A DNA stretch of 41,962 nt, taken from Candidatus Subteraquimicrobium carltonvillense. GTDB lineage: Bacteria > Actinomycetota > Aquicultoria > Subteraquimicrobiales > Subteraquimicrobiaceae. The stretch spans positions 1 through 41,962 of the forward strand of contig DDKQ01000086.1 of assembly GCA_002339355.1 (NCBI GenBank), written 5' to 3'. This document shows positions 1 to 41,962 of the stretch, in pieces (positions within the stretch are counted from its first letter, which is position 1; each line of letters starts with the position of its first letter). The notes under the pieces are model-generated. The model ran no database searches. It worked only from the letters and a program-made list of their open reading frames with translations, and was not told the origin of the DNA. The position numbers were made by a program, and so were the translations under genes.

Positions 1-843
1 CTCTTTCTCCTCGTTTTATCGGGGCTGTGTTGCGAGCGGATCAAAACTGCGAGGAAAAAACCGACCATTAAGATTCAACGCCGGATTGAGGTTTCTCTAG
101 ACTCATATTCCAAAGAGCCCGTGCGTATCTTGCTTCTGGGAAGCGATTCTCGCACTGAAAGTATAGTTGGACGTAGCGATGCTATAATTCTAGTTCAAAT
201 CAATCCCTCAACTCAATCGACCACTCTCATATCCTTTCCCAGAGATTCCAGAGTTTATATTCCCGGGAGGGGCTATGGGAAGATTAATTCAGCCATGGCC
301 TTTGGTGGACCCGAGCTTACGGTCCGCGCCGTCGAAAACTACAGTGGATTACAGATTCATTATTACATGGTCACCACCTTTAATGGTTTCATGAGAATGA
401 TCCAAAGTTTAGGGGGTGTTCAAATTACCTTGGACAAACCCTTATATGACAGATGGGCAGGGGCAAATCTTCCTGCCGGTCCTCAAAGACTCGATCCCGG
501 TCAAGCCCTGGCCTACTGCCGAGCGAGACATATCCCCGGTGGTGACCTAGGGCGAGCAGCTCATCAGCAGCATCTGCTGGTAGCAATCTTTGAACAAGAA
601 AGGCACAAGAATTCCCCCTTTGATCTGTTAAATTGGTTGCCCATAGTCACCAGCAATTGTGAAACTAATTTATCGAATAAGGAGATGTTCCAGCTCGCAA
701 GATTGGTGGTCTCAGTAAAAAGGGAAAACATCGAGACCATCGTCCTTCCGGGACGCACCGGCTCTGTGGGACGAGCAAGCTATGTTTTCCTAGACCAGGG
801 TGTTGCTGGTCGGATTTTCCAAAAGCTTAAGAGCGGTCAATAG
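1..843 (+). CDS. LytR-CpsA-Psr (LCP) family protein, 5' end outside window
   Basis: Frame of ORF 121..843 stays open back to base 1 (LFLLVLSGLCC... hydrophobic anchor), so the listed GTG is probably internal. LLLGSDSR, GRSDAIILVQIN, SFPRDS and the Arg-rich ARHIPGGDLGRA segment fit the LCP domain. Confidence 0.8.
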   Translation, partial: LFLLVLSGLCCERIKTARKKPTIKIQRRIEVSLDSYSKEPVRILLLGSDSRTESIVGRSDAIILVQINPSTQSTTLISFPRDSRVYIPGRGYGKINSAMAFGGPELTVRAVENYSGLQIHYYMVTTFNGFMRMIQSLGGVQITLDKPLYDRWAGANLPAGPQRLDPGQALAYCRARHIPGGDLGRAAHQQHLLVAIFEQERHKNSPFDLLNWLPIVTSNCETNLSNKEMFQLARLVVSVKRENIETIVLPGRTGSVGRASYVFLDQGVAGRIFQKLKSGQ

Positions 844-940
844 TCGCCCGGATGGCTATATGGCTCGTCTGAGGTGCCTGCAGAGGCGATGGTCTGGTGG
901 CTTTGTAAATTCAATTTGCTATGGGAGCTGGAGAGAGGTT

Positions 941-1204
941 ATGCCCAAAAGGAGAAGGAAGGAAGTTGAGCTTGTGGTGATTTACACGGCTCCAAGTGAG
1001 GTGGCAGCTGTGATGATAAGGGGGCTTTTGGAGTGTCAGGGCATTCCCGTCATGGTTCGCTCGTTTCAAATTCCCTGGTACGATGATATCGGCACCATAA
1101 TGGCTGGAGCTTGGGGAGAAATTCTCGTACCTGAAAAGTATGCTCAGAAAGGTCGCCGAATCATTAAAGAATACTTAAAGAGCGTACAGCATAAGGATGA
1201 TTGA
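941..1204 (+). CDS. DUF2007-like small putative signal-transducing protein
   Basis: ATG at 941 preceded by GGAGAGAGG. The VVIYTAPSEVAAVMIRGLLECQGIPVMV...GEILVPEKYAQKGRRII pattern resembles DUF2007. The upstream part of ORF 800..1204 overlaps the LCP gene end and looks non-coding. Confidence 0.55.
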   Translation: MPKRRRKEVELVVIYTAPSEVAAVMIRGLLECQGIPVMVRSFQIPWYDDIGTIMAGAWGEILVPEKYAQKGRRIIKEYLKSVQHKDD

Positions 1205-1412
1205 CTCCTTTGCTTTTCGAACATACGTTTGATATTATTATAAGCGGTTATATTTTAAAACTGTAGCCCAGACATAATTCACGCTTAATAATTTGATAAG
1301 AGTATCCTGGAGGGCGCATCTTAAGAGAACCGTTAAGTCTGTCCTCCGGCAGGCGGGCGAGCAAGGCTTGAACAGCAGCGGCAACGGCCCCGACCCCGAA
1401 CTAGGAGTATTT

Positions 1413-2186
1413 ATGAAGATAAGCTATTTCAAATTGGCAACTTTTCAGCAATGTCCCCTCAAATACCGCTTTCTCTACGTGGATTGGTTGGGAAAGCAGT
1501 ACAGAAAACCTCGTCCCCCTATGAGTATGGGGGAAAGTATTCACCGTGCCCTTCGCGATTTTTTCAGGATTTCAAATCCAGAGGACAGAAGCCTTGAAAA
1601 GTTTCATTATTTATTGCGCAAGAATTGGATTAGAGAGGGCTTCGGCAATCGAGATGAGGAAAGGATTTGGGGAAAGAAGGCTTTGAAAATTTTGGAGCGG
1701 TTTTATCGCTCCAACGATTGTAGAGTCCAGCCCCTATTTACAGAACTTAATTTCGAAGTCAAGATAGAGGATCTAATCTTCGTGGGAGTTGTAGATCGAA
1801 TTGATAGGCTGGATAATGGAATCTTCCAGGTAATCGAGTATAAGACCGGCGCTAAGTCCATGACCTCGGAGGAAGCCGATGGAGATATCCAACTGACCTT
1901 TTATAATTTAGCCATTAGAGAAAAATATCACTTTGAACCAATTAAACTGACCATCTATTTTCTCCAGTCGAACAAGCAAATCGATACCTTCAGGACGGAT
2001 GAGCAACTTCAAGAGGGTCTAAGAGAGATTGCAAATATCGTGGGGAAAATCAAGGGTACTCGGGAGTTTGAGCCTCAAAGGAATCAATTTTGTCCCTGGT
2101 GCGATTTCTTGGAGATATGTCCCATCAGAGGTGAAATACGGATACCCATAAAGGAAACGGCGTATCCCGAAGATATTCCATTTTAA
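1413..2186 (+). CDS. PD-(D/E)XK nuclease, Cas4/AddB-type with Fe-S cysteines
   Basis: ATG 1413 with TAGGAG 6 nt upstream. Motifs: N-terminal Cys (FQQCPLKY), DRID...EYK (D..ExK), QLTFYNLA (QxxxY), and C-terminal CPWCDFLEIC cysteine triad. Confidence 0.7.
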   Translation: MKISYFKLATFQQCPLKYRFLYVDWLGKQYRKPRPPMSMGESIHRALRDFFRISNPEDRSLEKFHYLLRKNWIREGFGNRDEERIWGKKALKILERFYRSNDCRVQPLFTELNFEVKIEDLIFVGVVDRIDRLDNGIFQVIEYKTGAKSMTSEEADGDIQLTFYNLAIREKYHFEPIKLTIYFLQSNKQIDTFRTDEQLQEGLREIANIVGKIKGTREFEPQRNQFCPWCDFLEICPIRGEIRIPIKETAYPEDIPF

Positions 2187-2391
2187 CTTCCCTTTGTCAT
2201 GGGACATGAGGGACTGTTGACAAACTAATTTTGGATTATAAATCTATGCTACGATTTGCACTCTAAACCAGGTTATTTTCGCATTTGCGCAAGTACGAAA
2301 ATAACAATTGACTTTAAAATACAGGGTTAATCAGCAGTTCCATGAGTCATGGGTCAAATAGGATCCTTGACATATTTTGGCTTTAGCTTCA

Positions 2392-3486
2392 CTAATGCAG
2401 AGCATGATCGGTAATCCTCTCTATGTCTGCAATCGATTCCCATTTGAATTTAAGCTCACTAGCATCGGGGATTCCTAACTCGAGTTCCATCGCCCTTCTA
2501 ATTTGTGGCTGATCCCACACGCTTCTTTTTTCAATTCTTGAGGTGGTGCCCAGGGTTTTTAAAAGGGCCAATCCCACAACATCCGCAGCTACTCTATCCC
2601 TTGTAGCCACAATGATCCGTGGCTCTTTTATTCTTCCCCTCGCCGGTCCCCCGGTCACAAAAACCCTGCTCGCATCCATAACTATGAAACTGGGTTTAAA
2701 GGCCAGATTTAAATCCGCGATCATCTCCTGAAGATGAGGTGAAGCGTGCATCACCCTTCGATCATGAGGTGAGATAAGTCCAACAAAATTTTTAAGAGAC
2801 ATGGAGAAAACCGCGGCTTCATGGGTCTTTACCACCGGCAGATTAATGATGTGATCTACCTCTTGAGCAAGTCTGGGAATGGTGAATCCCTCTTTCCAGT
2901 GAGTCGCACCTTCCAGTCTTATATGAATCCATTCGGTGTTCTCAAGAGCTATCACCTCTGCTCCCGCCTCCCGAGCCGCTCTTTCAATCCCAACTCGGCG
3001 CATGTTATACATGGTATTAGACCAAGGACCGTAAATGCTGGATCTATCGGCTACAATTACCCTTCCCGCACCAGCCTCAAAAGCCATCTTCACTACTTCT
3101 TTTACCACCTCGGGATTTGTAGTTCCAGGATGGGGATCATACGAATTTGCATTGACCTTAACCAGAATGGTTTCACCGGATTTGATGAACCCAAAACCAC
3201 CGGCGAGTTCAACGGCTCTTCTCGTGGATTGAGGCATGGTTGCTTCATGGGCCAAAGCAACGAGACCTCGTTCCTCGATAACCTCTTGTTTTTTTGGAAC
3301 TTCTTCCTCAGAAATCTTTGGTATCTCCTTTTCCCATCTCCTGACCTCAGCTGGTTTTTCTCGCTTCTCCTTGACCACTGCCTTTTCCTTCAAACCATGC
3401 TTTGCACATCCAAAGATGGTGATGATACTCAGAACAGTTGCTCCAAACATTAAAGACTTGGGATTTTTCTTTGGTTTTTTGCTCAC
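2392..3486 (-). CDS. DUF362 domain lipoprotein
   Basis: Signal peptide with lipobox (ITIFGC). ILVKVNANSYDPHPGTTNPEVVKEVVKMAFEAGAGRVIVADRS matches the DUF362 core as I remember it. Confidence 0.7.
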   Translation of the reverse strand: MSKKPKKNPKSLMFGATVLSIITIFGCAKHGLKEKAVVKEKREKPAEVRRWEKEIPKISEEEVPKKQEVIEERGLVALAHEATMPQSTRRAVELAGGFGFIKSGETILVKVNANSYDPHPGTTNPEVVKEVVKMAFEAGAGRVIVADRSSIYGPWSNTMYNMRRVGIERAAREAGAEVIALENTEWIHIRLEGATHWKEGFTIPRLAQEVDHIINLPVVKTHEAAVFSMSLKNFVGLISPHDRRVMHASPHLQEMIADLNLAFKPSFIVMDASRVFVTGGPARGRIKEPRIIVATRDRVAADVVGLALLKTLGTTSRIEKRSVWDQPQIRRAMELELGIPDASELKFKWESIADIERITDHALH

Positions 3487-3598
3487 GATCTCACCTCTTT
3501 TGCTTCATACAAATAGTTTATCCCCATCATAATGAGAGTGCAAAGCAAGAGAGGTGGATTTGGTAAGAGTATTTTAGGTTGACATTTTTTGCTCTTTT

Positions 3599-4705
3599 AT
3601 GATATTAAAAGGAGAGTCTGGCTTTTGGATACTCCTGGGGGCGATAGAAATCGAATCAAGGGATCTTCCCATCTTTAGAATCTTTCAAATTGTTTCCCTC
3701 TTTTTGATCCTCTCCCTCATTGTCCCCACAACCTCCACTGCTTCCCCCGTAAAAAAGAAAAGGTTACCAGCATCCCAGATTAGAAATCAAATCTATAACC
3801 TGAACAAGAAATTAAATAAACTGGCAATGGAGTATAATTCCGCCCAGATAAAATTGGCTAGAATTAATGCCGATATCGAGAAAACCACAGCAAAATTGGA
3901 AGCCGCCAAAAAAGAACTTGAGCACCGCCAGGTTATTTTGAATCAAAGGATCAACTTCCTTTATCGCCATGGTCATGTTGAATTTCTGGATGTATTATTC
4001 GGATCCAAAACATTTTCTGAATTTCTATTGCGCTTCGATTTGATGCAGGCAATTGGTGAACAAGATGTAAATAATCTCGATGAAATTAAACGAAACCTGG
4101 CTGAGATTGAAGGGATGAAGAATGAACTCACCGCCCAAAGTACTCGACAAAGAGTACTCGTGAAATCGCTTAAGATAAAGCAGTGTGAGATGGAGAAAGA
4201 ATTAGCCAAACAAAAGTCTTTATTTTCGAGAACTCAAGCTCAATTGATTCGACTGCAAAGGAATCGACACAGACCTCGAAAATTTGTAGCCGCTGCCCGT
4301 TCACAAAGATATCGTATAGGGGGGTTTCATTTTCCCGTAGCGGGACCCCATGCCTATTGTAATTCTTGGGGAGCTCCTAGAAGAGGACACCGCCACCAGG
4401 GTTGTGATATCTTTGCCCTACGTGGCACCCCCTGCGTGGCTTGTGTCAGTGGTACCGTGAGTACAAGCTATAGTGGGGGTGGTGGTAAAACCATTTATCT
4501 CTATGGAGATGATGGCAATACCTACTGTTATATGCATCTCAGCGGTTATGCTGTAACAGGAGGTCGCGTTGAAGCCGGTCAAACGATTGGTTACGTGGGG
4601 AATACTGGAAATGCAAGAGGTGGATCATCTCATCTTCACTTCGAATTCCACCCAGGCGGGGGAAGAGCCGTCAATCCTTATCCCATATTGAAAACTTCCG
4701 AATAG
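3599..4705 (+). CDS. M23/LytM family peptidase with N-terminal coiled coil
   Basis: HRHQGCDIFA (HxxxD) and SHLHFEFH (HxH) zinc motifs. Long heptad-rich N-terminal half after a hydrophobic anchor. Start codon uncertain: no clear RBS, and a TTGACA box sits at 3579-3584. Confidence 0.8.
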   Translation: MILKGESGFWILLGAIEIESRDLPIFRIFQIVSLFLILSLIVPTTSTASPVKKKRLPASQIRNQIYNLNKKLNKLAMEYNSAQIKLARINADIEKTTAKLEAAKKELEHRQVILNQRINFLYRHGHVEFLDVLFGSKTFSEFLLRFDLMQAIGEQDVNNLDEIKRNLAEIEGMKNELTAQSTRQRVLVKSLKIKQCEMEKELAKQKSLFSRTQAQLIRLQRNRHRPRKFVAAARSQRYRIGGFHFPVAGPHAYCNSWGAPRRGHRHQGCDIFALRGTPCVACVSGTVSTSYSGGGGKTIYLYGDDGNTYCYMHLSGYAVTGGRVEAGQTIGYVGNTGNARGGSSHLHFEFHPGGGRAVNPYPILKTSE

Positions 4706-4735
4706 TTTTGAGTGAGATTTTACCTCTTATCTATT

Positions 4736-5233
4736 TTACTGCAAAAGTCCTCTTGTTAGTCCCTCCCGACAGTAACCGAGGTCAAACCATTCACAACCCC
4801 CACACATCCGCTCCAAATCCTTCTCATCGATCTTCCTTTGAATCAACGGAAGCAGAGCCTTTACCGATATAGTAGATCCAGGCTTCAACCCTAAGCAACT
4901 TAATACCTCACCGTCCAATTCCCTCACTTTCTTTTCACACGAAAACCCATCTTTGACGCATTTATTACCAAGCTTATGAGGACAAGCGAAGCAGAGGATG
5001 TCGCATTCATTTGTGAGTTCGATTAATAAGTTTTCATTCGCCTTAATGATTTGAATCGTTCTCCTCAGAGTATCAACGAATGCAGAGGTGTAACCCAATC
5101 CCCGAAACCCATGGATGCACAGCAGATGATGTGCTCGAAGTTTCAAGGTCAATCCCTCCCAACCACTCTTTAATCCTGTATTTGCCCATAGCTTACGCGC
5201 GAAGAAATCAGGAATTAATTTACTAATATCCAT
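4736..5233 (-). CDS. DUF1284 family Cys-rich protein
   Basis: LRAHHLLCIHGFRGLGYT plus CFACPHK and CGGCEW cysteine motifs. Start moved to the Met at 5233 (MDISK), which removes the overlap with purM. Confidence 0.65.
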   Translation of the reverse strand: MDISKLIPDFFARKLWANTGLKSGWEGLTLKLRAHHLLCIHGFRGLGYTSAFVDTLRRTIQIIKANENLLIELTNECDILCFACPHKLGNKCVKDGFSCEKKVRELDGEVLSCLGLKPGSTISVKALLPLIQRKIDEKDLERMCGGCEWFDLGYCREGLTRGLLQ

Positions 5234-6344
5234 AGAATCTATTTCCTTTGCTCGTGAGTTTTCTGGGTTCAATTATTATCCTTCTTTCCTTACCCCTTAC
5301 ACAACCAATTTGATGGCCCTTTATATCGTGTTTCTTTATAATCTCCAAAGCAGATGCCAGATCATCTGGTGCCATAACCAGGCAAAAACCGATGCCCATG
5401 TTATAAACCTTGTACATTTCTTCATCGGTTACGTTGCCCAGCTTTTTAATCAAAGAAAATATCGGTGGCGGTTCAGGTAGGTAATTTATTACATATCCTA
5501 CCTCCGAGACCACCCTAGTTAAATTGAGAAAGCCATCCCCCGTGATATGTATCAAGGCTCTCACGTTTAAATCCGAATTTAGAATTTCCATGACCTCGGG
5601 GACATAAATCCTGGTGGGTTCCAGAAGCTCCTCGCCAATGGTCCTTCCTAACTCATCGAAGTACTTGTTGACATCAAAACCCATCTTGTCAAAGAAAATT
5701 TGACGTGCCAGCGTTAAACCATTGCTGTGGATGCCGCTGCTTTCCAAACCCAGCACAATATCCCCCTCTTGGATATCCTGCCCCGTGATCACCTTATCGA
5801 GAGGGACAATGCCAACGCATGTACCCACCAAATCAAAGCCATAGGTTTCCCTCTTGCCCTTAATTAATTCCTTTAGTTGGGCTATCTCCCCGGCGGGAAT
5901 GGTTATCCTCGCCATTTGAGCCCCTCGATAAAGTCCTTTTCCAATCCCTTCCAGTAGATCAGGATGTGGTTCCTGAACTGCTATGTAATCCACCATGGAA
6001 ATCGGCTCTGCTCCTACGCAAAGGATGTCATTGACATTCATGGCTATGCAGTCAATTCCAATGGTGTCGTATTTGCCCATCATTTGTGCGATGAGAACCT
6101 TCGTCCCCACTCCATCGGTTGAAATGGCGATTCCCATATTCCATCCGATATCGATGACATTGGCAAAGTAACCCATCTTAAGTTTCGCCACTCCAACTTC
6201 CTTCCTCAATTGAAAGGTCTTCTTGATCCACTTCACTAGCTCTTCCAGGGCAACCTCCTCTCTGGCAGAATCGACGCCGGCCCGCGCATAGGTAAAGTGT
6301 TCAGATTTTCCTTTTCTTTTCGGTCTCTTACCCTTTAAATCCAT
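5223..6344 (-). CDS. purM: phosphoribosylformylglycinamidine cyclo-ligase (AIR synthase)
   Basis: YARAGVD..., STDGVGTKVLIAQMMGKYDTIGIDCIAMNVNDILCVGAEP and the SSGIHSNG block are typical PurM motifs. Confidence 0.75.
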   Translation of the reverse strand: MDLKGKRPKRKGKSEHFTYARAGVDSAREEVALEELVKWIKKTFQLRKEVGVAKLKMGYFANVIDIGWNMGIAISTDGVGTKVLIAQMMGKYDTIGIDCIAMNVNDILCVGAEPISMVDYIAVQEPHPDLLEGIGKGLYRGAQMARITIPAGEIAQLKELIKGKRETYGFDLVGTCVGIVPLDKVITGQDIQEGDIVLGLESSGIHSNGLTLARQIFFDKMGFDVNKYFDELGRTIGEELLEPTRIYVPEVMEILNSDLNVRALIHITGDGFLNLTRVVSEVGYVINYLPEPPPIFSLIKKLGNVTDEEMYKVYNMGIGFCLVMAPDDLASALEIIKKHDIKGHQIGCVRGKERRIIIEPRKLTSKGNRFYGY

Positions 6345-6406
6345 CGAGTGCCTCCAAATCTGCGCTTATAAGTTAGCATATCAAGGGAGTGAAATAAATA
6401 TGCATT

Positions 6407-6435
6407 TGCAAGGGGCATTGAACTTTGTGTATAAT
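6407..6435 (+). promoter_or_regulatory. sigma-70 type promoter of the thiamine operon
   Basis: TTGCAA (6407-6412), 17-nt spacer, TGTGTATAAT with TATAAT at 6430-6435 (extended -10), about 15 nt upstream of the riboswitch. Confidence 0.7.
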
Positions 6436-6449
6436 CATGGAAACTTCAC

Positions 6450-6546
6450 AGATTTAGGGGAGCTCGTGTTACGGGCTGAGAGGTTCGATATCATTGAACG
6501 ACCCTTTGAACCTGCTCTGGGTAATGCCAGCGGAGGGATAATATCT
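6450..6546 (+). promoter_or_regulatory. TPP (THI-box) riboswitch aptamer
   Basis: GGGGAGC...GGCTGAGAGG...ACCCTTTGAACCTGCTCTGGGTAATGCCAGCGGAGGGA is the canonical THI element. It lies directly upstream of thi4-thiE-thiC-thiL-thiD. Confidence 0.93.
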
Positions 6547-6550
6547 TTAT

Positions 6551-6583
6551 AACCGTATTTCCGCTGGAAATACGGTTTTTTTA
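6551..6583 (+). terminator. intrinsic terminator, riboswitch expression platform
   Basis: AACCGTATTTCC / GGAAATACGGTT stem around a short loop, followed by a T run (6577-6583). Confidence 0.8.
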
Positions 6584-6621
6584 TCTCGATCTATTAAAAG
6601 CTTCTTTCAAAGGAGGTCGTC

Positions 6622-7449
6622 GTGGTAAAGGATCTTAGCACTCGGGAAGCCTTGGAAGAAACTGTGGTGACTAGAGCCATAATTGACGGATTCTGGAGTG
6701 ATTTTTCCAAACGTCTCGATTTGGATGTGGCCATTGCTGGGGCCGGTCCTGCCGGATTAACCGCAGCTCGATATTTGGCTCAAGAAAATTATAGAGTCGC
6801 AGTTTTTGAAAGAAATCTCTATGTTGGAGGAGGAATGTGGGGAGGAGGTATGCTTTTCCCAAAGATCGTGATACAGGAAAGGGCCAAACAGATTCTCGAT
6901 GGACTAGGAGTGAAGTTAGAACAGTATCCAGGCGGCTACTACACAGCCGACTCGGTGGAAACGGTTTCAAGATGTACAACTGCAACCATCGAGGCAGGAG
7001 CCAAGATATGGATAGGTATAAGCGTCGAGGATGTAATAATCCGTGAAGGGAACAGGGTTACCGGTGTGGTTATAAATTGGGGTGCCGTTGAAGCTGCACA
7101 TCTCCATGTCGATCCTCTGGCCGTAAAATCGAAACTCGTAATAGATGCCACGGGTCATGGGGCTGAGGTAGCTCGCGTTGTTTCTCAAAAAATCTCGGAG
7201 GCTAATTTTCCCACCCTTACGGGTAAGGTCATTGGAGAGAGTTGCATGTGGTCCGAAGCGGGTGAGAAAGAAGTTGTGGATAGAACATGTGAGATCTTTC
7301 CTGGTCTTATAGTTGCCGGTATGGCTGTAGCCACGGTCTTTGGTTCTCCACGGATGGGTGCCATATTTGGAGGGATGTTCCTTTCGGGAAGAAGAGCAGC
7401 CGACATAGCATCCTTCATTTTAAAAAGTAGATTTAAAGGTGAAGAATGA
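6622..7449 (+). CDS. thi4: Thi4-family thiazole synthase
   Basis: GTG start with AAAGGAGG upstream. FAD/NAD fold GAGPAGLTAARYLA, GGGMWGGGMLF, VINW...HLHVDP, DATGHGAEV. Confidence 0.85.
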   Translation: MVKDLSTREALEETVVTRAIIDGFWSDFSKRLDLDVAIAGAGPAGLTAARYLAQENYRVAVFERNLYVGGGMWGGGMLFPKIVIQERAKQILDGLGVKLEQYPGGYYTADSVETVSRCTTATIEAGAKIWIGISVEDVIIREGNRVTGVVINWGAVEAAHLHVDPLAVKSKLVIDATGHGAEVARVVSQKISEANFPTLTGKVIGESCMWSEAGEKEVVDRTCEIFPGLIVAGMAVATVFGSPRMGAIFGGMFLSGRRAADIASFILKSRFKGEE

Positions 7450-7465
7450 TTCCAAAGAGGAGAAT

Positions 7466-8107
7466 ATGAATCTGTATCTCTACGTGATCACCACAGAAAT
7501 ACCGGGTCTAAGCCGGACACATATCGATGTCGCTCGAGATGCGATCGCAGGAGGAGCCACTGTAATCCAATTGCGGGAGAAGGACAGGTGCACGCGAGAT
7601 ATCCTGAGAATAGCAGCGGAGATTAAAAAGTTGACCCACCGGTCTGGGACTCTCTTCATAATCAATGATCGAATCGATATAGCTTTGGCCATCGATGCCG
7701 ATGGGGTGCACTTAGGTCAGGAGGATATGCCCCTCCTTTATGCTCGGAGAATCCTGGGGAAGGGAAAAATAATCGGCGTTTCTGTAGGTGGCATTGAAGA
7801 GGCAGTTCGAGCGGAAAGAGAGGGTGCAGATTACCTTGGAGTTGGCTCGATCTTTCTCACTCCGAGCAAAAGCGATGCCGGTCAGCCCGTGGGATTGGGT
7901 ACTTTATCTGAAATAAGGAGTTCCGTGAAAACTCCAATCGTTGCCATAGGTGGGATAACCCTGAATAACATCGAGGATGTGCTCAAAGCGGGAGCAGATG
8001 GAGTGGCGGTGATCTCTGCTGTGGCTTGTGCCACCGATGTGAAGAGAGCAACCTCAGAACTTCTAAGAAAGATCAGAGAGGTCAAAGCCAAGCTAAAGGA
8101 GGAGTAA
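7466..8107 (+). CDS. thiE: thiamine-phosphate synthase
   Basis: ATG 7466 after AGGAG. LYVIT..., [49 protein letters not shown] motifs. Confidence 0.9.
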
Positions 8108-8108
8108 T

Positions 8109-9413
8109 ATGGCCACGTTGGTGACTAGGATCAAAGCGGGGGAAATCCCCGAAGAAATAAAGAGAGTAGCCCGGGAAGAAGGGGTAAATTTAAATTTGAT
8201 CCTTCAAAACATTACTCAAGGCAAAATCGTCATTCCCAGAAACATCAATCACCCCTCTGCCCGTCCCATAGGGATAGGAGAGGCTTTGCACACAAAAGTC
8301 AATGCAAATATCGGTACATCGGAGGATTTTCCCCTCATGGATGAGGAGCTTGAGAAACTTGAGGTAGCTGTAAAAGCTGGTGCTGATACCGTCATGGATT
8401 TGAGTACGGGGGGAGATTTAAACAAGATAAGGAGAGCGATAATTACCAAATCTTCCATCCCCATAGGCACAGTACCCATTTACCAAGCAGCCATAGATGC
8501 CAAGATTAAATACGGAAATATTGTAAAAATGACCCCGGACCATATCTTTAATGTCATAGAAGTCCAGGCAAGGGATGGCGTGGATTTCATGACCATTCAT
8601 TGTGGTGTCACCTGGAAGGCTCTTAACGCCTTAACTCAAGAAGGACGCATAACTGATGTGGTCAGCCGGGGGGGAGCATTTATAATCGGCTGGATGCTCC
8701 ACAACGATAAAGAGAATCCCCTCTATGAGCAATTCGATAGGTTACTTGAGATAGCAAAGAGGTACGATGTTACCTTAAGCCTTGGGGATGGCATGAGACC
8801 TGGATGCATAGCCGATGCCTCAGATAGAGCTCAAATTGAGGAGCTTTTAACCTTAGGGGAACTCGTGGATAGAGCGAGAGAAGCTGAAGTTCAGGTTATG
8901 GTCGAGGGTCCAGGTCACGTACCTCTTGACCAAATCGAGGCTACAGTAAAAATGGAGAAATCCATATGCAAGGATGCTCCTTTCTACGTTTTGGGACCGA
9001 TAGTTACTGATGTGGCACCCGGTTATGATCACATTACTTCTGCAATTGGCGGAGCGATCGCCGCTGCTTCAGGTGCCGATTTTCTGTGCTACGTGACTCC
9101 CCGAGAGCATCTTGGTCTTCCCACAATCAAAGATGTAAGAGAGGGTGTCATTGCTGCAAAAATTGCAGCCCATGCAGCCGACATCATTAAGGGTATCCCT
9201 GGTGCATCGGAGTGGGATTTACAGATGTCCAAGGCCAGAAAAGCCTTAGACTGGAAAAGACAAATGAAACTGGCTATCGATCCTGAAAAGGCTAGAAAAG
9301 CCCATGAGGAAAGAAAGGGTCCACAGGAGGATGTGTGCACGATGTGCGGAGAATTTTGTGCTATGAAGTTGGTAGCTGAATTCTTTAAATCGCCGCGAAT
9401 CAAAAGATGCTAA
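8109..9413 (+). CDS. thiC: phosphomethylpyrimidine synthase
   Basis: Strong ThiC similarity throughout ([39 protein letters not shown]) and the C-terminal [11 protein letters not shown] radical-SAM cluster motif. Confidence 0.95.
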
Positions 9414-9448
9414 AACTATAAAATCGAGGAAATGGACTGGTTGTCACC

Positions 9449-10462
9449 ATGCTCATCGAGGATATTGGCGAGTTTGGTCTTATAAGGAGAATTTCAAAGA
9501 TCGCTGCAGTAAAGGATAAGCGCATCATTGTTCCTATAGGAGACGACGCTGCGGTGGTGACTTCTGATCCAAATCTATTATTGGTCTTAACCTCCGATAT
9601 TCTAATCGAAGGTGTGCACTTTAAATTGGGCACTATTTCCCCAAATGAGCTCGGTTACAAGGCAATGGCCATAAATATCAGTGATATCGCTGCCATGGCT
9701 GGTATTCCTCGCTTTGCCTTAGTTTCTATGGGTTTAAAACCCAAAACAAGCGTGGAATTCGCCGAGGCGATCTACAGGGGGATGATGAAGGCAATACGCA
9801 AATACCGTTTAATACTAGTTGGGGGAGATACCACCGAAGCTCCCCACATAACCTTGAGCGTTACAATAATCGGCGAAGTTGAACCGGCATATCTTAGGAG
9901 AAGGAGCGAGGCTGCAATCGGAGATAAAATTTTAGTCACGGGGAGACTAGGTGCATCCAAAGCTGGATTAGAGCTACTTCTGAATCCTCAGTTTAAAGGT
10001 TCTTTTCGATACGAGAAGAGCTTAAGGAGAGCTCACTTAGTACCTATACCAAGGGTAGTCGAGGCAAGAATCGTTTCAAAGCATGGTGCTCATGCCATGG
10101 AGGATATAAGCGACGGGTTAGCGAGCGAGATTAATCACATCTGCGAGGAAAGTCGAGTGGGAGCAAGAATCCTTGCTTATCGAATTCCGGTGGCCAAGGG
10201 AGTAAGGGAAATAGCTTTGGCTTTGGGAAAGAAACCATTGGATTTTGCACTTTATGGTGGAGAGGACTACGAGATAGTGTTCACCGCACCTCCATCTAAA
10301 GCGGAAGAGATAAAGAATTACTTATTAGGGGAAACAGGCACCCTCGTTACGGAGGTTGGGGAAATCGTCGATCGAAAAGAGGGAATATGCTTAGTCAATA
10401 AAGAGGGAAAGGTTTCTCAGCTTACTACATTTGGCTATGAACATTTCAAGAAGAGGAGATAA
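9449..10462 (+). CDS. thiL: thiamine-monophosphate kinase
   Basis: IGDDAAV, TSDILIEGVHF, AINISDIAAMG, GGDT and EDISDGL motifs of the AIR-synthase-related ThiL family. Confidence 0.85.
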   Translation: MLIEDIGEFGLIRRISKIAAVKDKRIIVPIGDDAAVVTSDPNLLLVLTSDILIEGVHFKLGTISPNELGYKAMAINISDIAAMAGIPRFALVSMGLKPKTSVEFAEAIYRGMMKAIRKYRLILVGGDTTEAPHITLSVTIIGEVEPAYLRRRSEAAIGDKILVTGRLGASKAGLELLLNPQFKGSFRYEKSLRRAHLVPIPRVVEARIVSKHGAHAMEDISDGLASEINHICEESRVGARILAYRIPVAKGVREIALALGKKPLDFALYGGEDYEIVFTAPPSKAEEIKNYLLGETGTLVTEVGEIVDRKEGICLVNKEGKVSQLTTFGYEHFKKRR

Positions 10463-10465
10463 AAA

Positions 10466-11254
10466 ATGCAAATCAGGAAGGTGCTCACCATAGGAGGTTC
10501 GGATCCAAGTGGGGGAGCGGGAATACAAGCCGATATTTTCAGCCTCCTTGAACTAGGGATTTTTCCTCTCTCCGTGATAACATCGGTTACTGCTCAAAAT
10601 AGCTCCGGGATAATGACCATCCATAATGTTTCTCACCAAATCGTCGGTGATCAAATTAGGGCAATTCTCACCGATGCCAGGCCGGATGCAGCTAAAATAG
10701 GAATGCTGGGAACGAGGGAAAATGTTAAAACCATTGCGGAAATTTTTGAGGATTATGGGGTTGAAAACCTCGTGGTGGATCCGATTATTGAGGCCACCGA
10801 TGGTACCATTCTTTTGGGACCAAGTGGTTCTTCCCTGATGAGGGTTCGTCTCTTCCCACTGGCGAAAGTGGTGACACCAAACATCCCCGAGGCTCAAAAA
10901 TTGGCGGGATTTCCCATAAGGGATTTTGACGACATGCGAAGAGCTGCTCAGGCGATTCACCTTTTTGGATCCGAGTGGGTATTGATTAAAGGAGGACATC
11001 TTGAGGGAGAAAAGTGCATGGATATCCTGTGGAATGGAACCACATATTACGAATACATACACAAAAAAGTGGAGTCAAATGTCCGAGGGACGGGTTGCGT
11101 TTTTTCCTCCGCTTTGGCAGCTCACCTTGCTCAGGGTGTGGAAGTCCCAAAAGCCGTCGAACTAGCAGAGGAATATGTACTTCAAAAAATCAAATCCGCT
11201 TATTTAATAGGTAAAGGAAGATCCCAAATTTTGCCAATGGCCATCAAGAGGTGA
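10466..11254 (+). CDS. thiD: hydroxymethylpyrimidine/phosphomethylpyrimidine kinase
   Basis: VLTIGGSDPSGGAGIQADI, KIGML, VVDPI, TPNIPEA, IKGGHL, GTGC.FSSALAA. Confidence 0.9.
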   Translation: MQIRKVLTIGGSDPSGGAGIQADIFSLLELGIFPLSVITSVTAQNSSGIMTIHNVSHQIVGDQIRAILTDARPDAAKIGMLGTRENVKTIAEIFEDYGVENLVVDPIIEATDGTILLGPSGSSLMRVRLFPLAKVVTPNIPEAQKLAGFPIRDFDDMRRAAQAIHLFGSEWVLIKGGHLEGEKCMDILWNGTTYYEYIHKKVESNVRGTGCVFSSALAAHLAQGVEVPKAVELAEEYVLQKIKSAYLIGKGRSQILPMAIKR

Positions 11255-11279
11255 GTTTCAAGTCCAACTTTGCTTCCAC

Positions 11280-11468
11280 TCAAGCTCTTACAACTTTGCC
11301 TGCCTTAAGACATTTGGTACAAACACTTATCTTTCTTGGCGAGCCATCTATTATCGCTCGAACCTTTCTTAAGTTTGGACTCCACCGCCGGGGAGTTTTT
11401 CGATGCGAATGGCTGATCCTATACCCAAAGGATGGTCCCTTACCGCAAATTTCACACCTTCTTGCCAT
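11280..11468 (-). CDS. rpmB: 50S ribosomal protein L28
   Basis: MARRCEICGKGPSFGYRISHSHRKTPRRW.PNL is the L28 signature. Confidence 0.92.
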   Translation of the reverse strand: MARRCEICGKGPSFGYRISHSHRKTPRRWSPNLRKVRAIIDGSPRKISVCTKCLKAGKVVRA

Positions 11469-11490
11469 TTCTACACTCCCAATATAATGA

Positions 11491-11696
11491 TTACACAGAT
11501 TTTATTAGATTACACAGATCAAAAACAAATCTTTTAATCTGGCAGCTCTTATTGCCGAAATTAACCAACTTTAACCCTTCTTTGTTAAAAGCTAATTTAA
11601 GTGCATTATGATATATCTTCTCATTGAATCCTGGCCCTAACTCAGAGTGAACTCGATAACAACAGGCTATAATTCGTTCGGTAAGAAATCAGACAT
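11491..11696 (-). pseudogene. GxxExxY-family (PD-(D/E)XK-like) gene relic, frameshifted and internally deleted
   Basis: My minus-strand translation gives MSDFLPNEL* from the ATG at 11696. Shifting one frame from 11688 gives FLTERIIACCYRVHSELGPGFNEKIYHNALKLAFNKEGLK|LVNFGNKSCQIKRFVFDLCNLIKSV*. It contains the GFNEKIY (GxxExxY) motif and the family C-terminus (LINFG..IKR), but the central half is missing and there is no in-frame start. Confidence 0.65.
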
Positions 11697-11831
11697 AGGC
11701 AATTAAAATCCCCAAAAGGATAACACCCTCCCAACATTTTGGCAAGAAAATACCTCCCTTTGAGGGTCAATGATTATGATATATAATAAATTTGGTAATC
11801 CTTGGTGGTTCTCGATGGGAAGGAGAGATCC

Positions 11832-12059
11832 ATGCAATTCAACAAGGAGATGAGAATTCGAGAAGCTCTCCTAGCACACCCAAGGGCAAGGGAAATCTTC
11901 ATAAAGCATGGCATGGGATGTATCGCTTGTGTAGCAGCAACTATGGAAAGCATTGAAATTGGGGCCTTAATGCACGGTGTAGATGTAGATGCAATCGTGA
12001 AAGATTTAAATGACTTGGAGTCCATCGATGATAATAAACAAAGCAAGAATTACTCCTAG
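11832..12059 (+). CDS. DUF1858 domain protein (hybrid-cluster-protein-associated redox disulfide domain)
   Basis: ATG 11832 after GGAAGGAGAG. IREALLAHPRAREIFIKHGMGCIACVAATMESIE matches the DUF1858 pattern. Confidence 0.65.
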   Translation: MQFNKEMRIREALLAHPRAREIFIKHGMGCIACVAATMESIEIGALMHGVDVDAIVKDLNDLESIDDNKQSKNYS

Positions 12060-12117
12060 GATGCTTGGGTGTGTTCAATTCACCTTTGAGTAAAGGTGGA
12101 ATCATAAGGAGGAAATT

Positions 12118-14541
12118 TTGGAGGCAGGCTCCGTCCACGGTATCTTTAAAGCTCTAGCGTTAGAGAAAAGGTTAGGAGCTCAAAATAATGCAGTAATCGG
12201 AGGTTTTGGTAGTTATTTAAAAAATAAGGAGAGTATTATATCAAGAAATCTGGATGAGCAATTTCCCGAGGCATTTCGGAATTATTCGAAGATTTCAATT
12301 CCGGATCGATTAATCTTACTGAATAGATTTGATTCTACAAAATTCCTTCTCAATGAATCTCTTCCGAAGCGAAGATTATCTCACAACCAGAGTTTCCTCG
12401 ACTCCCCCGTTCGCTCATTAAAATACGTGGGGGCTGCCAATGCTCGGTATCTAAAACGACTCAATATTGAGGATATCGAGGATTTATTATATCATTTCCC
12501 CCACCGCTATTTAAATCTGGCCAAGTTGAGGGCGATTTCCGATGTTAAAGTGGGAGAAGAAGTCACCGTAGTGGGCGTTGTACGAGCCATCCGCCGGGTT
12601 AAAGGACGTAGGGGCACTCGAGTGTTAAACATTGGAATTTATGATGGGACGGCTTACCTTTATGGAGTATGGTTCTCAAAAGCCCCCGCTCGATATGACT
12701 ATCAGAACTCCATTGCTGAAAGATTAAGGGAAGGAACAATCGTTGCCCTCAGTGGAAAAGTTTCCTACAGGTTTGGACAGTTACAGATCGAAAGTCCGCT
12801 CTTCGATATTCTCGACGAGAAGATGGATTTAGGACAGGATACCATTCACACCAGTAGGATCGTGCCCTTACATCCAGCCACACAGAAACTTTCAGTAGGT
12901 ATGATACGTCGAATTATAAAATGCCTGATAGACAATTATGCAGATTTACCTGATGCTCTTCCAGCCTGGCTCCGTGTAAAGTTTGATTTACCCCCCAGAT
13001 CCCTCGCCCTTCAAGAAATTCATTTCCCAACTACGGAATCCTTATGCCATAGGGCAAGATCGAGACTCTTATTTGAGGAGCTTTTCCTGATGCAACTTGG
13101 CTTAGCCATTCGAAAAAAGCGTTTGGAGCGAGAGACCAATGGAATCAGGCATATCATCGAAGGCGAGCTCCTAAAGAATTTTTATTCATCATTGCCTTAC
13201 GAACTAACCGGAGATCAAAAAAGAGCAATCGCCGAGATACAGGAAGACTTAGCCAGTCCCCATCCCATGAATCGACTTTTGCAAGGAGAAGTGGGATCGG
13301 GAAAGACCGTTGTTGCTGTAGCCGCAATGCTTATCACCATCCAAAATGGGCATCAGGGAGCAATAATGGCTCCCACCGAGGTTTTAGCCGAGCAACATTT
13401 CCACAAAATTAGAGATTTGGTAGAGTCCCTTGGTATTAGAGTAACCCTGCTTACTGGGAGTACATCCCCCAAAGAGAAAGGGGAGATTCAAGAGAAAATC
13501 CGCCAAGGAGAGGTGCATCTCGTCGTGGGCACCCATTCCCTAATTCAAGAAGGAGTTCAGTTTAAATCTTTGGGATTGGCGGTAATCGATGAACAACATC
13601 GATTCGGGGTGAGGCAAAGAGTGAACTTAAAGGAAAAGGCCCCAAAACATGGCGGGCGAGGATATAATCCAGATGTTCTCATCATGACGGCTACTCCGAT
13701 CCCTCGAACGCTTTCCCTCACTCTCTACGGCGATTTAGATGTATCCATCATTCGTGAACTTCCCAAGGGAAGAAAGCTAGCGGAACATGTGGAAACCATC
13801 ATTTGTGATCGCGAACATCGACGGTGGGCTTATGAGAGGATGAAAAGCGAAATAAAGCGAGGGCGACAGGGCTATATCATTTGTCCTCTAATTGAGGAGT
13901 CCGATAAATTAGAGGACCTGCCTGCCGGCAGGCAGGTAAAAGCGGTGATGGAAGAAGTCGAGAGGCTTAGAACTCAAATCTTCCCCGACTTAAGAGTTGG
14001 TTTCATCCACGGCAAGCTTAAACCTGCGGAGAAGGAAGAAGTCATGCGAAAGTTCCGAGATGGTTCACTGGATATACTCATCTCGACGACGGTCATAGAA
14101 GTGGGCATCGATGTACCCAATGCCTCAGTCATGATAATCGAGGACGCTGAACGGTTCGGTCTGGCTCAACTGCATCAATTAAGAGGTAGAGTCGGTAGGG
14201 GAAAGTATAAATCTTACTGCATCCTCTTCGCCGATCCGGTTACTGATGAAGGCAAAAGACGCATTGAGGCCATTGGAAATATTATCGATGGTTTTAAACT
14301 CGCCGAAGCCGATCTTGAAATCCGTGGCGAAGGTGAGCTTTTTGGTACCCGTCAATCGGGTCTGCCCGATTTAAAACTGGCTAAACTCACAAGGGATATC
14401 GACATCCTCTTAAAAGCCAGAAAAGAGGCATTTGAATTGGTTAAAGGTGACCCCAATTTATCCCAACCGGAACATCGTTTATTGTTAGGCGAGGTAAAAA
14501 GGAAATTTGCGGCTAATTTAGAGTGGCTATTCCACAGCTAA
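12118..14541 (+). CDS. recG: ATP-dependent DNA helicase RecG
   Basis: TTG start 6 nt after AAGGAGG. Wedge-domain entry LKYVGAANARYLKRLNIEDIEDLLYHFPHRY, helicase motifs GEVGSGKT, DEQHRFG, TATPIPRT, QLHQLRGRVGRG. About 90 aa N-terminal extension. Confidence 0.92.
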   Translation: MEAGSVHGIFKALALEKRLGAQNNAVIGGFGSYLKNKESIISRNLDEQFPEAFRNYSKISIPDRLILLNRFDSTKFLLNESLPKRRLSHNQSFLDSPVRSLKYVGAANARYLKRLNIEDIEDLLYHFPHRYLNLAKLRAISDVKVGEEVTVVGVVRAIRRVKGRRGTRVLNIGIYDGTAYLYGVWFSKAPARYDYQNSIAERLREGTIVALSGKVSYRFGQLQIESPLFDILDEKMDLGQDTIHTSRIVPLHPATQKLSVGMIRRIIKCLIDNYADLPDALPAWLRVKFDLPPRSLALQEIHFPTTESLCHRARSRLLFEELFLMQLGLAIRKKRLERETNGIRHIIEGELLKNFYSSLPYELTGDQKRAIAEIQEDLASPHPMNRLLQGEVGSGKTVVAVAAMLITIQNGHQGAIMAPTEVLAEQHFHKIRDLVESLGIRVTLLTGSTSPKEKGEIQEKIRQGEVHLVVGTHSLIQEGVQFKSLGLAVIDEQHRFGVRQRVNLKEKAPKHGGRGYNPDVLIMTATPIPRTLSLTLYGDLDVSIIRELPKGRKLAEHVETIICDREHRRWAYERMKSEIKRGRQGYIICPLIEESDKLEDLPAGRQVKAVMEEVERLRTQIFPDLRVGFIHGKLKPAEKEEVMRKFRDGSLDILISTTVIEVGIDVPNASVMIIEDAERFGLAQLHQLRGRVGRGKYKSYCILFADPVTDEGKRRIEAIGNIIDGFKLAEADLEIRGEGELFGTRQSGLPDLKLAKLTRDIDILLKARKEAFELVKGDPNLSQPEHRLLLGEVKRKFAANLEWLFHS

Positions 14542-14561
14542 TATAAACGAACTGATTTTAG

Positions 14562-15137
14562 ATGAGGGTTATTGCAGGTATTGCGAGGGGAAGGAAATTA
14601 GTAGCTCCAAGGGGAAGAGAGGTACGTCCCACTGCGGATAGGATAAAGGAGGCGCTCTTTGATATCCTTGGAGAAAAAGTCAAGGAATCCAAAGTCCTTG
14701 ATTTATATGCGGGGGCGGGTAGCCTTGGTATCGAAGCCTTGAGTAGGGGAGCGGAATTTGCGGTTTTTGTGGATGATAATCCCTCCTCAATTCGGGCTTT
14801 AAAGAGAAATTTAGAACACACGGGTTTTTCCCAAAAAGCTAGAATCCTTAAGAATAAGGTTGAGGAAATTGTTAAACGTCTACTTGAGGAAAATGAAGAA
14901 TTTAATTTGATTTTTCTAGACCCTCCCTATAAAATTAACGTTGTCGAATTAAATTCAGTCCTTAACAAAATCGCAGGTTTTCTGGCTCCTGAAGGAGTAG
15001 CGGTTTTAGAACATTCTTCTCGCAGGGCTCCGATTCCCAATGAAAATTTGGAAATTCAATTTACTCGGAGATATGGGGATACGGCGTTGAGTTTTTACAG
15101 TAAGATCAAATGTAGCGAACATCCCAGGTGCAAATGA
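14562..15137 (+). CDS. rsmD: 16S rRNA (guanine966-N2)-methyltransferase
   Basis: MRVIAG..RGRKL..P.G...RPT.DR.KEALF, DLYAGAGSLGIEALSRGA, DPPY. Confidence 0.88.
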   Translation: MRVIAGIARGRKLVAPRGREVRPTADRIKEALFDILGEKVKESKVLDLYAGAGSLGIEALSRGAEFAVFVDDNPSSIRALKRNLEHTGFSQKARILKNKVEEIVKRLLEENEEFNLIFLDPPYKINVVELNSVLNKIAGFLAPEGVAVLEHSSRRAPIPNENLEIQFTRRYGDTALSFYSKIKCSEHPRCK

Positions 15138-15195
15138 GAAAATAGATATAAATTCCACAAAGGCGAGGGAGAAATTTGAATTTAAGGAGGCCACC

Positions 15196-15693
15196 ATGCG
15201 AGTAGCAGTTTGTCCAGGAAGTTTTGATCCCATTACCACAGGACACCTGGATATAATCGAAAGAGCCCTTAATCTTTACGATAAAGTCGTAGTGGGTATA
15301 GCTAAAAGCCCTCCCAAAAAGCCACTTTTCTCATTGGAGGAAAGAATAAGATTTGCAACGAACGCCACCTCAGGCATGAAGAATGTCGTCGTCGATACCT
15401 TTGATACTTTAGTTGTTGAATTTGCCAGGAAACACAATGCTCATGTAATAATTAGGGGTTTGAGAGCAGTCTCCGATTTTGAACACGAATTTCAAATGGC
15501 TCAACTCAATCGAAAGCTCGATCCCACAATTGAAACTCTATTCATGATGGCTAGCCCAGAATGTGCCTACTTGAGTTCCAGTGCTGTAAAGGAGATAGCC
15601 GAATACGGCGGTTGCGTCAAAGGACTTGTTCCTTCGGAAGTTGAAGAGAGCTTGCTCAAAGTACACTCTCCATCAAAGAGAGGGGGTCTATAA
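15196..15693 (+). CDS. coaD: phosphopantetheine adenylyltransferase
   Basis: VCPGSFDPITTGHLDII, RGLRAVSDFEHEFQMA, SSSAVKEIA. Confidence 0.93.
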   Translation: MRVAVCPGSFDPITTGHLDIIERALNLYDKVVVGIAKSPPKKPLFSLEERIRFATNATSGMKNVVVDTFDTLVVEFARKHNAHVIIRGLRAVSDFEHEFQMAQLNRKLDPTIETLFMMASPECAYLSSSAVKEIAEYGGCVKGLVPSEVEESLLKVHSPSKRGGL

Positions 15694-15695
15694 CC

Positions 15696-16154
15696 ATGGA
15701 TATCATGGCTCTAATCGACAAATTGGAAGATCTTATCGCTCGTGGCAAAAAGGTTCCACTCAGTTCGAGCGTTGTAATCAGCGAACAAAAGCTTTATGAA
15801 ATCATTGATCAGGTGCGGGGTACGCTTCCCGAAGAGTTAAAACAAGCTCGCTGGATTGTAAAGGAAAGACAGGAGATGCTGGCGGAGGCGGAGAAGGAAG
15901 CGAATCGCATCATAGATGAGGCTAGACAGAAGGCACAAGCCATCACATCCGAAACCGAAATCGTAAAATTGGCTGAGCAAAAAGCGGTGGAAATCATTGA
16001 AATGGCCAGAGCAAAGGAGAGAGAAATTCGATTAGGCGCTGAGGATTATGCTGATGAGATGCTCGCCAATCTAGAGGTAAATCTGGGAAAACTCCTCACA
16101 GCCGTGCAAAGAGGAAGAGATAGACTTCAAGGGAAGATGGAATCCAAAAGCTAA
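15696..16154 (+). CDS. hypothetical coiled-coil protein (ATP synthase b / V-ATPase G-like heptads)
   Basis: Charged EA/KE-rich helical repeats. Position after coaD is conserved in Firmicutes-like clusters. No catalytic motif recognised. Confidence 0.5.
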   Translation: MDIMALIDKLEDLIARGKKVPLSSSVVISEQKLYEIIDQVRGTLPEELKQARWIVKERQEMLAEAEKEANRIIDEARQKAQAITSETEIVKLAEQKAVEIIEMARAKEREIRLGAEDYADEMLANLEVNLGKLLTAVQRGRDRLQGKMESKS

Positions 16155-16204
16155 AAGTTCCTTTTTATCGGTGATAAAACCTTTATTTTCCCGATCTTAA
16201 TTTC

Positions 16205-16250
16205 AAAGTTCTTGTGTGTCCTTCCCCTTCCACAAGAACTTTTTCGATTT
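16205..16250 (+). terminator. intrinsic terminator after the recG-rsmD-coaD unit
   Basis: 12-bp stem AAAGTTCTTGTG (16205-16216) / CACAAGAACTTT (16231-16242), 14-nt loop, T-rich tail. Confidence 0.75.
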
Positions 16251-16263
16251 TTTGGGATTAAAC

Positions 16264-16291
16264 TTTAACGGATGCAAGATTATGGTATAAT
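16264..16291 (+). promoter_or_regulatory. putative promoter of yceD-rpmF-plsX-fab unit
   Basis: Extended -10 TGGTATAAT (TATAAT 16286-16291). Weak -35 (TTTAAC 16264-16269). Confidence 0.5.
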
Positions 16292-16319
16292 TTTTGTCTA
16301 ATGAGGAAAGGAGAAAAAA

Positions 16320-16835
16320 ATGGCTGAATTAATAATTGATGTATCCGATTTATTAAGAGAAGTGGGAAAGGAATTGGAGATCAAAATGAGCAAGGAATTT
16401 TCTCCTCTAAACCTGGGAACGCGGGAGGTCAAATTCGCCAAACTAGTGGATTTGAATTTAACCCTTGAGAATGTGGACTCCGGCGTGCTCGCTCAAGGAA
16501 CCGTTGAAGGAACTTTAATTCTGCAATGCAACCGCTGTCTTAAAGAATTTGCTTGTCCTATGAAAGTGAAGATAGAGGAAATATTCTGCCATCCATCAAA
16601 ATCACAAGAGCTTGAGGAAAGTGAAACCTTTCCCATCATGGACGAGAGGGTAGATCTAGCTCCAGTCATTGAACAGGCATTTTTGTTGGTCATTCCCATG
16701 AAGGTACTTTGCAATCCCAAATGCAAAGGTTTGTGCCCAATATGTGGAAAGAATTTAAACGAGGGGATGTGTGATTGTCCAAAGCAAGAAATCGATTCTC
16801 GATTCTTAATCCTCAAGAAATTACTGAAGAAGTAA
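16320..16835 (+). CDS. yceD: DUF177 / YceD family protein
   Basis: Acidic protein with paired CxxC motifs (CNRC, CPIC). Immediately upstream of rpmF, as is usual for YceD. Confidence 0.8.
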   Translation: MAELIIDVSDLLREVGKELEIKMSKEFSPLNLGTREVKFAKLVDLNLTLENVDSGVLAQGTVEGTLILQCNRCLKEFACPMKVKIEEIFCHPSKSQELEESETFPIMDERVDLAPVIEQAFLLVIPMKVLCNPKCKGLCPICGKNLNEGMCDCPKQEIDSRFLILKKLLKK

Positions 16836-16925
16836 ATCATTGGTGATCGATAGAGTTAAATTTAGTCAATTGTCGATAGCCTATAATCAATGGTTTAAAA
16901 CCACCGACTATTAACGGGGGTAAAA

Positions 16926-17102
16926 ATGGCTGTTCCAAAAAGAAAGATATCCAAATCCAGACGAGGTAAGAGACGAGCACATTGGAGGATTTCCATGCCC
17001 ACTTTCTTGGAATGCCCACAGTGCCATCAACCAAAACTAGCTCACCGCGTTTGTCCGAACTGCGGTTATTACGGCGGCAAACGCGTAATGGAAATAGAAT
17101 AA
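16926..17102 (+). CDS. rpmF: 50S ribosomal protein L32
   Basis: Not in the ORF track (58 aa). I translated MAVPKRKISKSRRGKRRAHWRISMPTFLECPQCHQPKLAHRVCPNCGYYGGKRVMEIE*. It has the MAVPKRK signature and a Cys4 ribbon. Confidence 0.92.
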   Translation: MAVPKRKISKSRRGKRRAHWRISMPTFLECPQCHQPKLAHRVCPNCGYYGGKRVMEIE

Positions 17103-17142
17103 ATTCATGGAAGAGGTATTGCACTTGGCATTTGGGGATAAG

Positions 17143-18147
17143 ATGGTAAGAATAGCAGTAGATGCAATGGGAGGCGACTATGCTCCAGAGGAGATTGTTA
17201 AGGGAGCAATCCTGGCTGCTAAGGAAGAAACCGGCGTTGAACTAACATTGGTGGGTCGTCTTGATATCTTAGAGGACAAGCTGACCGGGTTTGATGCCCC
17301 CGGTAATATTACCATCGAAGCGGCTCCTGAAGTAATTGAAATGGGCGAAAACCCCTCTTGGGCAGTGAGAGCCAAGAAAAATTCCTCTATAGTTGTAGGA
17401 ATGAAGTTGGTCCAGGAAAAAAAGGGAGATGCAATCGTTTCTGCTGGCAATACTGGGGCCGTTGTCGGTGCAGCTTTCTTGATTCTAGGCCGCATCAAGG
17501 GAATTTCCAAGCCGGCTATTGCCACCATCATTCCTACTCCTAGTAAACCCGTTCTTTTGCTGGATGTTGGAGCTACCACGGATTGTAAACCTCAAAACAT
17601 ATTCCAATTCGCTAAGATGGGTCAAGCCTATCTCACAAATGTACTGAGAATTGAGAATCCTTCCATCGGAATCCTAAGTATAGGGGAGGAAAGAGGTAAA
17701 GGAAATGAGCTAGTTCAAGAGGCTTATGGACTATTGGAGAAATCCAAATTGAAGTTCATAGGTAATGTGGAAGGGAGAGACATTCTATTTGGAAAAGCGG
17801 ATATCGTAGTTTGTGATGGATTCACAGGCAATGTAGCTCTTAAATTGATGGAAGGTATGGCAGAAATGTTTTTCTCTAAGGTGAAATCGACTATTACCGA
17901 ATCCTTTGCCTCAAGATTGGGAGGACTTCTTCTCGCCCCAGGTCTCAAAAAGTTGAAAAGAAAACTTGATTATCAGGAATATGGTGGAGCTCAACTTTTG
18001 GGCATAAACGGGGTTTGTATCATCAGTCATGGTAGTTCCAAAGCAAAAGCCATCAAGAATTCGATAAGATTAGCTGCAGATACCGTTAGAAAAGATGTTG
18101 TCTTGGCAATAAAGGAAAGCATCGAAAATGATCGTGAGAGGGAATAA
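17143..18147 (+). CDS. plsX: phosphate acyltransferase PlsX
   Basis: MVRIAVDAMGGDYAP, SAGNTGA, GG..LLG. Start placed at the Met that gives the canonical N-terminus; ATG 17107 is the alternative. Confidence 0.9.
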   Translation: MVRIAVDAMGGDYAPEEIVKGAILAAKEETGVELTLVGRLDILEDKLTGFDAPGNITIEAAPEVIEMGENPSWAVRAKKNSSIVVGMKLVQEKKGDAIVSAGNTGAVVGAAFLILGRIKGISKPAIATIIPTPSKPVLLLDVGATTDCKPQNIFQFAKMGQAYLTNVLRIENPSIGILSIGEERGKGNELVQEAYGLLEKSKLKFIGNVEGRDILFGKADIVVCDGFTGNVALKLMEGMAEMFFSKVKSTITESFASRLGGLLLAPGLKKLKRKLDYQEYGGAQLLGINGVCIISHGSSKAKAIKNSIRLAADTVRKDVVLAIKESIENDRERE

Positions 18148-19159
18148 GATTAATTCCAAACCTCCCGTGGGAATAGTGGGGATTGGCTCCCATGTTCCCG
18201 AAAGAGTGTTGACAAATTTTGATTTAGAGCAGATTGTGGACACCAGCGACGAATGGATTAAGACCCGAACTGGCATCATCCAGAGACGAATAGCCAATGA
18301 GACCATGTGTACTTCAGATTTAGCATCGGAAGCGGGTCGAAAGGCCCTCATTGATGCCAATGTTGATACCGAAGATATTGATCTCATCATCGTGGCTACC
18401 GCTTCACCCGATATGATTTTTCCCTCCACCGCCTGTCTTACCCAGCATAAATTGGGAGCAAGTTGTCCCGCTTTTGACATTTCTGCCGCTTGCACCGGAT
18501 TCATTTATGGTTTATCCGTTGCCTCTCAATATATAGCCACAGGGGCATTCGAGACGATTCTTCTCATTGGGGCTGATGCCCTAACCCGTTATGTAAACTG
18601 GTTGGATAGAAGTACTTGCATACTCTTTGGAGACGGTGCAGGAGCAGTAGTTCTTCAACGTGCTGAAGAAGGATATGGGATATTGGCCAATTATTTGGCC
18701 GCCGATGGCTCTGGCTCAGATTTACTCAAGATACCAGCTGGTGGTGCTCTCATTCCCGGAAGTGAAAAATCCGTCAAAGCTGGACTCCACCACATTCATA
18801 TGAGTGGCAATGAAGTATTTAAATTCGCCGTTCGTGCCATTTCAGATGCAGCGAAAGGAGCACTAAATTTAGCCAATCTTTCTATTGAGGATGTAGATTA
18901 TTTCATCCCCCATCAAGCGAACAAGCGTATTATCGAGACGGCAGTGGAAAAATTAAAGATCAGTCCAGACAAAGTGGTCACCAACATTCACAAATACGGA
19001 AATACTTCTACTGCTTCCATTCCTCTAGCTTTGGATGAAATTTGGCGAGGAAGGAAATTAAAGCGGGGAGACATTTTACTCTTCGTTGGATTCGGTGCTG
19101 GACTCACCTGGGGAGCAAATGTGGTCCGATGGAGCAAGGAGGTCACCAATGGACTTTAG
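18128..19159 (+). CDS. fabH: 3-oxoacyl-ACP synthase III
   Basis: SDEWI..RTGI..R, active-site AACTGF, HQAN.RI, GNTS.ASIP. Confidence 0.93.
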   Translation: MIVRGNKINSKPPVGIVGIGSHVPERVLTNFDLEQIVDTSDEWIKTRTGIIQRRIANETMCTSDLASEAGRKALIDANVDTEDIDLIIVATASPDMIFPSTACLTQHKLGASCPAFDISAACTGFIYGLSVASQYIATGAFETILLIGADALTRYVNWLDRSTCILFGDGAGAVVLQRAEEGYGILANYLAADGSGSDLLKIPAGGALIPGSEKSVKAGLHHIHMSGNEVFKFAVRAISDAAKGALNLANLSIEDVDYFIPHQANKRIIETAVEKLKISPDKVVTNIHKYGNTSTASIPLALDEIWRGRKLKRGDILLFVGFGAGLTWGANVVRWSKEVTNGL

Positions 19160-20087
19160 GACTGAGATTTGCGATCTGCTAGGGATAGAGTTTCCCATTA
19201 TACAAGGAGGGATGGCCTGGGTTGCCACAGCCGAATTGGCAGCTGCTGTTTCAAATGCAGGTGGTTTAGGGATTATTGGTGCCGGGCACATGCCCGCTGC
19301 GGAATTGGAAAGGGAAATCCTCAAGGCAAAGGAGCTCACGGATAAACCTTTTGGTGTAAACCTCATGCTACTTACCCCGCATGTAGACAAACTGTTCAAA
19401 GTCGTTTTAAAAGAAGAAGTACCCATTGTGACGACGGGCGCGGGAAATCCAGGACGACATATGCCCGCTTTAAAGGAAAGGAATATAAAAGTTCTACCCG
19501 TATGCGCCTCCGTTGTTCTAGCACAGCGACTGGAGCGGGTGGGAGCCGATGCGATAATTGCTGAAGGAATGGAGGCAGGGGGACATATCGGAGATTTAAC
19601 CACTATGGTATTGGTACCGCAGGTTGTGGATGTGGTAAACATCCCAGTCATTGCAGCCGGCGGAATCGCAGATGGAAGAGGATTGGCTGCTGCCCTTGCC
19701 CTGGGCGCTAAGGGTGTTCAGATGGGAACAAGGTTTATGTGTGCTGAAGAGTGTACCATTCATCCAAACGTCAAGGGGAAAGTGGTCAAAGCCAGGAACA
19801 GAGATACAGTGGTTACTGGATATTCCACAGGACATCCCGTGCGGGTACTCAAAAATAAGCTGGCTAAGCAGTTTCAAAAGATGGATGCGGAGGGTCGTGG
19901 TGAGGATTTAGAGAAAATGGGGGTGGGCAAGCTCCGATTGGCCATGCGCGAAGGCGATGTAAAATGGGGAAGTGTAATGGCTGGTCAATGTGCTGGATTG
20001 ATACATGAAATTAAAAGCGCTCGAGAGATCATAAGCGATATCGTCACGGAGGCCCGTCGAGTTTTAACCGAATTAAGCGAATGTTAA
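19149..20087 (+). CDS. fabK: enoyl-ACP reductase II (FMN-dependent, FabK)
   Basis: ATG 19149 after AGGAGG, overlapping the fabH stop. FPIIQGGMAWVATAELAAAVSNAGGLGIIGAG, KPFGVNLMLL, VTTGAGNP, AEGMEAGGHIG, IPVIAAGGIADGRG and GSVMAGQCAGL follow pneumococcal FabK closely. Confidence 0.88.
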   Translation: MDFRTEICDLLGIEFPIIQGGMAWVATAELAAAVSNAGGLGIIGAGHMPAAELEREILKAKELTDKPFGVNLMLLTPHVDKLFKVVLKEEVPIVTTGAGNPGRHMPALKERNIKVLPVCASVVLAQRLERVGADAIIAEGMEAGGHIGDLTTMVLVPQVVDVVNIPVIAAGGIADGRGLAAALALGAKGVQMGTRFMCAEECTIHPNVKGKVVKARNRDTVVTGYSTGHPVRVLKNKLAKQFQKMDAEGRGEDLEKMGVGKLRLAMREGDVKWGSVMAGQCAGLIHEIKSAREIISDIVTEARRVLTELSEC

Positions 20088-20105
20088 GGTAAATAAAACT
20101 CGAAA

Positions 20106-20375
20106 TATTAACGAGTTAGGTTGACACTTTATACATTCGAGGGAGGGGTAAGTGCTTAAGAAAACCGTGTCGGAGCCTCATCTATGAAAACCTTTGAACA
20201 TGTTCACAGTTTTGTAGCGAGGCGAGACCCGAGCGGCCCCGAAGGACTCGTTTCACTCGCCAACGGGGGTAAACGGCCGTAACTGCGCCTGCCCCGTAAA
20301 CGCGACAGCGTTCTTCGGGGTGTTTTCGGAGCACTTCACCCCGACCAGGTGTTAACCCATCTTGTTAATAATACA
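20106..20375 (+). repeat. inverted-repeat-bounded structured element, copy 1 (candidate ncRNA or MITE-like element)
   Basis: 5' arm 20106-20166 and 3' arm 20329-20375 recur at 31239-31299 and 31370-31417. The arms pair with each other in three helices. The 162-nt core is GC-rich. Confidence 0.8.
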
Positions 20376-20389
20376 AATTAACTCAAAAG

Positions 20390-21334
20390 ATGGGGGAGAA
20401 TTCGATTCGGAAAATTGCCTTTATCTTTCCCGGACAAGGATCTCAATATGTTGGGATGGGAAGGGCTTTAGTCGCTTTTCCAAAAGTGGCCCAGTTCTTC
20501 AAAGAGGCAGAGAAAATTCTCGGAAGAGATCTTTCCCTCCTATGCTTTCATGGTCCAAGACAAAAATTAGTAGAAACCGTAAATACGCAACCCGCTGTAT
20601 TCATCATTAATTTCATTTGCTGGTTTCTCTTGAACAAAGAGGGTATTAAACCCGATATCGTTGCGGGCCATAGCCTCGGCGAGTACTCCGCGCTGGTAGC
20701 CGCGGGGGTATTGGATTTTTCGGAGGCCCTAAAGCTCGTTGCCAAACGAGCTGAACTTATGGAAGAAGCTTCGAGAGAATTCCCGGGAAAGATGCTTGCG
20801 GTATTGGGCATGGATTCGACATTCGCCGCAGATATCGTGGGCTCTCTGAGAAGCAATGGGATTATTAACATCGCCAATTATAACTGCCCCGGTCAAGTAG
20901 TAATCTCAGGAGAAAAACAGATGGTCGAACGGGCAGCCAAGTTGTTTAAAGAAGCTGGAGCCAAACGCGTTGTGGAACTAGAGGTAGGCGGGGGATTTCA
21001 CTCCCCCTTAATGAAGAAAGCGGAAAGACGATTCGCTAACCACCTGGATGCTATTTCCTTTAAAGATGCTAAAATACCAGTGGTCTCTAATTACACAGCA
21101 AGACTTTCCACAGAGGGTGAAGAGTTGAAAGATGCATTGCGCAAACAAATTACCGGTTCGGTACTCTGGAAGCAATCCATTCTGCAAATGCTCAAAGTGG
21201 GAATCGATGTCTTCATCGAAGTAGGACCAGGCAAAGTTCTTTCCGGACTAGTTAAAAGGACTGCTCCTTCGGTCAAGATTTTAAATGTTGAAGACGCTGA
21301 ATCTTTTCGTCAAACCATACAAGCTCTATTCTAA
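20390..21334 (+). CDS. fabD: malonyl-CoA:ACP transacylase
   Basis: FIFPGQGSQYVGMG, GHSLGEYSALVAAG, GGFHSPLM. Confidence 0.93.
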   Translation: MGENSIRKIAFIFPGQGSQYVGMGRALVAFPKVAQFFKEAEKILGRDLSLLCFHGPRQKLVETVNTQPAVFIINFICWFLLNKEGIKPDIVAGHSLGEYSALVAAGVLDFSEALKLVAKRAELMEEASREFPGKMLAVLGMDSTFAADIVGSLRSNGIINIANYNCPGQVVISGEKQMVERAAKLFKEAGAKRVVELEVGGGFHSPLMKKAERRFANHLDAISFKDAKIPVVSNYTARLSTEGEELKDALRKQITGSVLWKQSILQMLKVGIDVFIEVGPGKVLSGLVKRTAPSVKILNVEDAESFRQTIQALF

Positions 21335-21506
21335 AACTTAGGCTAGACATAAAATCGCCTGAGGTAGACGAAGCTCTTTTTTGCTACAAAAACGGCTTTA
21401 TCTCAAGTTTAAATTCTAATTTCAAAATACTAAGCACTAAACAATATCAAATGTCTAAAATTCAAAAATCAAAACGAGATGAAATGCGATTAGAAGAGCG
21501 TTTAGG

Positions 21507-21600
21507 ATTTCAAAAATTTTGATTTTGAATTTGCTTAGGATTTAGGATTTCGAATTTAGGATTTGAACCAACTTTCTGGAATTATATCCAGGGTATAATC
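21507..21600 (+). repeat. intergenic repeat family, copy A (upstream of fabG)
   Basis: Shares an identical 24-mer TTAGGATTTCGAATTTAGGATTTG (21542-21565) with 24980-25003. The flanks TTTCAAAAATTT..GATTT and TTTCTGGAATTAT..CCAGG.TATA are also similar. Confidence 0.8.
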
Positions 21601-21625
21601 TAAAACATAAATTTGGGGGTGTGAA

Positions 21626-22369
21626 ATGTTTGATTTGCAGGATAGAGTGGCTCTGGTCACCGGGAGTGCAAGGGGAATTGGATGGATAACTTGTTTAAAA
21701 TTGGCAAAGCTCGGAGCTCACATCGTTGTCAACGATATAACCGGTAAGGAAGCGAATGAGCTCGTTCAAGAGATCGAAAAGCTCGGGAGGAAAGCCACAT
21801 TCATTGAGGCAAATGTTTCCATCCTTGAGGAAGCAAGAAAACTTATCGAGGAAACGGTCAAAATCTTCGGTGGAATCGATATTTTAGTCAACAACGCTGG
21901 AATTACCCGGGATAATCTTCTCATTCGAATGAAGGAAGAAGAATGGGATGCCGTTTTGGCCGTCAATCTTAAGGGTACCTTCAATTGCACACAGGCGGCG
22001 GCAAAATATATGTTGAAGCAACGCCGGGGGACCATAGTAAACATTGCCTCTGTTGTGGGAATCGCTGGAAATGCGGGGCAAGTCAACTATTCAGCCTCCA
22101 AAGCTGGGGTCATTGGACTGACCAAAACAGTGGCTAAAGAACTAGCCTCACGGGGAATTCGAGTTAATGCCATAGCCCCAGGATTCATCGAAACAGATAT
22201 GACCCGAAGGCTCCCGGATGAAATAAGAGAACGGATAATTGGACAGATTTCTCTGGGAAGATTGGGTCGACCGGAGGAAGTCGCAAACCTCATCGCCTTT
22301 TTAGTCTCTGATGAAGCCAGCTATATCACGGGACAGGTAATTCAGGTAGATGGAGGAATACTAATATAA
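21626..22369 (+). CDS. fabG: 3-oxoacyl-ACP reductase
   Basis: [22 protein letters not shown], and PGFIETDM of SDR FabG. Confidence 0.93.
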
Positions 22370-22423
22370 TAATGTATATATCACTTCAAAGTGGAAATTA
22401 ATCGAAAAGGGGGAGAAATGAAA

Positions 22424-22666
22424 ATGAGCGATGAGATCTATGACAAGGTGAAGGATATCATCGCAGAGAAGCTGACTGTAGATGAAAATAAGTTGGCGCC
22501 AGAGACCTCGTTCGTCGATGATTTGGACGCTGATTCCCTAGACATTGTGGAGTTGATTATGGCCCTGGAGGAAGAGTTCGGCATCGAAATATCAGACGAA
22601 GATGCAGAGCGAATCACCACGGTGAAAGATGTGGTGGATTACATTGGAAATAAGCTCGCTGGGTAG
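22424..22666 (+). CDS. acpP: acyl carrier protein
   Basis: [17 protein letters not shown]...[24 protein letters not shown] contains the DSL phosphopantetheine site. Start is at the second ATG (better RBS spacing); 22418 is the alternative. Confidence 0.92.
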
Positions 22667-22715
22667 CTGCGAATCTACCTAAACAGCAAAATTGTTTTTA
22701 TTGGGGGAATACCTT

Positions 22716-23684
22716 GTGGAGTTGCCCAAATTGAAAATCGGAGAATGGCAGACTTCACTGCCAATTATACAGGGAGGCATGGCAGTTAGAATCTCCCTTG
22801 CCCCTTTGGCTGCAGCTGTGGCTAATGAGGGGGGAGTTGGAATTATTGCTGGTTCGGGGTTACACCCTCCTGAACTCGCTGAACATATTCGTCGTGCTCG
22901 AAAACTGACCGATGGAATTATCGGAGTAAATATCATGGTGGCGCTGGGGGAATTTGCTGAACTTGTTCGGACTGCCATTCGAGAAAAAGTCGATTTAATC
23001 ATATCAGGAGCGGGTTTTTCCCGTGATGCTTTTAAATGGTGCCACAATGCCAACATACCCTTCGTCCCCGTTGTATCCTCGGAAAGGGTTGCTAAATTGG
23101 CCGAAAGATTCGGTGCAGCCACAATAGTGGTGGAGGGTAAAGAGGCGGGTGGTCATTTGGGAACCGATCAGCCTCTTTTATCCATACTGCCCAGAATCAT
23201 AAAGGCAGTTAAAATCCCCGTTATAGCCGCAGGGGGGATTTTTAGAGGAAGTGATATAGCAAAGGTTCTATCCATGGGTGCCAGTGGAGTTCAGATGGGC
23301 ACTCGATTCGCAGCTAGTGAGGAGAGCAACGCCGCAACTGCATGGAAGGAAACCTACGTTAGGGCCAAACCAGAAGATGTCGTAATCATCGAAAGCCCGG
23401 TGGGCATGCCCGGGAGAGCTCTTCTAACTCCCTTCACTAAAGCTCTTTTCGCTGGGAAAGTCCCCAAACCGGTCGACTATAAAAGATGTGTGAAATGTCT
23501 TAAACATTGCAAAAAGAACTATTGCATCATCGAAGCCTTAGTGAGAGCACAGCGGGGTGATATGAAGAGGGGTTTGGTCTTCTGCGGCGAGCGAGTGGGA
23601 GAAGTAAAGGAGATTTTACCCGTCGGGGAAATTATAAAAAATCTAATCGAGGAGTTTAAAGAGGCGACCTTGAGGGTGGTGTAA
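22716..23684 (+). CDS. nitronate monooxygenase-family protein (second FabK-like paralog) with C-terminal Cys cluster
   Basis: LPIIQGGMAV, GVGIIAG, GVNIMV, VEGKEAGGHLG, IPVIAAGGI, GVQMGTRF. Extra CVKCLKHCKKNYC motif. GTG 22716 is preferred (GGGGGA upstream); start uncertain. Confidence 0.75.
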   Translation: MELPKLKIGEWQTSLPIIQGGMAVRISLAPLAAAVANEGGVGIIAGSGLHPPELAEHIRRARKLTDGIIGVNIMVALGEFAELVRTAIREKVDLIISGAGFSRDAFKWCHNANIPFVPVVSSERVAKLAERFGAATIVVEGKEAGGHLGTDQPLLSILPRIIKAVKIPVIAAGGIFRGSDIAKVLSMGASGVQMGTRFAASEESNAATAWKETYVRAKPEDVVIIESPVGMPGRALLTPFTKALFAGKVPKPVDYKRCVKCLKHCKKNYCIIEALVRAQRGDMKRGLVFCGERVGEVKEILPVGEIIKNLIEEFKEATLRVV

Positions 23685-23685
23685 A

Positions 23686-24927
23686 GTGCAGAGAAGGATC
23701 GTAATCACGGGTCTTGGACCGGTGACTCCAATTGGAATTGGTAAGGAAGCCTACTGGCAATCTTTGGTAATGGGTAATTCAGGTATTTCCGAAATCACTC
23801 ACTTCGATGCCAGTGAGTATCCCACCCGTATAGCTGGAGAGATACAAGATTTTGATCCTACTGCTTTCATAGAGCCCAAAGAGGCAAAACGCATGGATCG
23901 CTTCACCCAATTCGCCATCGCCGCCACCAAACTTGCTTTAGACGACGCAAAACTCAAGATTACTCCATCCATAGCCGAGCGAGTGGGTGTGGTAATCGGT
24001 TCTGGAATTGGGGGACTGGGAACCCTCGAGGAACAACACAAAATCCTGTTGGAAAAGGGACCACGCAGAGTGAGTCCATATCTTATCCCCATGATGATCT
24101 GTGATTTAGCAGCGGGGCAGGTTTCCATCTTCTTCGGAGCTAAAGGTCCAAATACCTGTGTGGTTACCGCTTGTGCCGCGAGCACTCACGCCATCGGTGA
24201 CGCCTTTGAGATGATTAAAAGGGGGATCACCGATATTTGCATCGCGGGAGGCTCAGAGGCTAGTATCACTCCCCTTGGTATTTCCGGTTTCTGCGCCTGC
24301 CGAGCTTTATCGAGACGCAATGACGAACCCACGCGTGCCAGCAGACCCTTTGATGCTCAGCGAGATGGATTCGTCATGTCCGAAGGTGCGGGCATCGTTA
24401 TTCTTGAAACCTTGGAAGGTGCTCGATCCCGAGGTGCACACATCTATGCAGAAGTGGTTGGATATGGTCTAACGGGGGATGCTTACCACATTACTGCACC
24501 ATCTCCAACTGGAGAAGGAGCAGCTCGATCAATGCAGATGGCCCTAGACGAGGCTGATCTTTCCCCCGAACAAGTGGACTACATAAATGCGCATGGAACT
24601 TCCACTCCCTATAATGACGAATTTGAAACTATGGCTATAAAAAAGGTATTTGGAAAACACGCTTATGAACTTCTGGTGAGCTCAACAAAATCGATGACAG
24701 GACATCTTCTGGGAGCAGCGGGTGCTATAGAATTAATCGCCTGTGCCATGACCATTGAGACTGGGATCGTTCCCCCCACCATAAATCTGGAAAAACCTGA
24801 TCCCCTCTGCGATTTAAATTACGTTCCCAACATAGCCGTAAAAAGTGATGTTTCCATAGCCATGTCTAACTCTCTGGGATTCGGTGGACATAATGCTACG
24901 CTGGTTATAAAGAGATTTATAGGCTAG
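23686..24927 (+). CDS. fabF: 3-oxoacyl-ACP synthase II
   Basis: RIVITGLG, active-site ACAAS, INAHGTSTP, GHLLGAAG, NSLGFGGHNA. Confidence 0.94.
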   Translation: MQRRIVITGLGPVTPIGIGKEAYWQSLVMGNSGISEITHFDASEYPTRIAGEIQDFDPTAFIEPKEAKRMDRFTQFAIAATKLALDDAKLKITPSIAERVGVVIGSGIGGLGTLEEQHKILLEKGPRRVSPYLIPMMICDLAAGQVSIFFGAKGPNTCVVTACAASTHAIGDAFEMIKRGITDICIAGGSEASITPLGISGFCACRALSRRNDEPTRASRPFDAQRDGFVMSEGAGIVILETLEGARSRGAHIYAEVVGYGLTGDAYHITAPSPTGEGAARSMQMALDEADLSPEQVDYINAHGTSTPYNDEFETMAIKKVFGKHAYELLVSSTKSMTGHLLGAAGAIELIACAMTIETGIVPPTINLEKPDPLCDLNYVPNIAVKSDVSIAMSNSLGFGGHNATLVIKRFIG

Positions 24928-24936
24928 AAATAGATG

Positions 24937-25052
24937 CTTTCAAAAATTTGGATTTAAGAATTTGGATTTGTTTAGAATATTAGGATTTCGAATTTAGGAT
25001 TTGGACTTAAAGGTTGCCAAACTATTTTCTGAAATTATGCCAGGATATATAA
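24937..25052 (+). repeat. intergenic repeat family, copy B (upstream of rnc)
   Basis: See copy A. Identical 24-mer at 24980-25003, then TTTTCTGAAATTATGCCAGGATATATAAA. Confidence 0.8.
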
Positions 25053-25115
25053 AAGATTCCAATAGAAAGGTTGTGAGATGTTCTGCAGATTGAGGAAAAA
25101 GATAGGGTCACAAAA

Positions 25116-25796
25116 GTGGAGAAGCATCTGGGCATCACCTTCTCCAATAAGAACTTACTCAAGCGGGCTTTAACCCATAGTTCTTTCGCCTTTGAAATGG
25201 GCATGGATGCAAGGGAAGTTTACGAACGTCTGGAGTTCTTAGGCGATGCCATCCTTAATTTCGTGATCACGGATTTTATCTTCTACCGCTTCCCCAGATT
25301 TAATGAGGGAGAATTGGCAAAATTCAGAGCAAACTTGGTTAACTCTGAAGTTTTGGCTAAAGTGGCTCAAGGGATAGGCTTGGGTGAATTTATTTTTATG
25401 GGCAAAGGAGCTGAACTCACTGGAGGGAGAGAAAGGACATCCATCCTTGCGGATTGTTTTGAAGCCGTATTGGGAGCCATATACCTCGATCAAGATTTAA
25501 GCGTAGTTAGAGAGTTCATTCTCAAAAATTTCAAGGATATGATCTTTGAGCAAACCTTAAAGGAATTCTCGGATTTTAAAACGGCTCTCCAAGAATACAC
25601 TATAGAGAAGCTCGGGGCAGTGCCCGAATACCAAATTACCCGTGAAGAAGGGCCCGTTCACGAAAGAATTTTTCACGTAGAAGTTCTGGTTCAAGGCAAG
25701 ATATTAGGCAAAGGAATGGGTCGGAGTAAGAAAAAAGCAGAACAAAGAGCAGCCCAGGAAGCTTTAGAAACACTACGAAGAGAAACTGATGATTAA
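25116..25796 (+). CDS. rnc: ribonuclease III
   Basis: ERLEFLGDAILNFVI signature, EA.LGAIYLD, and a C-terminal dsRBD (GP.H...F.V.V...G.G.G.SKK.AEQ.AA). Confidence 0.93.
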   Translation: MEKHLGITFSNKNLLKRALTHSSFAFEMGMDAREVYERLEFLGDAILNFVITDFIFYRFPRFNEGELAKFRANLVNSEVLAKVAQGIGLGEFIFMGKGAELTGGRERTSILADCFEAVLGAIYLDQDLSVVREFILKNFKDMIFEQTLKEFSDFKTALQEYTIEKLGAVPEYQITREEGPVHERIFHVEVLVQGKILGKGMGRSKKKAEQRAAQEALETLRRETDD

Positions 25797-26809
25797 TCTC
25801 TCATTTCCACGGTAACCCAACGTTTTCCGAATCTTGCAGCCTCAACGTGGGTGTTGAAACATAGATCAACCCTATAACCTTTGATGGCTTTGCCAACATC
25901 GCCCGCTATTGCCTCCCCGTAACCTGAGATATAAAGCTTAGTACCGAGGGGAATGACACGGGGGTCAACAGCAACAACACCGTATCCGGCGGGCATGCCC
26001 GTCGATGTTCTTCGATTTCCAGAGCCCGTACAAATCTTGCAAGGACAATATGCAGTTGCCAGTATCCTAAAGCTTCCTGCGTGGATGCCTCTACTCGGAG
26101 GTTGTAGTTGATGCATTTTGCTTCTAATCAAAGAGGCCCTAGTTTTAAGTATCCTTAATTTCCCGTAGCTTAATCTCTTCTCCCGCCGTATTTTATATAG
26201 AAAATTTCTTTTCTCCTTAAGTTTTTGAGATAGCGACTTTCGCCTTGATTCATACTCGGATTTTAAATGGGTAAGATATTCACAGTTCCCTTCGATCTCA
26301 TCTTTGAGATGTTCAAGACGTTCTTTTTCCTGGCTTACACATCTAACCAATTCCGCATCGTTTGCGGCAATGATTTGCACATAGGTTAGGGTCTTAAGGA
26401 GGGTATAAAAATCATTTGAATTAAAGAGGAATTGGGCAGGACTTACTTCTCCACTAATATAAATATTCTTGATCCTCTCATTGAGTATCTCGGTTTTCTC
26501 GCGAAGTTTTTCATTTGTTCGTTGCCACTCGCCCTCCAGTTGGAGGAGCCTATATCGAGTAGCCGAAAGTTTCGCGCTCAGGGATTCAAGTTCTTTCTCA
26601 TTGCGCTCCAGACTGGTATCGATGGCTACTAATTCGGTGAGGATACTCTTCTCTTGTCCCTCTAATGATGATATCCGTGTTTGTTGCCTTTGAATTTCTA
26701 ATTCTGCATTGTTTAATGGATTAGAGGCGGTGGGGTTAGCTACACTTAGTGGTAAAAGTAGTGCAATGACAAATGCCAGAACTAAAGCAAGAGATCTCTC
26801 CCTCAGCAT
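25793..26809 (-). CDS. coiled-coil protein with C-terminal 3D (MltA-like double-psi barrel) domain
   Basis: Signal anchor and long coiled coil. C-terminus ATAYCPC...TSTG....GVVAVDPRVIPLGTKLYISGYG.A.A.D.G.AIKG.R.D is the 3D-domain pattern. Confidence 0.75.
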   Translation of the reverse strand: MLRERSLALVLAFVIALLLPLSVANPTASNPLNNAELEIQRQQTRISSLEGQEKSILTELVAIDTSLERNEKELESLSAKLSATRYRLLQLEGEWQRTNEKLREKTEILNERIKNIYISGEVSPAQFLFNSNDFYTLLKTLTYVQIIAANDAELVRCVSQEKERLEHLKDEIEGNCEYLTHLKSEYESRRKSLSQKLKEKRNFLYKIRREKRLSYGKLRILKTRASLIRSKMHQLQPPSRGIHAGSFRILATAYCPCKICTGSGNRRTSTGMPAGYGVVAVDPRVIPLGTKLYISGYGEAIAGDVGKAIKGYRVDLCFNTHVEAARFGKRWVTVEMRD

Positions 26810-27053
26810 ACAACCTCCTTTAGGCGGGGCAGGCGGTTGTATTCTAGATATAAACCAAAAACCAATTTATCACATCCTTTCCTTCGGCGAAACACCTTTT
26901 TGAAAAAAATTTTAAACCCGCAGCTGATAAGGAGGAAAAAATTTTCTCGCCGTTTAGCAACTATAACACGTTTTAAGTGGTTGAACAGCACTGATTTATC
27001 GCAGGGTTTATCTGTGATAGAATACCTTTGAGTTGAAGTTAGGAGGGCAGTTT

Positions 27054-29804
27054 TTGTACCTTAAATCTCTTACTCTTCGCGGATTTAAATCCTTTGCTGA
27101 TAAGACACTCTTTAAATTCGAGCCAGGGATAACCATTATTGTCGGACCCAATGGCAGTGGTAAGAGCAATATAACCGATGCCATCCTCTGGGTATTGGGT
27201 GAACAAAATCCCCGAGCACTTCGGGGCTCCTCCATGGAGGATATAATATTTGCAGGGAGTTCCCTGAGACCAGCTCTGGGTTTAGCGGAAGTTTCCCTCT
27301 ATCTCGATAATTCCGATGGTTTCCTCCCCGTTGAATTCTCCGAAGTCGTCATCACTCGAAGAATATTGCGTTCAGGGGAGAGTGAATACCTCATAAATGA
27401 TTCACCCTGCCGCCTTGTGGACATTCAAGATCTCCTCTCAGAAAGCGGTTTGAATAAGGATTGTTCAATCGTCGGTCAAGGCAAACTCGAGGACATCTTG
27501 ACCAGTAAATCCGATGAAAGGAGGATACTCCTTGAAGAAGCTGCGGGAGTCTTGAGACATAAAAACCGTAAGGAAAGAGCCCTACGGAAGCTAGTTTCCA
27601 TGGATCACAATCTGATTCGGATAAAAGATGTGTTACAAGAGGTCAATCGTCAACTAAAACCATTAAAAGTTCAAGCAGATCGAGCTCAGACCCATGAAAA
27701 ACTCTCAAAGCAGTTAAGGGATCTTGAGGTTGAACTTTGTATCATGAAGCTTGAGGAACTTCAATCCGAATGGAATGATCTCAAGATAAAGAAGGAGAAT
27801 TTGAATTCTAAGATCGATGCCTTGAAGGAAGAACTCACATCGGAGAAAAGAAAACTGGAGCAGCTGCACAATAGCTTGGAGGAGAAAGGTATCCAGGTCA
27901 GTGATATTGGAGAGCAACGCCGCCATCTACAAGGAATCTACGAGCGGTTAAATAGTAGGCTTCTCCTTCTCGAAGAAAAGGGCAAGAATTTAATCGAACG
28001 TTTGAGTGAATTTCGGCAGAAAATTCATCAGCTTGAAAAGAGAAAAGACCAAAGAGAAAAGGAGATAGCCCAGCTAAAAGAGGAGAGGTTTGTTACCGAT
28101 ACGGAGCTCAAGCGAATTCACACCTATCTTTCCGAACTTCACCAAAGGATGGAAACCCTTGGAACAAATAGGAAAAAGATTGAGGAGAAAATTGAGCAAA
28201 TTGAGCAGGCAATCTATTCAAAACAATCAAAGCTCGCACAGAAAAAAAGAATATGGGAAGAGGAAGCGACATGGATCGCATTGGAACGCACTTTGGCCAA
28301 AGTCCTTTCCAGTTTAAGGAAACAAGCCAAAAAATTGGCACTCTGCCAACAAAATTTGCTAGATTTATTACAAAAACTTGAGGGAAGAGGATCTTTAAGA
28401 GATTTGACCCAATTATGTCAGGATGTAAAGGCAAAACTCGAAAAAATCCAAGATGAACAGGAAACGATCCAGGAAAATTTCCTTGAAGTTTTGGAGAATC
28501 TTCCCAGACGTGCCACCGCCATTGGAGACAAGCCCCAAAAAAAGCTGAAGGACGAAATTGCATCCCTTGAGGAAGAAATCACCATTTTAGACCATAAAAT
28601 GCAGGTTCTCGAGAAGGAAAAGGGTCTTTCCTCAGAGGAAGGAGATAAAATCCGTAAAGAGATTACCCAATGCCAAGCTGAACTTGCTTCCCTGGAAGAG
28701 CGAAGAGTTTATACAGAGAAACAACTGGTTACAGCCAAGAGAGAGTTAAATGAGGTTGAAGATCTTCTAAAGTCAGAATATGGAATCGCTCGATCACTAG
28801 AGCATTTAAGAAAGCGAATTCAACCCCTCCACAATCTTTTTTGTCAGCTGGTAAGTGAAATTGAGCAGTGGGATTCCAAACTAGAGAACATAGTCACTGA
28901 TGAAGAAAATGTTTCAAGGGGGATTCGAAAATCCATTAAGGAATCCCAAACCAAAGTGGGCTTCTTGGACGGACAAATAGAACAACTACGGGAAAATGTA
29001 CATCGTATCGAAGTTTCCCAGGCTCAACTGGAGCTCGAAGTCAAAACCTTGGTCGAAAAGATCGTGGGGGAATACGGTGTTTCCCTTGAAAAAGCTCTTA
29101 AAGATAGCCCAAGGGGCTCCAAAGGAACCTATGAATTTCAAATTCAAAAGCTAAAAGAGGAAATCGCTAAATTGGGGCCAGTCAACCCCATAGCCTTGAA
29201 AGATTTTGCCGCCTTGGAAGAAAGGCAAAAGTTTCTTAATACCCAAATCAATGACCTTTTAGAAAGCAAGCGAGCTTTGGGGAAGGTCATTAGAGCCATT
29301 GACAAAAAAATCGAGGATAGAATCCTCGAGACCTTCGAGGAAGTTAACCTAAATTTCCAATCAATCTTCTCCTATTTATTTCCAGGTGGAAAGGGTGAAC
29401 TCACCTTAACTGACAGAGATGATGTACTGAATACGGGCATCGATATTGAAGCTCAACCCGGTGGAAAAAGATTGCAGAAATTATCATTATTATCAGGGGG
29501 AGAAACTGCTCTTGTGGCTTTGGCGTTTCTGTTTGCAATTTATCATACGCATCCCAGCCCCTTTTATGTACTCGATGAAGTCGAAGCCACTCTGGATGAC
29601 GTAAATCTACAGCGCTTTATCGCCCTTGTAAGCAAGCTTAGGGGTAAGGTCCAATTCCTCATCATGACCCATCAAGGGCGAACCATGGAAATAGCTGATG
29701 CAATCTACGGTGTTTCCATGCAGGCTGATGGGATATCCAAACTCATTTCACAGAAATTCAAACCGGAAGAGGAAGTAGCGTATGAAAAAGCGGGGAGAAC
29801 TTAA
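27054..29804 (+). CDS. smc: SMC chromosome-condensation ATPase, short form without recognisable hinge
   Basis: TTG 27054 lies 7 nt after AGGAGGG and gives (M)YLKSLTLRGFKSF. Walker A GPNGSGKSN, signature LSLLSGGE, Walker B FYVLDEVEATLD. rnc-smc-ftsY synteny. Confidence 0.85.
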   Translation: MYLKSLTLRGFKSFADKTLFKFEPGITIIVGPNGSGKSNITDAILWVLGEQNPRALRGSSMEDIIFAGSSLRPALGLAEVSLYLDNSDGFLPVEFSEVVITRRILRSGESEYLINDSPCRLVDIQDLLSESGLNKDCSIVGQGKLEDILTSKSDERRILLEEAAGVLRHKNRKERALRKLVSMDHNLIRIKDVLQEVNRQLKPLKVQADRAQTHEKLSKQLRDLEVELCIMKLEELQSEWNDLKIKKENLNSKIDALKEELTSEKRKLEQLHNSLEEKGIQVSDIGEQRRHLQGIYERLNSRLLLLEEKGKNLIERLSEFRQKIHQLEKRKDQREKEIAQLKEERFVTDTELKRIHTYLSELHQRMETLGTNRKKIEEKIEQIEQAIYSKQSKLAQKKRIWEEEATWIALERTLAKVLSSLRKQAKKLALCQQNLLDLLQKLEGRGSLRDLTQLCQDVKAKLEKIQDEQETIQENFLEVLENLPRRATAIGDKPQKKLKDEIASLEEEITILDHKMQVLEKEKGLSSEEGDKIRKEITQCQAELASLEERRVYTEKQLVTAKRELNEVEDLLKSEYGIARSLEHLRKRIQPLHNLFCQLVSEIEQWDSKLENIVTDEENVSRGIRKSIKESQTKVGFLDGQIEQLRENVHRIEVSQAQLELEVKTLVEKIVGEYGVSLEKALKDSPRGSKGTYEFQIQKLKEEIAKLGPVNPIALKDFAALEERQKFLNTQINDLLESKRALGKVIRAIDKKIEDRILETFEEVNLNFQSIFSYLFPGGKGELTLTDRDDVLNTGIDIEAQPGGKRLQKLSLLSGGETALVALAFLFAIYHTHPSPFYVLDEVEATLDDVNLQRFIALVSKLRGKVQFLIMTHQGRTMEIADAIYGVSMQADGISKLISQKFKPEEEVAYEKAGRT

Positions 29805-30738
29805 ACTGAGCGACTCATCAAAGGGTTGGCTTAAAAGGTTAAAAACCGGTTTAAGAAGGAGTCGGGAAAAACTAACCGACCAACTTTTCGATATTTTTTT
29901 GAGAACAACGATACCCGGCGAAAAGGTATGGGATGATATCGAAGAAGTTTTGATTCAAGCGGATGTCGGCATCAAGGCCACCCTTAAAATAGTCCAGGAC
30001 CTTCGAGAACGCGTTGAGATCGAAAGGATCCAAGATCCTCTCCAAATCCTTGGACTACTTAAAGAAGAACTCATCCGCATTCTTGGTGACTCCAAAGAGC
30101 CCCTTCTCCTGGCAAATAAACTCAATGTCTTAATAATCGTTGGGGTCAATGGTGTGGGCAAGACAACTGCTATAGCCAAAATCGCTCATCGAGCTATGAA
30201 AGGAGGTTTAAAAGTCCTCCTCGCCGCCGCGGATACTTTTAGAGCAGCCGCCATTGAGCAACTGGAAATATGGGGGGAAAGAGTTAGAGCTCCCGTTCTA
30301 AAACATCAGAGAGGATCCGACCCAGCAGCTGTGGTCTACGATTCCATCCACGCCTCGCAGGCCAGGGGAGTCAACGTCCTTTTAATCGATACTGCAGGTA
30401 GATTGCATACCTATGTGAATTTAATGGAAGAACTGAAGAAGATCAAGCGCATAGCGGCGAGAGAGGCACCCAAGTCCAACATAAAAACTTTACTGGTCAT
30501 AGACGCTACAACCGGTCAGAATGGAATCGCTCAAGCCAAATTGTTCGATGAAGCTCTCAAAATCGATGGAATAATCCTCACCAAATTGGACGGCACGGCT
30601 AAGGGTGGCATAGTGGTCACCATCGCTGATGAGCTTAGAATACCCATAAATCTCATAGGAGTGGGAGAAAGGCTCGAAGATTTGTGTGAATTTAATGCCA
30701 ACGAGTTCGTTGAAGCCCTTTTATCCAGGGACATTTAG
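29782..30738 (+). CDS. ftsY: signal recognition particle receptor FtsY
   Basis: GVNGVGKTTAIAKIA, DTAGR, TKLDGTAKGG. Overlaps the smc end. Confidence 0.92.
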   Translation: MKKRGELKLSDSSKGWLKRLKTGLRRSREKLTDQLFDIFLRTTIPGEKVWDDIEEVLIQADVGIKATLKIVQDLRERVEIERIQDPLQILGLLKEELIRILGDSKEPLLLANKLNVLIIVGVNGVGKTTAIAKIAHRAMKGGLKVLLAAADTFRAAAIEQLEIWGERVRAPVLKHQRGSDPAAVVYDSIHASQARGVNVLLIDTAGRLHTYVNLMEELKKIKRIAAREAPKSNIKTLLVIDATTGQNGIAQAKLFDEALKIDGIILTKLDGTAKGGIVVTIADELRIPINLIGVGERLEDLCEFNANEFVEALLSRDI

Positions 30739-31109
30739 ACCTTGCCTGCCGGACGGGTAGGCGGGAAATCTTTCTCAAGCACTCTAATGATTTTGCTCTC
30801 AATTTTCTTTTGGACCTCGATGGGCAGATTTGCGAGCCTATACAAAGTCATTATCAAATTGGGTTTTAACATCAGATATCGGGAAACTTTTCGAACCCGA
30901 TATTCCATGAAATAATCGGGTGAGATTCCAAAACCAGCGGCGATTCTTCTGATAACCTCGTCTGAGGGTGCAGGCATCCTGCCTCTTTTTAATTTACTCA
31001 AATAGGTATAATCAACTTTGCACCTGCGCGCAAACTTCCTCAGGCTGACTCCGCACTGCTTAAATAACTCCGTTAGTGCTTCGTGAAAAAGTTCGTGAGA
31101 ATACTTCAT
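30735..31109 (-). CDS. XRE-like helix-turn-helix protein
   Basis: ATG 31109 after AAGGGAGAAAGA. GVSLRKFARRCKVDYTYLSKLKRGRMPAPSDEVIRRIAAGFGISPDYF is an HTH_XRE-type pattern. Confidence 0.6.
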   Translation of the reverse strand: MKYSHELFHEALTELFKQCGVSLRKFARRCKVDYTYLSKLKRGRMPAPSDEVIRRIAAGFGISPDYFMEYRVRKVSRYLMLKPNLIMTLYRLANLPIEVQKKIESKIIRVLEKDFPPTRPAGKV

Positions 31110-31238
31110 TCTTTCTCCCTTGATTTTGAAATTAAATTCCAACTTTATTATCGTTTGCAATCGATTAATACTTTATACTGGATAAAAGATTGTAAGGATA
31201 ATAATTTCCAGAATCCACTTATAAAGGTTACCTTGAAC

Positions 31239-31417
31239 TATTAACGATTTAGGTTGACACTTTTGACATTTAAGGGAGGGGTAAGTGCTTAAGAAAACCT
31301 GCCCGTACGGGGCGGCGGCCGGAGTATTACTTTGGTGAAACTAAAACCAGGCCGACCGCGTGGGCTCACGAGCACTTCACCCCGACCATAGTGTTAACCC
31401 ATCTTGTTAATAATACA
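31239..31417 (+). repeat. inverted-repeat-bounded structured element, copy 2 (candidate ncRNA or MITE-like element)
   Basis: Same arms as 20106-20375, with a 70-nt unrelated GC-rich core. Almost the whole 179 nt can be drawn as one rod (details in findings). Confidence 0.8.
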
Positions 31418-31495
31418 GGTTTACCTACTAGAGATAGGAAGGTGAGTTTACCTTGGCGGATAAGAAATGGGGAGAGAAAATGAGAATCTATGGGG

Positions 31496-32554
31496 TCATT
31501 GGTTCATGCACTCTGTAACAAAAAAATGACCTCTAGCTCGAATCTTTGAGATTTTGGACCAGAGGATATAAACGTCCCCGTTTGGTCTCACCAGACCGGA
31601 TTCCAAAATAGTGTCTTTGGGTGAGGAAGAAAGTGGGATAAGAAGATTTTTACCCTTGCGAGTAATTTTCGCCAAGTAAATAGTCTTGGATTTTGAAGCA
31701 ACCGATTTTGTTCCGGCAAAGTATAGGCTACGCTCCCTGTCCATCCCAAGGCAGACACCGGTAAGTCCCAGGGACTTCCAGGATTCTGAGAGTATAGTTT
31801 TTTGAGTGAAAATGTCCACCATTTTCAATGATTCTTTCTTACCATCCAAAAAAATGAGGTAAACATCATTCCCATGAACAACCCAGGCTATAGGGTATTC
31901 CTCCTTGGAAAGGGAGAGGGTTTTTACCTTTTTAAGCTCCCCTTTCCTGTTGAGAATTTGTACCGTTAAAGAAGATTGAGATATAGATGAGGTGATTATG
32001 CTCCCATTTTTGTATGCTAAATTATTGTGAGAAAAATATAATATTGGATTTCCGATCACCCCCAGGGCTTGTTCTTCAGTTAAAGGATAGATTCTCCCCA
32101 GGAATTTTCCTTGTCTGTCAAACCTCTGAATTTCTATACTGGCAGAGAGGGGCTTATTCGATTCAGAAACCAGCGTCTTGCTCACCCCCATATAAATATT
32201 TTCCCGCTCATCGACACAACATCCCCAGATGCGATAGGCGGAATATTTTACCTCATTCGAATCGGTCTCTGGTGCGATGGCGAGTTTCTTTCGAGGAACT
32301 ATCTTCAAAAGTAGTTTCCCTTTGGGATTGAATTTTCTCACCGCGAAATCTCCTTCGGCAACGTATATATTCCCGGCATTATCCAGTATCAAAAAGGGTG
32401 TTCCCCGAGCTTCTAGAGAATTTAAGGTATAAGATACCGAGGTAATAATCTTTGGTTTACCATACTTGCTGGATATTGATTTTCCTCCACAACCCATTAA
32501 ACTAAAGATCAACGGGAGGATTATACTCACAACTATTTTCCGAGATATTCTCAC
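31496..32554 (-). CDS. hypothetical lipoprotein, beta-rich (propeller-like) fold
   Basis: Lipobox LMGC after a signal peptide. Repetitive beta-strand-like segments (G.IY., NG.IY). No family recognised. Confidence 0.55.
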   Translation of the reverse strand: MRISRKIVVSIILPLIFSLMGCGGKSISSKYGKPKIITSVSYTLNSLEARGTPFLILDNAGNIYVAEGDFAVRKFNPKGKLLLKIVPRKKLAIAPETDSNEVKYSAYRIWGCCVDERENIYMGVSKTLVSESNKPLSASIEIQRFDRQGKFLGRIYPLTEEQALGVIGNPILYFSHNNLAYKNGSIITSSISQSSLTVQILNRKGELKKVKTLSLSKEEYPIAWVVHGNDVYLIFLDGKKESLKMVDIFTQKTILSESWKSLGLTGVCLGMDRERSLYFAGTKSVASKSKTIYLAKITRKGKNLLIPLSSSPKDTILESGLVRPNGDVYILWSKISKIRARGHFFVTECMNQ

Positions 32555-32627
32555 CTTACCAACACCCTAAATTGGATATTACCATAAACTCCCTCTTGTG
32601 ATATAAGCTTTTTGGCTCCACCCTTGC

Positions 32628-32656
32628 TTGACACCCACCTTCCGCTTCTATAATAT
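32628..32656 (+). promoter_or_regulatory. putative ffh promoter
   Basis: TTGACA 32628-32633, then TATAAT at 32649-32654 (15-nt spacer) or TAATAT at 32651-32656 (17-nt spacer). Confidence 0.55.
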
Positions 32657-32688
32657 GGTCGGTAGCTTGTAGGTATCAGGAGGCAGAA

Positions 32689-34020
32689 ATGTTTGAAAAT
32701 CTATCTACCAGATTACAAACCATATTTGCCAAGCTGAGATCGCGTGGAAGATTAAGCGAGAGGGATGTCGACGATGCTCTTCGCGAGGTCCGCCTGGCCC
32801 TTTTAGAAGCAGATGTCAATTTTAAAGTGGTGAAAAACTTCGTCCTAGCGGTTAGAGAGCGGGCTGTGGGAAGCGAGGTCTTTGAAAGCTTGACCCCCGG
32901 GCAACAGGTTGTAAAGATCGTGTACGAAGAATTGACAAAGCTCATGGGACTCACACCCAGTAAGCTGGTCTTCGCCCCAAAACCTCCCACAAGCTTCATG
33001 CTCGTGGGGCTTCAGGGATCGGGGAAGACTTCAGCAACAGCAAAATTGGCCTACTATTTAAAATCCCTGGGCAAGAGACCGTTTATGATCACCACGGATA
33101 TTTACAGACCAGCTGCGGTAGCCCAACTCAAGACCCTCGGTGAAGAACTCAAAACACCCGTATTTTTCATGGATTTAAGGACACCGCCTTTGGAAATAGC
33201 CAAGCATGGGATCAAGGAAGCTATCCTCAATGGTTACGACGTTGTCATTTTGGATACCGCCGGACGCTTACATATCGATGAAACGATGATGGAAGAATTG
33301 AGGAAGTTGAGGGAGGAGATTCATCCACATCAAATTCTTCTCGTTGTAGATGCGATGACTGGTCAAGATGCTGTGAATCTGGCTCTTGCCTTCAAAGAAA
33401 AAATAGATTTCGATGGAGTCATATTGACGAAATTGGATGGCGATGCTCGTGGGGGAGCAGCTCTATCCATTAAAACGGTCACCAATAAGCCAATCAAACT
33501 CGTCAGCGTGGGCGAAAGATTGAATTGCCTTGAGCTCTTTCATCCCGACCGCATGGCCTCCAGAATATTGGGGATGGGTGACATACTGACCCTTATTGAG
33601 AAAGCAGAGGCAGCTGTAGATGCCCGTAAAGCGCAAGTTTTAGAGGAAAAATTAAGAAAGGGTCAATTTACCTTGGAAGATTTTCTCAATCAAATGCAAC
33701 AACTTAAAAAGATGGGACCCCTAAATCAGATTTTAGGGATGCTGCCAGGTATATCCGGATTGCCGGCTCCGAAGAATTTGCAGATAAGCGATGATGAGCT
33801 CACCCGGTTACAAGCTATAATTCAGTCAATGACCCCCGAGGAAAGAAGGAATCCCAATATCATCGATGGAAGCCGGCGCTTAAGGGTAGCGAGAGGCAGT
33901 GGAAATACCACTCAGGAGGTAAATCGGCTTTTAAGGCGCTTTCACCAAATTAAAAAACTCATGAAACAATTCGATAGTTTTCAAGGGATAAGGCTAGGAC
34001 GAAAAATCTTCCTCAGTTAG
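32689..34020 (+). CDS. ffh: signal recognition particle protein Ffh
   Basis: MFENLSTRLQ, GLQGSGKT, DTAGR, TKLDGDARGGAALS, and a Met-rich M domain. Confidence 0.95.
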   Translation: MFENLSTRLQTIFAKLRSRGRLSERDVDDALREVRLALLEADVNFKVVKNFVLAVRERAVGSEVFESLTPGQQVVKIVYEELTKLMGLTPSKLVFAPKPPTSFMLVGLQGSGKTSATAKLAYYLKSLGKRPFMITTDIYRPAAVAQLKTLGEELKTPVFFMDLRTPPLEIAKHGIKEAILNGYDVVILDTAGRLHIDETMMEELRKLREEIHPHQILLVVDAMTGQDAVNLALAFKEKIDFDGVILTKLDGDARGGAALSIKTVTNKPIKLVSVGERLNCLELFHPDRMASRILGMGDILTLIEKAEAAVDARKAQVLEEKLRKGQFTLEDFLNQMQQLKKMGPLNQILGMLPGISGLPAPKNLQISDDELTRLQAIIQSMTPEERRNPNIIDGSRRLRVARGSGNTTQEVNRLLRRFHQIKKLMKQFDSFQGIRLGRKIFLS

Positions 34021-34112
34021 AGTGGTCAGTTAGCTTGTTTGCTACTTAGCCAGTTGGCTTTTGTTTGAAATTTTAATCTTATGAGCAAATCAGTAAAGGT
34101 GGAGGTGATATA

Positions 34113-34421
34113 TTGGCGGTTAGAATACGATTGAGTAGAGTAGGAGCCAAGAAAAGACCCCTTTATAGGGTAGTGGTTGCAGATTCAAGGATGCCTAGAG
34201 ATGGCAGGTTTATTGAGATCATTGGGCGGTATAATCCCAAGACTGAACCCTCTTTTATTGAAATAGACAAGGAAAAAGTCCTGAAGTGGCTTGCTCGGGG
34301 GGCTCAACCCTCAGAAGCCGTAGAGCGGTTGCTCGAAATAACGGGTATTCGAGAGGAGTTTGAAACTCACAAAGATAAATACCTGCCTTCGGGTAAAAAG
34401 AATCAGGAGGTGACATCGTGA
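34113..34421 (+). CDS. rpsP: 30S ribosomal protein S16
   Basis: TTG start. (M)[37 protein letters not shown]. Confidence 0.92.
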
Positions 34422-34648
34422 AAGAGTTGTTAGAAGTTCTTGCCCAAGCTCTTGTAGACAAACCAGAGGAGGTAAATGTAAGCGTTGTGGAGGGGGAAAG
34501 ATCGGTAATTTTACAGCTCCATGTAGCTCCCGAAGATGTGGGCAAGGTCATTGGAAAACAGGGACGTATCGCCAAGGCACTTCGAACAGTCGTCAAAGCC
34601 GCCGCCGTGAAGGAAGGGAAGAAGGCAATCGTTGAGATCATAGATTAA
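34418..34648 (+). CDS. KH-domain RNA-binding protein (YlqC/UPF0109)
   Basis: [19 protein letters not shown] is the GxxG KH motif. Position between rpsP and rimM is conserved. Confidence 0.85.
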
Positions 34649-34689
34649 CTGGCGTTTTGCCATGGACATTTACATGTCCGACAAATAGT

Positions 34690-34719
34690 GGGCTGACACG
34701 AATAGGGTCAGCCCGTTTT
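34690..34719 (+). terminator. weak terminator/attenuator hairpin between KH gene and rimM
   Basis: GGGCTGAC (34690-97) / GTCAGCCC (34707-14), then GTTTT. Preceded by a second hairpin GGACAT-TTAC-ATGTCC (34664-79). Confidence 0.4.
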
Positions 34720-34737
34720 CCCTTTAAAGGATTTTCA

Positions 34738-35262
34738 ATGAAACCAAAATTTTTAACAATAGCGCAAATCATGCATCCACGAGGCACAGAGGGCGAGGTT
34801 AAAATAAAATCCCTCACCGATTTCCCATCGAGATTTAAACGGGGCTTAAGCGTTCATATAACCCCGCCACTCCTCTACGAAGAGCAGTTGACGATAGAAA
34901 ATGTAAAATTTGAAGGTCGGGGTATAACCATAAAATTCAAGGGAATCGATAACCGTGGCAAAGCAGAGCAATTGAAGGATTGCTTTCTCCGAGTTCCATT
35001 GGAGGAGGCAGAATCCCTCCTTCCCAAGGGTGCTTATTGGTTTCACCAGATAATTGGTCTTGAGGTACTGACCGAAGAGGGTGAATCTCTGGGAACCATT
35101 ACGGAAATCTTAAGAACCGAGGCAAATGATGTATATGTCGTAAGTCCCACCGGCAAAGGCGCCAAAGAGATCTTGATACCAGCGATTAAAGATGTGGTGA
35201 AGAAAATCGATCTAAACCGGGGAAAAATGATAATCAAACCCCTGCCTGGACTTCTCGAATAA
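34738..35262 (+). CDS. rimM: 16S rRNA processing protein RimM
   Basis: Start at MKPKFLTIAQIMHPRGTEGEVKIKSLTDFP (canonical RimM N-terminus). PRC-barrel C-terminus. Confidence 0.88.
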   Translation: MKPKFLTIAQIMHPRGTEGEVKIKSLTDFPSRFKRGLSVHITPPLLYEEQLTIENVKFEGRGITIKFKGIDNRGKAEQLKDCFLRVPLEEAESLLPKGAYWFHQIIGLEVLTEEGESLGTITEILRTEANDVYVVSPTGKGAKEILIPAIKDVVKKIDLNRGKMIIKPLPGLLE

Positions 35263-35286
35263 AATAGTGGGGACTGGTGAGATGAC

Positions 35287-36039
35287 ATGAGAATTGATGT
35301 TCTAACGATATTTCCCGAGATGTTTGAGTCGTTCCTGAAATGTGGTATGGTGCGCATCGCCCGAGAGAAAAACTTAATTCAAATAGTCATCCATGATTTA
35401 CGAGATTATACCCATGATAAACACCGGCAGGTTGACGACACCCCCTATGGCGGTGGACCAGGGATGATCATGAAGCCCGAACCCTTCTTTGAAGCTGTTC
35501 TATCCATCGCGCAATGCACTTTAGAAGACCTGCCGAAAATCGCTCGAGTCATCCTTTTTACCCCTCAAGGCAAAATTTTCAATCAGCATCTCGCCGGTGA
35601 ACTAGCAGGAGAGAAACAGCTCATATTGCTGTGTGGAAGATATGAGGGGATCGACGAACGGGTGCATGAGCATCTGGCAACCGATGAAATCTCAATTGGA
35701 GATTACGTGCTCGGTGGGGGAGAGCTTCCAGCAATGGTCTTGATAGATGCAGTAACTCGCCTTATACCCGGGGTTTTGGGGGATGAATGCTCTCTTGCTG
35801 AGGAAACCTTCTCCCGTGGTTTGCTCGAATATCCTCAATATACCAGACCAAGGGATTACAAGGGCTGGTCCGTGCCAGAGGTCCTTTTAAGCGGAAACCA
35901 TATGGAGATTGCAAAATGGCGGAGGAAAAAATCCTTGGAACGCACCCTGCGAAGACGCCCGGATTTGCTAAAAAATGCGATCTTGAGTGAGGAAGATAAG
36001 AAATTACTCGAGGAAATCAAGGCGCAACTTGAAATATAG
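35287..36039 (+). CDS. trmD: tRNA (guanine37-N1)-methyltransferase
   Basis: [45 protein letters not shown]. Confidence 0.95.
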
Positions 36040-36064
36040 GCGCTTTTTCCCGATTCGAAGATAT

Positions 36065-36073
36065 GCTATAATG
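36065..36073 (+). promoter_or_regulatory. possible extended -10 element upstream of rplS
   Basis: TGCTATAAT (TATAAT 36068-36073). No good -35. Confidence 0.35.
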
Positions 36074-36099
36074 ACGCTGTTTACTCGGAGGGAGAAATC

Positions 36100-36441
36100 A
36101 TGGATCTCATAGAAACCATCGAAAAAGAACAGATTCGGAAGGATTTACCGGAGTTTAGAGCCGGCGATACGGTCAAGGTCCATTATAGGGTTATAGAAGG
36201 TAGCCGAGAGCGCACGCAGGTATTCCAAGGAATAGTAATACAAAGGCGGGGCGGTGGACTTAAGGAGACCTTTACGGTGAGGAAAATCTCCTTTGGAATT
36301 GGTGTTGAAAAAACCTTTCCTCTACATTCTCCAATGATTGCCAAGATAGAGGTCGTCAGCCGAGGTAGAGTTCGTAGATCCAAGCTTTATTACCTTAGAA
36401 AGAGAGTTGGAAAGGCGACGCGCGTCAAGGAAAGAAGATAG
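36100..36441 (+). CDS. rplS: 50S ribosomal protein L19
   Basis: [24 protein letters not shown]. Confidence 0.94.
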
Positions 36442-36461
36442 CGGGTTTCGGTGAGAATAAA

Positions 36462-37064
36462 TTGTTCGTAAACTACGATGAAGGGGAAGAGGAAAAATCA
36501 AGGGTTGAAAGAGAAGCTTACGTAGGGGAGGAGACAGGGTCGAAGAGAGACTCATTTTTGGCATTTTTAAGGGAACTCCCCATTTTAATAATCACCGCCA
36601 TTATCGTAGCCTGGCTCATTAGAACATTCATTGTCCAGCCTTTTTATATACCCTCTGGTTCCATGGAACCCACACTTTATCCCGGGGATCGAGTATTGGT
36701 GAATAAATTTATCTATCGATTCAAGGAACCCAAACTCGGAGAAATCGTGGTCTTTGAACCCCCCCATGATATCCATAAGGATTTCATCAAGAGAATCATC
36801 GCCACTGAAGGTGAGATCATAGAAATCAGAAAGGGTCAGGTTTTCATCGATGGGAAAATCCTTGAGGAGCCTTATGCCGCATCAAGTGGGGATTACAGCA
36901 ATTATGGTCCCGTGAAAATGCCCAAGGATAATGTCTTTGTAATGGGAGATAATAGAGCAAATAGTATGGATAGCCGGATGTTCGGTCCCATGCATGAGAA
37001 ATACCTGGTGGGTGAGGCTTTTCTCATTTATTGGCCTCCACACCACATCAAATTACTTCCCTGA
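36462..37064 (+). CDS. lepB: signal peptidase I
   Basis: IPSGSMEPTL, GDRVLVNK, KRIIA..G, GDNR.NS.DSR. Confidence 0.9.
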   Translation: MFVNYDEGEEEKSRVEREAYVGEETGSKRDSFLAFLRELPILIITAIIVAWLIRTFIVQPFYIPSGSMEPTLYPGDRVLVNKFIYRFKEPKLGEIVVFEPPHDIHKDFIKRIIATEGEIIEIRKGQVFIDGKILEEPYAASSGDYSNYGPVKMPKDNVFVMGDNRANSMDSRMFGPMHEKYLVGEAFLIYWPPHHIKLLP

Positions 37065-37102
37065 TGTAAGGTGTAAAAATTTATGGGAATGATGCCGAAC
37101 AC

Positions 37103-37924
37103 ATGGACTTACCCCATCTGACCTTAAGAGAAATAAGAGAGCTTTTCCGTAGCGCCTCAGACGAAGCCAAAAGAGAGCTGCTTCCCTCATTGGAAAGGGA
37201 TAAGAGAGCTGGGGCATTGAAACTTGCCTCAACGAGTCGCAAGGAGCTTTCAAGGAAGGAGCAAGAAAAGGCGGATTTTCTAAAGCTTTGCACCTATGAA
37301 CATAGGTTATGGAGGAAAGGATTTTCACTCATTGCGGGAGTCGATGAAGCTGGTCGCGGAGCCCTGGCAGGTCCCTTGGTAGCAGCAGCTGTTATTCTAC
37401 CTCAGGGAATCTACCTTCCAGGATTAAGGGAATGCAAGCAGCTCTCTCTCCAACAAAGGGAGGAACTCCATCGAATCATTACAAGGTCGGCGGTAAATTG
37501 GAACGTGGCAACCCTAGATCCTGAGCAAATTGACACCATGGGACTCCAGAAAGCCAACCTTTTCCTTCTTTCCCATGCTGCTCTTGGACTTTCCGTCCGC
37601 CCTCATTATATTCTCTCCGACACCTTTTCCCTTATAAATTTAAAAGAGCCTCATCTTTCGCTAATATCGGGAGACAAGGTAAGCATATCCATCGCCGCTG
37701 CCTCAATTGTAGCCAAAGTGACCAGAGATCACCTAATGAGGGAATATCACAAAAAGTTTCCTCTTTATGGCTTCGATCATAATAAGGGCTATGGGACAAA
37801 GGAACATCTTCAAGCCTTAGAGAGGTTTGGTCCGTGTCCAATCCACCGCCATTGCTTTACGCCGGTAAAAGAAAAAGCAATGAAATTCGTGGATCAGTAC
37901 AATGCTTACAAAAAGAGGCAATAA
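37103..37924 (+). CDS. rnhB: ribonuclease HII
   Basis: [41 protein letters not shown]. Confidence 0.9.
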
Positions 37925-37949
37925 TTGAAAACAAAGAAGGTTGGATGAA

Positions 37950-38669
37950 ATGAAGGCACTTGGTTATCTATTCTCACCACGATTTAATGCGCTTTGTAAG
38001 GAGGTCAAAAAGAAAAGCAAGCGCATTTTGACCTTTCAACCGATGAGCGAGCATCCAAATCCACATGTGCGGGATACCCTGGGAGCTCACATCGTCGATG
38101 ATGCGAACATCTGCATATTCCTAAATGTTGATAAATTGAAGGACATCAAAGAAGCAGAAATCACCGCCGCAGAAGACCTCATGTATTCATTAATGCTGGT
38201 GGAAAAGTTTCCCACAACTTTCCCCCGTCAATCTTCGGATTTATTGGCAGTAATCATCGCAGGTCTATTGACCAGTACAATTCATCACCTCACCGTTGTC
38301 TCCCGTCTTCAAGAAAGAGATTTTCCCATAGAAATCGTCGAGGAAAGGGAGAGGAAGGATCTATTGGAGATGCTTACAAACGATTCATTTCGAGAGCCCC
38401 AACCCGGAACTCCGATATTTTATGATTTGATTATCGGATACACAAAAGCATATTTCTTCCACGAATCTCACTGGTCCGAAATACAAGCTTGCTTTCAAAA
38501 GAGAGCTCCTATCATCTGCTCTCTTGGTGATAAAGGCATCGAGGTGGTTAAGAGATATGGATGCGATACACCCAAAAAATGCCTGAACACTCTCATTGAT
38601 TTAAGGGACCTGCTTGGACTACAGCAACGTGTCTTTATTCTAAATAATGAAACCGGCAGAACCTTTTGA
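37950..38669 (+). CDS. hypothetical protein (no family recognised)
   Basis: Clean 239-codon ORF from ATG 37950 (TTG 37941 is the alternative). Sits between rnhB and yraN. Confidence 0.5.
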   Translation: MKALGYLFSPRFNALCKEVKKKSKRILTFQPMSEHPNPHVRDTLGAHIVDDANICIFLNVDKLKDIKEAEITAAEDLMYSLMLVEKFPTTFPRQSSDLLAVIIAGLLTSTIHHLTVVSRLQERDFPIEIVEERERKDLLEMLTNDSFREPQPGTPIFYDLIIGYTKAYFFHESHWSEIQACFQKRAPIICSLGDKGIEVVKRYGCDTPKKCLNTLIDLRDLLGLQQRVFILNNETGRTF

Positions 38670-38700
38670 TGGTTAACTGTCAAATGTTGGTGGTTTCATC

Positions 38701-39051
38701 ATGTCGATAGGTCCAAGTGGTGAGGATCTAGCCTGTTCTCACCTCCGAAAGAAGGGTTATCGAATCATAGAAAGGAATTTTCGATGCAAGTTGGGCGAGA
38801 TAGACATCATCGCACTAAAGGGTGATGTCCTTATCTTCTGCGAGGTGAAGACGAGGCAAAATAAGGAATTTGGAGAACCCTTCGAAGCAGTGACCATCCA
38901 TAAGCAAAATCGTTTGAGGATGATAGCCCAGTTTTATTTATTAACTCACCCAAAAGCAAATAACGTCCCCAATCTGAGATTTGATGTCCTCTCAATTCTC
39001 TTGAATCAAGGAGGTGAACCAGAAATTCTCCATATGGAAAGTGCCTTTTAA
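38701..39051 (+). CDS. yraN: YraN family (UPF0102) endonuclease-like protein
   Basis: GE..A...L...GY.I.ERN.R...GEID.IA......F.EVKTR. Confidence 0.85.
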   Translation: MSIGPSGEDLACSHLRKKGYRIIERNFRCKLGEIDIIALKGDVLIFCEVKTRQNKEFGEPFEAVTIHKQNRLRMIAQFYLLTHPKANNVPNLRFDVLSILLNQGGEPEILHMESAF

Positions 39052-39129
39052 TCCACAATTTTCTGGAATTTTATACCAGCTGCTTAAGGGTGTTGACGAT
39101 TTAATCAAAAATATGTATCCAATAAGTAG

Positions 39130-40094
39130 GGCTTGCAAGATGTCTCTAAACAATTACTTAACGAGTGCAAGGAAATCGGCGTGAACTTCATAACCCTGGT
39201 GGGTGGTGAACCCTTCATCTATGGACCATCCTTGAGATCTTTGAAGATCATAAGGATATGGTCTTTCAGGTCTTCACTAACGGAACGATGATCAATGAGA
39301 AAATGGCTGAAAAACTTGCAGAATTAGGCAACGTTGCTCCAGCCATTAGTATTGAGGAATTCAAGGGGGAAACGGACGCCCGCCGTGGTCGAAGGACCTT
39401 CGATGCAATCATGCACGCCATGGATCACTTAAAAGAAGCTGGGGTCTTATTTTTCTTCTCCGTTTGCTCAACACGTCACAATTATAAAGTGGTCGTAAGC
39501 GATGAATTCGTTGATATGCTCATGAAAAAGGGAGCTGCTCTGGGTTGGTATTTCCACTACATGCCCATTGGTCGCGATTGCGATCTGAGTGTAATGCCCA
39601 CACCGGAGCAGAGAAACTATGTAAGAGCCAGGGTTAACCATTTAAGATCGCGAAAGCCCATTCTGCTCGTGGACTTCTGGGGCGATGGACCCTTGGTGGA
39701 GGGTTGTCTTGCCGGAGGGAAGCTCTATGTCCACATAAATAACAAGGGTGATGTGGAACCGTGTATCTTTTGCCACTTTGCCGTCGACAATATCAAGGAT
39801 AAAAGCTTAATGCAAGCCCTCAATTCCCATTTCTTCAAAGCAATTAGAAGAAGCCAGCCCTTTGGACATAACGATCTCAGACCTTGCCCCTTAATAGACC
39901 ACCCGGGTGCCATGGCCGGATTGGTCGAAAAATACAGTGCTTATCCAACTCATGAGGGAGCGGAGAGCTTATTCGGTGAATTCATTCCACACTTAAGAGA
40001 ATATGCACGGAATGTCACCCAAATATATAAAAAGGTTTGGGATGAAGAGTACAAGTGGGTCTATGACTGGAGACATCAAAAATCAAAGGAGTAA
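39130..40094 (+). pseudogene. radical SAM enzyme remnant (5'-truncated, frameshifted), C-terminal Cys-rich auxiliary domain retained
   Basis: Frame 1 from 39130 reads ...QLLNECKEIGVNFITLVGGEPFIYGP, the GGEP motif. The protein continues in another frame as ILEIFEDHKDMVFQVFTNGT... (ORF 39258..40094), so there is a 1-nt shift near 39226-39230. There is no room upstream for the CxxxCxxC segment, because yraN ends at 39051. Confidence 0.7.
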
Positions 40095-40117
40095 AAAAGA
40101 ATCCAGGAAGTTAAATT

Positions 40118-41203
40118 ATGAAAATAAGACTTTTAAATTTCCTCAGTTGCCCCTTTTGTGGTGGATTTTTCAGACTACACTCTTTCCTGGCGAGAAATGA
40201 TTTTGAAACATGTGTAACGAATATCAAATGTTGTGAAAGATTTTGCGGCCTGAAGAATCGCCTTGTAACAGATTTACATGAGAAGATCGATGAAATCTGT
40301 CCGTTTTGCCATCGCATCGAAGTTGTGGATGGACTCTTAAAATGCCGGTGTGGGAGCATTTTCCCCATAGTCGATGAAATACCTCGCTTACTTACCCAAG
40401 CTCTCGCCAACTGGAGACAATTTTTGACAAAATATCAAAGGGAAATATCATATTACGTGGATTTGAAACGAATAACCATCGAATCATACCAGGGTGAGAA
40501 GGGAAGAACAAAGAGAATCTTCAGCTTAGAATGGCAGATGCTTTCACCTCGGGATCCTGTTTGGGGAATGAGCATCGAATTGAGGAAAAATGCTTTCATA
40601 GAAGGAATGGACATTGATCCGGTCATGTTAAAGAACAAAATTCTCCTTGATGCAGGTTGTGGAAACGGTACTCTATCCATTGCTCTAAGTGATTTTGGTT
40701 TAGAAGTAGTGGGGCTGGACTTAAGTTTAGGTATTGAGCAAGCAAATCAATATAAGAAAGAGCATAAATCCTCAAAATCGGGTTATGTCCACCTCGTCCA
40801 AGGTGATATATTGAATCCTCCTTTGCAAAGGAAATCCTTCGACTTCATTTATTCTGCGGGTGTCCTCCATCACACCCCAGATACCGAACAAGCCTTTAGG
40901 GGGTTCATTCCACTATTGAAGTCCGGTGGCAGGATGTATATCTGGCTCTATAAGAATATCTTTATATTCACCGGGATTATAAATATACTGAGATGGTTCA
41001 CCACAAAGACTCCTCCCATAATACTCTATTATTTATGCTATTCATTGGCTCCCATCTATAAATTGATTTCCATCCTTCCAGAATATTCCCATAACCACGA
41101 CTCTGATGAGGTACGGACCTGGTTTCTTGAAACCGGTTTTAAGAATGTCACCTTAAGGAGTGTGGGACCACGCGGTTTTGGTATGTATGGAGATCGTATC
41201 TAA
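40118..41203 (+). CDS. class I SAM-dependent methyltransferase with N-terminal Trm112-like zinc ribbon split by a Cys-rich insert
   Basis: LLNFLSCPFCGG ... LLKCRCGSIFPIVDEIPRLL (Trm112-type ribbon). LDAGCGNG motif I, VLHH, GGRMYIW. Confidence 0.75.
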   Translation: MKIRLLNFLSCPFCGGFFRLHSFLARNDFETCVTNIKCCERFCGLKNRLVTDLHEKIDEICPFCHRIEVVDGLLKCRCGSIFPIVDEIPRLLTQALANWRQFLTKYQREISYYVDLKRITIESYQGEKGRTKRIFSLEWQMLSPRDPVWGMSIELRKNAFIEGMDIDPVMLKNKILLDAGCGNGTLSIALSDFGLEVVGLDLSLGIEQANQYKKEHKSSKSGYVHLVQGDILNPPLQRKSFDFIYSAGVLHHTPDTEQAFRGFIPLLKSGGRMYIWLYKNIFIFTGIINILRWFTTKTPPIILYYLCYSLAPIYKLISILPEYSHNHDSDEVRTWFLETGFKNVTLRSVGPRGFGMYGDRI

Positions 41204-41228
41204 AACATATTGAAGGGAGGGGGATTAA

Positions 41229-41465
41229 ATGGCTTCAGCATATATCTTCATCAAAGTTCAGGCGGGCAAAATAAGGGATGCAGTCCAGGAGATTTCCAAA
41301 ATTGAGGGGGTAAAGTCCGTACACGCTTGTTGGGGTCAACCGGGAGATCTCATCGCTTTTGTCGAAGCACCAGATCATAAAGCTTTAGCCGATTTGGTGC
41401 TCGCGAAAATACATGGTATCGATGGGGTCACGGAGACCAATACACGCATAGTCGTGGAAGTTTAA
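41229..41465 (+). CDS. stand-alone Lrp/AsnC ligand-binding (RAM) domain protein
   Basis: 78 aa. AYIFIKVQAGKIRDAVQEISKIEGVKSVHACWGQPGDLIAFVEAPD fits the AsnC_trans_reg fold pattern. Confidence 0.65.
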   Translation: MASAYIFIKVQAGKIRDAVQEISKIEGVKSVHACWGQPGDLIAFVEAPDHKALADLVLAKIHGIDGVTETNTRIVVEV

Positions 41466-41884
41466 CTTTCTCTTAAGCCTTTGCGTTTCGAGATTTTGTT
41501 TATTTGAATGACATCGATGTGCTCTGTGAAGATTTTTTCTTTTTTGCATGCTAAATCGAAGATTTTAATCAGACTCGAAGCGTGTGAGGGAAGAGACAAA
41601 ACGTAGACCGCCTCTTCAAGCTCTTTACAGCGAGCTCCCTTTTGATTCAGAAAAATGTGCACGAGAGACCGGTGTGGAAGGTTTTCAACGGTATAGGGAG
41701 AGCGCAATAAATCTCGTGCAATGATACAAAGAGTATCCGCAATTTGACCATTGATCTTCTCAAGAGATTCGTTTTCCTTAGTGGTGCGGAAAAAATTTGG
41801 GTAAACCTTTCCCAATTTCTCAAGGAATTTTAAGAAATCCATTCCCTCCTCAAAAAAGGCTTCTAACTCTCTTTTTACCACCAT
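41462..41884 (-). CDS. hypothetical protein
   Basis: ATG 41884 after GGAAGGGGGTGA. No family recognised. 4-nt tail-to-tail overlap with the preceding gene. Confidence 0.45.
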   Translation of the reverse strand: MVVKRELEAFFEEGMDFLKFLEKLGKVYPNFFRTTKENESLEKINGQIADTLCIIARDLLRSPYTVENLPHRSLVHIFLNQKGARCKELEEAVYVLSLPSHASSLIKIFDLACKKEKIFTEHIDVIQINKISKRKGLRES

Positions 41885-41962
41885 TTCACCCCCTTCCAAC
41901 AAACTACAAATTCTTTAACTTGCATTTGATTTACATCAACCTCATAGGATTATTATATTTAT

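Follow-up and report, generated by a model that had tools for sequence, protein, structure and literature searches.

A probably mobile repeat with self-pairing ends and an exchangeable middle in the fab operon of an uncultured member of the Actinomycetota

The stretch of DNA analyzed here, called the window throughout, comprises the 41,962 nucleotides of contig DDKQ01000086.1 from the assembly of Candidatus Subteraquimicrobium carltonvillense (GCA_002339355.1). Its sequence is identical to that of contig Ga0326299_1000051 from JGI metagenome 3300032204. The window carries a fab operon in which plsX, fabH, and a fabK-like gene of the NMO family (19086-20087) are followed by fabD (20390-21334). 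A first reading of this DNA, made from the sequence alone, had drawn attention to a 302-nt gap between the last two genes and had placed rnc about 5 kb downstream, and the gene coordinates bear out both statements (rnc lies at 25116-25796). The gap holds an element, copy 1 (20099-20375), that lies in sense within the operon and ends 14 nt upstream of the fabD start. A second copy (31232-31417), in the same orientation, shares the terminal arms of copy 1 and differs from it in the core between them. Between the two copies are fabD, fabG, acpP, a fabK paralogue, fabF, rnc, a PcsB-like gene, smc, ftsY, and, on the minus strand, an Xre-type HTH gene. Copy 2 is followed by a minus-strand gene for a lipoprotein-like protein of 352 amino acids and then by ffh.

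Three other features deserve mention. The same operon contains a second small element that is clearly insertional and has 7-8 bp duplications, which suggests recent small-element insertion in this genome. The only tyrosine recombinase seen in the window or at any locus examined is encoded by a XerC/D-like gene that adjoins dprA, about 15 kb from copy 2. Elsewhere in the window, a TPP riboswitch is the only Rfam match.

Each copy consists of a 5' arm, a core, and a 3' arm (Table 1). The sequence-only reading had reported that bases 20106-20166 and 20329-20375 recur at 31239-31299 and 31370-31417, and this recurrence is confirmed by alignment. The full 68-nt 5' arms are 90% identical, with 56 of 61 positions matching over 20106-20166, and the 3' arms differ only as listed in Table 1. 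Copy 1, copy 2, and a copy from the haem locus of a distant relative (L001, described below) share a 27-nt stretch of the 5' arm, AGGGAGGGGTAAGTGCTTAAGAAAACC, without any difference. Furthermore, the window contains exactly two occurrences each of a 21-mer taken from the 5' arm and a 19-mer taken from the 3' arm, as compared with about zero expected by chance. The arms are imperfect inverted repeats of each other. The outer portion of the 5' arm of copy 1, TATTAACGAG and GGTTGACAC, pairs with the 3' arm, and the inner portion, GGGGTAAGTGCT, has AGCACTTcACCCC as its partner. The terminal inverted repeats, TATTAACGAGTTAGGTTGACAC and GTGTTAACCCATCTTGTTAATA, form 10 plus 9-11 base pairs in every full copy, and full elements are 186-303 nt long.

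Table 1. Coordinates of the repeat copies, their modules, and the segment with an empty-site counterpart
Feature	Coordinates	Strand	Remarks
Copy 1, 5' arm (terminal module)	20099..20166	+	68 nt
Copy 1, core type 1	20167..20328	+	162 nt, 57.4% GC
Core-1 hairpin H1	20263..20297	+	13 pairs
Core-1 hairpin H2, AACGC-GACA-GCGTT	20299..20312	+	5 pairs
Copy 1, 3' arm (terminal module)	20329..20375	+	47 nt, end ...CTTGTTAATAATACA
Copy 2, 5' arm	31232..31299	+	between two minus-strand genes and therefore antisense to both
Copy 2, core type 2	31300..31369	+	70 nt, 62.9% GC, unrelated to core 1
Copy 2, 3' arm	31370..31417	+	relative to copy 1, one mismatch and one extra base
Segment shared by the window, L005, and L015; missing from L006 and L018	31199..31442		AAGG direct repeats at bounds; exceeds the conserved element

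The two cores were described at first sight as unrelated and GC-rich, and this description also holds. No similarity between them is detected by blastn, and both are richer in GC than the arms (37-45%) or the window as a whole (44.4%). Cores of the first type measure about 160-190 nt, and core 2 has the length given in Table 1. In the sequence seen, copies occur at a density of about 1 per 20-25 kb.

We compared four copies with Rfam, considering 6S RNA, Y RNA/YrlA, SRP RNA, RNase P, tmRNA, HEARO/omega RNA, ROOL, GOLLD, raiA, riboswitches, and small ribozymes among its families. No match reached the gathering score, and none exceeded chance even at E values of ≤1-10. The best sub-threshold matches score 13-21 bits where the cut-offs are 37-61 bits, with E values of 0.28-4, and two of the four copies gave no match at E≤1. 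ARAGORN likewise found no tRNA or tmRNA. Together, these searches agree with the initial impression that no known RNA class can be recognized here. SRP RNA, a candidate prompted by the presence of ftsY and ffh near copy 2, was rejected for lack of an Rfam match. Moreover, no promoter-like or terminator-like site was found in or beside copy 1 or copy 2.

The element also appears to be noncoding. No open reading frame (ORF) through it is conserved, as the frame and length of those that cross it differ between copies. A spurious 107-amino-acid ORF that spans the L001 copy has no match in a protein database search. We also considered a small peptide or type I toxin, given that GGGAGGGG is followed by a GTG codon opening a frame that reads MLKKT... 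in both window copies and in L001. This candidate was rejected, because the products would be 9-17 amino acids long and unrelated after residue 5, and because the frame is shifted in L015.

Genes that could mobilize the element are not found next to it. The neighbors of the copies are fabK and fabD; the Xre-type HTH gene and the lipoprotein-like gene; and, at the haem locus, a radical-SAM gene and a siroheme-decarboxylase-like gene. No transposase gene and no full-length insertion sequence (IS) with the same ends is seen in the window or in the approximately 300 kb of loci examined. Searches for a transposase, reverse transcriptase, TnpB, or integron integrase in the window or adjoining any copy were negative, as were those for an IS110 recombinase or IscB adjoining the copies. 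A guide or bridge RNA with a variable core, proposed at the outset as one explanation for the element, therefore loses its footing, since no recombinase, TnpB, or reverse transcriptase adjoins any copy.

Both window copies are predicted to fold stably, with minimum-free-energy values of -111.7 kcal/mol for copy 1 (z = -6.25) and -72.9 kcal/mol for copy 2 (z = -5.46). All three arm-arm helices originally proposed are present in the minimum-free-energy folds of the copies, as are the core hairpins formed by 20264-68 with 20292-96 and by 20299-303 with 20308-12. Five copies carry the 3' half of core 1, and in these the 18 pairs of hairpins H1 and H2 are maintained throughout (100% of 90 cells paired), whereas slid controls are only 30-51% paired. 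Five of the 18 pairs have changed on both sides. Two of these are in H1, where the remaining variation keeps pairing as G:U, and three are among the five pairs of H2, which reads GGCAC..GTGCC in L005 and L015 and GACGC..GCGTC in L001 around a conserved GAYA loop. The covariation score for H1 and H2 is 0.322, a value reached by 0 of 500 shuffles, which score 0.195. Conversion from other members of the family may have brought in some of these coordinated stem changes in a single step.

A hint that the + strand is the one that folds had been given at the start and is weakly upheld. The + strand folds better than the - strand by 3-14 kcal/mol in all four full copies, and variable pairs in H1 and H2 appear as G:U on this strand and never as A.C. 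The strand asymmetry of substitutions does not lend robust support, because the result (20 pairs kept and 8 broken on the + strand, 16 kept and 14 broken on the - strand) depends on which copy serves as the reference. For the rod as a whole, three full copies yield a covariation term of about zero, with nine broken pairs. In a comparison of copy 1 with L001, the frequency of change at unpaired positions is about double that at paired positions. As structural evidence we use the H1/H2 result only, leaving aside whole-rod covariation and the strand substitution test.

Genomes at several distances from the window were available for comparison. The closest are two NCBI metagenome-assembled genomes (MAGs) labeled “Actinomycetota bacterium,” L005 (GCA_030018275.1) and L015 (GCA_030019535.1), with about 96-98% DNA identity. 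Next are L006 (GCA_040755895.1) and the Logan contig L018, with about 91% DNA identity. More distant are L010 and L007 (GCA_030019215.1, isolate Yes46-11), whose housekeeping proteins are 57-76% identical to those of the window and whose genes are 65-72% identical in DNA. In these distant relatives the fab gene order is different and SMC is full-length.

A search of 185,579 species genomes with the 5'-arm 21-mer yielded one real match, which is the L001 copy in MAG Yes46-11. A further match among genome contigs (L002) is a chance occurrence in coding sequence, and the 21-mer has no match in viral and metagenome contigs. The only match of a 3'-arm 20-mer, in a metagenome contig (L004), is likewise due to chance and lies in a coding region. 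Neither a degenerate 3'-arm pattern nor a core-1 21-mer matched any viral contig, and the element has no blastn match among plasmids and phages. Profiles of both arms, used with nhmmer with filters off across all loci (~300 kb), revealed no diverged extra copies. A search of the literature with the arm sequences was likewise negative. Of the Logan contigs, three (L003, L008, and L016) break off within the arms or close to an arm-core junction, a pattern compatible with several copies per sample.

The L001 copy lies between the radical-SAM gene and the siroheme-decarboxylase-like gene, on the strand opposite to both. Its middle is of the core-1 type with a 26-nt insertion. Its arms show 95% and 90% identity to those of copy 1, and the identity of the cores is 87%. 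Because the element is thus 87-95% identical between genomes whose genes are only 65-72% identical in DNA, it appears to have moved between lineages. At the haem locus of another relative, whose siroheme-decarboxylase-like protein is 58% identical to that encoded beside L001, there is a gap of 107 nt with no match to the arms.

The site of copy 2, next to the HTH gene, is found in several states. In L006 and L018 this site is empty: 244-247 nt of the window sequence are missing, and the junction is clean and bounded by AAGG. In L005, the first 44 nt of the 5' arm are joined directly to TAATACA, which corresponds to an internal deletion between two TTAA repeats. In L015, arms of the copy-2 type surround a middle of the core-1 type that is 90% identical to that of the window fab copy. 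The exchange of cores is therefore real and has occurred at a single orthologous locus.

The fab site is also variable. In both L005 and L015, it retains a 5'-truncated remnant in which core 1 is reduced to its 3' half, followed by the 3' arm. The 135 nt that have been lost include the whole 5' arm, so that the rod cannot form there. The fab genes of these two genomes are nevertheless 98-99% identical to those of the window and are intact apart from the second fabK paralogue. In L010, in which the fab gene order differs, there is no element at fabD. An alignment of 90 columns covering the 3' half of the window fab core shows 97.6% identity to the copy at the HTH site of L015 but only 88.5% identity to the orthologous fab remnant. 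Such mosaic identities indicate that copies have recombined with, or been converted by, one another.

The known insertions represent only three independent loci (fab, HTH, and haem), and at two of them the element is antisense to the flanking genes. The sequence common to the three runs from about T(N)GAA(A/C)TATTAACGA to CTTGTTAATAATACA, beyond which the loci diverge. Imperfect direct repeats of 7-8 nt abut these ends, namely, GGTTACC/GGTTTACC at the HTH locus and CCCAATA/CCCCATA at the haem locus. At the fab locus, AATAAAAC/AATTAAC is a candidate chosen by eye, whereas the best match returned by the aligner lies off the boundary. Flanks from the same locus score 10-11 when compared with each other, versus 6-8 in all six cross-locus pairs, but each match is weak when taken singly, with p values of 0.04-0.54 in single-locus shuffles. 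The empty-site comparison gives a different boundary, with AAGG repeats and an insert that is larger than the conserved element.

We conclude that the element in the fab gap is probably a copy of a small, noncoding, modular interspersed repeat, a composite of the BOX type or MITE-like, that recombines between copies and decays by deletion. The repeat family is best explained as a previously undescribed one of uncultured “Actinomycetota” MAGs that represents an already known kind of element rather than a new class of RNA gene. Several properties place it there. Like MITEs (miniature inverted-repeat transposable elements), it is small (less than about 500 bp), lacks coding capacity, has terminal inverted repeats, and exists as dispersed copies with presence/absence polymorphism. 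Like BOX-type repeats, it has conserved 5' and 3' modules that pair with each other and variable internal modules that fold independently. Of the explanations offered by the sequence-only reading, the cargo-carrying MITE is the one favored by the occurrence of copies at unrelated loci and in either orientation, by the empty and decayed sites, by the near-identical copy in a distant genome, and by the core exchange at one site. Typical MITEs are AT-rich relative to their host, and in this respect the GC-rich cores depart from the pattern.

The life of such a repeat could proceed as follows. Judging from the candidate flanking duplications of about 7-8 bp, insertion might depend on a transposase that is supplied in trans and recognizes the inverted ends. 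The common arms would allow homologous recombination or gene conversion to exchange the cores, and deletions at short direct repeats (TTAA, for example) would remove the long hairpins. Copy 1 is presumably co-transcribed as part of the fabK-fabD mRNA, where it would form a long imperfect hairpin. By analogy with Correia, ERIC, and BOX elements, for which such effects have been shown, this hairpin could be a target for RNase III or could alter mRNA stability, as a by-product of insertion and not as a dedicated function.

Some of our observations count against the mobile-repeat interpretation: the lack of a transposase in ~300 kb, flanking repeats that are imperfect and individually not significant, a filled-versus-empty difference of 244-247 nt that exceeds the conserved element, the GC-rich cores, and the small number of loci. 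The GC-rich cores, the covariation in H1 and H2, and the + strand bias would be unusual for simple MITEs. A parasite consisting purely of double-stranded DNA has no need of compensatory changes or of a bias toward one strand. These features keep alive the minority readings that involve an RNA cassette or a single-stranded DNA hairpin.

The foremost of these readings holds that the copies are structured ncRNA genes or cassettes, whose arms act as a closing or processing stem that stabilizes or releases the GC-rich core RNAs and which have spread at the DNA level as RNA genes and not as parasites. The complete pairing of H1 and H2, with its five two-sided changes, its covariation score, and the low values of the slid controls, is what would be expected of such RNAs. 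The G:U pairs on the + strand, the greater stability of this strand in each full copy, the faster change of unpaired positions between copy 1 and L001, and the GC content of the cores point in the same direction. Nevertheless, we consider this explanation rather unlikely. It lacks promoter-like or terminator-like sites in or beside either window copy and any Rfam match, and it must contend with the antisense placement at two of the three loci. Furthermore, the element has decayed in sister genomes, where it is truncated at one site and, in a single genome, internally deleted at the other. Neither the whole-rod covariation nor the substitution asymmetry lends it support. For similar reasons (no Rfam match, no promoter or terminator, and decayed copies in sister genomes), the earlier proposal of a 6S- or Y-RNA-like rod is not sustained.

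Another possibility is that the element functions as folded single-stranded DNA, forming a site for a strand-specific enzyme such as the Y1/HUH transposase of REPIN-RAYT systems or a tyrosine recombinase like those that act on integron attC sites or a folded phage attP, with the core serving as a variable terminal structure. This idea would reconcile strand-asymmetric folding and compensatory changes with the lack of transcription signals, and it fits the shared orientation of the two window copies. It also draws on the sequence of the outer arms, TATTAAC-(7)-GTTGAC ... GTTAAC-(7)-GTTAATA, which when folded present two AAC/GTT boxes with a 3x3 internal loop between them. Together with the bulged C in the inner helix, this arrangement bears a loose likeness to the R and L boxes of attC with their extrahelical bases. 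The attC sites of integrons are imperfect inverted repeats with AAC...GTT ends, bulged bases, and a variable terminal structure, and they fold as one strand. They have R'' (RYYYAAC) and R' (GTTRRRY) boxes, measure 57-141 nt, and are found next to cassette ORFs and intI. In contrast, TATTAAC and GTTAATA each match the corresponding box at only 5 of 7 positions, the elements are far longer than attC sites and REPs, and there are no cassette ORFs, no intI, and no array. No RAYT, IS200/IS605 transposase, or integron integrase is present in the window or at any locus examined, and L001 is oriented against its neighboring genes. We therefore regard the single-stranded DNA hypothesis as improbable.

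Little weight is likewise given to a more ambitious version of these ideas, in which the arms would be a portable scaffold for interchangeable structured cassettes. Under this proposal, selection would act on the single-stranded form of the + strand, be it RNA or DNA, the GC-rich cores would be functional cargo, and their exchange would be directed and not the outcome of ordinary recombination. If true, the family would constitute a mobile cassette system of a new kind, based on RNA or ssDNA, and not a passive MITE. Similarly, a genuine single-strand function behind the compensatory core changes would make the family a natural case of a conserved stem that presents different structured cargos.

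Finally, it is very hard to credit that copy 1 is a dedicated cis-regulator that evolved in place in the fab operon as an RNase III site, attenuator, or translational coupler: its sense orientation 14 nt upstream of fabD, its strong predicted fold, and the presence of rnc 5 kb downstream would suit such a role, but the same element resides at two unrelated loci, L010 has no element at fabD and a different gene order, and the truncation of the copy in near-identical relatives (fab genes ~98% identical), where half of the core is missing along with the 5' arm, effectively excludes a dedicated fab function, including the RNase III module that had initially been suggested.

If the mobile-repeat interpretation is correct, an odd 302-nt gap in a core lipid-synthesis operon is explained as an insertion of selfish DNA, and given this origin it should not be annotated as a regulatory RNA. 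The behavior of the family is instructive in three respects: its transfer between genomes whose proteins are ~60-75% identical, the exchange of the middle at one orthologous locus, and its rapid decay by deletion. The arms should be useful as markers for strain typing. Conversely, the element may break short-read assemblies of these MAGs, given that Logan contigs repeatedly end within it.

Several families of bacterial repeats resemble the element in part. REPINs and BIMEs are built of paired inverted units that form a long hairpin with a less conserved spacer; they are mosaic, are under selection for pairing on one strand, and are mobilized by RAYTs. The element shares with them the long hairpin made from inverted units and the mosaic composition. 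However, its arms are not short REP palindromes, it is several times longer, and no RAYT is found at any locus examined.

The Correia elements of Neisseria (CREE/NEMIS) and the ERIC/IRU elements of enterobacteria are also small inverted-repeat elements that have a conserved core and length variants and that occur both in intergenic regions and within operons. Correia elements have inverted repeats of 26 bp, a TA duplication, and an IHF site, none of which was found here. In transcripts, Correia, ERIC, and BIME hairpins are subject to RNase III or RNase E cleavage or to attenuation (PMC2649163, PMC2229807); Correia hairpins are cut by RNase III and ERIC hairpins by RNase E (PMC2649163, PMC2229807, PMC3049150).

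The closest analogue is the BOX composite repeat of Streptococcus pneumoniae and S. suis (boxA - boxB(n)/boxD - boxC; boxE/boxF), although by architecture only, as the host phylum is different and sequence homology is not expected. In BOX elements, the conserved boxA and boxC ends of about 50-60 nt hybridize within a tight stem, and the modules between them, which differ in number or kind, fold largely independently (PMC3049150). These elements range from under 100 to several hundred base pairs, are intergenic and sometimes co-transcribed, and are absent in some close relatives of their carriers (PMC3049150). They are viewed as largely dormant non-autonomous parasites that can influence co-transcribed genes through secondary structure (PMC3049150). 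The family described here differs in that its middles are unrelated GC-rich structured segments and not tandem boxB units, its copy density appears low, and it has no candidate IS partner of the kind proposed for BOX (ISSpn2). What the two have in common is the plan itself: in the element from the fab operon, arms of 68 and 47 nt pair with each other around cores of 70-190 nt, such that, as in BOX, the ends pair and the middles vary.

Besides the hairpin element, the non-coding modular repeat whose 5' and 3' arms enclose a core, the fab operon carries two segments that seem to represent a second small-insertion family. Neither is present in the sister MAGs L005 and L015 (GCA_030018275.1 and GCA_030019535.1; about 96-98% DNA identity to the window), where the fabD-fabG and fabF-rnc gaps measure only about 22 and 40 nt. 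The two segments have the termini T(A/T)AGGCTAGA ... CCAGG(G/A)TATA(A/T)T and are 81% identical over a common 69-nt stretch that is built of 9-10-nt TTAGGATTT-like units. Near-perfect direct repeats border each segment (CTAAAAC/CTAAAAC and AAGAGATT/AAAAGATT). Both segments look like MITEs that were recently inserted with a 7-8 bp duplication.

Features of the window (L006, relative MAG GCA_040755895.1, about 91% DNA identity)
Feature	Position	Location or context	Remarks
TPP riboswitch	6446-6555	upstream of thi4, thiE-like gene and thiC	71.6 bits, E = 2.6e-12
Small insertion (apparent)	21329-21595	fabD-fabG gap	missing in L005 and L015
Second FabK-like gene (NMO family)	22692-23684	between acpP and fabF	
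Small insertion (apparent)	24918-25047	fabF-rnc gap	missing in L005 and L015
SMC-like gene	27033-29804		counterparts in L005, L015 and L006
Xre-type HTH gene and 352-aa lipoprotein-like gene	30735-32554	between ftsY and ffh	both minus strand
Radical-SAM/SPASM gene and methyltransferase gene	within 39146-41177		

Copy 2 of the hairpin element is located within the Xre-type HTH/lipoprotein-like gene pair. Because ftsY and ffh are spaced only 108 nt apart in the distant relative L010, this pair also looks like an insertion. A comparison of the lipoprotein-like protein with Pfam returned no match. Short-read Logan contigs from the source samples (L003, L008, and L016) end within the arms of the hairpin element or near an arm-core junction, so the element may interrupt the assembly of these genomes.

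The second FabK-like gene is intact in the window; in both sister MAGs it has lost 253 nt (window 23114-23366) by deletion, and gene calling there yields no gene at this position. Of the 2 kb that hold the radical-SAM/SPASM and methyltransferase genes, only five short blocks of 53-281 nt, each 96-99% identical, are left in L015 (22160-22751). This pattern, together with the other deletions of 130-270 nt, is suggestive of a strong deletion bias or, alternatively, of problems with the assemblies of the sister MAGs.

The SMC-like protein is 916-923 aa long in the lineage formed by the window, L005, L015, and L006, and a search of this protein for the SMC hinge domain (PF06470) gave no match. Among the matches listed, nearly all other homologues, including that of the much more distant relative Yes46-11 (GCA_030019215.1), are 1173-1201 aa long and possess the hinge domain, and these hinge-bearing proteins align to just 40-75% (approximately) of the query.

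Follow-up and report, generated by a model that had tools for sequence, protein, structure and literature searches.

The window, that is, the whole stretch of 41,962 nucleotides analysed here, carries two minus-strand genes between ftsY and ffh: an Xre-type HTH gene (30735-31109) and an ORF of 352 amino acids (31496-32554) in which no Pfam domain was matched. Between these two lies a palindromic element, here called copy 2, which is positioned 3' of the 352-aa ORF and 5' of the HTH gene and is antisense to both, as a sequence-only reading of the same DNA had stated. In the window lineage and in a relative, JBFMAG, the HTH gene and the 352-aa ORF (30735-32554) are interposed between ftsY and ffh on the opposite strand. 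In the distantly related Yes46-11 (L098, 6001-8357), ftsY is followed directly by ffh without either gene, and the pair looks like an inserted accessory block. A second element of the same family, copy 1 (20102-20375, plus strand, 274 nt), carries modules A and C and lies between fabK and fabD.

Copy 2 as a whole occupies 31235-31417 on the plus strand (183 nt), its ends being taken from the family alignment and from a fresh insertion with an 8-bp target duplication. It had earlier been delimited as 31239-31417; the right end, at ATACA, stands, and the left end moves 4 nt outwards to 31235. From left to right the element consists of GAAC, a 5' arm, a remnant of module A, module B, a 3' arm and ATACA, with GAAC TATTAAC and TTAATA ATACA as its end sequences. 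The 5' terminal inverted repeat (TATTAACGATTTAGGTTGACAC, 31239-31260, plus strand) forms the 5' strand of the terminal helix P1 and pairs with 31391-31412, the 22 positions comprising 18 Watson-Crick pairs, two G:T pairs and two conserved mismatches. There follow the 5' side of an asymmetric internal loop (17 nt, 31261-31277), conserved in the family by fold and alignment, and the helix P2, whose 5' strand (GGGGTAAGTGCT, 31278-31289) pairs, with a bulged C, with a 3' strand placed by the fold and the family alignment (AGCACTTCACCCC, 31371-31383). A short remnant, TGCCCGTACGGG (31300-31311), stands in the position of module A when aligned to the A+B copies L005 and L007 of Yes46-11. It precedes the module B hairpin (GCGGCGGCCGG ... 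CCAGGCCGACCGC, 31312-31359), in which GCGGCGGCCGG (31312-31322) pairs with 31347-31359 beneath an apical hairpin at 31331-31345. The 3' terminal inverted repeat with the terminal ATACA (GTGTTAACCCATCTTGTTAATAATACA, 31391-31417, plus strand) closes the element exactly at ATACA; it is near-invariant in seven aligned copies, variation being confined to three positions among the first five bases. The flanks GGTTACCTT (31226-31234) and GGTTTACCT (31418-31426) are alike but out of register, and are thus only ambiguously readable as a possible decayed target duplication.

Folded as plus-strand RNA in ViennaRNA, the rod at 31239-31417 has an MFE of -72.7 kcal/mol, compared with -47.1 +/- 4.4 for dinucleotide-preserving shuffles (n=200; z = -5.78), none of which was as stable. 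The MFE structure includes P1, the 17-nt asymmetric loop, P2 with its bulged C and the core helix GCGGCGGCCGG/CCaGGCCGaCCGC, and every helix of copy 2 that had been listed by eye was recovered in its place. The minus strand also forms a rod, a less stable one (-63.0 kcal/mol, z -4.2). Copy 1 likewise folds into a rod (-111.7 kcal/mol, z -7.0). The rod fold arises because the ends of the element are inverted repeats and each internal module is a palindrome.

Folds of this strength raise the prospect that both copies are independently transcribed genes for structured small RNAs, whether 6S-like, Y-RNA-like or of a new class, with the arms acting as a protein-binding rod and the apex providing specificity. 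The fold of both window copies, the greater stability of the plus strand in five of seven copies, several compensatory changes and the conservation of modules across lineages whose FtsY proteins are 62% identical are what this proposal has in its favor. Set against them are the lack of an Rfam match, of conserved upstream sequence and of a convincing promoter or terminator, together with target duplications, insertion polymorphism, deletion or truncation of the locus in strains of the same species, and P1 substitutions that create wobble pairs equally often on either strand (in L007 and in the copies of JASEJB and JASEGB). We therefore consider small RNA genes highly unlikely.

The searches behind these negatives were as follows. 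Rfam 15 at gathering thresholds, applied to the whole window, gave nothing near either copy. The only match was a TPP riboswitch (RF00059; 6446-6555, plus strand, 71.6 bits, E 2.6e-12), which lies upstream of the cluster of thiamine-biosynthesis genes that the syntenic locus L106 shows. At E<=10, copy 1, copy 2 and L007 returned only noise (drz-agam-1 at E 0.32, lysM-TM7, RsaA, snoRNAs) with nothing recurring between copies, and ARAGORN found no tRNA or tmRNA. Consensus scans detected no convincing promoter or terminator within or abutting the element, nor any above shuffled expectation; no IHF site was evident, and the alignment held no conserved sequence upstream of the copies. A TTGACA in the 5' arm was rejected as an internal sigma-70 promoter, since no -10 box could be read at any spacing and the base there varies (G/T/A) between copies.

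Several known classes could be set aside individually. The suggested resemblance to 6S RNA did not hold, there being no Rfam match at E<=10, no convincing promoter or terminator and erosion of the locus in near-identical strains of one species. That to bacterial Y RNA (YrlA/Yrn), a class marked by a tRNA-like module and by linkage to an rsr (Ro) gene, fared no better: no Rfam match, a negative ARAGORN result, no convincing promoter or terminator, and ftsY, the HTH gene, the ORF without Pfam match and ffh as neighbours. SRP RNA, considered on account of the location between ftsY and ffh, was dismissed, as Rfam gave no SRP match and the element is multi-copy. Integron attC sites have R''/R' core sites of the form RYYYAAC / GTTRRRY, measure 57-141 bp and close each gene cassette of an array on its 3' side; here TATTAAC/GTTAATA is off consensus, lengths extend to 300 nt and copies lie between core genes such as fabK and fabD. 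A metagenome scan with the 3' terminal 20-mer produced three chance matches without arms, and neither viral-contig scans with five arm patterns nor distant BLAST against plasmids produced anything. The sequence is unrelated to anything in Rfam or in the viral contigs and plasmids searched.

Copy 1 (20106-20375) and copy 2 are 90% identical over the 68-nt 5' arm, 91% over a 34-nt 3' terminal match and 91% over a 52-nt 3' arm. No third copy was present in the window, whether sought with a 3-mismatch pattern or with arm profiles in nhmmer. When one genome per species was scanned for exact patterns, six copies turned up in Yes46-11 (JASEEZ01), and altogether 13 full, truncated or remnant loci were located in four related uncultured "Actinomycetota" MAGs: two in the window, six in Yes46-11, three in JASEJB and two in JASEGB. 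Copy number per genome is modest within the data covered (~52 kb for the window genome, and stretches of 8-21 kb from the others). All copies are intergenic, and full copies span 89-300 nt; in Yes46-11, L001, L005, L006 and L007 are complete, L004 is a 3' arm only and L101 a 5' arm only.

Alignment of the copies revealed constant arms enclosing a variable apex. The 5' arm reads (G)GAC TATTAACGAGTTAGGTTKACAC TTTAGACATTCGAGG GAGGGGTAAGTGC and the 3' arm GAGCACTTCACCCCGACCATAGTGTYAACCCATCTTGTTAATA ATACA, and the imperfect 22-nt terminal inverted repeat is conserved in all full copies. The apex is drawn from three hairpin modules: A (GTGTCGGAGCC...GAGGCGAGACCCGAGC), B (GGCGGCCGGAGTAT...ACTAAAA.CCAGGCCGACCGC) and C (GGCCCCGAAGGACTCGTTTCACTCGCC...CTTCGGGGT). 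Copy 1 and L001 combine A with C, L005 and L007 combine A with B, and copy 2 carries B after the 12-nt remnant in the A position; L006 (89 nt) has no apex, its arms joining at a GGAG microhomology. The core of copy 2, earlier described as unique to it, is accordingly module B, shared with L005 and L007 of a distant lineage. No ORF conserved between copies was seen, and a small ORF noted by eye in copy 1 was rejected as a gene, its frame not being kept in L001. L001 contains, at ~1830-1860 (minus strand) between the 5' arm and module A, an extra 26 nt abundant in CTCGG repeats, GACCTCGGCTGAGCTCGGTCGAAGCC, which looks like a local duplication. L005 (~6100-6450) is embedded in a short tandem array whose 14-nt unit, GGAATTCGTTATTA, occurs with variants.

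With respect to their neighbours, copy 1 is sense, copy 2 is antisense, and all five Yes46-11 copies whose flanks were examined (L001 and L004-L007) are antisense. This bias is not significant, and both window copies run in the same direction as most genes around them. No transposase was seen adjoining any copy, nor was a transposase gene with matching ends found in ~52 kb of the window genome and the 8-21 kb pieces of the others. L101 was considered as an autonomous element and rejected, its neighbours being HD-domain, HTH and CAAX-protease genes with no transposase.

The window itself matches GCA_022735775.1 and JGI sample 3300032204, and FtsY and FabD searches and contig look-ups supplied four relatives. 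At the DNA level, the window shares 93-98% identity with JASEGB01 (L099) and JASEJB01 (L100), most aligned segments being at 96-98%, and the mutual identity of these two strains is 99.6%. A sister species, JBFMAG01 (L097), stands at 91-93%. Yes46-11 (L098, 'Actinomycetota bacterium Yes46-11') is far more distant, its FtsY being only 62% identical to that of the window. A locus search based on Ffh reached no relative above 61% identity and was uninformative on empty sites, and look-ups with window proteins 1293-2186 and L19 brought nothing new. Between the window copies and most of those in Yes46-11, the arms are nevertheless 87-92% identical (in L005 the 5' arm falls to 80-83%), a level close to that seen when copy 1 and copy 2 are compared with each other. 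Arm identity this high alongside 62% FtsY identity fits a horizontally shared mobile element and not an orthologous gene.

JASEJB carries a fresh insertion between recG and rsmD, which is bounded by GGAC...ATACA and flanked by a perfect 8-bp duplication, GCTAATAT. On the recG side, found on a contig located through the cluster of the window RecG, the junction reads CCACA GCTAATAT|GGACTATTAAC..., the contig end being ...TTCCACAGCTAATAT|GGACTATTAACAAGTCAAGTTGACAC...; on the rsmD side it reads ...TTAATAATACA|GCTAATAT AACGAAC...rsmD, and the start of contig JASEJB010000002.1, upstream of rsmD, is ...GTGTTAACCTAACTCGTTAATAATACA|GCTAATATAACGAACTG. Both JASEGB and the window possess the uninterrupted empty site, TTCCACA GCTAATAT AACGAACTG. 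The element ends can be fixed as GGAC...ATACA because this fresh insertion displays both junctions and the 8-bp duplication against the empty sites. The same boundaries reveal an 8/8 duplication at L006 (GTTTATGT/GTTTATGT) and a 7/8 duplication at L005 (CGTTATTA/CGTTATTC), the chance of an 8/8 match at fixed positions being ~1.5e-5 per site. No clean duplication flanks either window copy, L001 or L007, which agrees with greater age (arms 10% diverged) or later recombination.

These junctions also dispose of the proposed TA target duplication: the flanking TA lies within the inverted repeat, and the fresh insertion duplicates 8 bp. A MITE of IS630/Tc1-mariner type is rejected on the same grounds, the TA beside TTAAC being inside the element. 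An 8-bp duplication together with the termini GGAC...ATACA (TGTAT when the complementary strand is read) is compatible with several IS families.

The recG|rsmD element itself is a multi-copy relative of the MITE that breaks the assembly. Both JASEJB contigs (JASEJB010000018.1 and JASEJB010000002.1) break 53-55 nt into it, at L106 8407-8459 (left, ...CACTTTCTGACACTTTCGGTTTTCATTGTT) and L100 1-55 (right, ACATGTCCTGCGTTTGTCAAAGGGCAAAG...), and its end segments are GGACTATTAACAAGTCAAG... and ...CCTAACTCGTTAATAATACA. Its arms are related to but distinct from those of the other copies, with the same termini and a different interior, and it is possibly a candidate autonomous element, or another MITE subfamily. 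No relatives of these variant ends were found in viral contigs. A lone 27-nt match to the variant end, TGTATTGTTAACGAGTTAGGTTAACAC, occurs at L102 1653-1679 in the AT-rich, unrelated Actinomycetes MAG RS_16_36 (JAGMBY01) with no partner end within 4 kb, and may be a remnant of a related IS.

Comparison of orthologous sites shows that the element changes once in place. At the copy 2 site, between the HTH gene and the 352-aa ORF, JASEJB has the same flanks and the same site-specific 5'-arm variants around an A+C core (267 nt). JASEGB retains there a 42-nt stump, its first 35 nt having been joined to TAATACA when the sequence between two TTAA repeats was deleted. The element is missing from this site in JBFMAG, and since ~47 and 21 nt of flanking sequence are missing as well, the empty site is not a clean excision or insertion footprint. 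At the copy 1 site, between fabK and fabD, the element is 5'-truncated in both JASEGB and JASEJB, the 5' arm, module A and the first part of module C being gone. Given these strain differences at both sites, the rod is dispensable at both window loci within one species, and its core is replaceable. The A+C core of JASEJB at site 2 is not a recent copy of that at site 1, as it is only 89.5% identical to copy 1; the core of the window at site 2 may instead have been swapped with a B-type copy elsewhere in the genome via the conserved arms.

Other indels between the same genomes were apparent. An intergenic block of ~280 nt between fabD and fabG (window 21329-21606) is absent from JASEGB and JASEJB; a 96% match to its repeat TTAGGATTTCGAATTTAGGATTTGRAC lies at 24980-25006, upstream of rnc, and is likewise missing from the relatives, so that this may be a second small repeat family. 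A ~212-nt intergenic stretch (window 11485-11696), which opens with the direct repeat GATTACACAGAT...GATTACACAGAT, has ~12 nt in its place in JASEGB. Inside a second NMO-like ORF (22692-23684), 254 nt of the window (23114-23366) are missing from JASEGB and JASEJB, either a gene deletion in these strains or an insertion in the window.

Taken together, our findings indicate that the rod is very probably one copy of a new, modular, non-coding MITE family, an ordinary kind of element. Prokaryotic MITEs are defined by terminal inverted repeats, by direct repeats that become less distinct as copies age, by an intergenic position and by transcripts that form stable stem-loops (PMC10969869). We favor this assignment because terminal inverted repeats, an 8-bp target duplication, small size, the lack of a conserved ORF, dispersed copies, presence/absence between close relatives, erosion and distant hosts all match that definition. 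The sequence-only reading had preferred insertion or mobility to a fixed cis-regulatory role, a view upheld by insertion polymorphism, dispersed copies and locus variation between strains. Its own proposal for recognizing a MITE, by empty sites and many copies, gave a positive outcome, with 13 loci and an empty recG|rsmD site in JASEGB and the window. Copy 2 is an old, diverged member of this family. Any effect that it may have on a neighbouring mRNA would be a by-product, and both such an effect and any action of the element at the RNA level are putative.

It is conceivable that a MITE, once resident, has been co-opted, so that the duplex formed by read-through in neighbouring mRNAs serves as an RNase III or stability element, which would explain the structure-preserving substitutions. 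Copy 1 lies within the fab operon, between fabK and fabD and on the same strand, with an rnc gene in the same cluster; compensatory changes are present; and the Correia and ERIC elements offer a precedent (PMC10969869). At these very sites, however, strains of the same species manage with one arm missing or with almost the entire element gone, and orientation is mixed, copy 1 being sense and copy 2 and five Yes46-11 copies (L001, L004-L007) antisense. Co-option is unlikely in our estimation.

The substitutions merit closer consideration. RNAalifold on the three A+C copies gave 91 pairs, with two compensatory double changes (both in module C), ~10 one-sided changes that keep pairing and nine broken pairs. 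The B-type copies show two compensatory changes in the module A stem (GUCCCGC/GCGGGAC vs GCCUCGC/GCGAGGC) and, by eye, a paired insertion at the apex of module B (GGU/ACC to GGCU/AGCC). These changes exceed what neutral decay would be expected to produce, although in a sample that is tiny and in which modules may be non-homologous swaps, and they hint at selection on the hairpin, or at its homogenisation, over and above the needs of transposase binding; DNA-level homogenisation of palindromes can also give rise to paired changes. Strand asymmetry is weak, the plus strand folding better in five of seven copies, and the P1 substitutions in L007 and the JASEJB/JASEGB copies yield wobble pairs on the minus strand, not the plus. 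It is tempting to speculate that modules A, B and C are interchangeable cargo, selected for their fold and carried by a mobile scaffold of arms. The modules are ~90% conserved between lineages with FtsY 62% identical, at least four pairs have changed in a compensatory manner and one insertion is paired, and one orthologous site holds B in one strain and A+C in another. We judge this improbable; were it true, the element would serve to disperse functional RNA or ssDNA hairpins and to swap them from locus to locus and across distant subsurface lineages, and would be more than a transposon remnant in decay.

Long hairpin potential, G:T pairs on one strand and the antisense orientation of all five Yes46-11 copies examined (L001, L004-L007) would also suit an element moved as single-stranded DNA by a Y1/HUH transposase, such as a REPIN/RAYT or an IS200/IS605-derived PATE. 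REP and REPIN sequences bear a GTAG or CGTC tag adjoining the palindrome (PMC3733652). Here the ends, GGAC... and ...ATACA, carry neither tag; 8-bp duplications are present, of which REPIN/RAYT and IS200/IS605-type systems make none; and the two ends pair with each other in place of forming separate subterminal hairpins. RAYT-mobilised REP/REPIN elements are rejected on this basis, and transposition by any Y1/HUH enzyme seems extremely improbable.

For the MITE family, the following model can be envisaged. Its members have fixed termini, 5'-GGAC/GAAC ... ATACA-3', and imperfect terminal inverted repeats of ~22 nt, inside which a further pair of arm segments is complementary; the apex either is empty or holds one or two of the three hairpin modules (A+C, A+B, deleted-A+B). 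A transposase provided in trans would presumably bind the inverted repeats, and insertion at an 8-bp staggered cut would generate the 8-bp target duplication. After insertion, copies decay through internal deletions between short direct repeats and loss of one arm, and copies may trade cores with one another, for which recombination or gene conversion via the conserved arms would be the simplest route.

The main value of this result lies in correct annotation, since a strong intergenic rod of 180-270 nt without an Rfam match is easily mistaken for a new structured RNA. Furthermore, the family marks very recent genome change, in the form of an insertion difference between strains that are 99.6% identical, and it provides evidence for exchange of mobile DNA between distantly related, uncultured lineages labelled Actinomycetota. 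The modular apex, with its structure-preserving substitutions, is a modest addition to the modular bacterial repeats exemplified by ERIC and BOX.

Like the present family, the ERIC/IRU elements of Enterobacteriaceae and Vibrionaceae are imperfect palindromes, intergenic and often within transcribed regions, with copy sets that differ between strains. In both, size varies through internal deletion and through additional blocks set at constant positions inside the element, details that, for ERIC, Hulton 1991 and Wilson & Sharp 2006 are said to have described. The two have no sequence similarity, and our family differs in its hosts, uncultured Actinomycetota-labelled MAGs, in its clear 8-bp target duplication and in a demonstrably recent insertion. 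ERIC elements have themselves been classed with MITEs (PMC10969869).

The BOX elements of Streptococcus pneumoniae resemble this family in having constant end modules and a variable middle. Their modular layout is A-B-C, and they vary by tandem repetition of boxB, whereas the family described here combines alternative, non-homologous hairpins A, B and C; the sequences are unrelated. Common to both are stable predicted secondary structure, an intergenic position and the lack of an encoded transposase (PMC10969869).

The Correia elements (CREE) of Neisseria are likewise small, bounded by terminal inverted repeats, represented by internal-deletion variants and present or absent according to strain. 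Correia elements duplicate TA, as the sequence-only reading had proposed for the element studied here; the present family duplicates 8 bp instead and has no evident promoter or IHF site. RNA duplexes formed by Correia elements are cut by RNase III (PMC10969869). The IS-derived MITEs MITEAba12, QMITE, Chunjie and Nezha possess terminal inverted repeats and target duplications that fade with age, are small, lack an ORF and are mobilised in trans (PMC10969869), and our family is like them in its inverted repeats, age-fading duplications, small size and lack of an ORF. In behavior, its closest counterparts are ERIC, a palindrome whose variants carry internal insertions and deletions, and the modular repeat BOX.
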